Notes: generated by a model not told the origin, from the sequence alone. Positions 1 through 64,000 are shown, numbered from the stretch's first letter. The stretch: DNA of 64,000 nt from Tubulanus polymorphus (GCF_964204645.1 NC_134034.1:124001-188000), one strand, 5' to 3'. Translations and numbers: made by a program.

Positions 1-674
1 GATAATACTGTCAAGGTTGAAGGTTTGGTAATTTTTGGGATGGGTGACTCCGAGTAGAGTGGGATGGATTGCTCCGAGTAGAGTGGGATGTGAAGTTTGT
101 ATAGACAGCTTACTAGAAGCTTACCGCATACGAAGAGTGAGTTGTTTTATCCCAGATTATCGAAATCCTTCATTTCTAGTTTTCTGGTGAAAAAAAAACT
201 ACTCAAGATTTCCAGGAAAAATCGCGGATAAGAATTCGAGAAAAATATCCCTGTCGTTTCAAATCGTGCGGCTTTTATTGGAAACAAATCGAGTTCGAAT
301 CTGGGGATAGAATGGCTGAAATGTTTGCTGTAAAAAACGCGAAGCAACTTCTAATAAGAGTGTTCCCGACGATTCTAATGTGTGTTCCCGGCGTTTCTGA
401 GAAAATGGTTTTTTAAACGCGTCACGAGACGAGTGCAAAACAATATCATCCAGGGTCTCTTCACAATACAACAGACTAAAGTCGTAAAACGCACGAATCG
501 TTACTCGTAAATCGTATGTCTAATCACCGCGTTAAGAATCGAAATCTTCGACGAGTTTAAATTCGTTTTAGAAACTCGTAATTAAACAGGGTGAAAAACA
601 TGTCCGCCTCTATAATACACATCATAACAAACCGACCGGCATTAGCGGAACTTCTTATTCGAGCATCTTTGCAG

Positions 675-805
675 CCACAGTTCCCGGAGACACCCACTAT
701 GGTTGTCAAAGCCCCAAAGTTCCCGGAGACACCCACTTTTGTTGTCAAAGCCCCAATGTTCCCGGAGACACCCACTTTTGTATTCAAAGCCCCAAAGTTC
801 CCGCA
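675..805. repeat. 39-bp tandem repeat, ~3.4 copies
   Basis: Unit ccaaagttcccggagacacccacttttgttgtcaaagcc. Confidence 0.9.
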
Positions 806-1277
806 GATGTGATTGTGAAATGAACAATGACTGCTGTTTCCCCCGCGGCGGTGCGGTGGCACAGCAGCGGATAATAATGGATTCCGATACAGGAAACTAC
901 GGTTACTTCACTCTATGATTATCGCAACCCGGATAAATAACTAGGTGTGACACATATTGACGTGACGTCGACACGCCCAGTCGACACGCCCACCGTGTAG
1001 CAATTCCCCCTATGACATCATAACCGCTGATCTAACGAAACTAATTCAGGAAACACGTTGTTAGTGATATCTCTTGTGTCTAGCTAGTTTAATGACATCC
1101 ACCTATGACGTCACTAGTGCTAATTGTTACGGAGTTTGGTGGAGTCTACTGTCAAGTCGCGACTCGAAGCTTCTGAAAGAAAGTAGCGTTAAATCCCTGG
1201 AGGTTGATGAAACTCTATCCAAACCCATTAGTCTCCCTTACACAACCACATACCAATACTACTCCTTCACATAATCT

Positions 1278-1550
1278 GATGATGTCATAGGGGGATTTAT
1301 AGAGGCGGACATCTATCCTAGAAGTGTTTATAGCTCGAATTACATAGTAGACAATTCGATGATGTCATAGGGAGTTTTATGGAGGCGGACATCTTTTCTA
1401 TAAGTGTCTATAGATCAAATCACTAGTAGACAATTCGATGATGTCATAGGGAGTTTTATGGAGGCGGACATCTTTTCTATAAGTGTCTATAGATACAATC
1501 ACTAGTAGACAATTTGATGATGTCATAGGGTGATTTACGGAGGCGGATAC
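1278..1550. repeat. Tandem ~79-bp units of the dispersed GATGATGTCATAGGGGGAT repeat family
   Basis: gatgatgtcatagggg...ggaggcggacatcttttcta..agtgtctatagatcaaatcactagtagacaatt repeated ~3.5 times; the core motif recurs >30 times in the window. Confidence 0.85.
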
Positions 1551-1816
1551 TAATTCTTCAATTGATACGGCATATGACGTCATTGTCGTCTTGCGGCTAA
1601 AAATAGCCACTAATAAGATATTCATAGAATGAACGATCTTTCAGTTCATCATCAAACCTCAACCCACTGATAATTGACGGGCTTAGTTAACAGTGTGGAA
1701 CGGTTTAAAATGGTGGCTGGAACACTGGTGAGTTTAACCGTACCGGAGCTGACACCTAATACCGCATTAAGGCGACTGGATTGCCGACAATTACCAGCGC
1801 ACAGTCGCGCGATCGA

Positions 1817-1852
<36 letters not shown>

Positions 1853-1898
1853 GCTTATAGAGATCGAGCTTTAATTGCTTTCTTTAACCATACAACAA

Positions 1899-1930
<32 letters not shown>

Positions 1931-2130
1931 TTGGATATGATACCACTGTCTCGTTCTACCTCTATAATTCCCCCTATGACATCACCGAACTGTCTATTTG
2001 TCTATTGTAACAATGTTAAAGGGGTTATGGTGATATTCAGTCGTGTCGTCACAGTAACTGGAGACACCACTTTCAATCAATAATAATATAAACCAATAAC
2101 GACCCCTCCCCTCTAATCTCATATAGCAGA

Positions 2131-2197
2131 CAATACGATCCAATACGATCCAATACGATCCAATACGATCCAATACGATCCAATACGATCCAATACA
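2131..2197. repeat. 10-bp tandem repeat (caatacgatc)
   Basis: ~6.5 perfect copies. Confidence 0.9.
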
Positions 2198-2628
2198 ACA
2201 CCAGCAGCGTCTTAAACACACTTATTTATATTAGGTTAAAGGAAATCATGTTGTTTAACGCAGATGAATCACATCTACATCCGGTTTTATATTCTCTCAT
2301 TTCCGGTATATATCCACGGCTCGAACCGGAAATACACGTGACCATCCTCTTCCAAGCATCCACCAGGGGGCGTTTAGTGCATCGTAAGGGTTTTATGTAG
2401 GTAACCATCTCGTTTCATCATAGATGTGTGTGAGGGTCGGTCACGTGACAGCAGACATTGTAAGTGTAAGGTCAAGGTGACAGTAAATGATGAATGTGTT
2501 TTGGTTGAATCGGATTAATATAGATTTTACCTGGAAGCGACGACAAACACAATAAACTGACTCCGTCTGTCGACTCAACCCCCCACCTTCAGTTTTATCT
2601 AGTTCAGAAAGATATATAGCTCATAAAT

Positions 2629-2888
2629 CAGGGCCGTCGGAAGGAATATTTCAGCGGGGCGGCTATTGTTTATATTGATGATCTGATTGCCGCGCAGCTG
2701 TATTTCAAAAGGGTCTAGGGGTCCTCCCCCAAATGTTTTTTGATTTTCCCAAGCTCTGAGATTGACTCTGAGTGAATCTGGCTATGAAAATCATGGTATT
2801 CGTTACGAGAGGAAAGCACATTAAAAAAACATTTTTAGTTCAGCAACAAAGTGGGACGGCTGTGGCCGCCCCCGTTCCAACGGCCCTG
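2629..2888. mobile_element. Non-autonomous DNA transposon / MITE-like element
   Basis: Terminal inverted repeats CAGGGCCGT(c)GGAA ... TTCC(a)ACGGCCCTG; flanks taaat/taaac; no ORF. Confidence 0.65.
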
Positions 2889-3156
2889 TAAACTGAGGCT
2901 GTAGTTCTCACTCACTCACTCGACTCAACCTTCTGTTTTATCTAGTTCAGATGATTAGGGCTGCAGTTCCACACAGTTCTCGGTTATTTCTAAATGTTTA
3001 CCCCTGGAACCCTTAAAGAAAACACAAATTCAATTTTTCTGGAAACAGATATTGGGATACTACTAGTTCATCAGAATTGGGTAACAACGTTTTCAGTAGT
3101 TTTTCAGAATTGCAAAACCGTTTAAGTGGAGTTAGTACCCGCTGTATGGTGTCACA

Positions 3157-3300
3157 CCGTCAAGTGCTGCCCCTATGTGTATCATTAGCGGAGAAAATGT
3201 GAACTAGCTGAATTCCATAGTATTCCTACTGTGGCATATAGGCAGTAAGTTAGTTCATAGATTCACCGTTAATGATATGTATAGGGGCAGCACTTGACGG
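3157..3300. mobile_element. MITE-like hairpin with perfect 20-bp inverted repeats
   Basis: ccgtcaagtgctgcccctat (3157-3176) / ataggggcagcacttgacgg (3281-3300). Confidence 0.6.
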
Positions 3301-3427
3301 CGGTATAAATTTCGCGCAGATCGATTCCTACTATGGCATGCAAGTAATAGAGATTTCTTTTTCAAAATCTACAATAATGACATTCATCAAAATCGGTCAA
3401 AATCGGTGAAAACGTTAATTAGAGTAA

Positions 3428-3650
3428 ACTGTGGAACAGTGGAACTGGATCCACAGTGATTCATGGTGGAACAGTGAAACTGGATGGTTCAGGGTGGAAC
3501 AGTGGATCTGGATCCACAGTGATTCATGGTGGAACAGTGAAACTGGATGGTTCAGGGTGGAACAGTGGAACTGGATCCAATGATTCAGGGTGGAACAGTG
3601 GAACTGAATCCAGTGATTCAGGGTGGAACAGTGGAACTGGATCCAGTGAT
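3428..3650. repeat. Minisatellite of GTGGAAC(T/A)GGATCC motifs
   Basis: Degenerate tandem gtggaacagtggaactggatccagtgattca; related arrays at 4240-4345, 7400-7495, 28510-28585, 33175-33320, 61415-61495. Confidence 0.8.
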
Positions 3651-5007
3651 TTAGTGACCGACGACCGCCAACCATCGAGTTAATGATACTAATCAACGTT
3701 TACCGTCGATAATTAGCAATCGACGGTCGTTAACGTCTGCGACAATCTCGCGTATTTCCCGATCTCTCATCTGCTCGTCTCCGGTACCGGAAGTACGTAT
3801 CCCCCGTCGAATCGACAGAGTGAAATTAATAAATTTCCGGAGCCGCAAATTATCGAAAATTCCTTCTTTTCTCTCGACGCCAGAAACTAACAATTGTTTT
3901 TAATAAGCAATTTCTCACTCAAAAAGTAATCAATCAAAATTCAGCAGCAGCAGCAGCAGTGGCTGTGGAACCCTAACGGAGCAAGAAACATATTTCATCG
4001 AGTAGTTATGGAAATCATCTGGGGTTCTTCCCATAAACAACGGCCATAAATATAACATAAAACCAGCAGCGACCGAATTGAAATTAATGGCGTCATGAGA
4101 ATTTCAATTTCTAAAGAAATATGTAATTCAGACTTAATTAAATAATTCATACGATAACCCAATTTCACTCGGCTGCCACCTGGTGGCTCATCTCTATACT
4201 ACTGCTTGACTCATAGGCCTATTCCAAACCTAATGTGGAACTCAGAACTGTGGAACTGTGTCCCAGAGCTATGGGACTGGGTTCAGAACTGTGGAACTGG
4301 GTACAGAACTGTGGAACTGTGTTCAGAATTATGGAACTGGGTTCATTACTGTAGAACAATGTGGTGGTCGCAGGACTGGTTTGATGTGATGCTATTTTGT
4401 TGGGAGTTTACATGAAAACGCTTTTAACTGTGAGCGCACAGTTCGTGCACACGGCTCTCGCCGATCCACTGTTAATCCTCTTATTCACCTAAACACACAC
4501 AACAACCAACTCGATCATTAATCATTTCAAAATGATCCTATTATCGGTTTGTTTCGATATTTAGTTGACGTCTCGGCGCTAATTGCTCGCGAGAACGCTA
4601 TTGTTTTCATCTGTAGGCGTCATCATTCATTCCGTGCCCGACACGGCGCTGAGTCGCGTGCGTGCGCGCAGCCATGTGTCACCGCCGTATCGAGAAGTGA
4701 CTCATTAGGATGGGATTAAGACATAACCGTCGTCATCATCTCTCCTCGATCATAAACTAGTCACAGTAACAGTAACAATCTACTGGACTCGAACCAGTAT
4801 CAACCTAAACCATACTAATTCCAATGGCCCCCCTTACGTACAAGAACCACTTCCAGATGTCTCAAGATGGCCGCCTCTAGGTCCTTCCAGTAAACATGAC
4901 TACCTACCTGTACTGACGAGTCGAGGGTTCACGTTTCAGCATTAAATGTATTGTTTATCAATATATGTCACTCTATTTGTTAAATTATTGTTCATATATC
5001 TGCTAGC

Positions 5008-5413
5008 ACCGTGTGCGTTACCTGGTACCGCCACGCCCATGTGCGTTACCTGGTACCGCCACGCCCATGTGCGTTACCTGGTACCGACACGCCCGTGTGC
5101 GTTACCTGGTACCGACACGCCCGTGTGCGTTACCTGGTACCGCCACGCCCGTGTGCGTTACCTGGTACCGACACGCCCGTGTGCGTTACCTGGTACCGAC
5201 ACGCCCGTGTGCGTTACCTGGTACCGCCACGCCCATGTGCGTTACCTGGTACCGCCACGCCCATGTGCGTTACCTGGTACCGACACGCCCGTGTGCGTTA
5301 CCTGGTACCGACACGCCCGTGTGCGTTACCTGGTACCGCCACGCCCGTGTGCGTTACCTGGTACCGACACGCCCGTGTGCGTTACCTGGTACCGACACGC
5401 CCGTGTGCGTTAC
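5008..5413. repeat. 28-bp minisatellite, ~14.5 copies
   Basis: Unit gtgcgttacctggtaccg(a/c)cacgccc(g/a)t; explains the three overlapping ORFs at 4946-5509. Confidence 0.95.
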
Positions 5414-6003
5414 CCATCAAATATAATACACGCCCTAATAATCAGTAAAAACAATTCGTATTTAGTCGCGAATATTACGAGTTTTTGGCCGTTTTTACAA
5501 CAGAATTAGAGACACTTGTATCCAAGGCCTAGATATTTTTGATAGCTTAGACTGATCTTACGTAGGATCTCGACTATGGGACGTGTTCATCGATTCATTG
5601 AGTTGGGGGGGGGGGGTTGGGAGGAGATGGAATGCTAGTTTTATCTTTCGGTAAATTGTTTCTCATAATTGTATAATATATAAAACTTGCTCGTTTACGA
5701 GATGATGAGATATGATATAATTACGAGGCTAACTGCGCATATAAACTGTATGTGATCGACGCTCTATTCGTAGTGGTATTCTATATCGTAACATTAAGCA
5801 TATCCTGTATCTGTCATACAAACTGCAATTAGTAAAACATATTCTTTCCCTCCCCCCGTTTACAGACACCTGCCTGGCTGCCTGATTGCCTTATTTGCTT
5901 CGATGTAATTATCTGATTTTTATTCTCATCATCAAATATTGTTTTATTAATGCGATAAATTTTCTTGTTAACAACGTTTTAGTAAATGACCTAAAACAGG
6001 AAG

Positions 6004-6196
6004 AACCTGACAGCCAGATACAGCCTGTCACAGCCTGTCACAGCCAGATACAGCCTGTCACAGGCTGACACAGCCAGATACAGCCTGTCACAGCCTGTCA
6101 CAGGCTGACACAGCCAGACACAGCCTGATACAGCCTGTCACAGCCAGATACAGCCTGTCACAGGCTGACACAGCCTGACACAGCCTGACACAGCCA
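6004..6196. repeat. 10-bp minisatellite (cagcctgaca variants)
   Basis: ~19 copies. Confidence 0.9.
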
Positions 6197-8494
6197 TCAG
6201 GTTTGAATCCCTGCCGAGGGAGGAACGTGGCAGAGTCTCAGGTTTATTTGGTCTGTTCTGGGTGGCTGCATTGACCAATTAATATTTCAAAGTTTCACGG
6301 AGTTGAAAGTGACGACACAGTCAGCAGCCACGATACGTGGACCGGGTTTTGTGAATTTCAAGCAAGCCTTTGATGTTGTGTCCTTGTGGATTGGACCAAT
6401 AACGTCACGGTTAACACCTACCAGTCCTCAGTGAGGGTCGTGAACAGCTCAGGTCGCGACGAGGGTGACGCTTCAGATGATACTCACAGATTGAACCGTC
6501 ATTTAAAAGTCTTAGAGCATCTTTCATTCAGTTGTGTTGAGACGATATTCATTGGTCATTTCACTGATTGCTGCTTGTTGTTCCTAATCAAAGGTAATTC
6601 ATGCATTGTGTTTACATCAGACACAACACTCCCCCCTCACCCCCCCCCCCCCATCACTCCCAATTCTCCACTCCCTGTCTGATAGAGAATTGAGCAACAC
6701 TACTAGAATTCTAGCAAACCTGCTCTTCCTCCCCATCCCCCTCTCCCTCCCCTCCCCTCTCTCTTTCCCTCTGTCTGGAAAAAGACGATCTAAAACAGTA
6801 ATTGCTCGATGATGCATTTTCCGTCGTTGAGAGATTTTCTGAAGAAAAAGGAGAACAGCAATTCTAGGAATTTCGGCGTCAATTCATAATTCCCGCGAAT
6901 AGAACGCGCGCCGCTATCAACACAAACACATCAACATCAAACAGATTTCACTCTTACAGGGAATCACTGGTCGTCATCAGTCGACGCTCGCTCCTCACTA
7001 GGTTCACTCAGCCCTCATTCTGTTTCTTAGTAATTACGGGCTCGTCGTAATCTGGGCAGATCGGATTTCACGTTCGGGGTGTTTACAACTGCGGGAACGA
7101 CGAAATGGTGAAACCCGAATTGGCGCTCATTCGATAGAAAGTAATCATGAAGGATGTAGTGGAGGGAAGGAGTATGTCAGCCTGTGATTGCATCACCAGC
7201 AGACGACACTTCTCACAGTATTATTGATCACAAACATCAAACACATTACTTTACTTTTTTCTTCCCCCCAGTGAAGTTACTTTAAGATGTATTTTCGGCT
7301 TATGAGGGGCGTGAGGGGAGGGGTTGAGGGGAGGTGTTGAGGTGGGAGCATCAATCATCGCCAGTTTGTCTTTACATCGCGGCTTCTCGTTATAGGGCTG
7401 AATCCAGTTCCACAGTACACGACCTATGTCCACAGTTCTGGATCCAGTTCCACAGTTCTGGATCCAGTTCCACAGTTCTGGGTCCAGTTCCACAGAACAT
7501 TGTTCAAAATGTGACCCTATAGAATAACTTTGACTTTAGACTCACAGTGTTTGATGTGGCTGAGACTACACGTCATCAGAGTAACCCCCCCCCCCCCCCC
7601 CCCCCCCGGGAATAATCACGTACCTGGGCTCAGTTAATCCTAGATATCGGTAGGTGAAAACATGAAAAACCTCAGATATTGTGTGATTACAGAGATTGTT
7701 TGTTTGTTATTTTGCTCTAGTTGTTTTAAACCTCATATTGTTCCACTACTTGGCTGCAGATTATAAAACCCGCTGTGACGTCAAATCGAGGTCGGATGAT
7801 TATCTAATCAACCTTAAAAGTAGCGCGTGTTCAGAAAGTCTGACGGTCGCCGTTTATTATCAACCTAATCACACCGCATCGAAACTAGTTCACCTTGCGC
7901 GTTGAAAGTTAAATCCGATATTTTCATTAGAACTTGAGACTCTCAAAGCGACGAAAAAAACATCTTAATCAGGGAAACCTATTATTTATCGGAGCTGTTG
8001 GTTTTTATTCGATGTTTTCTGGTGGTGTTGGGTTTAATTATGCTTTCATCAGTTCTATGGCATCGGTGGCGATATCGCAGATTCCATCCTGCGAGCCACC
8101 GCAGCCGCAGATTGCTGATAAACATCGCAGATTTTCTCGCACTCGAATCCAATCGACTTTGCGACCTATTTTTCCGCGCGCACGTGCAAGGATCCCCCTC
8201 AACCGGCGATGATTAAAAGATTCTTTTACAAATAAATTGATTAATTTCGATTCCAGAAAAAATGAGAGATTTTTGTGACTTCTTCGTTTTATGTCCTTTG
8301 AAAATAAGAACTATGTGAACCACGTGACTGACTGGGGTCTAGGGGCGTGTCATCGTCGCTAAAGCTGTCACTCGACGTAACGTTCAGTTTGTGGCGTCAA
8401 ATGAGGACATTCGAATCCATAGTGCGCCCCCTGGTGGTATATTTCGACTCTAGTTTTGATTATTTACATAATGTGTTTTGTTATGTTTTTACAG

Positions 8495-11400
8495 ATGGCA
8501 GATATTGTAATCAGACCTGGGATGAGTTTATGTGCTGGCCAACTGCACCCGGTAACACTACTATCAGCCAATCGTGTCCTCCGAAACTATTCCCGAAAAT
8601 CAGCAAATCAGGTCAGTATCCCCCTATGACGTCATCTTATTCACTTACTATCTGATATTTTTATTTGTCGACCTCCTATGAACCCCCCTATGACATCATA
8701 AAGAATCTTGCTGCCTCCTTAAGAGATATCTATCAATGTTTAGGATTGTAGCGCCACTATCGGTGGTATCGTGTACTAACTCACAGACGTACCCGATCTG
8801 ATTTTTGTCGCGCGGTGACAAGGTTGAACAAACACGAGCTCAATGATAAATTATCGCCTTCAGCAAAAAACAATATCAACTTTCGATATAATCAGAATGT
8901 GTCGCTAACGGCCGCGCGTTCTCACGAATCTCCCTATCGGTATTCATATTTGTTCAGCCTGCAACCAAATTCGGTAGAGGTTAATTTGAGTTTCGATCTG
9001 AACAGACACGAGTGACCCCTGGTGACTAGAACAGATATTGGGGTTCTCAGCTAGCTGCCCTCACAGCTGTAGCGACCCCTGGTGAGTAGAACAGACACTA
9101 CGATTCTTAGCGAACTGCCCTCTCAGCTGGAGTGACCCCTGGTGAGTAGAACAGACACTACGATTCTTAGCGAACTACCCTCTCAGCTGGAGTGACCCCT
9201 GGTGAGGAGAACAGACACTACGGTTCTCGGAAATGTCCTGGGAGTTCTGGGAGTTGCCGATAGTATTTAACCTAGAAATAGTGTCTAGGTCGTTTAAGTG
9301 AAGGTCACGATGCGCTGCGCCATACATCTTTCTACTGTCGTCTGTTTACAATATTCATACGACCCTCGGGACACATTCTTACCGACAAAACTAATGACAT
9401 ACATAAACACTTACATAGATTGTACTTGAGCTGAAATAACGAGAGATTTCTCTGTTATAAATATTTCAATAAGAACCGAATCCCTCTCGACTCTCTATAA
9501 CTGCAACGCGACGTCATTCGACGCTGTTTGACCCTAAAGCAGTGAATGGACTATTTTTTTGACTGGTAAACATTAAGTAGTTCCGGTAACACTCGACTCG
9601 GCGCGCAGCGGCGCTTGTCTCGAATCTGGTGAGACCGATAAATCTTCTCTCTTCTCATGCGAGTAGTGAATTCCAGTGGAGGGATCATATAAATCGTTGT
9701 TGGAAAGTATTGAAGATTTTTTTGTCAGCGGGGCACGCGATAATCCGCCGAGCTGAGCTGAGTGTCTGACTGTAATAGTTCGGTAGCCCGGTATACTATG
9801 CGGGGGGGAAGTTTACGGGTTTAGTTTGGGCTCCGATGATGGCGACTGTAGCCGATTTGTTAGCTATACGCTGGTTTAATGCCCATTATTGGTCGTACTA
9901 ATAGTATCAGTAAGACCAGGAATCCGTTGTTTATGGCCATTACTCGATCGTGTTCCTCATACTCAGCTCCTTCCCAATCGGAAATTCACTGTTAATCATC
10001 GACCAGACGACAGGCACGCGTCATAGGCATAACAATCCATTCCTCACTCACTCTCTCCTCCAACCCATTACTCACTCACTCTCTCCTCCAACCCATTCCT
10101 CACTCACTCTCTCCTCCAACCCATTCCTCACTCACTCTCTCCTCCAACCCATTCCTCACTCACTCTCTCCTCCAACCCATTCCTCACTCTCTCCTCCAAT
10201 CCATTCCTCACTCACTCTCTCCTCCAATCCATTCCTCACTCACTCCTCCAATCCATTCCTCACTCACTCTCTCCTCCAACCCATTCCTCACTCTCTCCTC
10301 CAATCCATTCCTCACTCACTCTCTCCTCCAATCCATTCCTCACTCACTCTCTCCTCCAATCCATTCCTCACTCACTCCTCCAATCCATTCCTCACTCACT
10401 CTTTCCTCAGCCTTACACAATCAACGAATTGTAGGCGGCAGCACCGTTTGCTAGTACACACACTCTTACTGCGGTTAATCGAGGATCTGCTGGTGGCGCT
10501 AGTGTACACACGGTTATACTGCGGTTTATCAAGGATCCGCTGGGGGGCGCTAGTGTGAATGAAGTCACATTATAATTCTGCATTTTGTTCGTTTAACAGT
10601 AAAAGCAACTAAAGCTTGTGCTGCGGATGGTCGCTGGGGTCTGAATGGATGGACGAACTATACTGACTGTATTCGAGCCGCTATGCCTACTGTAAGTATT
10701 TATTACAGCTACATCTCTCGCTGTAACGATCATTTCTGATCCAAGAATGTTTATTGATGTGTTTTAATATTTTGAAGGTAACGACTGTATTCCTGCCTCC
10801 ACCGGACGGAACTCTACTTGGTGTACTTACATTCATTTACTATATAGGCTGTTCCATATCGCTGCTCATGCTCGCTATTACTATGTTCATATTTTGTTAT
10901 TTCAAGTACGTGTGAATTATTTACCGAATTCTCGGAGTTAAATTGATAAGAATTTTACCGATTCTAAACTTAGAAACAGTCTCTACACAGCCTGGAACCA
11001 TCCTCTCGATCACATATAGAATGCATAGTCAAGTGACGTAGTTTTGGTACTGTGAATGGCTAAGGTTAAATACCACATGGTGGTCAGTTGAGCCGAGGCT
11101 GAGGAGGTGAAGGGCCAAGAGAGGAGGTGAAGGGCCCAGAGAGGAGATGAAGGGCCAAGAGAGGAGGTGAAGGGCCCAGAGAGGAGGTGAAGGGCCCAGA
11201 GAGGAGGTGAAGGGCCCAGAGAGGAGGTGAAGGGCCCAGAGAGGAGGTGAAGGGCCCAGAGAGGAGGTGAAGGGCCCAGAGAGGAGGTGGAGGGCCCAGA
11301 GAGGAGGTGAAGGGCCCAGAGAGGAGGTGAAGGGCCCAGAGAGGAGGTGAAGGGCCCAGAGAGGAGGTGAAGGGCCCAGAGAGGAGGTGAAGGGCCCAGA

Positions 11401-12873
11401 GAGGAGGTGAAGGGCCCAGAGAGGAGGTGAAGGGCCCAGAGACTTCAACTCTACCCGGACTGGTTTAAAACCTGTCGAATTATTGTATGTTTCAGATCGT
11501 TACATTGCAGTCGTATCACGATTCATCAACATTTAGTGATGTCATTTATTATTCGTTTTACTCTAACGATCATCACAATGACTGTGCATATGAACAGTTC
11601 ACAGTATATCATCGGAATAGTGAGTATTGTAAACATCCGCCCGCCCACCCGTCCGTACAAACACTCTATATCCGTGACACCTTCATTAGAAATATTCAAA
11701 ACAAAATTTACATAATCAAAATAATAACGCAATAGTGAATATTGTAAACACCCACCCACCACCGGTACAAACATTCAATATCCGCGACACCTTCTATCAA
11801 TAAACGATTTGCATAATTGCATTAGATTTGCATAATTAAACGAATTACGCGTGAATTTAACGGTTAAACGGTATTAAAACGGGTTGAGATGTCACCACAC
11901 GTCTGTCTGTCTGTTCGTCGATCTCTAACTCCCCCTCCTCCTCCAGAATCGAGATGTTGTTTTCATCTCGTCATAAAATGGCGGAGAAACGGGAGATATT
12001 TTTCTAAGAAGAGGATATTGTTTTCTCGCTGTACTGCTCACGTGACTACTTTTCTCGGTATGAATTACATCTGTGTTAATCCACAGCGAGACGAGCGGAG
12101 AGAGGAAGGAGAGAGAGAGGAAGGAGAGGAAGAGCTGGCGGAACTGTAATTCTCAGTCAGCATTAGATGAGATTCTCTGATTGTTGGTTAATCCACAGCG
12201 AGACGAGCGGAGAGAGGAAGGAGAGAGAGAGAGGATGGAGAGGAGAGAGAGGATGGAGAGAGAGAGGAAGGAGAGGAAGAGCTGGCGGAACTGTAATTCT
12301 CAGTCAGCATTAGATGAGATTCTCTGATTGTTGGTGTTTTCTATTAATCACGTGATGCGCGCGCGCTGTTTACAATCATTATTAATGGCGGCACCGCCGA
12401 CGCTTTCTCGAGATGATGGTGACGTAGCACGGATAGTTCGACGAGTAACGTCACGAGCGTCGGCGGTGGTTTTATTGGTATACGTCTTTCTCGAGATGAT
12501 GGTGACAGAACCGATGACTTGACGCCGCTTAATGTCACAATATGTTTTTATTACTATAAGTCGAGGTGGTGGTTGACACGGCGCCGAGTACTGTGGCGAG
12601 TGCGGTTTTTTATATCCGCGTTCCCGAGAAATGAAAGTGACGTAGCGCTGTATCGCTTTCTCGAGAGGATGGCGACACGGCCGCTGCCATCGGGGCTGTT
12701 GTTAATTAGCAGGTGACGGAGACCGAATAATTTCTCGTCTCACGGAATTACTAAGCGCAGCTCGAAAACGATCGAGATAAATTCTGCCGATGTTTTTATT
12801 CGCGAACAAGGATTTATAATTTCCGATCTGACGCGCGCGGTATCGTTTGAACATCTGCGCTCTCGTGCGTGAG

Positions 12874-12913
<40 letters not shown>

Positions 12914-15900
12914 TATTACCCGTTCGGGTTCAGCATTCAATGCGTGAAAACAAACGTTATAATTGAATAACGACACGACGAGTCTAACCTTCCGGAACAA
13001 TACACTACCCGTTTCCCCCTATGACATCATCGAATACCGATTTGACTCATAGCTGGCCCATTACGTCATCAGGACGCAAATCGAATCATATTTTGTCCTA
13101 TTTACACCATAGAAAAAAAACTGCAACTAATTTAACATGAACTAACTGAAAGTAGCGCCACGTGAAGTGTGTTTGTTTATTTGTAGACGTGGTTATGTCG
13201 CGGTGTATTCACATTGTATTACTACTCCATAGCTGCTAACATGTTCTGGATGTTTGTCGAGGGATTATTTCTGCATACTCGAGTCGCCGTTTCGGTGTTT
13301 AATTCGGAAATACCGTTTTTCGTGTTTTATATTATAGGATGGGGTAAGTGTGATTCTCACTGTTTACGACAAATATGAATTCAATAAATTCATCAAATTG
13401 CTGCAAACTACTCCAAAATATTAAGATAAACTGGGGGTGTATGAGGGGTGAGTGGTGAGTGGGAGAAGAGAACATCAACAGGGAGAAAACAATTGACAAA
13501 TCGGGTGGTTCCCTTTACTGCGAGCAAAAAATTGATATTTCCATCGATTTTAGAAAAACCTATGATAACAAAAACAACACGGTATACCTCAAGGGGCAAT
13601 CCTTAGCCCCCATCTGTTTAATTATAAGTACGTTCGGCAATTTTAAAACTGCAAATATTCAAATCTATACCGCAGAAACGCTCGGGTTTTGTGTTGGATT
13701 TGTGTGCGCCCTAATTTACAAATGTTCAATAGATGTCTCTGTGTGTATATTTTACAGGTTTACCAGGAGTAGTAACGATCTGCTGGGCAGTTGTAACCCA
13801 TTTCACATCCAATAAACCATGTTGGGAAGAGAGCACAAAAAGTCCTTTCTTTCTTATCATCGTTGTGCCTATTGGTGTTGTCTTAGCGGTAAGTTCACGG
13901 CAAGCCTCGCCTCTAAAGTCCATATAATAGGCATAAGGATGCACCCTTTTTGTATATATTTGCATATTAAAATGGAGAATATACATGTCCATCCACGCGC
14001 GCTGTGATTGGTTAATTCCGCCGGATACACACTGTGATTGGCTAGGCAGTTCGTAGTACTAACCAATCATATCCTTTTGATTCACTAGTAATTGCTTTAA
14101 GGTCATTTATCCACAACCCGATTGGTTCGGCTATATAAGCGCTATGATTGGCTCGTTTACTGCCAATCAGATTTTGTAATGACCATATATGGCGTCTGTA
14201 TGCGGCTTCGAGTTTTAAATTGGTCGATTGTTGTTAGATCTGTAGTAACAGGAGAAATAGACTAACATCCAAACCAGCAGACAACCTAGTGATGAACCAG
14301 TTAATACACAACAGAATATCACTACACCTGGTTCTGAAAATATATATACAACAAATCATGAACACTTTCAGAAAAACGAGGCTACTTTCACGAATCCAGC
14401 TGTATACAGCATGGCTGCCTCCATTTATATCGAGCGAAATTACCTACCAATGATTGGATCCTTCGTGACAAAATGTCCGCCCCATCTCCCCCTATGACAT
14501 CATCAAATTCGTTAGTATCCCCCGCCCTTCAAAGAAAGAAAACCCAATCGACTCGGTATAGCAGTTTCAACAGCCATTTTGAATTGCCTACAGACATGCA
14601 GCTTTTTGGAACGTGCAGCCTTAGATATTTCCCATCAGTATCCTAGCCAGTAAAAACCCATTGAGACGATTCACAATACGTACCGACATCCATAGCTTTT
14701 AGAGTTTATCTGTAAAGGGTTGAAATTGATTTAAAGTGACAGCTGGATACAAACACAAACAGACGTGAATTGAATTGACTGTTGTGTGTCCAATGTTTAT
14801 CTTCAACTGACCATCAACCGAGTCGATATCCTAAAGATATTGTAGACATCTGTTACTGGTCACTCGCATTAAATCATTAATTGTTTTATCTTCATTATTC
14901 TTGTTCTCATTGTTTTATTTCTATTCGTTTCAGGTTAATTGTATTTTTATGTTTAATATCATTCGAATATTGATAACAAAACTACGAGCAAGTAACACAT
15001 TCGAGACAGCGCAGGTCAGGTAGGATTAGAAACCTGGATAACATGGCTGCCTTATATAGATCACCCTATGACATCATCGAATTACCGAATGATCCCACAT
15101 CCCTCCAGATAAACATATAACATTATCGAATATCTACTGATTTGATCTACCTCGCAATAAAGATGGCGGCTACCGCACACATGAATCCCGCCGAGACTTC
15201 ATCAGATTGCTTACTAGTGACCCTTCTAATAAAGATGTCTACCTCCACAAATCCCCCTATGACATCAGTTTATTGTTTATATATTTAAGGAAAGCGGCTA
15301 AAGCGATGATTGTTCTGTTCCCGCTGTTGGGAATTACGCAACTATTGATGTTTTTGGGTCCTTCGTCAACGACATCAAACAAGACACTTTATAAAGCGTA
15401 TCTGATATGTAACGCGTTACTCCAACCTTCCCAGGTAACTATATAACCCTAACCCAAATACATCCTAACCATTTATCTGTTTTCGGTCGAATTCAAGTTC
15501 CATTAACTCCAGTTGATTTCATTGTCCACCTCGGGATGAATTCTGAAATGTAGATTCTGTATTCGCAGGGTATATTCGTTGCCTTGATTTACTGCTTCCT
15601 AAACGCAGAGGTAAGAATTATTCACCCCTTCCCAAAATAAGGGGGACCTTCCAACACCCCTTCCCCAACTAAGAGGACCGTCCCATATCTCGCCTGTGAT
15701 ACCTATGAAGGTATCGAAAATTAATATTTTAGTATCAAATTCTTTTATTCTCTAAACTTAAACTACTAAAATTCCAATGGCCACTATTCGTCAAAGATCC
15801 TTGTAGCAGGTTATTCGAAGAAAACGACCTCATTGGTTGATAATAAAACTCTATAAACGGTAGTTTGTTGTTAATTCAGGTAAAAGCAGCTGTGAACAGA

Positions 15901-16317
15901 TGGTGGCAAAGACATCGTTTACGTCAGTTGGGAGGAACGAGGAATCGCCGGCGCAGTTCCAGAACGTCTTCTTTATTCCTGTCACAAACCGAGGTATTGT
16001 TTATGGTGGCTATTCGTCGCAATGTGTTTAAACGCCGTCAGTCAGACTTATCGGCAGATGGCGCTAGTATCAGCGCTATAAGCGAGGCCACAGTTGAGGC
16101 CCCCGCGGCGGTCGCTAGAGGCGCTGCGCAACAGACGACCGAGACTACCGTCTGTAATACCACCGACCTGCATGATATTCCAGAAGAGCCATGCTCACCG
16201 ATGATTACAACGCCCCCTATCAGCCGCGGCCATAACAAAGAGGTCGCTAAGACCGCCGAGACTAAACATATAATTAGCTCACCGATGACGTCACTGGTTG
16301 AGGCGACTGATGTTTAA
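8495..16317 (+). CDS. Class B1 (secretin-family) GPCR, corticotropin-releasing factor / DH44 receptor-like; 5'-partial (signal peptide exon(s) not identified)
   Basis: GT-AG exons 8495-8611, 10600-10691, 10778-10905, 11496-11619, 13187-13343, 13758-13888, 14934-15019, 15290-15434, 15569-15610, 15880-16317 join in frame (~486 aa). Hormone-binding domain CNQTWDEFMCWP...CP...C..DGRW....WTNYTDC; TM motifs [72 protein letters not shown] (42-nt TM7 exon typical of class B). Confidence 0.93.
9010..9230. repeat. 60-bp tandem repeat in GPCR intron
   Basis: agtgacccctggtgagtagaacagacactacgattcttagcgaactgccctctcagctgg x ~3.7. Confidence 0.9.
10035..10405. repeat. CT-rich minisatellite (ccattcctcactcactctctcctccaa[c/t])
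   Basis: ~14 variant copies; source of ORF 9950-10558. Confidence 0.9.
11100..11441. repeat. 20-bp minisatellite (gaggaggtgaagggcccaga), ~17 copies
   Basis: Near-perfect array in GPCR intron. Confidence 0.95.
12077..12330. repeat. Direct duplication of a ~115-bp GA-rich block
   Basis: taatccacagcgagacgagcgg...tctcagtcagcattagatgagattctctgattgttggt occurs twice. Confidence 0.85.
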
Positions 16318-16567
16318 AGTCTACCTGGGTCTCATTGGTCCAACTGGGGAATTCTACCGTGCCCCCTATCGTCAGATTCAGAAACTAACCGGTGTTTGGG
16401 CTGTGATGAGCTTTGCTTCTCCTCTCGTGGTTCAGTGGTTCAGTGGTTATATATATATATATACATACTGTATAAACAGCCCGCTGTACATATTATATAG
16501 TGTATTATCATATTTATTGTACGTTAGAAAATATAATATTGCATGTTATGGGTTGCGTTTCATAAAG

Positions 16568-16626
16568 CAGCAACAGCAGCAGCAACAGCAGCAGCAACAG
16601 CAGCAGCAGCACCAGCAGCAGCAGCA
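16568..16626. repeat. (CAG/CAA)n microsatellite downstream of the GPCR stop codon
   Basis: Direct observation. Confidence 0.9.
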
Positions 16627-17856
16627 CCATCGAAAATGTCTCTGACAGAAGATGTTTAAAGCAATATGATATAGATGCTGTTGTCTGCTCTGTAGAACCG
16701 CTTTATAAAACGCGCCTCCTGGTAGTAGGTCCCAATTCGTGGTACTATATTTGCACTTTCCTTCCTATAGGTGGCAGTAATGTGCTTCTATAATGATATT
16801 TATATCTGTAGATTCGACTGTATTAGAAACACGTCGATTTTTTGTTATATCGTGGAGAATTATCTCAACGTGATTATGTTATTTATGATTGGACTTTATT
16901 TGAATAAATAATCTATTTACCTCATTAGCATATTCATAATTAGATGGTATATTAACCAATCGGCAACCCAGTTCCACAGTTGTCAGTTATTATGATTCAA
17001 GGTGATTGATAATTGATAAGACTTGAACTGGTGGAATTGGGGACTATCTGTGGAGTGTGAGGTGGCGCAGAAATGAAAAAGCTGACGTCTTGTATATTTG
17101 CAGCAGAGCTTTGCATTCACTCGGCATTTCTCGGAACTTTTTCGTGTATTTCCGGATGTTTCCGGTCGCAAACTACACGGAGGATTCCGAGGAGAGTTGA
17201 ATGGATGACGTCACCATCTTAATTATATGCAAATCATATGCAAACGAGCGATGATATCAATTTGACGTCATTTTCGTGGTATGAGTGATTGGATGTAACC
17301 TGAACCAGCGTGCAGAGGAACGGGAAATGTACACAAGATGTACCAGGACGTAGCACACGTGACTACACAACAACTGGTGACGTGCACACGAAACCATTTC
17401 AATATCGAGTCAGGAGAAGGCGATTGATTAGATTCAGAGTTGTAGCAGTAGTAAGGATTATATCTGCACTATTTATTCGGTTCCTGAAGCTTCTTGAATT
17501 TTGCTGCGTTTTTGACCGTTTCTGTTTCTCTTATAACAATAACACCTTTATTAGATAGTAGCGCCATCTTTAGGCATGTTAGTAAAGCACTGACACTTTA
17601 ATGCACGTGCACACACATAGAGGGCGTGGTTGGGAAAAAAACCATAATCTAAGCGTTTCTTCGGCCGAGTTATCACGTGATGCATGAAATTCAATTCAAA
17701 TGCTTTAATATTGCTTTTGTATGGTGACAGTTTTTCGTACTAACCCCTTCGCCCTCTGCTTATCACCCCAGCTCCCCCCCCCAACTCACCCCCCTCAACT
17801 CACCCCCCCTCAACTAACCCCCACCCGTCATGTCGTCATTTGCTTTAGCCCTGACA

Positions 17857-18918
17857 GTGACCTCTATGCGATCAGTGAGTGACCACTATGTGATCAGTGA
17901 GTGACCTCTATGCGATCAGTGAGTGACCACTATGTGATCAGTGAGTGACCTCTATGCGATCAGTGAGTGACCACTATGCGATCAGTGAGTGACCTCTATG
18001 CGATCAGTGAGTGACCTCTATGCGATCAGTGAGTGACCACTATGCGATCAGTGAGTGACCACTATGCGATCAGTGAGTGACCTCTATGCGATCAGTGAGT
18101 GACCTCTATGCGATCAGTGAGTGACCACTATGCGATCAGTGAGTGACCTCTATGCGATCAGTGAGTGACCTCTATGTGATCAGTGAGTGACCTCTATGCG
18201 ATCAGTGAGTGACCTCTATGTGATCAGTGAGTGACCTCTATGTGATCAGTGAGTGACCACTATGCGATCAGTGAGTGACCTCTATGCGATCAGTGAGTGA
18301 CCTCTATGCGATCAGTGAGTGACCTCTATGCGATCAGTGAGTGACCACTATGCGATCAGTGAGTGACCTCTATGCGATCAGTGAGTGACCTCTATGCGAT
18401 CAGTGAGTGACCTCTATGTGATCAGTGAGTTACCACTATGTGATCAGTGAGTGACCTCTATGTGATCAGTGAGTGACCACTATGCGATCAGTGAGTGACC
18501 TCTATGTGATCAGTGAGTGACCACTATGCGATCAGTGAGTGACCATTATGCGATCAGTGAGTGACCTCTATGCGATCAGTGAGTGACCACAATGTGATCA
18601 GTGAGTGACCACTATGTGATCAGTGAGTGACCTCTATGCGATCAGTGAGTGACCACTATGCGATCAGTGAGTGACCTCTATGCGATCAGTGAGTGACCAC
18701 TATGTGATCAGTGAGTGACCTCTATGCGATCAGTGAGTGACCTCTATGCGATCAGTGAGTGACCACTATGTGATCAGTGAGTGACCTCTATGCGATCAGT
18801 GAGTGACCTCTATGCGATCAGTGAGTGACCACTATGTGATCAGTGAGTGACCTCTATGCGATCAGTGAGTGACCTCTATGCGATCAGTGAGTGACCACTA
18901 TGTGATCAGTGAGTGACC
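17857..18918. repeat. 22-bp minisatellite, ~48 copies
   Basis: Unit gtgagtgacc(t/a)ctatg(c/t)gatca. Confidence 0.97.
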
Positions 18919-20933
18919 GCACTGACGGTAATGTTGCACTAGATTACAAATTGAGTCCAATATTTAACTCGTGATTTACAGACTAGTGTGAAGTGTGTTT
19001 TAATTGGGATTCGAACCCCATTCGCGTTAAATGAAGTCTAAATAGCGTCACAAATGTGGTATTCGAACCTGACGTCATTATGCTTCGGCTGGTGACGCCA
19101 TCGGGTTCGAATCCCGAATATGCGACGCACCGATATTAAAATCGCATGATTTATTTATTAAATGTTAATGTTTTATTTAACGATGCTGTCCATCACCGCC
19201 GCTTATGCCGCTTCCTGTTTTTCGTTTCAGAACCAAAACGGTCCGTTGGTATGCGCGTACCCTAACGTCACTTCCCCGCCACGTATAACAATTACTACTT
19301 GTTAACTCGCTCGCTACGTGTTGTCATAGTAACCGACTATATTTACGTAAGTTCACACACACACATAGTAGACGCATGCGCATTGGCTGACCACGTGTTC
19401 TCTGGTATCATTCATAAAGCGGTTAATATTGAATATGGTTGAAATTCACCTAAATAAACTTCTTTATGAACGGTACCAACATATTTGTTTATATTCCCCT
19501 TATGACATCATCGATATCGTGTATACGCTACAATAGCTACATCCATGCTTGACGTCATATGAGGCTTTGATTGAATTGCATTTAATTCAACCCTTAGCTG
19601 ATAGTATCGATTTGCGCTGAAATTAGTCAATAATTCAGTTGAAGGCGCGACTTCTGGGATTTCGAGTCTAAAAGTTTAAAAACTATGTGTAATATTATGA
19701 ATTGTAGAAGATGCAAGCAGCGCACAATAACGGGACATCATCGTCTGCTGGTCTGAGATTGATTCGTTGTAACGGTATCGTCACCAGGAACAACGGTGTC
19801 AAACATATAGACATCTCGTGGACTCAGAACACTGACACATCCGGGGATTCATCGAGTAGGCGCCTGGAAACTACGAACTGAGGAATGCGTGAATCGTGGA
19901 TCGGGTGCCTGCAAACTACGGAATTTCAAAACTTAACGTTCAAAGTGTTCAAACTGTAATAGATACAGAAGTGAAGTTACTAAACTTCGTTGAAAACATT
20001 CTGCTAAGCCAGACCCGTGCACCCTCTATTGGGCGGCTGATGAACTCGAAAAACGTAAGAAAAAAATGTGTTTCGTTTTTTTGTGCCAAATATCAGACGA
20101 AAATCTTCAAGTTCGCGATATACTGTGTCCTGATTGGCTGAGGCCGGTCAAGGTTACGAAATAGGACGCGCTGATTGGCTGATAATGGTGCAACGGTCAA
20201 GGATACGAAATAGTCTCTAGCGACATTTGAAACAAGTAACAATAACAGTTAACTTTTTAAAGGTTACGATCAATATATAAAACATGCCATGTACAGAATG
20301 GAAACTACACCAATCATCTGCCTTTAAAAACAGTGTCATCTAAATTCAGGTCACTATATTAACATATTCCAATTAGAAATAGTGTGTAATTTAGGCCCAG
20401 GAACAGCGGACTCTAGACCCAAGAACCACAGGTGATAGGTGCCCCGGGAACCACGCCCTAGGCCCCGGGGCAACAGGTTACAGGTTCTGGGTTCAATGAT
20501 GCTATACGGTGGGACCTGGACGACCTAAGACCCTGGAACTACAGGGACGACGCGGGTTCTAGAACTCGACTCACTGACTGCAACCTCTCGGGTCAATGTC
20601 GTTTTATGTGTTAATTATGGCGAATGATTTTCGTTAATTATTCATTGCAAATATTAATTATTTAAATGATATGTAAATATGTAAATTTGTATCCTGTTTA
20701 AACTATTTAATGTGCGAATAAAACCTGTTGGTATATTATTGATTTTGTTTTCGGTAATTCATCAAGTCGACTGTCCCGGGTTTGAACCCATGGATTCTCC
20801 ATCACCTCGATGCAGATAGATGATGAGTGTCGCCATTTATTAGAATTTTTCTGAGCTATCAAATACCAGGATTTGACACTTACCCAATCATACCGAGTGG
20901 TTTACGTGATGACTGCGGGGTACACGGGTCGGG

Positions 20934-22201
20934 CCTGTATTTTGTTTCAATTATTTCATATTCTACTGAGGAGATTTTGGAGACAGTGATGAATCGAGCT
21001 TGCTGAATCTTCAGGACAATATGTAGCCAGAAAATATCAATCTTTAGACCTATCTGTTGTTTATCAGTTACCTTCGCCTAACCAGTCCACATGATCGCCA
21101 TCTATTGGAATTTTCCTGAACTATCAGATTTCTGAATTTGACACTACCAAAGATTTGTATACGAACGAAATTTCTCATGCGCCATCTACTGACAACATAG
21201 TGAATGTCGTCAATGTGTCTGTATCGGTCCTATCGGAACTGTATCAATCCTATTGGATCTGTATCGGTCCAATTGGACCTGTATCGGTCCAATTGGATCT
21301 GTATCGGTCCAATTGGATCTGTATCGGTCCAATTGGATCTGTATCTGTCCAATTGGATCCGTATTGGGCCTATTGGGTCAGTATCGGTCCTATTGGATCT
21401 GTATCAATCCAATTGGATCTGTATCAATCCTATTGGACCTGTATCGGTCCAATTGGATCTGTATCGGTCCAATTGGATCTGTATCAATCCAATTGGATCG
21501 GTATCGGTCCAATTGGATCTGTATCGGTCCAATTGGATCGGTATCGGTCCTATTGGATCTGTATCGGTCCTATTGGATCTGTATCGGTCCTATTGGGTCT
21601 GTATCGGTCCTATTGGATCCGTATTGGGCCTATTGGATCTGTATCTGTCTAATTGGACCTGTATCAATCCTATCGGAACTGTATCGGTCCAATTGGATCT
21701 GTATCGGTCCTATTGGACCTGTATCGGTCCTATCGGAACTGTATCAGTCCTATTGGATCTGTATCAATCCAATTGGACCTGTATCGGTCTAATTGGATCT
21801 GTATCGGTCCAATTGGATCTGTAACAATCCCATTGGATCTGATTACGTGAACATCACGTGAACCACTCGGTATTAACGGGTTCGAACCCGTTGATACCGA
21901 GTGATTCACGTGATGTCTGCGAAATACACGGGTCGGGTGTCCCGGGTTCGAACCGCATGATACCGAGTGGTTCAGATGACGACATTCACTCTGTTGTCAG
22001 TAGATGGCGCATGAGAAATATCGTTGATACACAAATCTTTGGTCGGGTCAAATTCAGAAATCTGATAGTTCAGCAAAATTCCAATAGATGGCGACCATGT
22101 GGTTTGTTAATTGAAGGTAACCGATTAACAATAGGCTCGATTTCATCACTGTCTCCAAAATCTGCTCAGCTAAAGAAGAAATAATTGAGACAATAAACAG
22201 G
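20934..22201. mobile_element. Foldback-like structure: ~225-280-bp imperfect inverted arms enclosing a satellite array and a palindrome
   Basis: 20934-21212 is the reverse complement of 21977-22201 (shared blocks gattttggagacagtgatgaa, gccatctattggaatttt.ctgaactatcagatttctgaatttgac, tttctcatgcgccatctactgacaaca). Confidence 0.75.
21218..21840 (+). repeat. 20-bp satellite array A (gtatcggtccaattggatct)
   Basis: ~31 copies; inverted relative to array B. Confidence 0.97.
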
Positions 22202-22349
22202 ATTTTACTTGATACATATATATTTTATTTATTTATCTTATTTAACAAAATGAAAAAAATGTTAATACATTATAATATTGATTTTAATGTTACTAGTTAT
22301 ACTGAACCTTGTCCAGGGAAGTGTAGAAACTATATGGTGCCATAAAAAT

Positions 22350-25300
22350 GATACAGATCCAACAGGACCGATACATATCAGATAGGACCGATACAGATCC
22401 AATAGGATTGATACAGATCCGATAGGACCGATACAGGTCCAATTAGACAGATACAGATCCAATTGGACCGATACAGATCCAATTGGACAGATACAGATTC
22501 AATTGGACCGTTACAGATCCAATAGGACCGATACAGATCCAATTGGACAGATACAAACCCAATAGGACCGATACAGATCCAATAGGACCGATACAGATCC
22601 AATTGGACAGATACAGATTCAATTGGACAGATACAGGTCCAATTGGACCGATACAGGTCCAATAGGATTAATACAGATCCAATAGGATTGATACAAACCC
22701 AATAGGCCCAATACAGGTCCAATAGGCCCGATACAGGTCCAATAGGCCCAATACAGATCCAATAGGATTAATACAAACCCAATAGGATTGATACAAACCC
22801 AAAAGGCCCAATACAGATCCAATAGGACCGATACAGACCCAATAGGCCCAATACAGATCCAATAGGACCGATATAGATCCAATAGGCCCAATACAGATCC
22901 AATAGGACCGATACAGATCCAATAGGATTAATACAGATCCAATAGGATTGATACAAACCCAATAGGCCCAATACAGATTCAATTGGACCGATACAGACCC
23001 AATAGGACCGATACAGACCCAATAGGATTAATACAAACCCAATAGGATTGATACAAACCCAAAAGGCCCAATACAGATCCAATAGGACCGATACAGACCC
23101 AATAGGCCCAATACAGGTCCAATAGGACCGATACAGGTCCAATAGGACCGATACAGACCCAATAGGACCGATACAGACCCAATAGGATTAATACAAACCC
23201 AATAGGATTGATACAAACCCAAAAGGCCCAATACAGATCCAATAGGACCGATACAGACCCAATAGGCCCAATACAGATCCAATAGGACCGATACAGATCC
23301 AATAGGATTAATACAGATCCAATAGGATTGATACAAACCCAAAAGGCCCAATACAGATCCAATAGGACCGATACAGACCCAATAGGCCCAATACAGATCC
23401 AATAGGACCGATACAGGTCCAATAGGACCGATACAGACCCAATAGGCCCAATACAGATCCAATAGGACCGATACAGATCCAATAGGATTAATACAGATCC
23501 AATAGGATTGATACAGATCCAATTGGACCGATACAGATCCGATAGGACCGTTACAGATCCGTTAGGACCGATACAGACCCAATAGGCCCAATACGGATCC
23601 AATAGGACCGATACAGATCCAATTGGACAGATACAAACCCAATAGGACCGATACAGATCCAATAGGACCGATACAGATCCAATTGGACAGATACAAACCC
23701 AATAGGACCGATACAGATCCAATAGGACCGATACAGATCCAATTGGACAGATACAGATTCAATTGGACAGATACAGGTCCAATTGGACCGATACAGGTCC
23801 AATAGGATTAATACAGATCCAATAGGATTGATACAAACCCAATAGGCCCAATACAGGTCCAATAGGCCCGATACAGGTCCAATAGGCCCAATACAGATCC
23901 AATAGGATTAATACAAACCCAATAGGATTGATACAGATCCAATTGGATTGATACAGATCCAATAGGACCGATACAGACCCAATAGGCCCAATACAGATCC
24001 AATAGGACCGATATAGATCCAATAGGCCCAATACAGATCCAATAGGACCGATACAGATCCAATAGGATTAATACAGATCCAATAGGATTGATACAAACCC
24101 AATAGGCCCAATACAGATTCAATTGGACCGATACAGACCCAATAGGACCGATACAGACCCAATAGGATTAATACAAACCCAATAGGATTGATACAAACCC
24201 AAAAGGCCCAATACAGATCCAATAGGACCGATACAGACCCAATAGGCCCAATACAGGTCCAATAGGACCGATACAGGTCCAATAGGACCGATACAGACCC
24301 AATAGGACCGATACAGACCCAATAGGATTAATACAAACCCAATAGGATTGATACAAACCCAAAAGGCCCAATACAGATCCAATAGGACCGATACAGACCC
24401 AATAGGCCCAATACAGATCCAATAGGACCGATACAGATCCAATAGGATTAATACAGATCCAATAGGATTGATACAAACCCAATAGGCCCAATACAGGTCC
24501 AATAGGCCCGATACAGATCCAATTGGACCTATACAGACCCAATAGGACCGATACAGACCCAATAGGACCGATACAGACCCAATAGGATTAATACAAACCC
24601 AATAGGATTGATACAAACCCAAAAGGCCCAATACAGTTCCAATAGGACCGATACAGACCCAATAGGCCCAATACAGGTCCAATAGGACCGATACAGGTCC
24701 AATAGGACCGATACAGACCCAATAAGCCCAATACAGATCCAATAGGACCGATACAGATCCAATAGGATTAATACAGATCCAATAGGATTGATACAAACCC
24801 AATAGGCCCAATACAGGTCCAATAGGCCCGATACAGATCCAATTGGACCTATACAGACCCAATAGGACCGATACAGACCCAATAGGACCGATACAGACCC
24901 AATAGGATTAATACAAACCCAATAGGATTGATACAAACCCAAAAGGCCCAATACAGTTCCAATTGGACCGATACAGACCCAATAGGCCCAATACAGGTCC
25001 AATAGGACCGATACAGGTCCAATAGGACCGATACAGACCCAATAGGACCGATACAGACCCAATAGGATTAATACAAACCCAATAGGATTGATACAAACCC
25101 AAAAGGCCCAATACAGATCCAATAGGACCGATACAGACCCAATAGGCCCAATACAGATCCAATAGGACCGATACAGATCCAATAGGATTAATACAGATCC
25201 AATAGGATTGATACAAACCCAATAGGCCCAATACAGATCCAATAGGACCGATACAGACCCAATAGGCCCAATACAGATCCAATAGGACCGATACAGATCC

Positions 25301-26120
25301 AATAGGATTAATACAGATCCAATAGGATTGATACAAACCCAATAGGCCCAATACAGATCCAATAGGACCGATACAGACCCAATAGGCCCAATACAGATCC
25401 AATAGGACCGATACAGATCCAATAGGATTAATACAGATCCAATAGGATTGATACAAACCCAATAGGCCCAATACAGATCCAATAGGCCCGATACAGATCC
25501 AATTGGACAGATACAGATCCAATAGGACCGATACAGATCCAATTGGACCGATACAGATCCAATTGCACCGATACAGATCCAATAGGACCGATACAGATCC
25601 AATAGGCCCAATACAGATCCAATAGGACCGATACAGATCCAATAGGACCGATACAGATCCAATAGGACCGATACAGATCCAATTGGACAGATACAGATCC
25701 AATTGGACCGATACAGATCCAATTGGACAGATACAGATTCAATTGGACCGTTACAGATCCGTTAGGACCGATACAGACCCAATAGGCCCGATACAGATCC
25801 AATAGGACCGATACAGATCCAATTGGACCGATACTGATCCAATAGGCCCAATACAGATCCAATAGGACCGATACTGATCCAATAGGCCCAATACAGATCC
25901 AATAGGACCGATACTGATCCAATAGGATTGATACAGTTCCGTTAGGACCGATACAGGTCCAATTGGACCGATACAGGTCCAATAGGACCGATACAGGTCC
26001 AATAGGACCGATACAGATCCAATAGGACCGTTACAGATCCAATAGGACCGATACAGATCCAATAGGACCGATTCAGATCCAATATGACCGATTCAGATCC
26101 AATAGGACCGATACAGGTCC
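22350..26120 (-). repeat. 20-bp satellite array B (atacagatccaataggaccg), ~188 copies, with higher-order structure
   Basis: Reverse complement of array A; near-identical ORFs recur at a 1140-bp offset; 120-bp sub-period around 25200-25450. Confidence 0.97.
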
Positions 26121-26877
26121 CTCTCATATTAAAATTATCAATTTCTGTTCACTTTTGTAGGAAGAACGTTAACACTAAAACACACTTATTTTGGAACTTA
26201 CTTTAGAGGATAATAATCACAAACTAAATTTTCTAAATGCATAAAATACATAGTTTTTCAATCAACTCTTGTTATTTACTCTCCTTTCACTGTGGTTTAC
26301 TGATAACCCTCAGCTTCATTTGCATATTTCTGTCCCTTCACACGTTCATCGTTGGTCACTTTTTCAGCCAATCACAGAGCTTTTTAAATGCGCCCAATCA
26401 TGTTTTTTAAGATAAACATTTGCAAAAGGAGAGTGCAAAAGATGACTGTGACCTCCATGAAGGTCACAGTTTTAATCAATATAAAACCATGCTAAAATGA
26501 TTCGTACCGGTTCCGCTGGTTCCACAGTTGTGAGTTACAAATCAAAGTCAGTTTATTTCCAACCATTTGGTCCGATGGGTCACATTTAAACCCAGAACAG
26601 GTGGAACAGTGTGTACGATCAATTCATTAATTCATTAGATATATCTATAGTTTACCACAGAAATCACTGATTAAACCTTACAATATTCAAATACTACTTT
26701 CTGAGATTCAGCACAAATTTAAATACATTTTATAAACAGCATGAATTTCATTTGTTTTGGCAAAAAAATCATATGATTTACATTACAATAACAGTCGTCT
26801 TGGGGGGGGGGGTCTATCAGGACTCTACAGGCAGCAGTGGGGGCTATAGGGCGAGAATATTAGATGAGAAATGACCT

Positions 26878-27010
26878 ACTCAATCCCCCTCCCTCTTCCC
26901 CTCAATCCCCCTCCCTCTTCCCCTCAATCCCCCTCCCTCTTCCCCTCAATCCCCCTCCCTCTTCCCCTCAGTCCACTCCCTCTTCCCCTCAGTCCCCCTA
27001 CTATCCCCCT
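26878..27010. repeat. 22-bp C-rich tandem repeat
   Basis: ctcaatccccctccctcttccc x ~5-6. Confidence 0.85.
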
Positions 27011-27206
27011 CAACTTATATGGAATATAAAAATCTCTTGATTATTAAAAGCACCATTTTTAAATATACATTATTATCATAATTCCACACAGTAATACATT
27101 TCTAATTAATTACAAATCATTAATTAAGCCTAATTAAAAATCAAATATATTGCATATTGCGAGCTAGGTTGCCCAGTCGGGGCCGATGAACCCAAATGAC
27201 ATGCCC

Positions 27207-27445
27207 TGGTGTGCTTAGCCCCGGTGTGCTTAGCCCCGGAGGGCTTAGCTTAGCCCCGGTGGGCTTAGCTTAGCCCCGGAGGGCTTAGCTTAGCCCCGGT
27301 GGGCTTAGCTTAGCCCCGGTGGGCTTAGCTTAGCCCCGGTGGGCTTAGCCTAGCCTGGTGGGCTTAGCCCCGGTGGGCTTAGCCTAGCCTGGTGGGCTTA
27401 GCTTAGCCCCGGTGGGCTTAGCCTAGCCCGGTGGGCTTAGCCGCG
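27207..27445. repeat. ~20-bp minisatellite (gcttagcttagccccggtgg)
   Basis: ~12 variant copies. Confidence 0.9.
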
Positions 27446-27941
27446 GACTCACACTTATTATTCATTACAAAACCATTTCAATTTTACAAATAAATTGAAA
27501 ATATATAAAATTACTAATATTTTGTTTCCATCGATTACAAATTACAAATTACAAATACAAATTACAATTACAATTACAATTACACATGCCTCATTATCAA
27601 TAATAGATATTATTATTAAATTATGTAAAATATAATATACCTCAGTAATGAGAGGCCACTTCTCCCTCCCTCTCCCCCTCCCTCTCCCCTCTTACGGCCT
27701 TTATTCCAACATTTATCTAGAAGTTACAGATTGTCACATGTTGATGGAAGATCGATTGCCTCAAAACAGTAAATACATCACACACATCAATTCATATTTT
27801 TAATTAGATTACCAGCCGTCAGTGAGCGGGTCACCTGACACCCAGCGGGTCACCTGACACCCGGATCACCAGCGGTGTCTGACACACTCGATGACTAGTT
27901 CATGTAAAATTCCGACCACTAGGTGGCGCTCTACAATGCAT

Positions 27942-30900
27942 CTATTTCTTGCCGGCGTAAGTTGGATTATTGAAAGTCGACGTCGCTTGAACAAATATCG
28001 GATTTTCACCCTGAAAATAAATTCAATAAATCATAATCCAGCATAATCATATATAATAACAATTGATTATAATGAGCTATAATTAATAAAACTAACCGCG
28101 TCCCATTTCGGGTTGGCTCCGTCGTTTTGAAGTTTGGCGCATTCGCGACGATCGTGCAGCGTTGCTAGGAGACGCCAGATTAACAACAATACGAGACCGA
28201 TAGCTACGATACCTCCGATTACACCTAATACAATCGCTAAAACATTCACAGCTTCCGGGCATTCTACAAAATTATCAATCAGTTTATAGAAATTAGACAA
28301 TCCGTGGGTGCATAGTTGATTCAGATGATTCCACAGTTGATCCACATGATCCACACAGTTCCACAGTTCACTGGAGAAGTAATTGAGACTCCAGAGTTGT
28401 TCAACAATTCACATTTGACTCACATTAGCATTTTATAGGAACTGATTTTTATTCCAGAGTCAGGCAGAGCCTTTGTAAAAGGAATAGATTTTAACTGCAG
28501 AATATCTGTGCAACTGTGTGGACAACCTGTGGAACTGTGGACAAACTGTGGAACTGTGTGGACAAACTGTGGAACTGTGTTGTGGAATAATTGAAAGATG
28601 AATACTTACTTTTAGTGCGTTGTGCTTTAACTTGAACGTTACCGAACTCATCGTATTCATACGTGAAATAAAACGTACAATCATCATCATCGACGTATTG
28701 ACAAATCTTCTGATTCTCAGACGCTAAAATACAACATCATAAACATCTTCATTTACATCTTCATTACATCATTAACATCTTCATTTACATCTTCATTTAC
28801 ATCTTCATTACATCATAAACATCTTTATTTACATCATTAACATCTTCATTAACATCTTCATTACATCTTCATTACATCATTAACATCTTAATTTACATCT
28901 TCATTACATCTTCATTTACATCTTCATTTACATCTTCATTACATCGTAAACATCTTTATTTACATCATTAACAATGTTCAATAGCCATCAAAATCTTCAG
29001 ATTTACCGAGTGATTTTGGCGAGAAAAAAATAGCCACCAGGCAGCCATATTGGTTACGATAGACAAAATTTTTGGGAAACAGGACCCCTGAGTTGACAAC
29101 AGGACCCCCGAGTGGACTACAGGACCCCTGACTGGACTACAGGACCCCTGACTGGACTACAGGACCCCTGACTGGACTACAGGACCCCTGAGTGGACTAC
29201 AGGACCCCTGACTGGACTACAGGACCCCTGAGTGGACTACAGGACCCCTGACTGGACTACAGGACCCCTGAGTGGACTACAGGACCCCTGACTGGACTAC
29301 AGGACCCCTGAGTGGACTACAGGACCCCTGACTGGACTACAGGACCCCTGAGTGGACTACAGGACCCCTGACTGGACTACAGGACCCCTGAGTGGACTAC
29401 AGGACCCCTGACTGGACTACAGGACCCCTGAGTGGACTACAGGACCCCTGAGTTGACCACAGGACCCCTGAGTTGACCACAGGACCCCGAGTGGACTACA
29501 GGACCCCTGAGTGGACTACAGGACCCCTGACTGGACTACAGGACCCCTGAGTGGACTACAGGACCCCTGACTGGACTACAGGACCCCTGAGTGGACTACA
29601 GGACCCCTGACTGGACTACAGGACCCCTGAGTGGACTACAGGACCCCTGACTGGACTACAGGACCCCTGAGTGGACTACAGGACCCCTGAGTTGACCACA
29701 GGACCCCTGAGTTGACCACAGGACCCCGAGTGGACCACAGGACCCCTGAGTGGACTACAGGACCCCTATAGGCTACATACCTTGAGCTTTATCGACCATT
29801 TCAATGTTTGTACAATTCTGTTTACATTCCTTGCCGGAGATCGGACCAGTTCCGAATCCAATACACTGAACACAGGCTTTACTCTGTTCACATTTACCGG
29901 GACAAGCCTACAAAATACATAAATACAAACTCAATATGACTCTCTTATTGGTTGAAATTTGAGCGAGGTATTGAGGTATTGAGCTGAGCGAGGTATTGCA
30001 TTGAACACTTACCGGACAATCCTCACATGTAGGACCGCTATAAAGAGATGTAGCCTCACATTTACAAACACCACAGTCACATACTCCTGCACCGTTACAA
30101 ATTTTCTGTAAAATCAAATTTCAAAAATTCATTAATAAATTTTCATTCAGAAGAATGAGATAAATGAAACAACTGAATTATCAACTGACCCCGTTCTTAG
30201 CTCGGCAGGATTCTTGAGAAATCGGACACTGGCACGCGGTACCGTTGAACCCTTCTAGACACTTACACGTTCCACATTCGCATTTACCTCGAGTCGGACC
30301 TAAAAATATTCATATTCTTAAATCACAATTCAAAGGTGTTTGGGTAGTTTGAGACCCAGTGGAACCATGAGTGTGGAACCAGAATTCGAACCAGTCCGGT
30401 TCCATGTTTTTCTCTTACCTCCGCACAATAATCCGTTATCCTCCGCGTAGTTACAACTATAATCGTCACATTCGCAGTATTTTCCCGAGTATTTCATATT
30501 CGGGGTTAGACCTCCTCGTGAGAAACACTTACAGACTCCACATTCACAACGACCTCGATTCTCACAGTTAGTCGTCGAATTCCCCCTGAAATTAATCACA
30601 TCTCAAAACATGATTCTATTAAACCGTTAGATTACAGGAGAGCGAGCTTAAAACAGCTCGAAACTCACAAAAACTTACATTCGACAGGTCGCTTCGAAGT
30701 CAGCGCTGGCTAAATCAGATCCAGAACATTCACAGAATTTACCGTATCTGTTCTCATTACAGTCACATCTACCGCAGACGTAAGTTCCATTACCATCAGT
30801 GCACAGAGGACTGTTCAACTTCTATATAAAAATAAACAACATTTCACATGACATTTTACAATCAAGATTCCCGATCAGGACACTGTCCTAGAATCCCGAG

Positions 30901-33900
30901 ATTCAGTTCCTCAGAATCTACATATATTTGAACTCTTCGCTGTCAAACTTATATAACAACTGTTTAAACTAAAGATGAGGTTTAAATAGATAGCTGAGGT
31001 TACTGTTCTGCCTTAGAACCTAGTCTAAGACCGGTCTTAATTCTAGGCGCGTTACCTTTTTATTGGAAGCCTCACAACCGCATTCACAGTTTAGATCTAG
31101 TTTAAGTTGAAGCCGTTCTGTAAGTCCTACTGGATATATACTGAACATTCGCTGTCTTTTACGTGGATCTTCCGGACATTTCTTTACATTAACAGACACT
31201 TCAAACGTTACCTACAAAACAACAGTCGAACATCGATCGATCAATCAATCACCCTATGACATCATCATCACAGTCATCATTGACTTACGTTAGTTCCGAC
31301 TTTGAGTCCGGCGCATTCATCCGTTTCCTTCAATTCAGAGCTGAATAAATAAGACATAATGACATCATAGGGGGATTCATTTTAGACAGTTTAAAACAGT
31401 TCGACTTCATGATTCAGGAGATAAACAACGTTATCTTATATTAATAAGATGATGAACTGGTTCCAGTTCCACAGTTGTGAGTTAACTCATTGAAAATGAA
31501 CTAACTTTAACTCAGAGTTAACTCTAACTCACAACTGTGGAACTGAATCCTTGGGGTTAGGAGTGGAGGGGGACCTAGCTCAACTTACCCAAAACATCTC
31601 GAGTAAAACTTCACTTCAATATCTTCAGCCCCTTCGGTGCTTAACTGAACTTTACTGGAGATTTTCTGAAAACGATAAACGTAGCTCATAAAAAACTAAG
31701 TTCAACGCAACAGATAAAACAGTTATAACAAACGAACGTACGTTATAATTATCCTGAACGAGTTCGACAACGTTTGAAGAATCATTAGCGAGTTCACCGG
31801 CCGTCGAGCCCTCGATAAACTTCGTCAAATCGGAATAAATCTTCACCTGGTCGGTCGTCACGGCGAATATCATATTCACATTGTCTTCCATTACCTTCGA
31901 TGATATCTGACTGATTGACGGGTAATCCTAAAATACAAACAAACAGCGGATATCTGACTGATTGACGGGTAATCCTAAAATACAAACAAACAGCGGATAT
32001 CTGACTGATTGACGGGTAATCCTAAAATACAAACAAACAGCGGATATCTGACTGATTGACGGGTAATCCTAAAATACAAACAGACAGCGGATATCTGACT
32101 GATTGACGGGTAATCCTAAAATACAAACAGACAGCGGATATCTGACTGATTGACGGGTAATCCTAAAATACAAACAAACAGCGGATATCTGACTGATTGA
32201 CGGGTAATCCTAAAATACAAACAGACAGCGGATATCTGACTGATTGACGGGTAATCCTAAAATACAAACAAACAGCGGATATCTGACTGATTGACGGGTA
32301 ATCCTAAAATACAAACAAACAGCGGATATCTGACTGATTGACGGGTAATCCTAAAATACAAACAAACAGCGGATATCTGACTGATTGACGGGTAATCCTA
32401 AAATACAAACAAACAGCGGATATCTGACTGATTGACGGGTAATCCTAAAATACAAACAAACAGCTGATATCTGACTGATTGACGGGTAATCCTAAAATAC
32501 AAACAAACAGCGGATATCTGACTGATTGACGGGTAATCCTAAAATACAAACAAACAGCGGATATCTGACTGATTGACGGGTAATCCTAAAATACAAACAA
32601 ACAGCGGATATCTGACTGATTGACGGGTAATCCTAAAATACAAACAAACAGCGGATATCTGACTGATTGACGGGTAATCCTAAAATACAAACAAACAGCG
32701 GATATCTGACTGATTGACGGGTAATCCTAAAATACAAACAAACAGCGGATATCTGACTGATTGACGGGTAATCCTAAAATACAAACAAACAGCGGATATC
32801 TGACTGATTGACGGGTAATCCTAAAATACAAACAAACAGCGGATATCTGACTGATTGACGGGTAATCCTAAAATACAAACAAACAGCGGATATCTGACTG
32901 ATTGACGGGTAATCCTAAAATACAAACAAACAGCGGATATCTGACTGATTGACGGGTAATCCTAAAATACAAACAAACAGCGGATATCTGACTGATAGAC
33001 GGGTAATCCTAAAATACAAACAAACAGCGGATATCTGACTGATTGAAGGGTAATCCTAAAATACAAACAAACAGCGGATATCTGACTGATTGACGGGTAA
33101 TCCTAAAATACAAACAAACAGCGGATATCTGACTGATTAACGGGTAATCCTAAAATACAAACAAACAGGAACTCGGTTCAGAACTGTGGAACTGGATCCA
33201 GAACTGTGGATTTTGGTCCAGAACTGTGGAACTGGATCCAGAACTGGTGCAACTGGGTTTTGGGCTGCAGAACTGGGTTTTGGGCTGTGTAACTGGGTTT
33301 TGGGCTGTGGAACTGGGTTCTAATGAATTGCTAGGCTCCTACCTGATGAATACTCTCAGTATAAACCCCCTGATTATCCAGGTGACATTGACCATCATTC
33401 GGTTTTACAATTCCACCGAGCTACAAAACACAAAATACAATTCATCATAATTTAGCATGATAATCTCAATATCTGTGGGGAACTCGGTGACCGTGATACA
33501 GACCTTACCATCACCAGCCGTATGGAATCCAGAATCTGTAGAGAATACCATCATTTTCCTGGAGCCTTCCCTCCAACCGATCTGATTCTACAAATACACA
33601 AAACAATCGTAAAATACCATCATTTTCCTGGAGCCTTCCCTCCAACCGATCTGATCCTACAAACACACAAAACAATCGTAACCACGCACAGCTATATATA
33701 GAGTTTATAGAGCGGGTTATTACGTACCTTACAGGCTATAGCCTGCATTATAGCATCAAAACCACCTTCAGGAGCATCTAAATTACCAGATACCCTCGCA
33801 GCGCGTACCCTTCTCTGTGAAAATAAAACAGACATTCATCGTCAGGGGGAGGAGGGGGAGGAGGGGGAGGAGGGGGAGGAGGGGAGGAGGGGGAGGATGT

Positions 33901-35661
33901 GGACAAACAAGATTCTGGGAGTTTTACATTTTATGTTCAACCACATGACAAGCATTCGGTATGACCTCGACACTAACCTCAAACATGGATGAATCAGGAT
34001 TAAGACTGAGTTGATTTTTAAACCCGTAAGGTGGCACACACCCGGCACACGGACTGCGTAGTTTAGACGGTAATTCATTCACGTAAGGCATCACTCTTTT
34101 ATCAACAAATGAACCGAATCCAAGTCGGAAATTTTTAGTGATTGATTTCATTCTTTCAGCTGAAATATCAACAACAAAACACAACATTAGCATCCAGTTG
34201 GAGTCTCGAGATCAGTAAGGAGTCCCGAGATCAGTTGGAGTCTCGAGATCAGTAAGGAGTCCCGAGATCAGTTGGAGTCCCGAGATCAGTTGGAGTCCCG
34301 AGATCAGTTGGAGTCCTGAGATCAGTTGGAGTCTCGAGATCAGTAAGGAGTCCCGAGATCAGTTGGAGTCCCGAGATCAGTTGGAGTCCCGAGATCAGTT
34401 GGAGTCCTGAGATCAGTTGGAGTCTCGAGATCAGTAAGGAGTCCCGAGATCAGTTGGAGTCCCGAGATCAGTTGGAGTCCCGAGATCAGTTGGAGTCCTG
34501 AGATCAGTTGGAGTCTCGAGATCAGTTGGAGCCCATTGGAGTCCCAAGATCAATTGGAGTCCCAAGATCAATTGGACTCCCAAGATCAGTTGGAGATGAG
34601 ATATAACATTGCAGTATGTTAACGTTAAGTTTAATCAACTTCTCAGCAACTGCAGACAATGCTGATTTATAAAACCAGCCACGAGGGATAAAGGGTTAAA
34701 GCTGGACAATAAACGACAGGTTTTAGTGATTGTGATTTAAACTCTGCTCACCTAACAGATTTCCTAACGCTGCTATTTTCTCCTTGTCGTCTGCCATCGA
34801 GTTCGATAAATCCATCAAATAATACAAATCAACCGGATAATTCTCAGCCAATCGGAAATGAGTTTCAAACTTAAACGGTTTATCTATAAACAAACAATAA
34901 ACAATCAGTAACGCCATCTATTGGTGAATACCGGCGGCACGGCACGGTCGGATTTACTTACTGGGTCTGATTTTAATTCTAATCTCTTGAGGAGAAAGTT
35001 GAACAGCAGAAACTCCTCCTTCCTGATTCCTGAATCCTTCATTCTATAAAAAAACACATCAATCATAAACTAACAACTACAACCCATCAGCTGTAAATAA
35101 ATATTGTTATTTGATGATGTCATAGGGGGATTTATAGAGGCAACTACATCTCATAGGGTGAGAAGAGTACATAGTAATTCGATGATGTCATAGGGGGATT
35201 CATGGAAAGTGTCTTGAGATCTGATAGATTCGATGATGTCATAGGGTGATTCATGGAAACTGTCTGGAGATCTGATCGGTTTGATGATGTAATAGGGTGA
35301 TAGAGTAGATGGTTATTGGATGATGATGATGTCATAGGGTGATAGAGTAGATGGTTATTGGATGATGATGTCATAGGGTGATACGTACCTGTGTTATTTG
35401 TGAATTATGGTCAGGATGAACAATGTTTTTCTCTTTACAGCCGTTAGCGAGAAGTTTCTCTTTAATATCACATCTTTCATTGGCATCTTTCTGATCAAAG
35501 TCCGCCTGACGGCACCAGGCACATTCAGCAGCTGCGGTGAAACACGCTCCACAACTCTGGTGCACGTTACACGTGGAACTATCCACCGTCTGCTGACCGG
35601 TTACCACGACTACCACCAGGCAAGCGGTTATCAAATTGATTAAAGATGGCGTTGACTTCAT
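27942..35661 (-). CDS. Integrin beta subunit (beta-1/betaPS-like), complete, ~792 aa
   Basis: 19 GT-AG exons: 35661-35389, 35043-34962, 34883-34752, 34159-33978, 33814-33728, 33587-33504, 33420-33343, 31927-31742, 31665-31589, 31340-31289, 31211-31056, 30821-30679, 30585-30419, 30299-30190, 30105-30013, 29907-29781, 28723-28610, 28263-28097, 28010-27942 (2379 nt). Signal peptide, PSI domain (CAWC), [35 protein letters not shown], Cys-rich I-EGF repeats, TM helix, tail HDRRE..KWD..NPIF..NPTY. Confidence 0.97.
28730..28970. repeat. Short acatcttcatt(t) repeat in integrin intron
   Basis: Direct observation. Confidence 0.85.
29080..29767. repeat. 20-bp minisatellite (caggacccctga[g/c]tggacta), ~34 copies
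   Basis: Fills most of integrin intron 16. Confidence 0.95.
31455..31550. mobile_element. Palindromic MITE-like element (CAGTTCCACAGTTGTGAGTTA termini)
   Basis: cagttccacagttgtgagtta ... taactcacaactgtggaactg; relatives at ~16967-17042, 45808-45890, 57635-57770. Confidence 0.65.
31902..33167 (-). repeat. 47-bp tandem array, 27 copies, each containing the integrin exon-8 splice acceptor plus 26 nt of exon
   Basis: Minus-strand unit cgctgtttgtttgtattttag|GATTACCCGTCAATCAGTCAGATATC; AGs at 31928 + 47n up to 33150. Confidence 0.97.
34194..34594. repeat. 18-bp minisatellite (gatcagttggagtcccga)
   Basis: ~22 copies in integrin intron 3. Confidence 0.93.
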
Positions 35662-36397
35662 TGTTGCATTTATATCTGAAATAGAAATATAATCATTTAG
35701 AAAATAGAATAGATAATTTCATGTAGGCTACATCTCGCATTTCAGATACCATCCTCACTTGCCACCGCGGCCAGTCATAAAATACCGATAAACCAGCCCT
35801 GGTGAGTGAGGATATTCTACACTTGATGCTGTGATTTCAATCTCGAAATCTTATTCATGATTCATAGATCTGTTATCAACAGTATCAGATATTAATAGCT
35901 CAATACAGAGAGTGAGAGGAGAGAGGAGAGAGTGAGAGGAGAGACTGAGTGAGAGGATAGAGAGTGAGAGAGAGAGAGAGAGAGGGAGTGAGAGGAGAGA
36001 CTGAGTGAGAGGATAGAGAGTGAGAGAGAGAGGAGGGACTGAGTGAGAGGATAGAGAGTGAGAGGAGAGAGGAGAGAGAGAGGAGAGAGAGGAGGGACTG
36101 AGTGAGATGACTCAATATTAAACATCAGCACATACATGCATTGAGAGTCATTGAATGAAAAATGAGTACTAAGAGATTGCTGCTGCTGCTGCTGGTGCAT
36201 CAAACTGTGTTATCAGTGGGGTAGGGGGAGGAAGGGGTGATCAATCTCATCTAATATATTTTATGAAATAATTAGTTGTAGTTGTTTAAACACATGTCTC
36301 TCTCTCTCACGGGACTCTATCATTAAAACTCGGAGTCTTATTGAATTACTGTATGTCATCCTCTTCAGCACTGTACTGTATATCACGCACTAGGTTA

Positions 36398-37079
36398 ATA
36401 GTCCGGACTACCCACTAGTGCTGGAACATAGTCCGGACTACCCACTAGTACTGGAACATAGTCCGGACTACCCACTAGTACTGGAACATAGTCCGGACCA
36501 CCCACTAGTACTGGAACATAGTCCAGACTACCCACTAGTACTGAAACATAGTCCGGACCACCCACTAGTGCTGGAACATAGTCCAGACTACCCACTAGTA
36601 CTGGAACATAGTCCGGACCACCCACTAGTACTGGAACATAGTCCGGACCACCCACTAGTGCTGGAACATAGTCCGGACCACCCACTAGTACTGGAACATA
36701 GTCCGGACTACCCACTAGTGCTGGAACATAGTCCGGACCACCCACTAGTGCTGGAACATAGTCCGGACTACCCACTAGTGCTGGAACATAGTCCGGACTA
36801 CCCACTAGTACTGGAACATAGTCCGGACCACCCACTAGTGCTGGAACATAGTCCGGACCACCCACTAGTACTGGAACATAGTCCGGACTACCCACTAGTA
36901 CTGGAACATAGTCCGGACCACCCACTAGTACTGGAACATAGTCCGGACCACCCACTAGTACTGGAACATAGTCCGGACCACCCACTAGTACTGGAACATA
37001 GTCCGGACTACCCACTAGTACTGGAACATAGTCCGGACTACCCACTAGTACTGGAACATAGTCCGGACCACCCACTAGT
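36398..37079. repeat. 30-bp minisatellite (ctggaacatagtccggac[t/c]acccactagt[a/g]), ~23 copies
   Basis: Source of ORFs 36395-37075 and 36418-37083; lies upstream of the integrin start-codon exon. Confidence 0.96.
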
Positions 37080-37239
37080 CTAGATGACTAGGATATAGAA
37101 TTTTTCATAACAAATTTTATTTCATTCAAAATATCGTTGATTCAAAGAATGAATAAATAAAATGAACTTCCTCATTTCAAAACTCTGATGTATCCTGTTA
37201 TAAAAACACAATAAACAGGATATTATTATCTTTCTAAAT

Positions 37240-37276
<37 letters not shown>

Positions 37277-38382
37277 CCTGAGACCAGCCTCACACTAATA
37301 TGAGAACTTTCAAATCCCCCTAAACGCACTGACTATATTCGAACCCACCCAAAGAGAGGCTGCAGGCCGCCTTAATAATGATCTCTTTTATCGCTGAATA
37401 AAACTCTGAAAATGATACCTAACAAAGTCAACCCTTACTCCTTATTAGTGGGCATCGTTTTTGGAGCCTCTCTCTCTCCTACTATCTCCCCAGGACTCAA
37501 TCTGGCCGCTTAAAACAGTTTGGGTAAAGTGATCAAAAAAACATTGTTTGTAGTGACACACATATTTACCTGCGGCGGATATAAATACAAACAATTTCTA
37601 CACTGAAAACATCTGACGAAAAGATGCTGCACGAATAAATGTGAATTTGTTATTGAATTGATGAAGAAACAGGAAATTCCATTGTTGCCCTACCCCTTAA
37701 AATAACTCACAATTATACTAAACTCACCCCCTAAATTACAGCAGATATTCCTCTATTCTCGGGATTAGAGTCGCTTAAATCCACCAGTATCCGATACAGT
37801 TAAACCAGTTTTATAGAAAGCGCTTCACACACAAAAACTCTGATCTATTTTTGACATTCCTGAGGGAGCGACGATTAATTCATACTCCTCGTAGTCTCAT
37901 CGATCGATGACGTCATCTTCCTAGAACTAGTTACATCTGTTCCGGATTCGATCTGTACATACTGTTGGTCGTGTATATCCTGTAGAGACCTCGCATCAGT
38001 AAAATATCAAACACAAAATCATTTTTATGTTTCTGATAAATGATATATATTTTATTTCAAATTTCTTCGAAAAAACACTTTTTTGTTGGTAGAAAAAAAA
38101 CTGGTTTTCACAAAATCTTCAACATATTCAATATAATAAACAGCCAGCAACATACAATTGACTTCTCTCACTGTTACCTATTTCACAATCATATTACAAA
38201 CTTTTAGCAGGTTTCATCATTAAGATGATTTTGGAATGAGTTCTTTAAAGTTTACATAGTATCATAATGAGATTACAAAATAGAACAGTCTTCGATCCAA
38301 GCTCAATATCTAGATTATTTATTTCCTATAGGGTATGATTCTGATCACAGCTGATATGCGACTGCCTGGCAGCCATCTTTAC

Positions 38383-41300
38383 TCAGAAGAATGGTTTATT
38401 CGATATGAACCTGTCAATCATGTCGAAGCTTCGTTCCGGTTGGTCGAACGGAAGAATGTGTCCGCCCCCTCGAACCATTACCTACAAACAACAAACAGAA
38501 AATCATAAATCATCATGCATTAAAAATATAGGGGGATTTATGGAGGTTGACATCTTTTCTAGAAGTGTCTATAGATCAAATCGCTAGTAGACAATTTGAT
38601 GATGTCATAGGGTGAATGTCATGGAGTCAGTGATCTATAAACCTAGGTGGCGCTGGAACAGATTAACGAAACGAACCTGATAAAGATTATCAACGACTCT
38701 AACGAATCCAGCAACCTCTCGGTCGTTAGGATGAATTCTCCAGATGTGGCGTTCTGTTTTCAGATAACGTGTTTGACCGCGCCAGTTTAACATACGTAGA
38801 AACTGTTCAGTCAAAGGGAACGCGATAATTACATCCAGCTGACCGCTGTAAATCAGAGTCTGAAAATCAGAAAATCATTCCATTATTTTTCAATTTATGA
38901 ACATGAAAAAACACTCGGGTCTTTGAAATAAAGCAGGTATCAAATCTGTAGCCTGGACCCTGCAGCCCCATAGGGGTCATTCATTTATTACGTACGCATT
39001 AGGGGAGGGGGAGGGGGTCAGTGCAATTGCGTACTGTAATGCTTAATGTATATGAAAAAATGGCCGATTTTGCGTACAGAGGGGGAGGGGAGTTGAAAAA
39101 TTCAAATTTTATGCGTACGTAATAAATGAATGATCCCTTAGCCTGGACTCTGACCCTACAGCCCCTTAGACATTCAAAAGCCTGTCACTGTGCAATCTGT
39201 GATCGTCCACATTTCACCTGAGACATTTTGAATTGAAAATGAACTACAAACACCAGATATAAGATATATGTATTTCAGGGGTTACCTTGTAATTATTATT
39301 GAGTATCTGTACGACCCACGGTTTTACAGATTGTAACACATCAACCATTAAATGAGTTTCAACAGTTTTACCATCGTTATAATTCAATCGACCGACGTGA
39401 ATCGCTTTACGAACAGACGACAACGCCACGTATTTATTGTAATATTCAAATGAATCCGGCTCCTGAAACAATACAAACACAATTCATCAGAAAAAATGGC
39501 CACTATGATAAATCACCCTATGACATCATCAAATTGTCTACTAGTGATTTGATTTATAGACACTTCTAGAAAAGATGTCTGCCTCCATAAACTCCCCCTA
39601 TGATATCATCAAATTCGCTGCTAATGACTAGATGTATGAAGGATTAGGAGTAAGATATTGAATCAGTGCAATGAATAAAGAGTGCCTGTCACCCGATGAA
39701 CCGTGTTTAACCGTGGTACGGTACCTTCGTTAGGAGATAGTTGAAATAGAAATCACTTCCTGTGAAATTAGTGAATAAACTCGGTTTCGTAAAATCCCCG
39801 TTCAACATTTTATCAAACATCTGAATATAACAAAACAAAGCGTGTCAGTTAGTGCGAGCAGACGGACGGACATACCTGAGTTAATAGATAATTGTAATAA
39901 AAGGTGGAGCCGGTAGCTGCTTCGTACTGGTCTAACGCAGAACCCCACCGCTGAAAATGTTCATACGAGTATTTAAAAACACTGGCTGTATTTATAGATC
40001 CCCCTATGACATCATCGCTTAAACTGAGCCACAGTAACTTACTGATACTCAGTAAGTTCGATGACATCATAGGGGGATTCATGACTAAATCGCAAAAATA
40101 GATCCCCCTATGACATCATCGCTCAAACTACCGAGGCAACTGAGCTTACTCAGTAATCGATGATGTCATAGGGGGATTCATGTCTAAATCGCATAGCAAC
40201 AACCTCGTTAACTAATCCAATTTGTGAAAATAATTGTTGAACCCTTTTAACCCTTTCTCTCCTATTACAATCCACACGTCTCTTATCAATTCATGAAACT
40301 TGTAATTTTTGATGATACCTTGAACGCTTTTATCCATTGTTTCTGTTTGATGAGCTGTAGAGTGGTTTTACTGATGTTATAAATCACTCTCGCTTGATTT
40401 AAATCAACCAGACCGGTGTTATACATGAAATCAGCGTAACCTAAAATCATCTACGCATAAAATAGAGAATATATCATTATAGAGGGCAGCACAACAGAAG
40501 GGCTGATTCTATAGACCAGGGGCCAGTTGCACAGTCATGACTTAAGTCCAAAAGTGGTCTTAAATCTTAAGACTGGTCTTAAGTTGTTAGAATAGCTATG
40601 GAACTACGTTGGTCTTAGACTGGTCTTAAGTCTAAGCCATGACTGTGCAACCGGCCCCTGATCCTGAACCTAGTTCTACACTTCAGGATCTGTGAAACCG
40701 AGTCCTGGATCTATAAACACGATGAGGTGAGGGATGATTTCAAGGAAACATAAATTTCAAAAAGATTGCTTACATTTTCAGGGTCAATGAGTCCATCACC
40801 GATAGCCATTCCTTTCAGATTAATGAATGTTTTTGGTTTCGCTTGGTTTTCAACGTGTATTTTATAAGTAATCGCCGGCACGTATTTACCTGCATACGAC
40901 TACAAATACAATACAGAAATTAACAATCAATACACGGAGAGATGAGAGAGCGAGACAAAACCCAGAATATCAATTCAAACAACTGCCATTGTTACTTCCT
41001 TACGATTTGGGTGGAATTCTCTTCCACCCATGTTCACAGTTGTTTCGGGTGGAATCTCCATCTTCAGAGTTAATTTGAAAAATAAAGTAATTAGATCTCT
41101 ATGGTACTAACCTCACCGCTAGCGTAGAATTCATTGTTTTTATACTCGTGAAAAACGGTAAAAAACTGCGTCAAACAACTGAAAATTAAACAACAAACTT
41201 CAGAGGCAGCCGGAGAGTAGAGTCGATTCCGATTTAATTACAATCATTACCTGTAGAGGTCTCTGGCTACTTCGTCTTCATTAGTCACGTAACCAGCCTC

Positions 41301-42479
41301 ACTTTCAGTAAAACTAAAACCAGTTCCGACCTAGAAACAGAAATATTAGTAAATAAACATGTCCGCCTTTATAAATCACCCTATGACATCACAAACTTAC
41401 CGGGTTGTCGATGTATAACATGTTGTATTTTGAAGCCCATGTTATATTACGACTCTCAACTAGAAATAGATAAACAAACAGCATGAATTCAGACTGACTG
41501 TCTCTTAGAGTTGATCTCAAGGGTTCAGGTTGTGTCTGGGGGGGGGGAGGGGGAGTGTGTTTTAAAACTTACGTAGTTTCTGCTTGTTTACCAGTAACGG
41601 ACCATTTTCAACAAATAAACCGAACAGTGAGGAACCACCGGGTCCTCCTTGTAACCATAGAACAACAGGAGCATTAGCAGCATTATACTGGAAATAAAAC
41701 AATCAAATACAGGACAAACAGATCTGGAGTTAGTCTCAAATACAGGACTCACAGATCTCAGTTTGTCTCAAATACAGGACACACAGATCTGGAGTTTGTC
41801 TCAAATACAGGACACACAGATCTCAGTTTGTCTCAAATACAGGACACACAGATCTGGAGTTTGTCTCAAATACAGGGCACACAGATCAGGAGTTTATCTC
41901 ATCTCAACTGAAATGTGAGGCCACTGAGATTAATGAGGTCCCGTAAAATCCACAAATGAGGCATACTGCTACTAACTGTGTCGACATTTTGTCGGTTTAA
42001 AGTAAAAATTACAAAATTTACAAGTAAAAATTTCTGTTTTTCTTATTTCACAATTTGAGTTAAGCCGTGTTTTCCTGTTACCTGAGCCGGGAAGAACCAG
42101 AAGAACATGTTACTATTCATCTTTTTATTGACGGTGAAAAATCCTGAGTAACTTTTCACGGGTCGGCCGATTATCTTCAGCGGACCGACGAGACTTAACT
42201 GACGAGCTGAAACCAATCGGACAACAATAAAAAATAAACCGGGTTTAGATTCAACGATCCTCGCATTCAGAAATACCAACCTTTATCTGTTTCACCCCTT
42301 TCTATAAACGGGGTTAAAAATAAGGGTTTCCCGGGATCGACCCCGTTATCAATCATCTCATGAACCGCGTCGAAAGCTTTCAAACGTAACGGGCTTCGAA
42401 ATGCCTCTCCTGCACCAGCTGGTACCACTACTGCTGCTGCTGCTGCTGCAGTTAACACTAATACCACATACTTCATCAT
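38383..42479 (-). CDS. CPVL: Serine carboxypeptidase, family S10 (CPVL-like), complete, ~478-485 aa depending on exon 9 choice
   Basis: Exons 42479-42281, 42206-42082, 41687-41573, 41459-41401, 41330-41251, 41178-41112, 40899-40774, 40450-40319, [39950-39876 or 39820-39725], 39462-39286, 38859-38677, 38481-38383. Signal peptide; [10 protein letters not shown]; [10 protein letters not shown]; YIDNPVGTGFS; catalytic Ser in GESYAG, Asp in GQLD, His in GGGH. Confidence 0.95.
38973..39137. mobile_element. MITE, PIF/Harbinger (Tourist)-like, in CPVL intron
   Basis: TIRs ggggtcattcatttattacgtacgcat / atgcgtacgtaataaatgaatgatccc (1 mismatch); flanks ata/tta (TWA-like). Confidence 0.8.
39725..39820 (-). 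other. CPVL alternative exon 9B (96 nt, phase 0-0; canonical CPVL-like sequence)
   Basis: attcag|[32 protein letters not shown]|gtaccg. Confidence 0.85.
39876..39950 (-). other. CPVL alternative exon 9A (75 nt, phase 0-0)
   Basis: ttttcag|[25 protein letters not shown]|gtatgt; the C-terminal half is homologous to exon 9B. Confidence 0.75.
40520..40657. mobile_element. MITE, Harbinger-like, in CPVL intron
   Basis: TIRs gggccagttgcacagtcatg / catgactgtgcaaccggccc; CAG/CTG flanks; internal ggtcttaag repeats. Confidence 0.8.
41705..41900. repeat. 33-bp tandem repeat in CPVL intron 2
   Basis: aaatacaggacacacagatctggagtttgtctc x ~6. Confidence 0.9.
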
Positions 42480-42550
42480 GCTACAAATACAAATTAAACA
42501 CCTCAAAACAACAGTCTGAATATCACAAATATCACAGGTTTATAACAGGT

Positions 42551-42615
42551 CCTTCAAGAGGTTCGAACTTTTGCCTGGTGTCCAAGGCAGACGCTTAGCC
42601 GCTGAGCTAAAGAAC
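42551..42615 (-). mobile_element. tRNA-derived SINE head / degenerate tRNA-like sequence
   Basis: Minus strand: gttctttagctcagcggctaagcg...aagttcgaacctc; A box TAGCTCAGCGG and B box GTTCGAACC present, no intact cloverleaf. Confidence 0.55.
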
Positions 42616-43253
42616 TGCTGTCAGTCAGTGTTACCAGAATTGGGTTGGTTGGTGGGGAGAGTATCACTCAGGTAGACAAAGGGTGATGCCTGCCGTGGTC
42701 GAGTCAGGTGGTTGGGGAAACAACAAAACAACACAACAGGACGAAAACGAAAGTAGAAGGCGCCTCTCTCAACTCGAGCGCCGCGCAAAGACAGACCTAC
42801 CTCTCAATTATCACTTGTAGTACACTTAACTGTATCAGTTCATCACTCGCTCTATCTGTGCTGTGTGACTCTCGTGACTTGTCACCAGTGTTTGATTGAA
42901 GGGGTCATGAGACAACAATAAACAATCATTCAATTGAATTGATTCAATCAAGGTCGGTGCGGCGAACTCGCTTACCTATGTAAGTTTCAATTTAAATTAA
43001 ATTTGTCAAAACGAACCTCGTATTGAAGAAAGACTGACAGAAAATAGAGACGAGAATCGATTTCTAGTACAAAATATCGGGTTGATATTGATGGGTCAAA
43101 GAAATTCTCGGTAGTATCGCCGGTTCGCTCAGCATGTGTAGTGAATTTGCGTTTTTGGTATGAGCGTTTCGTAGCGAAGTTAGTGCTGTAACCCTAACCC
43201 TAACCCTAGACTCGTCACGCCACTAACCCTAACGTAACCCTAACCCTAGACCT

Positions 43254-43426
43254 TGAACTTGAACTTGAACTTATATTTATTGCGCCGTATATAACATTTA
43301 TACATAGGATAAGACATGCAATAAATCTACAGGACAAAACATTAAAGAATGACATTAAATAGAGAATACATAATACATAGTAGCATAATCAAAAAACAAA
43401 AAACAAGAACTTATACAAGAAATAAA
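43254..43426 (-). mobile_element. 5'-truncated non-LTR retroelement 3' end with 7-bp target-site duplication
   Basis: Minus strand ends AATAAAtat(aagttc)x3; flanked by TAGACCT at 43247-43253 and 43427-43433. Confidence 0.7.
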
Positions 43427-43560
43427 TAGACCTGTCAAGCCAGTTCAATCAGGTCTCACAGGTCTTCAGAAAGTTCGACGCCCGATTGAAATTTTGCTCG
43501 ATTTTCGAAGTTTTTGAAACCTAATTTCTCGGATCGTGTTGAGTGTCAACCTTTAGAAAT

Positions 43561-46129
43561 ATGTCTACAGTAAAACTGAATACTGGTGCTTTAATGCCGA
43601 TCATAGGATGTGAGTTAAATCCGATTGTAAAACCATTAAAACTCGATTTAAAAACTGATGAATTTAAATTCAATTCAAATATTGATCCGGTGTTTTTCAG
43701 TCGGCACTTTTCAAATAAAAGGAGAAGCTGTAAAAAATTGTGTGAAAGTTGCTCTAGAAACAGGATACAGATTGATTGGTAAGAAAACTGTCATAGCCAG
43801 GCCCAGGGTATGACTGGGTCTCGTTGGGGCAAAAGGGTTTGAGAAAGTCCAGGCGGGCCACACAGTCACATGGTCAGGGTAATCAGTTTATTTAGGGCAG
43901 ATACTTCACAGAAATAGATCAACAGCTTGAATGTCAAGAAATTCTGCCTTACTGAACACTAGTCAGTAACCTGTCTGTGGTTTAGTTTCACGACCGGATA
44001 TTTTCACAAACCACATGAATGGTATAAGCTCATCCGATTATAAAAAGCTTACCACCAACGATTAGGTAACTAATATACTGAATACTAGACATGAACAACA
44101 TCTAGACGACAATAATAAAGTTATATTTAGTGATTTGGAGATGTGTTTTTCTGAATGAATTGTAGACACAGCTGAAGGGTATGGGAACGAAAATGAAATA
44201 GGAAACACAATCGAGAAAACTCTTCCCCAAATTCCATCCCTAAAACGAAACCAGATTTTCCTTACCAGTAAATTGGGTAAGTGAAATTAGTAAATAAAAT
44301 GTAGTTGTGTTGATTTTTAATACAGATACAGCAGACGTTTATAGAAATGAGGCTGAAATTGGGGCGGCTTTAAAAGAGATTCTGACTCCTGAATCCGGTT
44401 TAAACCGGTCTGATTTATTCATTACCAGTAAACTACGTAAGTCAAATATGAACCATTTTTATACTGTTACCTGTAACAATGCTGTAGGTAAAAAAAGTAA
44501 AGTTTTAGATTGAAAATATGAGAATTTATCTCCACTTCTGATGATGTGTTTTTGGTTAAATTTGAGTGATCATTAATGATATGAACTTCGCTGATAGATT
44601 TGAGCAGAAATATCTAAGTTTTTATTGAAGGTCTTATTCTCTTGATTACTGGTCCGGGTTGGTCCGGGTTTGTCTCTGATTGATTTCAGGTGATACTGAT
44701 CATGATGTTTCAGCTCCTGATGCTGTGTTATATTTCAGCTCCTGATGCTGTTTTATGTTTCAGCTCCTGATGCTGTTTTATATTTCAGCTCCTGATGCTG
44801 TGTTATATTTCAGCTCCTGATGCTGTTTTATATTTCAGCTCCTGATGCTGTTTTATATTTCAGCTCCTGATGCTGTTTTATATTTCAGCTCCTGATGCTG
44901 TTTCATATTTCAGCTCCTGATGCTGTTTTATATTTCAGCTCCTGATGCTGTTTTATATTTCAGCTCCTGATGCTGTTTTATATTTCAGCTCCTGATGCTG
45001 TTTTATATTTCAGCTCCTTACAGTCAGGGTTCGGCCTCAGCCAGAAACGCTTGTCTTAATTCAATGAAAAACTTGGGTGTTGATTATCTGGATTTATATT
45101 TGATTCACTGGCCGGGAGTGAAAGGTTTACAGCTCGACGACCCGAGAAATAGTGAACTCCGTAAACAGAGTTGGTTAGAACTGGAAAAACTTCATAAAGA
45201 AGGTAAAACCATGAAATTTAGGGAGTGTTTTTAGTTCAAGGGAAATAGAAAAGTTCCTCGTGAATCATGAGATTTTGGAATGATTTTTAGGTCTCGTGAA
45301 GTCAATCGGAGTTTCCAACTATATGATAAACCATCTACAGGAATTATTTACTTATTGTACAGTGAAACCAGCTGTTAATCAGGTACAGTAAACTGCACCT
45401 GTCGCACCTGCTGCACCTGTCGCTCGTGGATACGGTAACAATACGAACCGTTTTATATTTCAGTGTGAACATCATCCTCATTTGAATCAACAAAAACTGA
45501 TTGATTTTTGTAAAGAGAATGATGTTTATTTGCAAGCTTATTCATCGCTGGGAAAGGGCGAACAATCGGTAACACTACAATCCAACTAACCGCCGGTTTT
45601 TAGTGTTTTTGATTATAACGTACGCGGACTAAGTATTGATTATATTTTGCAGCTGATTTCGGAACCACTGATCCGTGAAATAGCGTCTCGGATTAATAAA
45701 ACACCGGCGCAAGTTTTACTACGATGGGCCGTTCAAAACGGCACAGGTAACCGGACTTATATCTGAGATCAGTCTCTGCTCACTTTCTTTATCTAGGCCC
45801 AGATTACTGGACTCTGTTCCACAGAAACTCATTTCATGTTTTAACCCCGAGAATCATATCTTAAACTATGACTAGTGGAACCGGGTCCAGACTTGGATCT
45901 AGGTTTAATCTTTGGTTCTTTAAAACCTTTAACTATGCTTAGACATACAGCTACCACTAGCGCCCTCTATTTTATATTTTCAGCCGTTTTGCCGAAATCT
46001 GAAAAATCAGATCGAATCAAAGAGAATTTTGATGTGTTTAGTTTTGAACTGAGCGCGGAAGATTTTGAAAAATTAAACAGTCTTCACAAAGAAGTTCATT
46101 ACGCGTGGAACCCTCACACTGTTGTTTGA
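43561..46129 (+). CDS. Aldo-keto reductase (glyoxal reductase / AKR1A-like), complete, ~287 aa
   Basis: Exons 43561-43609, 43701-43778, [44166-44276 or 44326-44436], 45014-45202, 45291-45382, 45464-45568, 45653-45746, 45984-46129 (864 nt). [64 protein letters not shown]...RIKEN; Asp-Tyr-Lys-His tetrad present. Confidence 0.95.
44166..44276 (+). other. AKR alternative exon 3A (111 nt, phase 1-1)
   Basis: ttgtag|(D)[36 protein letters not shown]|gtaagt. Confidence 0.85.
44326..44436 (+). other. AKR alternative exon 3B (111 nt, phase 1-1)
   Basis: tacag|(D)[36 protein letters not shown]|gtaagt. Confidence 0.88.
44708..45018 (+). repeat. 25-bp tandem array, 13 copies, each containing the AKR exon-4 splice acceptor
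   Basis: Unit gatgctgttttatatttcag|CTCCT; CAG at 44711 + 25n up to 45011. Confidence 0.96.
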
Positions 46130-47014
46130 CCTGTCAAATCATTCTAGTGTGTTTTAGAAATCATATGAACCTGAAATCATCATCACATTTAAGAAGAAAA
46201 AATCTTGAGTAAAGATAACATTGTCACATTATCTATAAGTGATTTTGAAAAGGTATCCAATGTCGCTGTAACGTTGTTAGGACACAGTAATCTCTTCTGG
46301 AAGGGAGAGGGAAATTTGCGTGGTTTATAAATTGTTGATCTCTGTGTTTGTTGAAAATTATATTTACCGATATTGAATCTTTAGGAAATTAAGAAATAAA
46401 TAGATTAGTTTTAGTAGTTTTTAGTCTCTGAACAATGTGTGAGGACGAGAGTGCTTGTTCCAAGCTACAAATAGATAGGCTTCATGTTCAGGCGGATTTC
46501 GAATTATTCTCGTGATTTTTTACTCTCCAATTTTTATTTCTCGCGCAGGGAGAGAACGATGAAAAATTCTGAGATCAAAAAAATTATTAGGAACTGATGT
46601 GCCGCAGTCGGATCGTATTAGTGTACGAAAAATCCGCTTACGATGAACATAGAGGCAGCACCTGACGGTGTAGTGAAGCATCTCGCGTTGATTGACGCAG
46701 CCGCGGCGCTTAGTTTGCACGAGAGAATGGTACCGTATGGGGTTCCATGCCGCAAATTGATAAAACTATTGAAATAAAATCAAAATCTATTGAAATAATT
46801 TTACAAACTTGATTTTATTGACGACTAGAATATCACATACACAGTACAAATATATAATTCAATTCAATCAGCAATTTGATTTTAGACACCCCCATGGACT
46901 GTGTCTAACCCTCCCCCACCATAGTGTCTACCCCATGGACTGTGGTGTCTAACCTCCCCCCTCATGGTGTCTACCCCGAATTCTCTTGTGCGTAGGATAA
47001 CCCCAATTCTTGTA

Positions 47015-50000
47015 TCAGTGAATTACTCCATCCTCTCGAAGCCAACTCAAATAATCAACATCCAAACCTAGAACTGATTCTAACACTTCATCGGTGTGCT
47101 GGCCTAGAGTAGGTGGCGCTCCTTGTAAAATAGTCTTACTCTTACTGTACTGTACAGCTGGACCTACAAAATACACAACATCACCCTATGACATCATCAA
47201 AATGAAGCTTTCACCCAATGAGGTCTCAACCGATCCATACCTGGTAATTTGATTTCTCCTGCTGTTGAGTGATTCATTTTTTGTACCAAACGATTTGCTT
47301 TGATCTGAAAAAAACAACAAATATCAAACTGGAAGCATAAAACTAAAACTATTCGCATATTACTTCTTCCCTAAAATACGGACGTACCTGAGGATTTTTA
47401 AAAACTTGCGATAAATCATTGATCGGTCCGAATGGGAATCCGGCTCCTTCAAATAGTGAACTCCATTCATCGGTTGTGTTCTCTTCGAAGCTGTAAATAA
47501 AAATAATCGTGAATTAGTGGCGTTTGTGAAAACTGTTTAAATCGCTGCTGATTGTTGTTTGATTCAGTGTTCGATTCAGTGTTTGATTCGGTGTTTGATT
47601 CGGTGTTTGATTCGGTGTTAGATTCAGTGTATTTTACCGTTTGCGCAGAATATCGAGTAAAGTGGATCTGTTTTCAACACGGAGAGCATTCGACTTAAAA
47701 CGAGCATCTTCTGAATATTGCTCTAAACCCATCATCTACAAACAGACAGAGAGAGGGAGAGTAGAGAGGGGGGAGAGAGGGAGTAGAGAGGGGAAAGAGG
47801 AGAGAGGAGAGGGAAGAGAGAGATGGGAGAGGAGAGGGGAGAGAGAGGAGAGATGGGAGAGGAGAGAGTCAGAGAGAGGAGAGAGGAAAGAGGAGAGGAG
47901 AAATGATCAGAGTTATTGATTTATTGGAGTCTGATTCAAAAATTCACAATGATACCTGTCATGCGTACCTGTAGAAGGTTTAAGAACTGTGAGTTGTTTC
48001 CGGCACCGACCACCAGGTGGCCGTCTGCAGTCCGGAATGCCTCGTAAGGGACGATACTACCGTGAGCCGTACCCAGTCGTTTAGCTTCAATACCATTATT
48101 CAAATAGTTAGCACCAAGATGAACTAGAGTAGCAACCTACAATATAAATATGGCAGCCTCCGTAAATCCCCCTATGACATCATCATATTGCGTACTAGTG
48201 ATTTAATCTATAGACACTTCTAGAAAATATGTCTGCCTCCATAAATACCCCGATGACATCATCAAATTCTTAGCATTGATGTGATTTATAGAAACGAGAT
48301 CTGCCTACACAGATACCGCTATTGACAGGTTGATATTGATGATGTCATAGGGTGATTTATGGAAGTGTATCTAAACGAACCTGAGTCGAGAATAGGTTAC
48401 AGTCGATGTGTTGCCCTTCCCCTGTTTTGTGTTTATGAAGTAAAGCAGCCATGATAGCGCCGTGAGCGTAGAGACCTGTCGATAGATCAGTTACTGCTAC
48501 TCCTACTTTACATGGCTCTACAAAATATACATCACACAAACAATCTAAATCTCCTCAGAGTCAGTCGTTAGATCTAGATACTGAATGAATCTAACAACTT
48601 TAAAACCACTACAAATCTGCACCTGAAGCCCAACTTACCTTCTTCAGTACCAGTTATATGAAGCATGCCCCCAACAGCGGAGGTAATAACATCGTACCCG
48701 GGCCGTAGACTCCACGGGCCTGTCTGCCCGTATCCTGTTAATTACAAACCACGCAGAATATATACCGGTAGATATTTGGATTAATTTCATGCGGATTAAT
48801 AAGGATTATCTGTTAATCCCTTACCGGTAATCGAACAATAAATAAGTCCGGGATTAATCTCCTTTAGATGTTGATATCCGAGTTCGTATTTATGTAGAGT
48901 TCGAGGAAGGAAGTTTTCAATTAAAATGTCACATTTCGCGGCCAATTGTCGCAATAAATCAGAGCCTTCTTTATGTTTCATATTGATACAAACACTCTAC
49001 AATAAACAACTAAACTTTCATGTAACAAGCTGTGTAGAAATTCCACAGTAACTCTGAGCACCGAGTTCCAGGGCCACAGTAACTCTCAGTACCGAGTTCC
49101 AGGGTCACAGTAACTCTCAGTACCGAGTTCCAGGGTCACAGTAACTCTCAGTACTGAGTTCCAGGGCCACAGTAACTCTCAGTACCGAGTTCCAGGGTCA
49201 CAGTAACTCTCAGTACCGAGTTCCAGGGTCACAGTAACTCTCAGTACCGAGTTCCAGGGTCACAGTAACTCTCAGTACTGAGTTCCAGGGTCACAGTAAC
49301 TCTCAGTACTGAGTTCCACTCTCAGTACTGAGTTCCACTCTCAGTACCGAGAGTTCCACATTCCACTGAACTACTGACCTTTTTATTGCGATTCACAGAA
49401 AAGAAATAAACACTTTCTCCATTTATAAACGGTGGACCCCAACTTCGCGTATCATCACCATGTTCTAAAATATCAACATCAACAATCATCTCAAACCAGA
49501 CTAGAGATAATCTCAAACCTAGCCTAGAGATAATCTCAAACCAGACTAGAGATAATCTCAAACCTAGCCTAGAGATAATCTCAAACCTAGCCTAGAGATA
49601 ATCTCAAACCAGTACAGTTATTTACCTGGATGTTCAATCTTAATAATTTCAGCACCAAGATCTCCTAATATCATTGAGCAATATGGACCAGCTAGAATCC
49701 TGTAAAATACAGCCAGTTAGAATAGATAGGTTTGAAGATATGGTTTGTGTTAGTAAAGTAGATATATCCACGCTTGCCAGGGTTTGATTGCCTCCTGCTG
49801 AAGCTTATGCCATCACAAACCCGGGCCGCCAGACCGTTACCGCCGCCCGGGCCCGGGTGGGCAGGATGCCGCTTAATATTTCAGTGGATTGCAAGTTACC
49901 TTGTGAGATCCAGGACTTTGTAACCAGTCATAGGTGCCGTAGAGGGAGTTTTATCATCTGTAACAAATTCAGAATAGTTTTTTAAAATTCCCAGTTGTTG

Positions 50001-50222
50001 AAGTGAAACGACGTTTCGTCAATGAGTTAGTGAGATGTATGATATATTTATCATGATTCAGGTGGTTTTAAAGAATGACAGCTCGATGTGATCAGTACCT
50101 TCTGAACATATCGCTCTCCCGGTGTTAAATCCATCCCTACGACCAATATTCGAGATCGTTAACGGTTGGAATTTGCGCAGAAATCTACTGGAATTTTTCA
50201 ATAGATTCACGGGCGCCGCCAT
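47015..50222 (-). CDS. SUGCT: Succinate--hydroxymethylglutarate CoA-transferase (CaiB/BaiF family III CoA-transferase), ~442 aa
   Basis: Exons 50222-50099, 49957-49900, 49699-49626, 49464-49379, 48996-48825, 48734-48639, 48517-48381, 48136-47969, 47735-47638, 47490-47388, 47304-47241, 47163-47015 (1329 nt). Basic N-terminal presequence-like segment; [51 protein letters not shown]...PGYD (catalytic Asp), [12 protein letters not shown]. Confidence 0.95.
49043..49350. repeat. 31-bp minisatellite in SUGCT intron 4
   Basis: acagtaactctcagtaccgagttccagggtc x ~9. Confidence 0.92.
49487..49611. repeat. 23-bp tandem repeat in SUGCT intron 3
   Basis: aatctcaaacctagcctagagat variants x ~5. Confidence 0.88.
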
Positions 50223-50433
50223 CTTGGAAATAACCAAACCGAAATGATGGAAACGATGAAACAGAAACTCTATCAGAAACCAATAAACTGACAAGGAATG
50301 TGAGTGATTATCCATTATTTTCCCATCTTGTTTACAAAATAATAGTCTCAATAATCGTTCTAAGCCGCGGTATATTACGCGTTCATTCAAAGTATGGTTT
50401 TAAATACTAGCGAATGACAAAGAATAATATCGT

Positions 50434-50506
50434 GGGGAACTAGCTCAGATGGTAGAGCGCTCGCTTAGCATGCGAGAGGTACCGGGATCGATGCCCGGGT
50501 TCTCCA
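50434..50506 (+). tRNA. trnA-AGC: tRNA-Ala (anticodon AGC)
   Basis: GGGGAACTAGCTCAGATGGTAGAGCGCTCGCTTAGCATGCGAGAGGTACCGGGATCGATGCCCGGGTTCTCCA folds as a cloverleaf; G3:U70 alanine identity pair; A/B boxes intact. Confidence 0.96.
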
Positions 50507-50517
50507 GCAGGAACTGA

Positions 50518-50524
50518 TTTTTTT
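50518..50524 (+). terminator. Pol III terminator (T7) of tRNA-Ala
   Basis: Run of 7 T, 11 nt after the tRNA 3' end. Confidence 0.8.
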
Positions 50525-52459
50525 CGAAGGATCGATCAAGTTTTGGGTTGTAACCATGCAAACTTGCAACGTCTGCATCTAGAGAAGTTTATTTTGGAGA
50601 GCCCACGACTGCAGTGTAAATAATTTGATCATATTGGATAAAATATTATTCCAGGAAACCAGAAACCCAGGCATAGGCGTGTTAGCTTGTTGTAAGTAAA
50701 AATAGCGCAGTGACTGACGTACGTAGATCCTCCGAGAAAGCTAAACATAAGGAAGGCGCCCGTGCCCACCCCCCCCCCCCCCCCCCCCGATAATTCTAGT
50801 CTCTACAAATTGTGTATGATCAACCATAATATTCTTAATCAACCATTAGTTTTATTTTCACTGATATTATATTGTTTTCGTTGATTATGCCTCTGTGTAG
50901 CTTACATAATACAGGTAGTTTTTGTCCCATAAATATTCGGGACGTGAAAAATGGCTCCAGTAAAATCTAATACGTAGATAAATTTTGTAATTTGAATAAT
51001 GGATTCACCATACGTACAATTAATTCGTTTCATGGCTGCATAAAATAGTTACATATAAATTGTATATAAATTCAAACAGCGAGAATGAACAATGTTTAAT
51101 TTTTAAATCATGCACCACACGACGCCCATCCGCCCGAAATACTGACTTAACCAAAAATACATATGCACTTTAGATAATACGTGATTCTAATAACGGTGCC
51201 TCCTCCTTCCACGGCTAATAACGGTGCCTCCTCCTCCTCGGGTTCTGCTGGTTTGTAACCATTGAGTCTCGTTAACCATTCAAATCAAAATTCTACTCGA
51301 CAATTCTAAAGAACTGAACGTCAATATTGCTGAGAGCATCTCAGATTTGGGGCTTCTATTCCTTCATAACAATATCGTAAAATTACGATCGTTTCGTTTA
51401 GAATATTTCTGATGTGCTCAGATTTCTAATAGAGATCCTATTTCACACCCCATTGTAATAAGGCTATTTGTTATAATTGCTTGTTCTACTCTTGTTAAAC
51501 TCTCCTTAAATTTCCAAATAATTTATCAATTCTCTTTTCCTATATTCGTCCATTTCTCTTTCTGCCTGCGACAGTTGTCAGTGGCCTAATAAGGCTTTAC
51601 TTGGCCCACACAGAAAGCTATTTCAATCTTTCTTTTTAAATTGTGCTTGTTGAAAAAATTCGATATCCTATTATTGTGTTTGTGTTTCACGAAACCTGCG
51701 CTATGAGCGTAGGAACAGTGTGTCGACCGTCTTAGAATTTATAAATGGAAGTCTGAGGTTGATGTGGCCTCAGAATGTGGCCGAGATAAAAACAATTTCA
51801 TCGCGGAAAACGCGGAAAAACCTCAACAAAATCCAATTCGTTTCGAATAAAATGATGTGAATTTAAACAACGGATTTTAACCGAATTAAAAGAGAAATGT
51901 TTCTAGTACATTTTTCACCTATGTTTTTGTTAAGGTGCGGGGAATAATGTGGGAGGCATTTCTTGAATATTTCTTTCAATTTCACACGCCACACGTCGCG
52001 CCGTTCCGTTGTATCCTTGGTGTCCAATAATAATCCTCGCTTTGTCGTAAAACGTGCGGCTATTTTTAAACGCGAAATTCCGACAACAATGGCGACACCA
52101 GCCCGACCGGAAATACTACTGTGAACAGGGCACGCCGGGTATTATTGATCTGTTAAGATAACACACGTGTCAAATTCAATACGATTGAATGCGTAACCAT
52201 ACTAGCGGAAGAGCCGATTGGACATTGAGCGGGTGTTGGGTGCAGAGAGTTCAGTACAATCTGCCTTCATCAATCCCCCTATGACATCATCAAATCGTGA
52301 TTTTGTTCAGGATAGACACTCTAATATATAAAAGATTTTTCTATGATCCCCTATGACATCATCAAATTGATCTTTAGACCCTTCTGAAAAAGATGGCAAC
52401 CTCCAAAAATCGACCTATGATATCATCACGCAAATTGTGTGAAAGCCTCAACCGCAGCA

Positions 52460-52596
52460 TGGACTGGACTGGACGTGGACTGGACGTGTGGACTGGACGT
52501 GTGGACTGGACGTGGACTGGACGTGGACTGGACGTGGACTGGATGTGGACTGGACGTGTGGACTGGACGTGGACGTGGACTGGATGTGGATTGGAC
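52460..52596. repeat. tggac(g/t) low-complexity repeat
   Basis: Direct observation. Confidence 0.88.
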
Positions 52597-55500
52597 GAGA
52601 TCCGTCACTCCACCTGGCCTGTAGCCTCACTCTGGAGCGCGTACCCTGCTTGCAGACTATACGGTCTGGATCGATAATGTCACAGACAGTTACATCAGCA
52701 GCAGCAGCTGCTGCAGCATCCAGTAGTGAACGTGGCTACATCACCCCCCTCGAAGCACGAGCACCTCAAAGCCATTGAATCCATACATTACGCGTGCGCA
52801 CACCCGACCCTGCTGCCCCAACAGTCGGTTGGTTTCCCGGCAACGTGAAATTACTACTATTTACTCAACTGCAATAAAACAAAAGTCGATTAATTAATTA
52901 ATAACACCTTGATTTCTATCAGATTCAGCACCACTAAAAACATCAGACACAGAACCGATATTTACACCAGAAACGTGAACCCGCTCTGATAACCCTCCGA
53001 CTTTTTTTCTAGATACTTAATTGTCCGATTTATAAAATCTCAGATTTCATGCAAGGAAAGTAGATTCCACGGAATCCTTTTTAAATTGTCGGTGAAATTT
53101 CTAATTAAAGAGATAATTTCTATAAAACACGGCTCGGCTCCTGCAGTCCGTGTTAAAAACACGGCTCGGCTCCTGCAGTCCGTGTTAAAAACACGGTTCG
53201 GCTGCAACTCACAACGGTGAAACATTAACAGTGCAAACTACATCATCTATATAGAATTCTTATTGGCATTTTCTATTCCAAAAAGAGAAGTCGTTTCCAT
53301 AGAAAAGGCGTCTTCATAAGGCCAAATAAAGATGGCATAAAATCCCTGTGCATCAGAATGAATTGAGTCTAAAATGTTGTATTCCTTGAGCTAGTGTAGT
53401 TTGTTCAACATTTTGACTTTATCCAGCAATACAGAATTCTACTCTTTCTATCCTTAACTATGAAACAGCGAGAGGAATTATTGTATGATGGACTCAAAAA
53501 CGAAGAGTCCATGTTGTAACAAACAGCGAGAAGAAATGCAGCCCGCGACCAACAGCTTTTTTCCAATAACTATAAATTATTATGATATAACCCCGTGCGA
53601 TCAAAATCTAAAATTATATCCTCAATATGACTTCAATGAATCGTATAAACAAATGATTTTTCGACTGAGAAAAACTTGAAATTTGTCGTTTCTAAATGTC
53701 ACTGACTGATTGGACGGGTTTCCGGAAACGTTGATTTTAAAACAGATTTTGATTCTATTGGATTTTTTTTATCTAAAATATATAATTCATCTCAATGATG
53801 AAATGTACTTCATAATGATCGTGTTCCTACAAGTTTTTACCCTACACCTCCATGTCTTTCGTGATTTAAAATATATCATTCCTCCACAGGGCGTTTCGTG
53901 TAACCATAGCTCTTGTTTTACAGTTATCATTTTCTGAAACATTGAAATGATAAACTGTACTTCCCTACAAGTCTACCCCTCCCCACTTCCTGTCTCATCA
54001 TTTACTGATCCTAGACTTTAGGATCAGAATCTGTCTGAATTTAGACAGTAATAAAATTATTAAAAGTCTCAAGAAGTAATTTTTGTAATGCGATCCTCTT
54101 AGACTAGAATCAATTTAGATCAATGATTTTTGTTTGAATGAAGCGATCAATTTGAAATGGAAATCAATTCACTGCTATCGTGGTTGTAAGATTTGTGATT
54201 CGATTAGAAAGCAAGAACGAGTTTAGATGTGTCTAGAGTGAATCACGAGCGTCACCAGACGGGGGTCTAGGGGGCGCGGGGGTCTAGGGGACGCGGACGA
54301 TACCCCCCTTAAAATCCAAATTTTTATTATTTCTAGATTTTCACACCGGAAATTTCATAAATATCTTGCCTTAAAACGTCCAGAAAACGCCCCTTTCTCA
54401 GGTTTCTGATTTCAAAAATTAAGCCTATTGATGCACATTCAGAAATACTCGTCTTGCTTTCGGCGCTTGGCGCGGATACACTGCAAAGTATGGCATTCAG
54501 TTCCGCTATTCTGAATCCCTTTAAAAATCCTTGTGGCCCGCGACTGCATGTTTTTATGTAAAGTTTATTCAGAAATCAACAAAAATCTATCCCTAGTTTT
54601 CATAGATTTAAAAATTCAAAAGTTTATTTGCCCCATAAAGAATTTGAGCACAGATCTAACAATACATTCGGTCAAAAACAATATTTAATTTCGCAGGTTT
54701 TTCTAAGGTACAGGCATCAATACAATCACGGTTTTGATGAAATTCTTATAAGTCGCTAAGCAGGAGAAAAAATGATCCAGGAATATAGTGAAATAAAGTG
54801 GTTCATTTCAATACGCAAACACGACTTCCGCGTTTCTAAACAGATTTTCTCAATTGTTGCAACAAAAAATACATCATTGGGACGAGAAGAAAATAAAAAT
54901 GCTATTTTTTCTCCAACTTTACGAGTGTTTATTTATGTAAACCAGCTGTATATTCATTATATACATTTCAGTGAGTGTTTAGCGAGAGAGAGGGAGAGAG
55001 AAGCGTTCAGATACCTCTCTCATCAGTCTGTTCGTCTGCTCCTCACTCGACGACAAACTCATCTAGAAACAAACAATTAATAGCTGTTAGAAGAATTACA
55101 TCTCGAAATTCGTCATGGACACGTCCCGTTTCGATCAGCCAATCAGATCGCTGCTTTCTACTAAACGTACACACTGGAACGTAAGTTTTTATTCATTCAC
55201 CTTGAAAAAATGTCATAATGACGTCACATTCAGATACGGTAACTGCACCTCGGGGAAGGCGCGAGGAGGGTAACTGCTCCTCGGGGAGGGCGTGAGGAGG
55301 GCTATTTTGACACTAGTTTCTGAGAGGCCGCCCTAGAGCGAGCGTTCAATGGAATAATGAGTGTGAAAAGTGAATACCCGATATCTCTCTCGCTTTATAG
55401 ATTGTTCATTCATCTCACTCTGAAGAGATCCTTTGTACACAAAATGTCGTCAAAATATTTGATGAAAGCACAATAGAAATTTTTATACAATATGAAAATC

Positions 55501-57102
55501 ACAAATAGTAACAGCAGTTGTATTAGTTAGACTGGGCGCTTCTCAACGCGGATCCGGTTAGCGCTAGAGAGAGAGATAAATCTCTGTTTGACCAGGGTCG
55601 AAGTTGGAAATATGGACGTATCGACGTCAACCTGAATATCGCTCTCAAGTCAGACAAATTTTCACCTTCCTAGAAAAGGTCCGAATTGAGCGGATATGCA
55701 TATGCCTGATGCACTTATGACTCTAACCATGGCAAGACAACAGTTTTGAGTTTGTGAGGATTGTATTGGTAAAAATTAAACATGAACTCAGCAAATTACT
55801 AACCACCAAAAACAGAGGGACTGGACCAATTATGATGTATGGCCTAATATGGAGCCTTGACGGTCTCCACGACAGGGCTACCAGTCGGGGCTCATTCCGG
55901 CCTAACTCTCATGATTTGTCGTGTATGAAACCAAATCGATAACGATAAACCACCAGTAATCTATATACGCGCATAGTCACGTGATAGTAAGTGCTGAAAT
56001 TAGGTGGGCGAATTATCTATCAGTACAGTGGTTGTTGTATCAGCGCCGCCGAGCCGTCTGCTCTAGTTTACAGCAGTAGAGAAATCGATAAAGCAGTGCT
56101 CCGGTACGCGCTGTGGTATTACTCACACAGTGTGCTGTATGTACGCACACGTTCTGTCACATCTCAGAATATTCGGTCTGATCTGACGAGGTCCCCGCAA
56201 TCGGGTCATCAGTCTCCCGGTTATAGTAACGTGACGTCATCACGACCCCCCGTGACGTCAACCCAGCCGTTGTAATCCATGGCGGCGCAATCAATCAAAA
56301 CTTTAGTTTTTAATCCGAATTCAAAATGTTTTAAAAAATTTTTTTATGAACTTTTCCTGAATTTGATAAAATTCTATTTCGTCGTTTCGTCAATACAAAA
56401 TTCGTATCAGAACTTGATATTTTATATCTAAAAAATCGAGTTTTAAACTGATGTTTGGTTCATGGTCAGAAGGCCAGGACCCAGTTTATACACAGTTCTG
56501 ATTTAACTTATATAAACTACAAATGTGGACCCGAATCCACGATTGACCCACAGTTTTTGAATCGCGCAGGCTGTGCTAAAAGGTCTGGTTTCAACAAGCA
56601 AAATAAATCGTATCAATCTGCAGATTATGGTAGATATAATGTCTCTACTGGGGCCGTTCTGTGTCTAATTTTTCCAGTTTCATAGGAGTGAATTCATTTT
56701 ATCCAGTGTTTTTTTTTTTTATCCGGGAATAAACTCCTTATTGTTACGCAATCCCGTCGAAGGTTTGTGGCTATTTTAGAGATGTAAAGATTTGAGTGGG
56801 GTTGAAATGATTATCTATATTTAGATGTTAGCAAGAATTACTTATAAATATTGAAAACCGTGCGTCCATCATCACCTCATTAATCTCCGCGTCGATTCAC
56901 GGCGAATTTAGCCGTGAAAATTATTATTTTCTGCGGTGATTGTGTAAATAAATTAATAGCTATTTTTTCCTGGCATCAGTCAGGTATATACACGGCGGTT
57001 CATTATAGTCTTTTCCACAAGCAGTATCGTCGAATATTTCTACAATTTATAGACAATAATTTGAAGCATTTGAAAGCGTGTAATTTGACTTTTCTGGAGT
57101 GA

Positions 57103-57210
<108 letters not shown>

Positions 57211-60200
57211 ACAATGAGTCCTATCTGATCAAAGTTCCACATTGACTCTCACGTGTAAATAAATATCAGACACGGACTGTCAGAGGTTGCTCAGTTTCAC
57301 GTCGGTATAACAACACATGAAACCGCGGAAACGTATTCATCATTAGATGTCGTCACATTTGTTACTGAAGTCATCTCTATTTTCTGAGTATGATATTTCT
57401 AATTGAATCTACCGCGGAGTTGCCCTAATCATGTATTTTCTGATTCAATTTAACTCGAAGTAGCCCTAATCATGTGTCGAATTACTCCAAGAATTAACTA
57501 AGTGTGACTCTTCGTTTAGATAAGTCATGTCACATTACTGAAGTCATCTCTAGTTTTGAGTCTCAATTTCTATTTCATTATTGATAATTATGGGGGTGAT
57601 TTTGCCCGATCCATCGACAGTTATCTCTGAACTCAGGACCCGGGTTCCACAGTTGTCAGTTAGAGTTAACTGTGAGCTCGGTATCCAGTTCCTGCGAGTT
57701 TAAAGTTAACTCTAATGTTATTTCATCATGTTTAAACTCAAGAGTCAAATTTAAACCGACATGGAATTGATCGAGTAAAAAGATAAACAGATTTACTCTC
57801 GTGAAAATGATGAACGAGGAATTAAAAAATATTTCGGCTCGTTCAGAGAATTTGCGAGGATTAGAATATTGTGTCAGTCTCCGCAGCGACACGTCGCAAA
57901 CTGAAACACAGATCAATTCATACAACACGACAATAGGAAAAATAGGGACAACAGAAAATAATAAAACTACAGAGAAATTCCATTATAAACCAACAGTTCA
58001 CTTCACTATCTCTCATTGTCTCAATATCATTTCTGATATTTCACTCTCTTTCCTTCTTGTTTTCAGATAGTAACAATCCCTGCCTTTTTTCTGTAATTTT
58101 ATTAAAACTCGTATTCGATCTTCAATGTCAGGGACAGTGGGGGTGGGAATGCTTGAGGCCCTGGGGGTGGTGCTGAGGTTACGTGCGAACCCGCAACTGA
58201 AATTTGCCGAATAGGCCGACCCTTTTTACCGACCTCTATTTTTCAATACGTCTCTACAAATACACTCAAAGTCGCCGTAGATAATAAGATCAAATGCCCT
58301 GAAAACTCAATAAAACCGAGTCGAATTTTTGAAATTTTCCGCGGGGGCCTCCGGAACCCCTGGGGGTTTTACACTGTCGGTGCTCGCTCAGCACCCGCTA
58401 TAAAGTATATTATATAGTTCCCCTTTGTTGCTGCACCCCTTTAAAGAGATCCACCCAGTGAAGTTCTCTTAGAAATCCATTTCAAACGGTTTGTCCTCCT
58501 CCGCCTTATATCGGTTTCATTTCATCACCCGGCTGCGGCTATAGAGTTTCTGAGCACAGTAACCGGCGTTGCCGTTTCAAATTTGATCTCGGCGGAGTCA
58601 CCCCCGGGTTGTGATGGGCGGGGGTGGATGTGTGTGATGATGACGTGAATGTGACGCGTGGCGGTGAGGTTTGATTAATGTCACTGACCTATATCCAGCT
58701 GTATGTGTCACACTGAACTATAGCCGGGTCAAATGTTCATGAAGAAAAAACGATGTTGATTTATATACACAGTGGAACTCTGATCCACTCGCGGCTGAAG
58801 CTGTCTCGGGTTATTGTAACTGAAATCGTCTTTATTTTTGAGCCTCAATTTATTTTTGTAATTCAATTTACTAAGAGTCTCCAAGTCGTAAGAATAAAAA
58901 GTCGTCGATGATCGTCACCGTTTCGCGGAGATTTTCACAGCACAAGCTTAGGGCCTAATTTACTGGTGCATTACCTGCTCGAAAACAAATAAATAACTTG
59001 TTAAAAATCTGATATCTAAAATAGAAACTGTTTTTCGTAGTCGATTCTGAAATAAAATGTTTCTATTCAGAATGTGATTTTCTTCGAGCGAGAGGTTCAC
59101 TAATTGCCGGACTCTGAGCGAGAGGTTCACTAAATGCCGGACTCTGAAATGTGAATCTCTTCTCTCTCCGAGTTCGAGGATAAGTCTCGACTCAAATTAT
59201 CAATGTGAGAAAAATCTAGAGCTTTCGAGACTTTAACAAGATGCAAGCTGTGGCTCCGGTTACCGGCCGTATCGGAACCTGTAGCCGGAGCTCTCAACCC
59301 AACATCTAGCCCCAGTTTCTCTCTCTCTGGTGAAAGTGGATTCCCGTATTGGATTTAGACCCAGTTTAGTTTCCTAACAAAAAAATCATAATGGCGGATT
59401 TCAGATCCTCGGAATGAAAATGGACGCGTGCGAGAAATTTACGCCGCCGCCACAAACTAAAAATTCCGCAATTTTTCGGACTTGGAATAATTTCATTCAT
59501 AACCGGACGAGTTAACAAGACCCTTGAGTTGCGTGTACCACGTGCTCGGCTCTTTCATTCCACGCACACACGCACGCCGCACGCACTCTGCGTGAACGGC
59601 GTCGAAAAAATAATTTTTGAGTCTGAACGTTCTGCGCAGCTCGCATATAATCTCATTAACATAATTTATTCATCGAGCCTCGTGTCGGAAGCGCCGCATG
59701 ACTCATCAATACGTCACAGAGCGAACAATCGCCCGGGACAACAGCTCGCTCTAAACTCGTTTAACAGTCGACTTATATCGACGAGAAAACGAATAAATGT
59801 CCTTTTAGTCAAGTAACTCACGACTTGTGGCTCAAACGGGCCTTCAAAATTTTTTTACGTCAGAATTCGGCGTTTTTACGAACTGAACATTTCCACTGCG
59901 CCGATCGCGATCTACGCTCGTCGAGCCAGAAACGTATGCAAATGAGATCTACGTCACCGGGTCACGTGACGTTATCTGTTTTTCAGAGCCTAGCCGATCT
60001 GGATATCGCAGCTGAGATATCGGTAAGTGTTTAGCGGTTTTACTCTATGTTCGCCGTTTCTTTGCGGCACAAAATTGCGCCAAACAACAGTTAAAACCGT
60101 TCACTGTTTAAATTCGTAAAGCCGTCAAGGTGCGTAGCGACGACGCTTAGAAATCGGGCCACAAATTTCGGCCCTGGTTTCGGCGTTAGTTCGTCATTCA

Positions 60201-60809
60201 AGATGGCGCCTCAGTGTTGTATGCACACTTAGTGTGTTGTGAGTGTATAAGACGGATAGAGAGAGAGAGCGCAGGAGAGAGCCGCTGGTTCTGTACTCTT
60301 GGCCAGGCAGGCAATGTTGACAAATGAGCTTGTATTGAATTGAATGCTATATCTACGAGTACCGGCGCTATTTATGCGCTGTCGCTCTAGAAACAACACC
60401 GGGGTTTAGTTGTATTGTTATTGTATGTGCCGGCGCGCCAGTGGTTTTCATACACCGCAAAATCATTTCTTTTTACCTACTTTAGTGGTTTTAGTATCAG
60501 GTGATATAGAGCGGCTGCTGCTGGTTACTGAGTGGAGAATTAGTCTGATTTACGATGTATCTATCAGCAGCTCCATCCAGCCATGTGCGCTTCATATTAT
60601 TGTGATGGAATTAATTAAAAAGCGATGTCGAAAAATCTAGTACTTAATTCGAAAAATGAAAAAGTGTAGAATTGACTTTGCTCGAATGGAAAAAGGTAAC
60701 GTAGAGTATTTTTATAGTGGTACATAAGATTAGTTAGTTTTTAAGGGTTTAGGAAATGCTGTAAAATCTGTCGGGTAGAAAATAATACTCTGGTGGTTGT
60801 GACGCAGGG

Positions 60810-61130
60810 ACCGGTAACTTCTACCCCGAGTTGGTGTCATCATACAGAGTAAGAGTTTGTGAAATACAGTAGACTCTGTCTCTTACTGCGGTGAAGTTAA
60901 GACTGGTAAAATTCTACCCCGAGTTGGTGTCAAATACCGAGTAACAGTTTGTGGAATACAGTAGACTCTGTCTCTTACTGCGGTAAAGTTTAGACCGGTA
61001 AAATTCTACCCCGAGTTGGTGTCAAATACTGAGTAAGAGTTTGTGAAATACAGTAGACTCTGTCTCTTACTGCGGTAAAGTTGAGACTGGTAACATTCTA
61101 CCTCGAGTTTGTTTCAAATACTGAGTAAAA
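60810..61130. repeat. ~92-bp tandem repeat, ~3.5 copies
   Basis: ctacc(c/t)cgagtt anchor at 60821, 60914, 61006, 61098. Confidence 0.9.
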
Positions 61131-61504
61131 GTTTAAGAGAAGTTTAAGAGAAGGTAATCGGAAGCGATTGATTGTCAGGAGTCTCGTGTATGTAACGTGT
61201 CATACAAACTGCGGGGGTTGATAGCCATTTGATTGCGACGAATGTTTAATTGTCTGGTTAATTAGGGGGGATTAACGGATTAACGCTGGCGATTAGAAGC
61301 GATTAACGCTTAATTAAGTTTTTACGCCGAGAGGAGTTCAATAGAACGAGTGAGCGTCTCGTCTGCTGCTACTGCGCCGCCTGCGAGCAGCACCTCCCGG
61401 CCGCCTGCTCTCAATCCAGTTCCACAGTTTACTCTGAACCCAGTTCCACAGTTGTGTGGGTTTGATTTGACTCTGGATCCAGTTCCACAGTTATGTGGGT
61501 TAAA

Positions 61505-61801
61505 TTGTGTCGGCGACCCTCCCGGTGGTGTGGGTTGTGTCGGCGACCCTCTCGGTGGTGTGGGTTGTGTCGGCGACCCTCCCGGTGGTGTGGGTTGTGT
61601 CGGCGACCCTCTCGGTGGTGTGGGTTGTGTCGGCGACCCTCCCGGTGGTGTGGGTTGTGTCGGCGACCCTCCCGGTGGTGTGGGTTGTGTCGGCGACCCT
61701 CCCGGTGGTGTGGGTTGTGTCGGCGACCCTCCCGGTGGTGTGGGTTGTGTCGGCGACCCTCCCGGTGGTGTGGGTTGTGTCGGCGACCCTCCTGGTGGTG
61801 T
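61505..61801. repeat. 30-bp minisatellite, ~10 copies
   Basis: ttgtgtcggcgaccctcccggtggtgtggg; source of four overlapping ORFs. Confidence 0.95.
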
Positions 61802-62127
61802 CTGCTGAACGCTATGATAACATCGCACGCCGTAATTTACACCTTTGTGTGCGGTGGCTATTAAAAAACAAAAGGTTCTGCGCAGTGTCTCTAGTGAGGG
61901 AGAGAGAGGAGACAGCTCTGTGACGTGACACGAGTCTACTGCTGCTGCTGCTGCCGCTGCTGCTGCTGTGGTTTAATTCATCCACCACCCGGACATAAAC
62001 GACAAATCCATTATGCAAATAACCGCTCTAAAACAGATCGGTCTAATCTGTGTCTAGTACGTGATTGGCTGCCGTTTATAGATATATGATATGTTTATTG
62101 AATTGTTTTATCATTGACACCGCGACA

Positions 62128-62352
62128 ATGTAGCAATCGGCGCACACGGTTCGGCGGTGTGCCTGTATGTAGCAATCGGCGCACACGATTCGGCGGTGTG
62201 TCTGTATGTATCAGAGGCACACACGGTTCGGCGGTGTGCCTGTATGTATCAGAGGCACACACGGTTCGGCGGTGTGCCTGTACGTATTAGAGGCACACAC
62301 GGTTTGCGGGGTCCTGGCGGTGTGCCTGTATGTATCAGAGGCGCACACGGTT
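62128..62352. repeat. ~35-bp tandem repeat
   Basis: gcacacacggttcggcggtgtgcctgtatgtatcaga variants x ~6. Confidence 0.85.
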
Positions 62353-62485
62353 CTGATTGCATGAATCACAGGTAACTGCTTCCGGGTCCCATTTCACAAA
62401 AGACAAGAAACTTACGACGATCAGTTGCTATTGACAACCTCTCATTTTAACTTATATATAGAACAATAGATCATATTTATACCTC

Positions 62486-62700
<215 letters not shown>

Positions 62701-64000
62701 TTGCGTGAAATGGAATCGTGTCAGATAGTAGTCAGGTGAAACGTATATACGTCTAATGTATCGTCTGTTTGACAGCACAAATAGGTATGTCTTTAGCCGG
62801 TAAACCAAGGGGATGGAGGGAGGATGTAGGGAGGTCAGGTGACGAGGGAGGGAGTGTGGATGGATGGAGGTGAGAGGTCAGGACGGCGAGAGGGAGGTGA
62901 GGAGTAGTGGGAGGGAGTGAGTTGATGGGAAGACTGACAGGGCACGGCTCTCCTAATCTTATATTCACTATTCATTTCGATTAATTTTGAAGCGTTTAAT
63001 ATCAACTGATTTTTCGATGTTCTCTGCGGCTTCTAGTGTCTCGTATAGCAGTGATTGAATTCTGCTTGGTTCCTACCCTTCTCTACCCTCCCCCTCCCCC
63101 TCCCACTCCCCCTCCCTTTACAGAAATATTCCTTAGAAAAATAATTCTAGGCGGAAATCAATTGAATCAGTCGATTTTAACAGTCAGTGATTGAATCCAT
63201 TCTCTGTCGGGTAATACTATTGTTCGTAGCGGGTTAACGCTATTGTTCGGAAGGCGCATTGAGTCCACTGATTCCATCTGGCAAGAATCGAGATTTTCCG
63301 TGAATTCCCAACAGCGTGTCGCGCTCCGTGACCTTGATTCAGATGCGGAAGCGTTATCGCGCTCGAGACGAAGGTCACCCGAGTCTGTTGTGCTACCGGC
63401 AGTTTGACGCCGGGTACTGACGCCCCGGGGCAGACGAGAATACTCCGGGTGTCCCGTGTGAGGATGGTTTAAAGTACTGCTGCCCTAAGGGATAAAAAGA
63501 CAACAGAGCTGTTACAATAGACACTGACTCATCTCTACCCCGGAGCCTGCAGGGAAGATTCCGGACCCGGGGCTAGATTTGCGCGCTCCCTTCTCCTCGA
63601 GACTCTTACAAAACCCTGAGACAATCACCTCGAGAATCGGGGACGCGGCGTGCAGGCGCGGGGAGTCTCTGGAGAGATGACAGCATCGACTCTTCTCTTG
63701 TAGTGGTTCGGTCCACTAGGTGTCGCTGCGCTGCTGCTTCCAGTATAGGTTTCAGTTCTATCTGTGAGAAGTTCGGTAATATCTGTACCTATAATAGTCG
63801 CGATCATTTTGACGGCCGAAATACGCCTAATTTGGCCGTCAGACTAAGGCAGCTAGTTGCAATCAATTTAATTAGGGGGGTTGAATTTGGCCGCGAGCCA
63901 CGCCGATTTTATCACTCCGTAGTCTCGCGTTTTCTCTCTGTATCTCGGGAAATCGCGCGCGGCACGGTGAGTTATAGTCTGTTCGGTATCTCGTTATTGA

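Follow-up and report, generated by a model that had tools for sequence, protein, structure and literature searches.

The window analysed here is a 64,000-nt stretch of the genome of Tubulanus polymorphus (GCF_964204645.1, NC_134034.1:124001-188000), and all positions are counted from its first letter. On its + strand, from 43357 to about 46400, lies an aldo-keto reductase (AKR) gene with eight exons and one extra copy of exon 3. Exon 1 (43357-43609) comprises the 5' UTR (from at least 43357), the start codon at 43561 and a coding part (43561-43609) that ends in phase 1; one contig of the sequencing run X2, described below, covers 43357-43609 and continues through the joint 43609>43701. The constitutive exon 2 (43701-43778, 78 nt, phase 1-1) is joined in X2 to exon 1 and to either copy of exon 3 (43778>44166 and 43778>44326), and its final base, a G, is the first base of a split Asp codon. 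It is followed by exon 3a (44166-44276), a spacer of 49 nt (44277-44325) and exon 3b (44326-44436). The constitutive exon 4 (45014-45202, 189 nt), with the motif that holds the catalytic His, was placed by its match to PF00248 and by X2 joints, and exon 5 (45291-45382) by the X2 joints 45202>45291 and 45382>45464 and a weak PF00248 match. Exons 6 (45464-45568), 7 (45653-45746) and 8 were placed by X2 RNA contigs together with the PF00248 profile scan. The coding part of exon 8, the last one, spans 45984-46129, includes the cofactor motif and ends with the stop codon TGA (46127-46129), and the 3' UTR of this exon extends past 46400. The introns measure 91, 387/547, 577/737, 88, 81, 84, and 237 nt, and RNA contigs demonstrate the splicing of every one. 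When a single exon 3 is included, the reading frame has 864 nt and encodes 287 residues; it is intact and confirmed by an RNA contig.

The intron before exon 4 contains a minisatellite (44708-45018, + strand) made of 12.4 copies of a 25-nt unit, which starts 272 nt downstream of exon 3b. Each unit reproduces the five bases with which exon 4 opens, along with the TTTCAG, the pyrimidine tract, and the branch-like CTGAT before them. The RNA joints of X2 end at 45014 only, in the last of the copies.

Profile and homology searches were done exon by exon. Against PF00248 (cut-off 24), exon 4 by itself reaches 24.9 bits, and exons 5-8 have collinear matches below the threshold across profile positions 132-289; a search of the genome gives 55.9 bits over exons 5-8. 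By the exon 4 score above the cut-off, and by its catalytic tetrad, the predicted protein is a member of the aldo-keto reductase superfamily. It resembles AKR1A and AKR1B, as well as the short homologues of corals, crabs, and ticks that are named 'alcohol dehydrogenase [NADP+]', in its PF00248 match, its Asp-Tyr-Lys-His tetrad, its His motif, and its LPKS...R..EN cofactor motif. The gene shares its exon 3 boundaries with its orthologues. Unlike AKR1 enzymes, the protein is shorter, at about 287 residues, and has Ala or Pro, not Trp, after Lys-Leu.

Exons 3a and 3b have 111 nt each, are entered and left in phase 1, and have as their sole open frame the one that continues exon 2. The first is preceded by ttgtag and the second by atacag, while GTAAGT follows each, so that the spacer has a GTAAGT donor and an ATACAG acceptor. 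They encode (D)TAEGYGNE...IFLTSKL and (D)TADVYRNE...LFITSKL, respectively. In an ungapped comparison, 17 of the 37 residues (46%) and 59 of the 111 bases (53%) are identical. The split Asp codon is G/AC with 3a and G/AT with 3b, and the codon at the junction with exon 4, after SKL, is G/CT (Ala) with 3a and C/CT (Pro) with 3b. When the genome was searched with either exon, the only match besides the exon itself was the other copy, and the genome has one copy of each. The introns flanking 3a and 3b retain no alignment except at the donor (GTAAGTGAAAT vs GTAAGTCAAAT), and this loss, together with the DNA identity of 53%, indicates that the duplication is not recent. Both the inclusion of the two exons (+222 nt) and the skipping of the two would preserve the reading frame.

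In alignments, the peptides of 3a and 3b correspond to residues 46-80 in human aldehyde reductase (AKR1A1) and to residues 45-78 in aldose reductase (AKR1B1). The catalytic Tyr is residue 5 and the catalytic Lys residue 35 of each exon 3 peptide, the catalytic Asp is encoded by the codon that the upstream intron splits, and the catalytic His is found in the LIHWP of exon 4. In aldose reductase numbering, the two versions differ at positions 46 (Glu in 3a, Asp in 3b), 47 (Gly in 3a, Val in 3b), 49 (Gly in 3a, Arg in 3b), and 79, the junction codon after Lys-Leu (Ala in 3a, Pro in 3b). They are also unlike in most of the helix and loop after these residues. Positions 47 and 79, the latter being Trp79, presumably line the substrate pocket of aldose reductase. 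Among the 37 homologues with the motif, the residue before the Tyr is Val in 26 and Gly in none, and the residue after Lys-Leu is usually Ser, Ala, or Gly, Pro not being seen. Judged by these substitutions, the 3a and 3b proteins probably differ in substrate preference. The first-pass annotation of the window, made from the sequence alone, had described two 111-nt exons of phase 1-1 with AG/GTAAGT ends, open frames, and a 49-nt spacer, had read them as diverged versions of one segment with either Ala or Pro after SKL, and had assigned the Asp, Tyr, and Lys of the tetrad to that segment. All of this was recovered, including the translations as it quoted them, and the alignments to AKR1A1 and AKR1B1 agree with the assignment.

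The stretch is present in four public runs of one study, and the use of the two exons was studied in two of them, X1 and X2, as assembled contigs, with X2 coming from one sample. X2 is not recorded as RNA; it is RNA-like in that all seven introns are removed at GT..AG and that the depth is zero in unique intron sequence. X1 is DNA-like and its contigs pass through the introns. The X2 contigs hold four joints around exon 3, all at GT..AG, namely 43778>44166 (contig depth 169.8), 44276>45014 (130.6), and the pair 43778>44326 and 44436>45014 (98.7). A single X2 contig of 170 nt runs without mismatch from exon 2 (28 nt) through the whole of exon 3b (111 nt) into exon 4 (30 nt). Some joints have short sides of 23-31 nt, with two of the four joints below 30 nt (23 and 28), because the k=31 graph branches there; where the side has 23 nt, it stops at an allelic SNP (44188). 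Among X2 contigs, from which the assembly drops rare variants, we found neither a joint including both exons (44276>44326) nor one including neither (43778>45014), and no RNA contig had the 49-nt spacer alone spliced out. Nonsense-mediated decay does not account for the absence of these forms, because both stay in frame.

The abundances lead to the same picture. By mean contig depth, which is a crude measure, 3a reaches 138.3 (alleles 87 and 51.3) and 3b 98.7. Their sum of 237 compares with 241.6 for the contig of exons 4-8, as expected if nearly every mRNA holds one, and no more than one, of the pair. Exon 3a is the commoner version, with about 58% of the contig depth in X2. Each mRNA thus carries 3a or 3b in this one run of contigs, in which a rare co-inclusion would be possible. 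The four junctions by which the first-pass annotation proposed to check its reading are all present, and the co-inclusion through the 49-nt intron that it held against this reading left no joint among the X2 contigs. Its statement that one gene makes two enzymes is supported by the two mRNA forms and, as far as the residues themselves can tell, by a pocket that would differ between the two proteins.

It is extremely unlikely that 3a and 3b are both constitutive exons, joined across the 49-nt spacer into a protein that has the segment in duplicate. The ends of the spacer (GTAAGT and YAG) are canonical and an mRNA with both exons would be in frame, but in the RNA contigs each exon joins exons 2 and 4 directly and no joint links the two, their depths add up to the depth of the constitutive exons, and a repeated strand-helix-strand would misfit the eight-fold barrel of the AKR fold. 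We give just as little credit to the idea that the two mRNA forms stem from two haplotypes or from a collapsed gene duplicate, with no alternative splicing; the individual is highly heterozygous (about 1%), but two DNA contigs of X1 span 44158-44617 and put both exons and the spacer on one molecule, the RNA containing 3a has both 3a alleles, and the genome has a single copy of each exon.

To place the two exons in the history of the gene, we compared them with eight orthologous genomic loci from marine and other assemblies, the crab Scylla paramamosain, and the tick Ixodes persulcatus. All eight are distant, with an exon 4 identity of at most about 62%, and the searches with exon 4, one of which was exhaustive and profile-free, gave nothing closer than about 64-65% identity. 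In every one of the eight, exon 3 is single and its core has 34 or 35 residues, so that the exon pair is absent from all these distant relatives. Seven of these exons are 58-72% identical to 3b and 44-56% identical to 3a; that of the tick locus, L045, is 42% identical to 3b and has no 3a match. The 41-residue open frame of 3a, used as a query against matchable sequences limited to fragments of 20-70 residues, returned no candidate. Since exon 3 is single and 3b-like in the eight loci, 3b is by this comparison the ancestral-type exon and 3a a diverged copy, confined as far as visible to the lineage of this genome. The copies share an extra codon (111 nt vs 108 nt in the orthologues), which we did not take as proof of a duplication within the lineage, as the aligner puts the insertion differently in each.

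Exon 3a retains all 14 of the columns that are invariant across seven aligned exon-3 sequences, plus its frame and its splice sites, in spite of its low DNA identity to 3b, which argues for selection on it. On the other hand, its two alleles in the sequenced individual differ at five sites, of which four are nonsynonymous (N9H, N13T, E16K, and S24T) and one is synonymous, whereas the constitutive exons have three SNPs, all synonymous, and 3b has none. The four nonsynonymous polymorphisms are all at variable columns of the alignment, and both alleles are present in the RNA of X2. At three of the five sites the alternative allele is the base that 3b has at the matching site, and gene conversion of 3a was considered for this reason; the chance probability is about 0.2, which is not significant.

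With such polymorphisms, and with Gly where homologues have Val, 3a could be weakly constrained. A stronger form of this view is that the 3a isoform is made and is redundant or impaired, so that it is a tolerated product of noisy splicing and there is no second enzyme. Its absence from the eight orthologous loci would fit, as would four nonsynonymous and one synonymous changes in 111 nt compared with none and three in the constitutive exons, and a residue before the Tyr that none of the 37 homologues has. We regard it as unlikely. A copy drifting as noise is hard to reconcile with the conservation of the invariant positions, the catalytic residues, the frame, and the splice sites at this divergence, or with a version that makes up more than half of the contig depth with both alleles expressed, and its polymorphic sites fall in columns where the family itself varies.

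The spacer between the exons is short for this genome. Its best branch-like motif is TTGAT, whose A (44313) follows the 3a donor by 37 nt and precedes the acceptor by 12 nt. The second is TTAAT, for which these distances are 44 nt and 5 nt; the spacer has no other branch-point-like motif. For comparison, we assembled a sample of 31 introns, of which seven are the RNA-proven introns of the reductase gene and 24 were obtained by homology from chaperonin (PF00118) and myosin (PF00063) genes. For the latter, which are predictions accurate to a few bases, the boundaries were set from profile coordinates, reading frame, and GT..AG. The shortest RNA-proven intron has 81 nt, and the guided ones have 80, 80, 80, 81, 84, 85, 86, 89, 98, 99, 109 nt and up, with alternative solutions of at least 71 nt. 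The genome thus has a class of short introns beginning near 80 nt in this small sample (n=31), and the spacer is about 30 nt below the shortest of them. Among AKR paralogues (C9 cluster), to which the guide proteins aligned poorly, rough intron sizes are 75-90 nt. Histograms of intron length made de novo over 264 kb, either from splice motifs alone or from motifs plus flanking open frames, gave no usable signal over controls. The first-pass annotation, which had reconstructed constitutive introns of 70 nt or more, had placed the spacer below the minimal intron size, and this placing fits the sampled introns. The myosin gene of the same genome was found to have four tandem copies of one exon, about 450-500 nt apart.

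In human genes, a distance from donor to branch point below 50 bp is the criterion for steric interference between splice sites, and about 9% of the clusters of mutually exclusive exons have such a distance (PMC5740500). Both candidate branch points of the spacer lie within it, and together with the intron sizes this makes steric hindrance, in our moderately confident assessment, the likeliest cause of the exclusivity.

The exclusivity could also be real and the shortness of the spacer incidental, if the cause were competition between acceptors, regulatory proteins, or local RNA structure. The branch point is placed by its motif alone, and introns of 40-50 nt, thus below 50 nt, are spliced in some animals. 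The myosin exon copies, with their wider spacing, must use another mechanism, if they are alternative exons. Regarding RNA structure, a local hairpin is predicted in which CCUUACC at the end of 3a pairs with its own donor GGUAAG (MFE -19.2 kcal/mol, z -2.9). However, its frequency in the ensemble is 0.04, which makes it weak, and it is largely set by the coding sequence. Furthermore, a search of the flanking introns for inverted repeats of the docking/selector type gave just two AT-rich pairs of 11-12 nt. The 49 nt of the spacer are far under all 31 sampled introns, and exclusivity then needs no further assumptions. We therefore consider an incidental spacer improbable, without dismissing it.

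Taken together, we have high confidence that 3a and 3b are a pair of mutually exclusive exons which arose by tandem duplication, probably exclude each other sterically, and encode two versions of the enzyme, 3b being the ancestral type and 3a specific to the lineage. In this account, a unit of 160 nt (the 111-nt exon and 49 nt of intron) would have been duplicated in tandem in a single-copy AKR gene of about 287 residues. The choice would be made when the donor of exon 2 pairs with the acceptor of 3a or with that of 3b. Once 3a is chosen, its donor could not use the 3b acceptor, given an intron of 49 nt with a branch point at most 37-44 nt away, and would be spliced to exon 4 instead, the shortest normal introns being here about 80 nt. 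Both proteins would keep the Asp-Tyr-Lys-His tetrad and differ at the flanks of the Tyr, in the next helix and loop, and in the residue after Lys-Leu.

The either/or use of exons that were duplicated in tandem is well documented (PMC9013439, PMC8373072, PMC5740500). The reductase pair does not differ in principle from tandem exon duplications and substitutions in general, in which a duplication is local and the copies replace each other (PMC9013439, PMC8373072). A close parallel is with exons 2 and 3 of alpha-tropomyosin, which are likewise adjacent and homologous, equal in length and phase, each joined singly to constitutive flanks, and separated by an intron too short for the spliceosome to assemble, as would be the case here. 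In alpha-tropomyosin, though, the intron is longer and its branch point is shifted toward the donor, whereas the reductase spacer has 49 nt in total. The human cases of steric hindrance differ in their host, which for the reductase is an invertebrate with a class of short introns of about 80-100 nt, and in that the branch point is here a candidate.

Several metabolic enzymes have mutually exclusive exons, such as ketohexokinase (3A/3C) and pyruvate kinase (M1/M2), and in such enzymes the swap alters substrate or regulatory properties while the fold is kept. Other examples are OGDH (4a/4b, PMC7969005) and ATE1 (7a/7b, PMC7797038). As in these four, one reductase gene would give two isozymes through the exchange of an internal exon for its duplicate. 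There are two differences. The swapped exon of the reductase holds, according to its alignment, three of the four catalytic residues and their pocket-lining neighbours, and its duplication is specific to a lineage, as seen against the eight orthologous loci that lack a second exon 3, while those of the other enzymes are conserved across a phylum or across vertebrates. The principle is not new: that duplicated exons can be swapped is well established, for metabolic enzymes too. What is added here is the RNA support, the direction of the divergence, and the comparison of intron sizes. In a limited search of open-access full text, we found no report of mutually exclusive exons in an aldo-keto reductase.

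The exon pair and the tandem duplications of splice junctions that are frequent in this genome, such as the 25-nt array at 44708-45018, suggest a common mutational source. A bolder and rather doubtful extension of this idea is that the tandem duplication of short units, which is the source of splice-junction minisatellites, also gives birth to whole small exons with a sub-minimal flank, and that 3a is polymorphic under diversifying selection. If this were true, such duplicates would be mutually exclusive from birth, as the spacer could not be spliced, and rapid evolution would be open to one of the copies. An RNA-validated case would then be the reductase pair, in which a fast-evolving 3a remodels the pocket, with Val changed to Gly before the Tyr and Arg to Gly after it.

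Under the preferred reading, in which steric exclusion acts on a lineage-specific duplicate, the locus is an RNA-supported case of one gene with two versions of its catalytic core, which are unlike on both sides of the proton-donor Tyr and at one position of the pocket. With such a natural pair, one can ask how the positions that flank the Tyr and line the pocket set the substrate preference of aldo-keto reductases. Given the sharp class of short introns in its host, the locus also lends itself well to the study of how either/or splicing may arise at once when a tandem duplication leaves a spacer that is too short.

The intron preceding exon 4 of the aldo-keto reductase gene contains a minisatellite (44708-45018; unit of 25 nt, 12.4 copies, 97% matches). 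Each unit repeats a CTGAT branch-like motif and the pyrimidine tract, together with TTTCAG and the five bases that open exon 4, and the array thus supplies 12 decoy acceptors ahead of the exon. Among the contigs of the RNA-like public run (X2), the true acceptor at 45014 is the only joint used there and the 12 decoys are left unjoined.

In the spacer-separated pair, the end of exon 3a, UUUCCUUACC, is similar to the 5' end of the U1 snRNA and can pair with the exon's own donor site, GGUAAGUGAAA, in a predicted hairpin of 10 bp (44257-44286). The 89-nt fold has a predicted energy of -19.2 kcal/mol, with a z-score of -2.9. The counterpart in exon 3b, AUUACC, pairs more weakly than the end of exon 3a. 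On one haplotype, an A>T SNP in the spacer (44319) lengthens the pyrimidine tract at the 3b acceptor.

Exon 3a is itself polymorphic. Its two haplotypes differ at five positions in 111 nt (44188, 44192, 44205, 44213, and 44237), four of the differences being nonsynonymous, and the density of SNPs is higher than in the introns around it (about 1%). At three of these five positions the alternative base is the one that exon 3b carries at the corresponding site, an agreement that is not significant and that may reflect ancestral alleles or gene conversion.

Upstream of exon 3a, intron 2 harbors an exceptionally abundant element of about 114 nt (43960-44073). Its summed contig depth is above 100,000 in the DNA-like public run (X1) and above 20,000 in the RNA-like one, and its flanks in the contigs of these runs are many and differ from one another. 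It looks like the insertion of a very high-copy repeat of the SINE or MITE type.

The positions of introns differ between the orthologous reductase loci of other animals. In L001 (8133-8315), exons 5 and 6 form a single exon, and the tick locus (L045:3037-3327) has exons 3 and 4 joined into one. The gene at L043 (5043-5890) is compact, with gaps of only about 58-73 nt between exon matches.

Two observations concern other genes of the Tubulanus polymorphus genome (G000), outside the window. On a small contig (C31:7097-8704), a Cpn60/GroEL-type open frame runs unbroken for 575 residues with no introns, whereas the remaining chaperonin genes of the genome are divided into many exons; this intronless sequence may be of organellar, symbiont, or contaminant origin. 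On the minus strand of C4 (4125126-4126944), the exon encoding positions 119-152 of the Myosin_head profile occurs four times in tandem within a myosin heavy chain gene, at spacings of about 450-500 nt. As in arthropod muscle myosin, these copies probably represent a further either/or cluster, here with long spacers.
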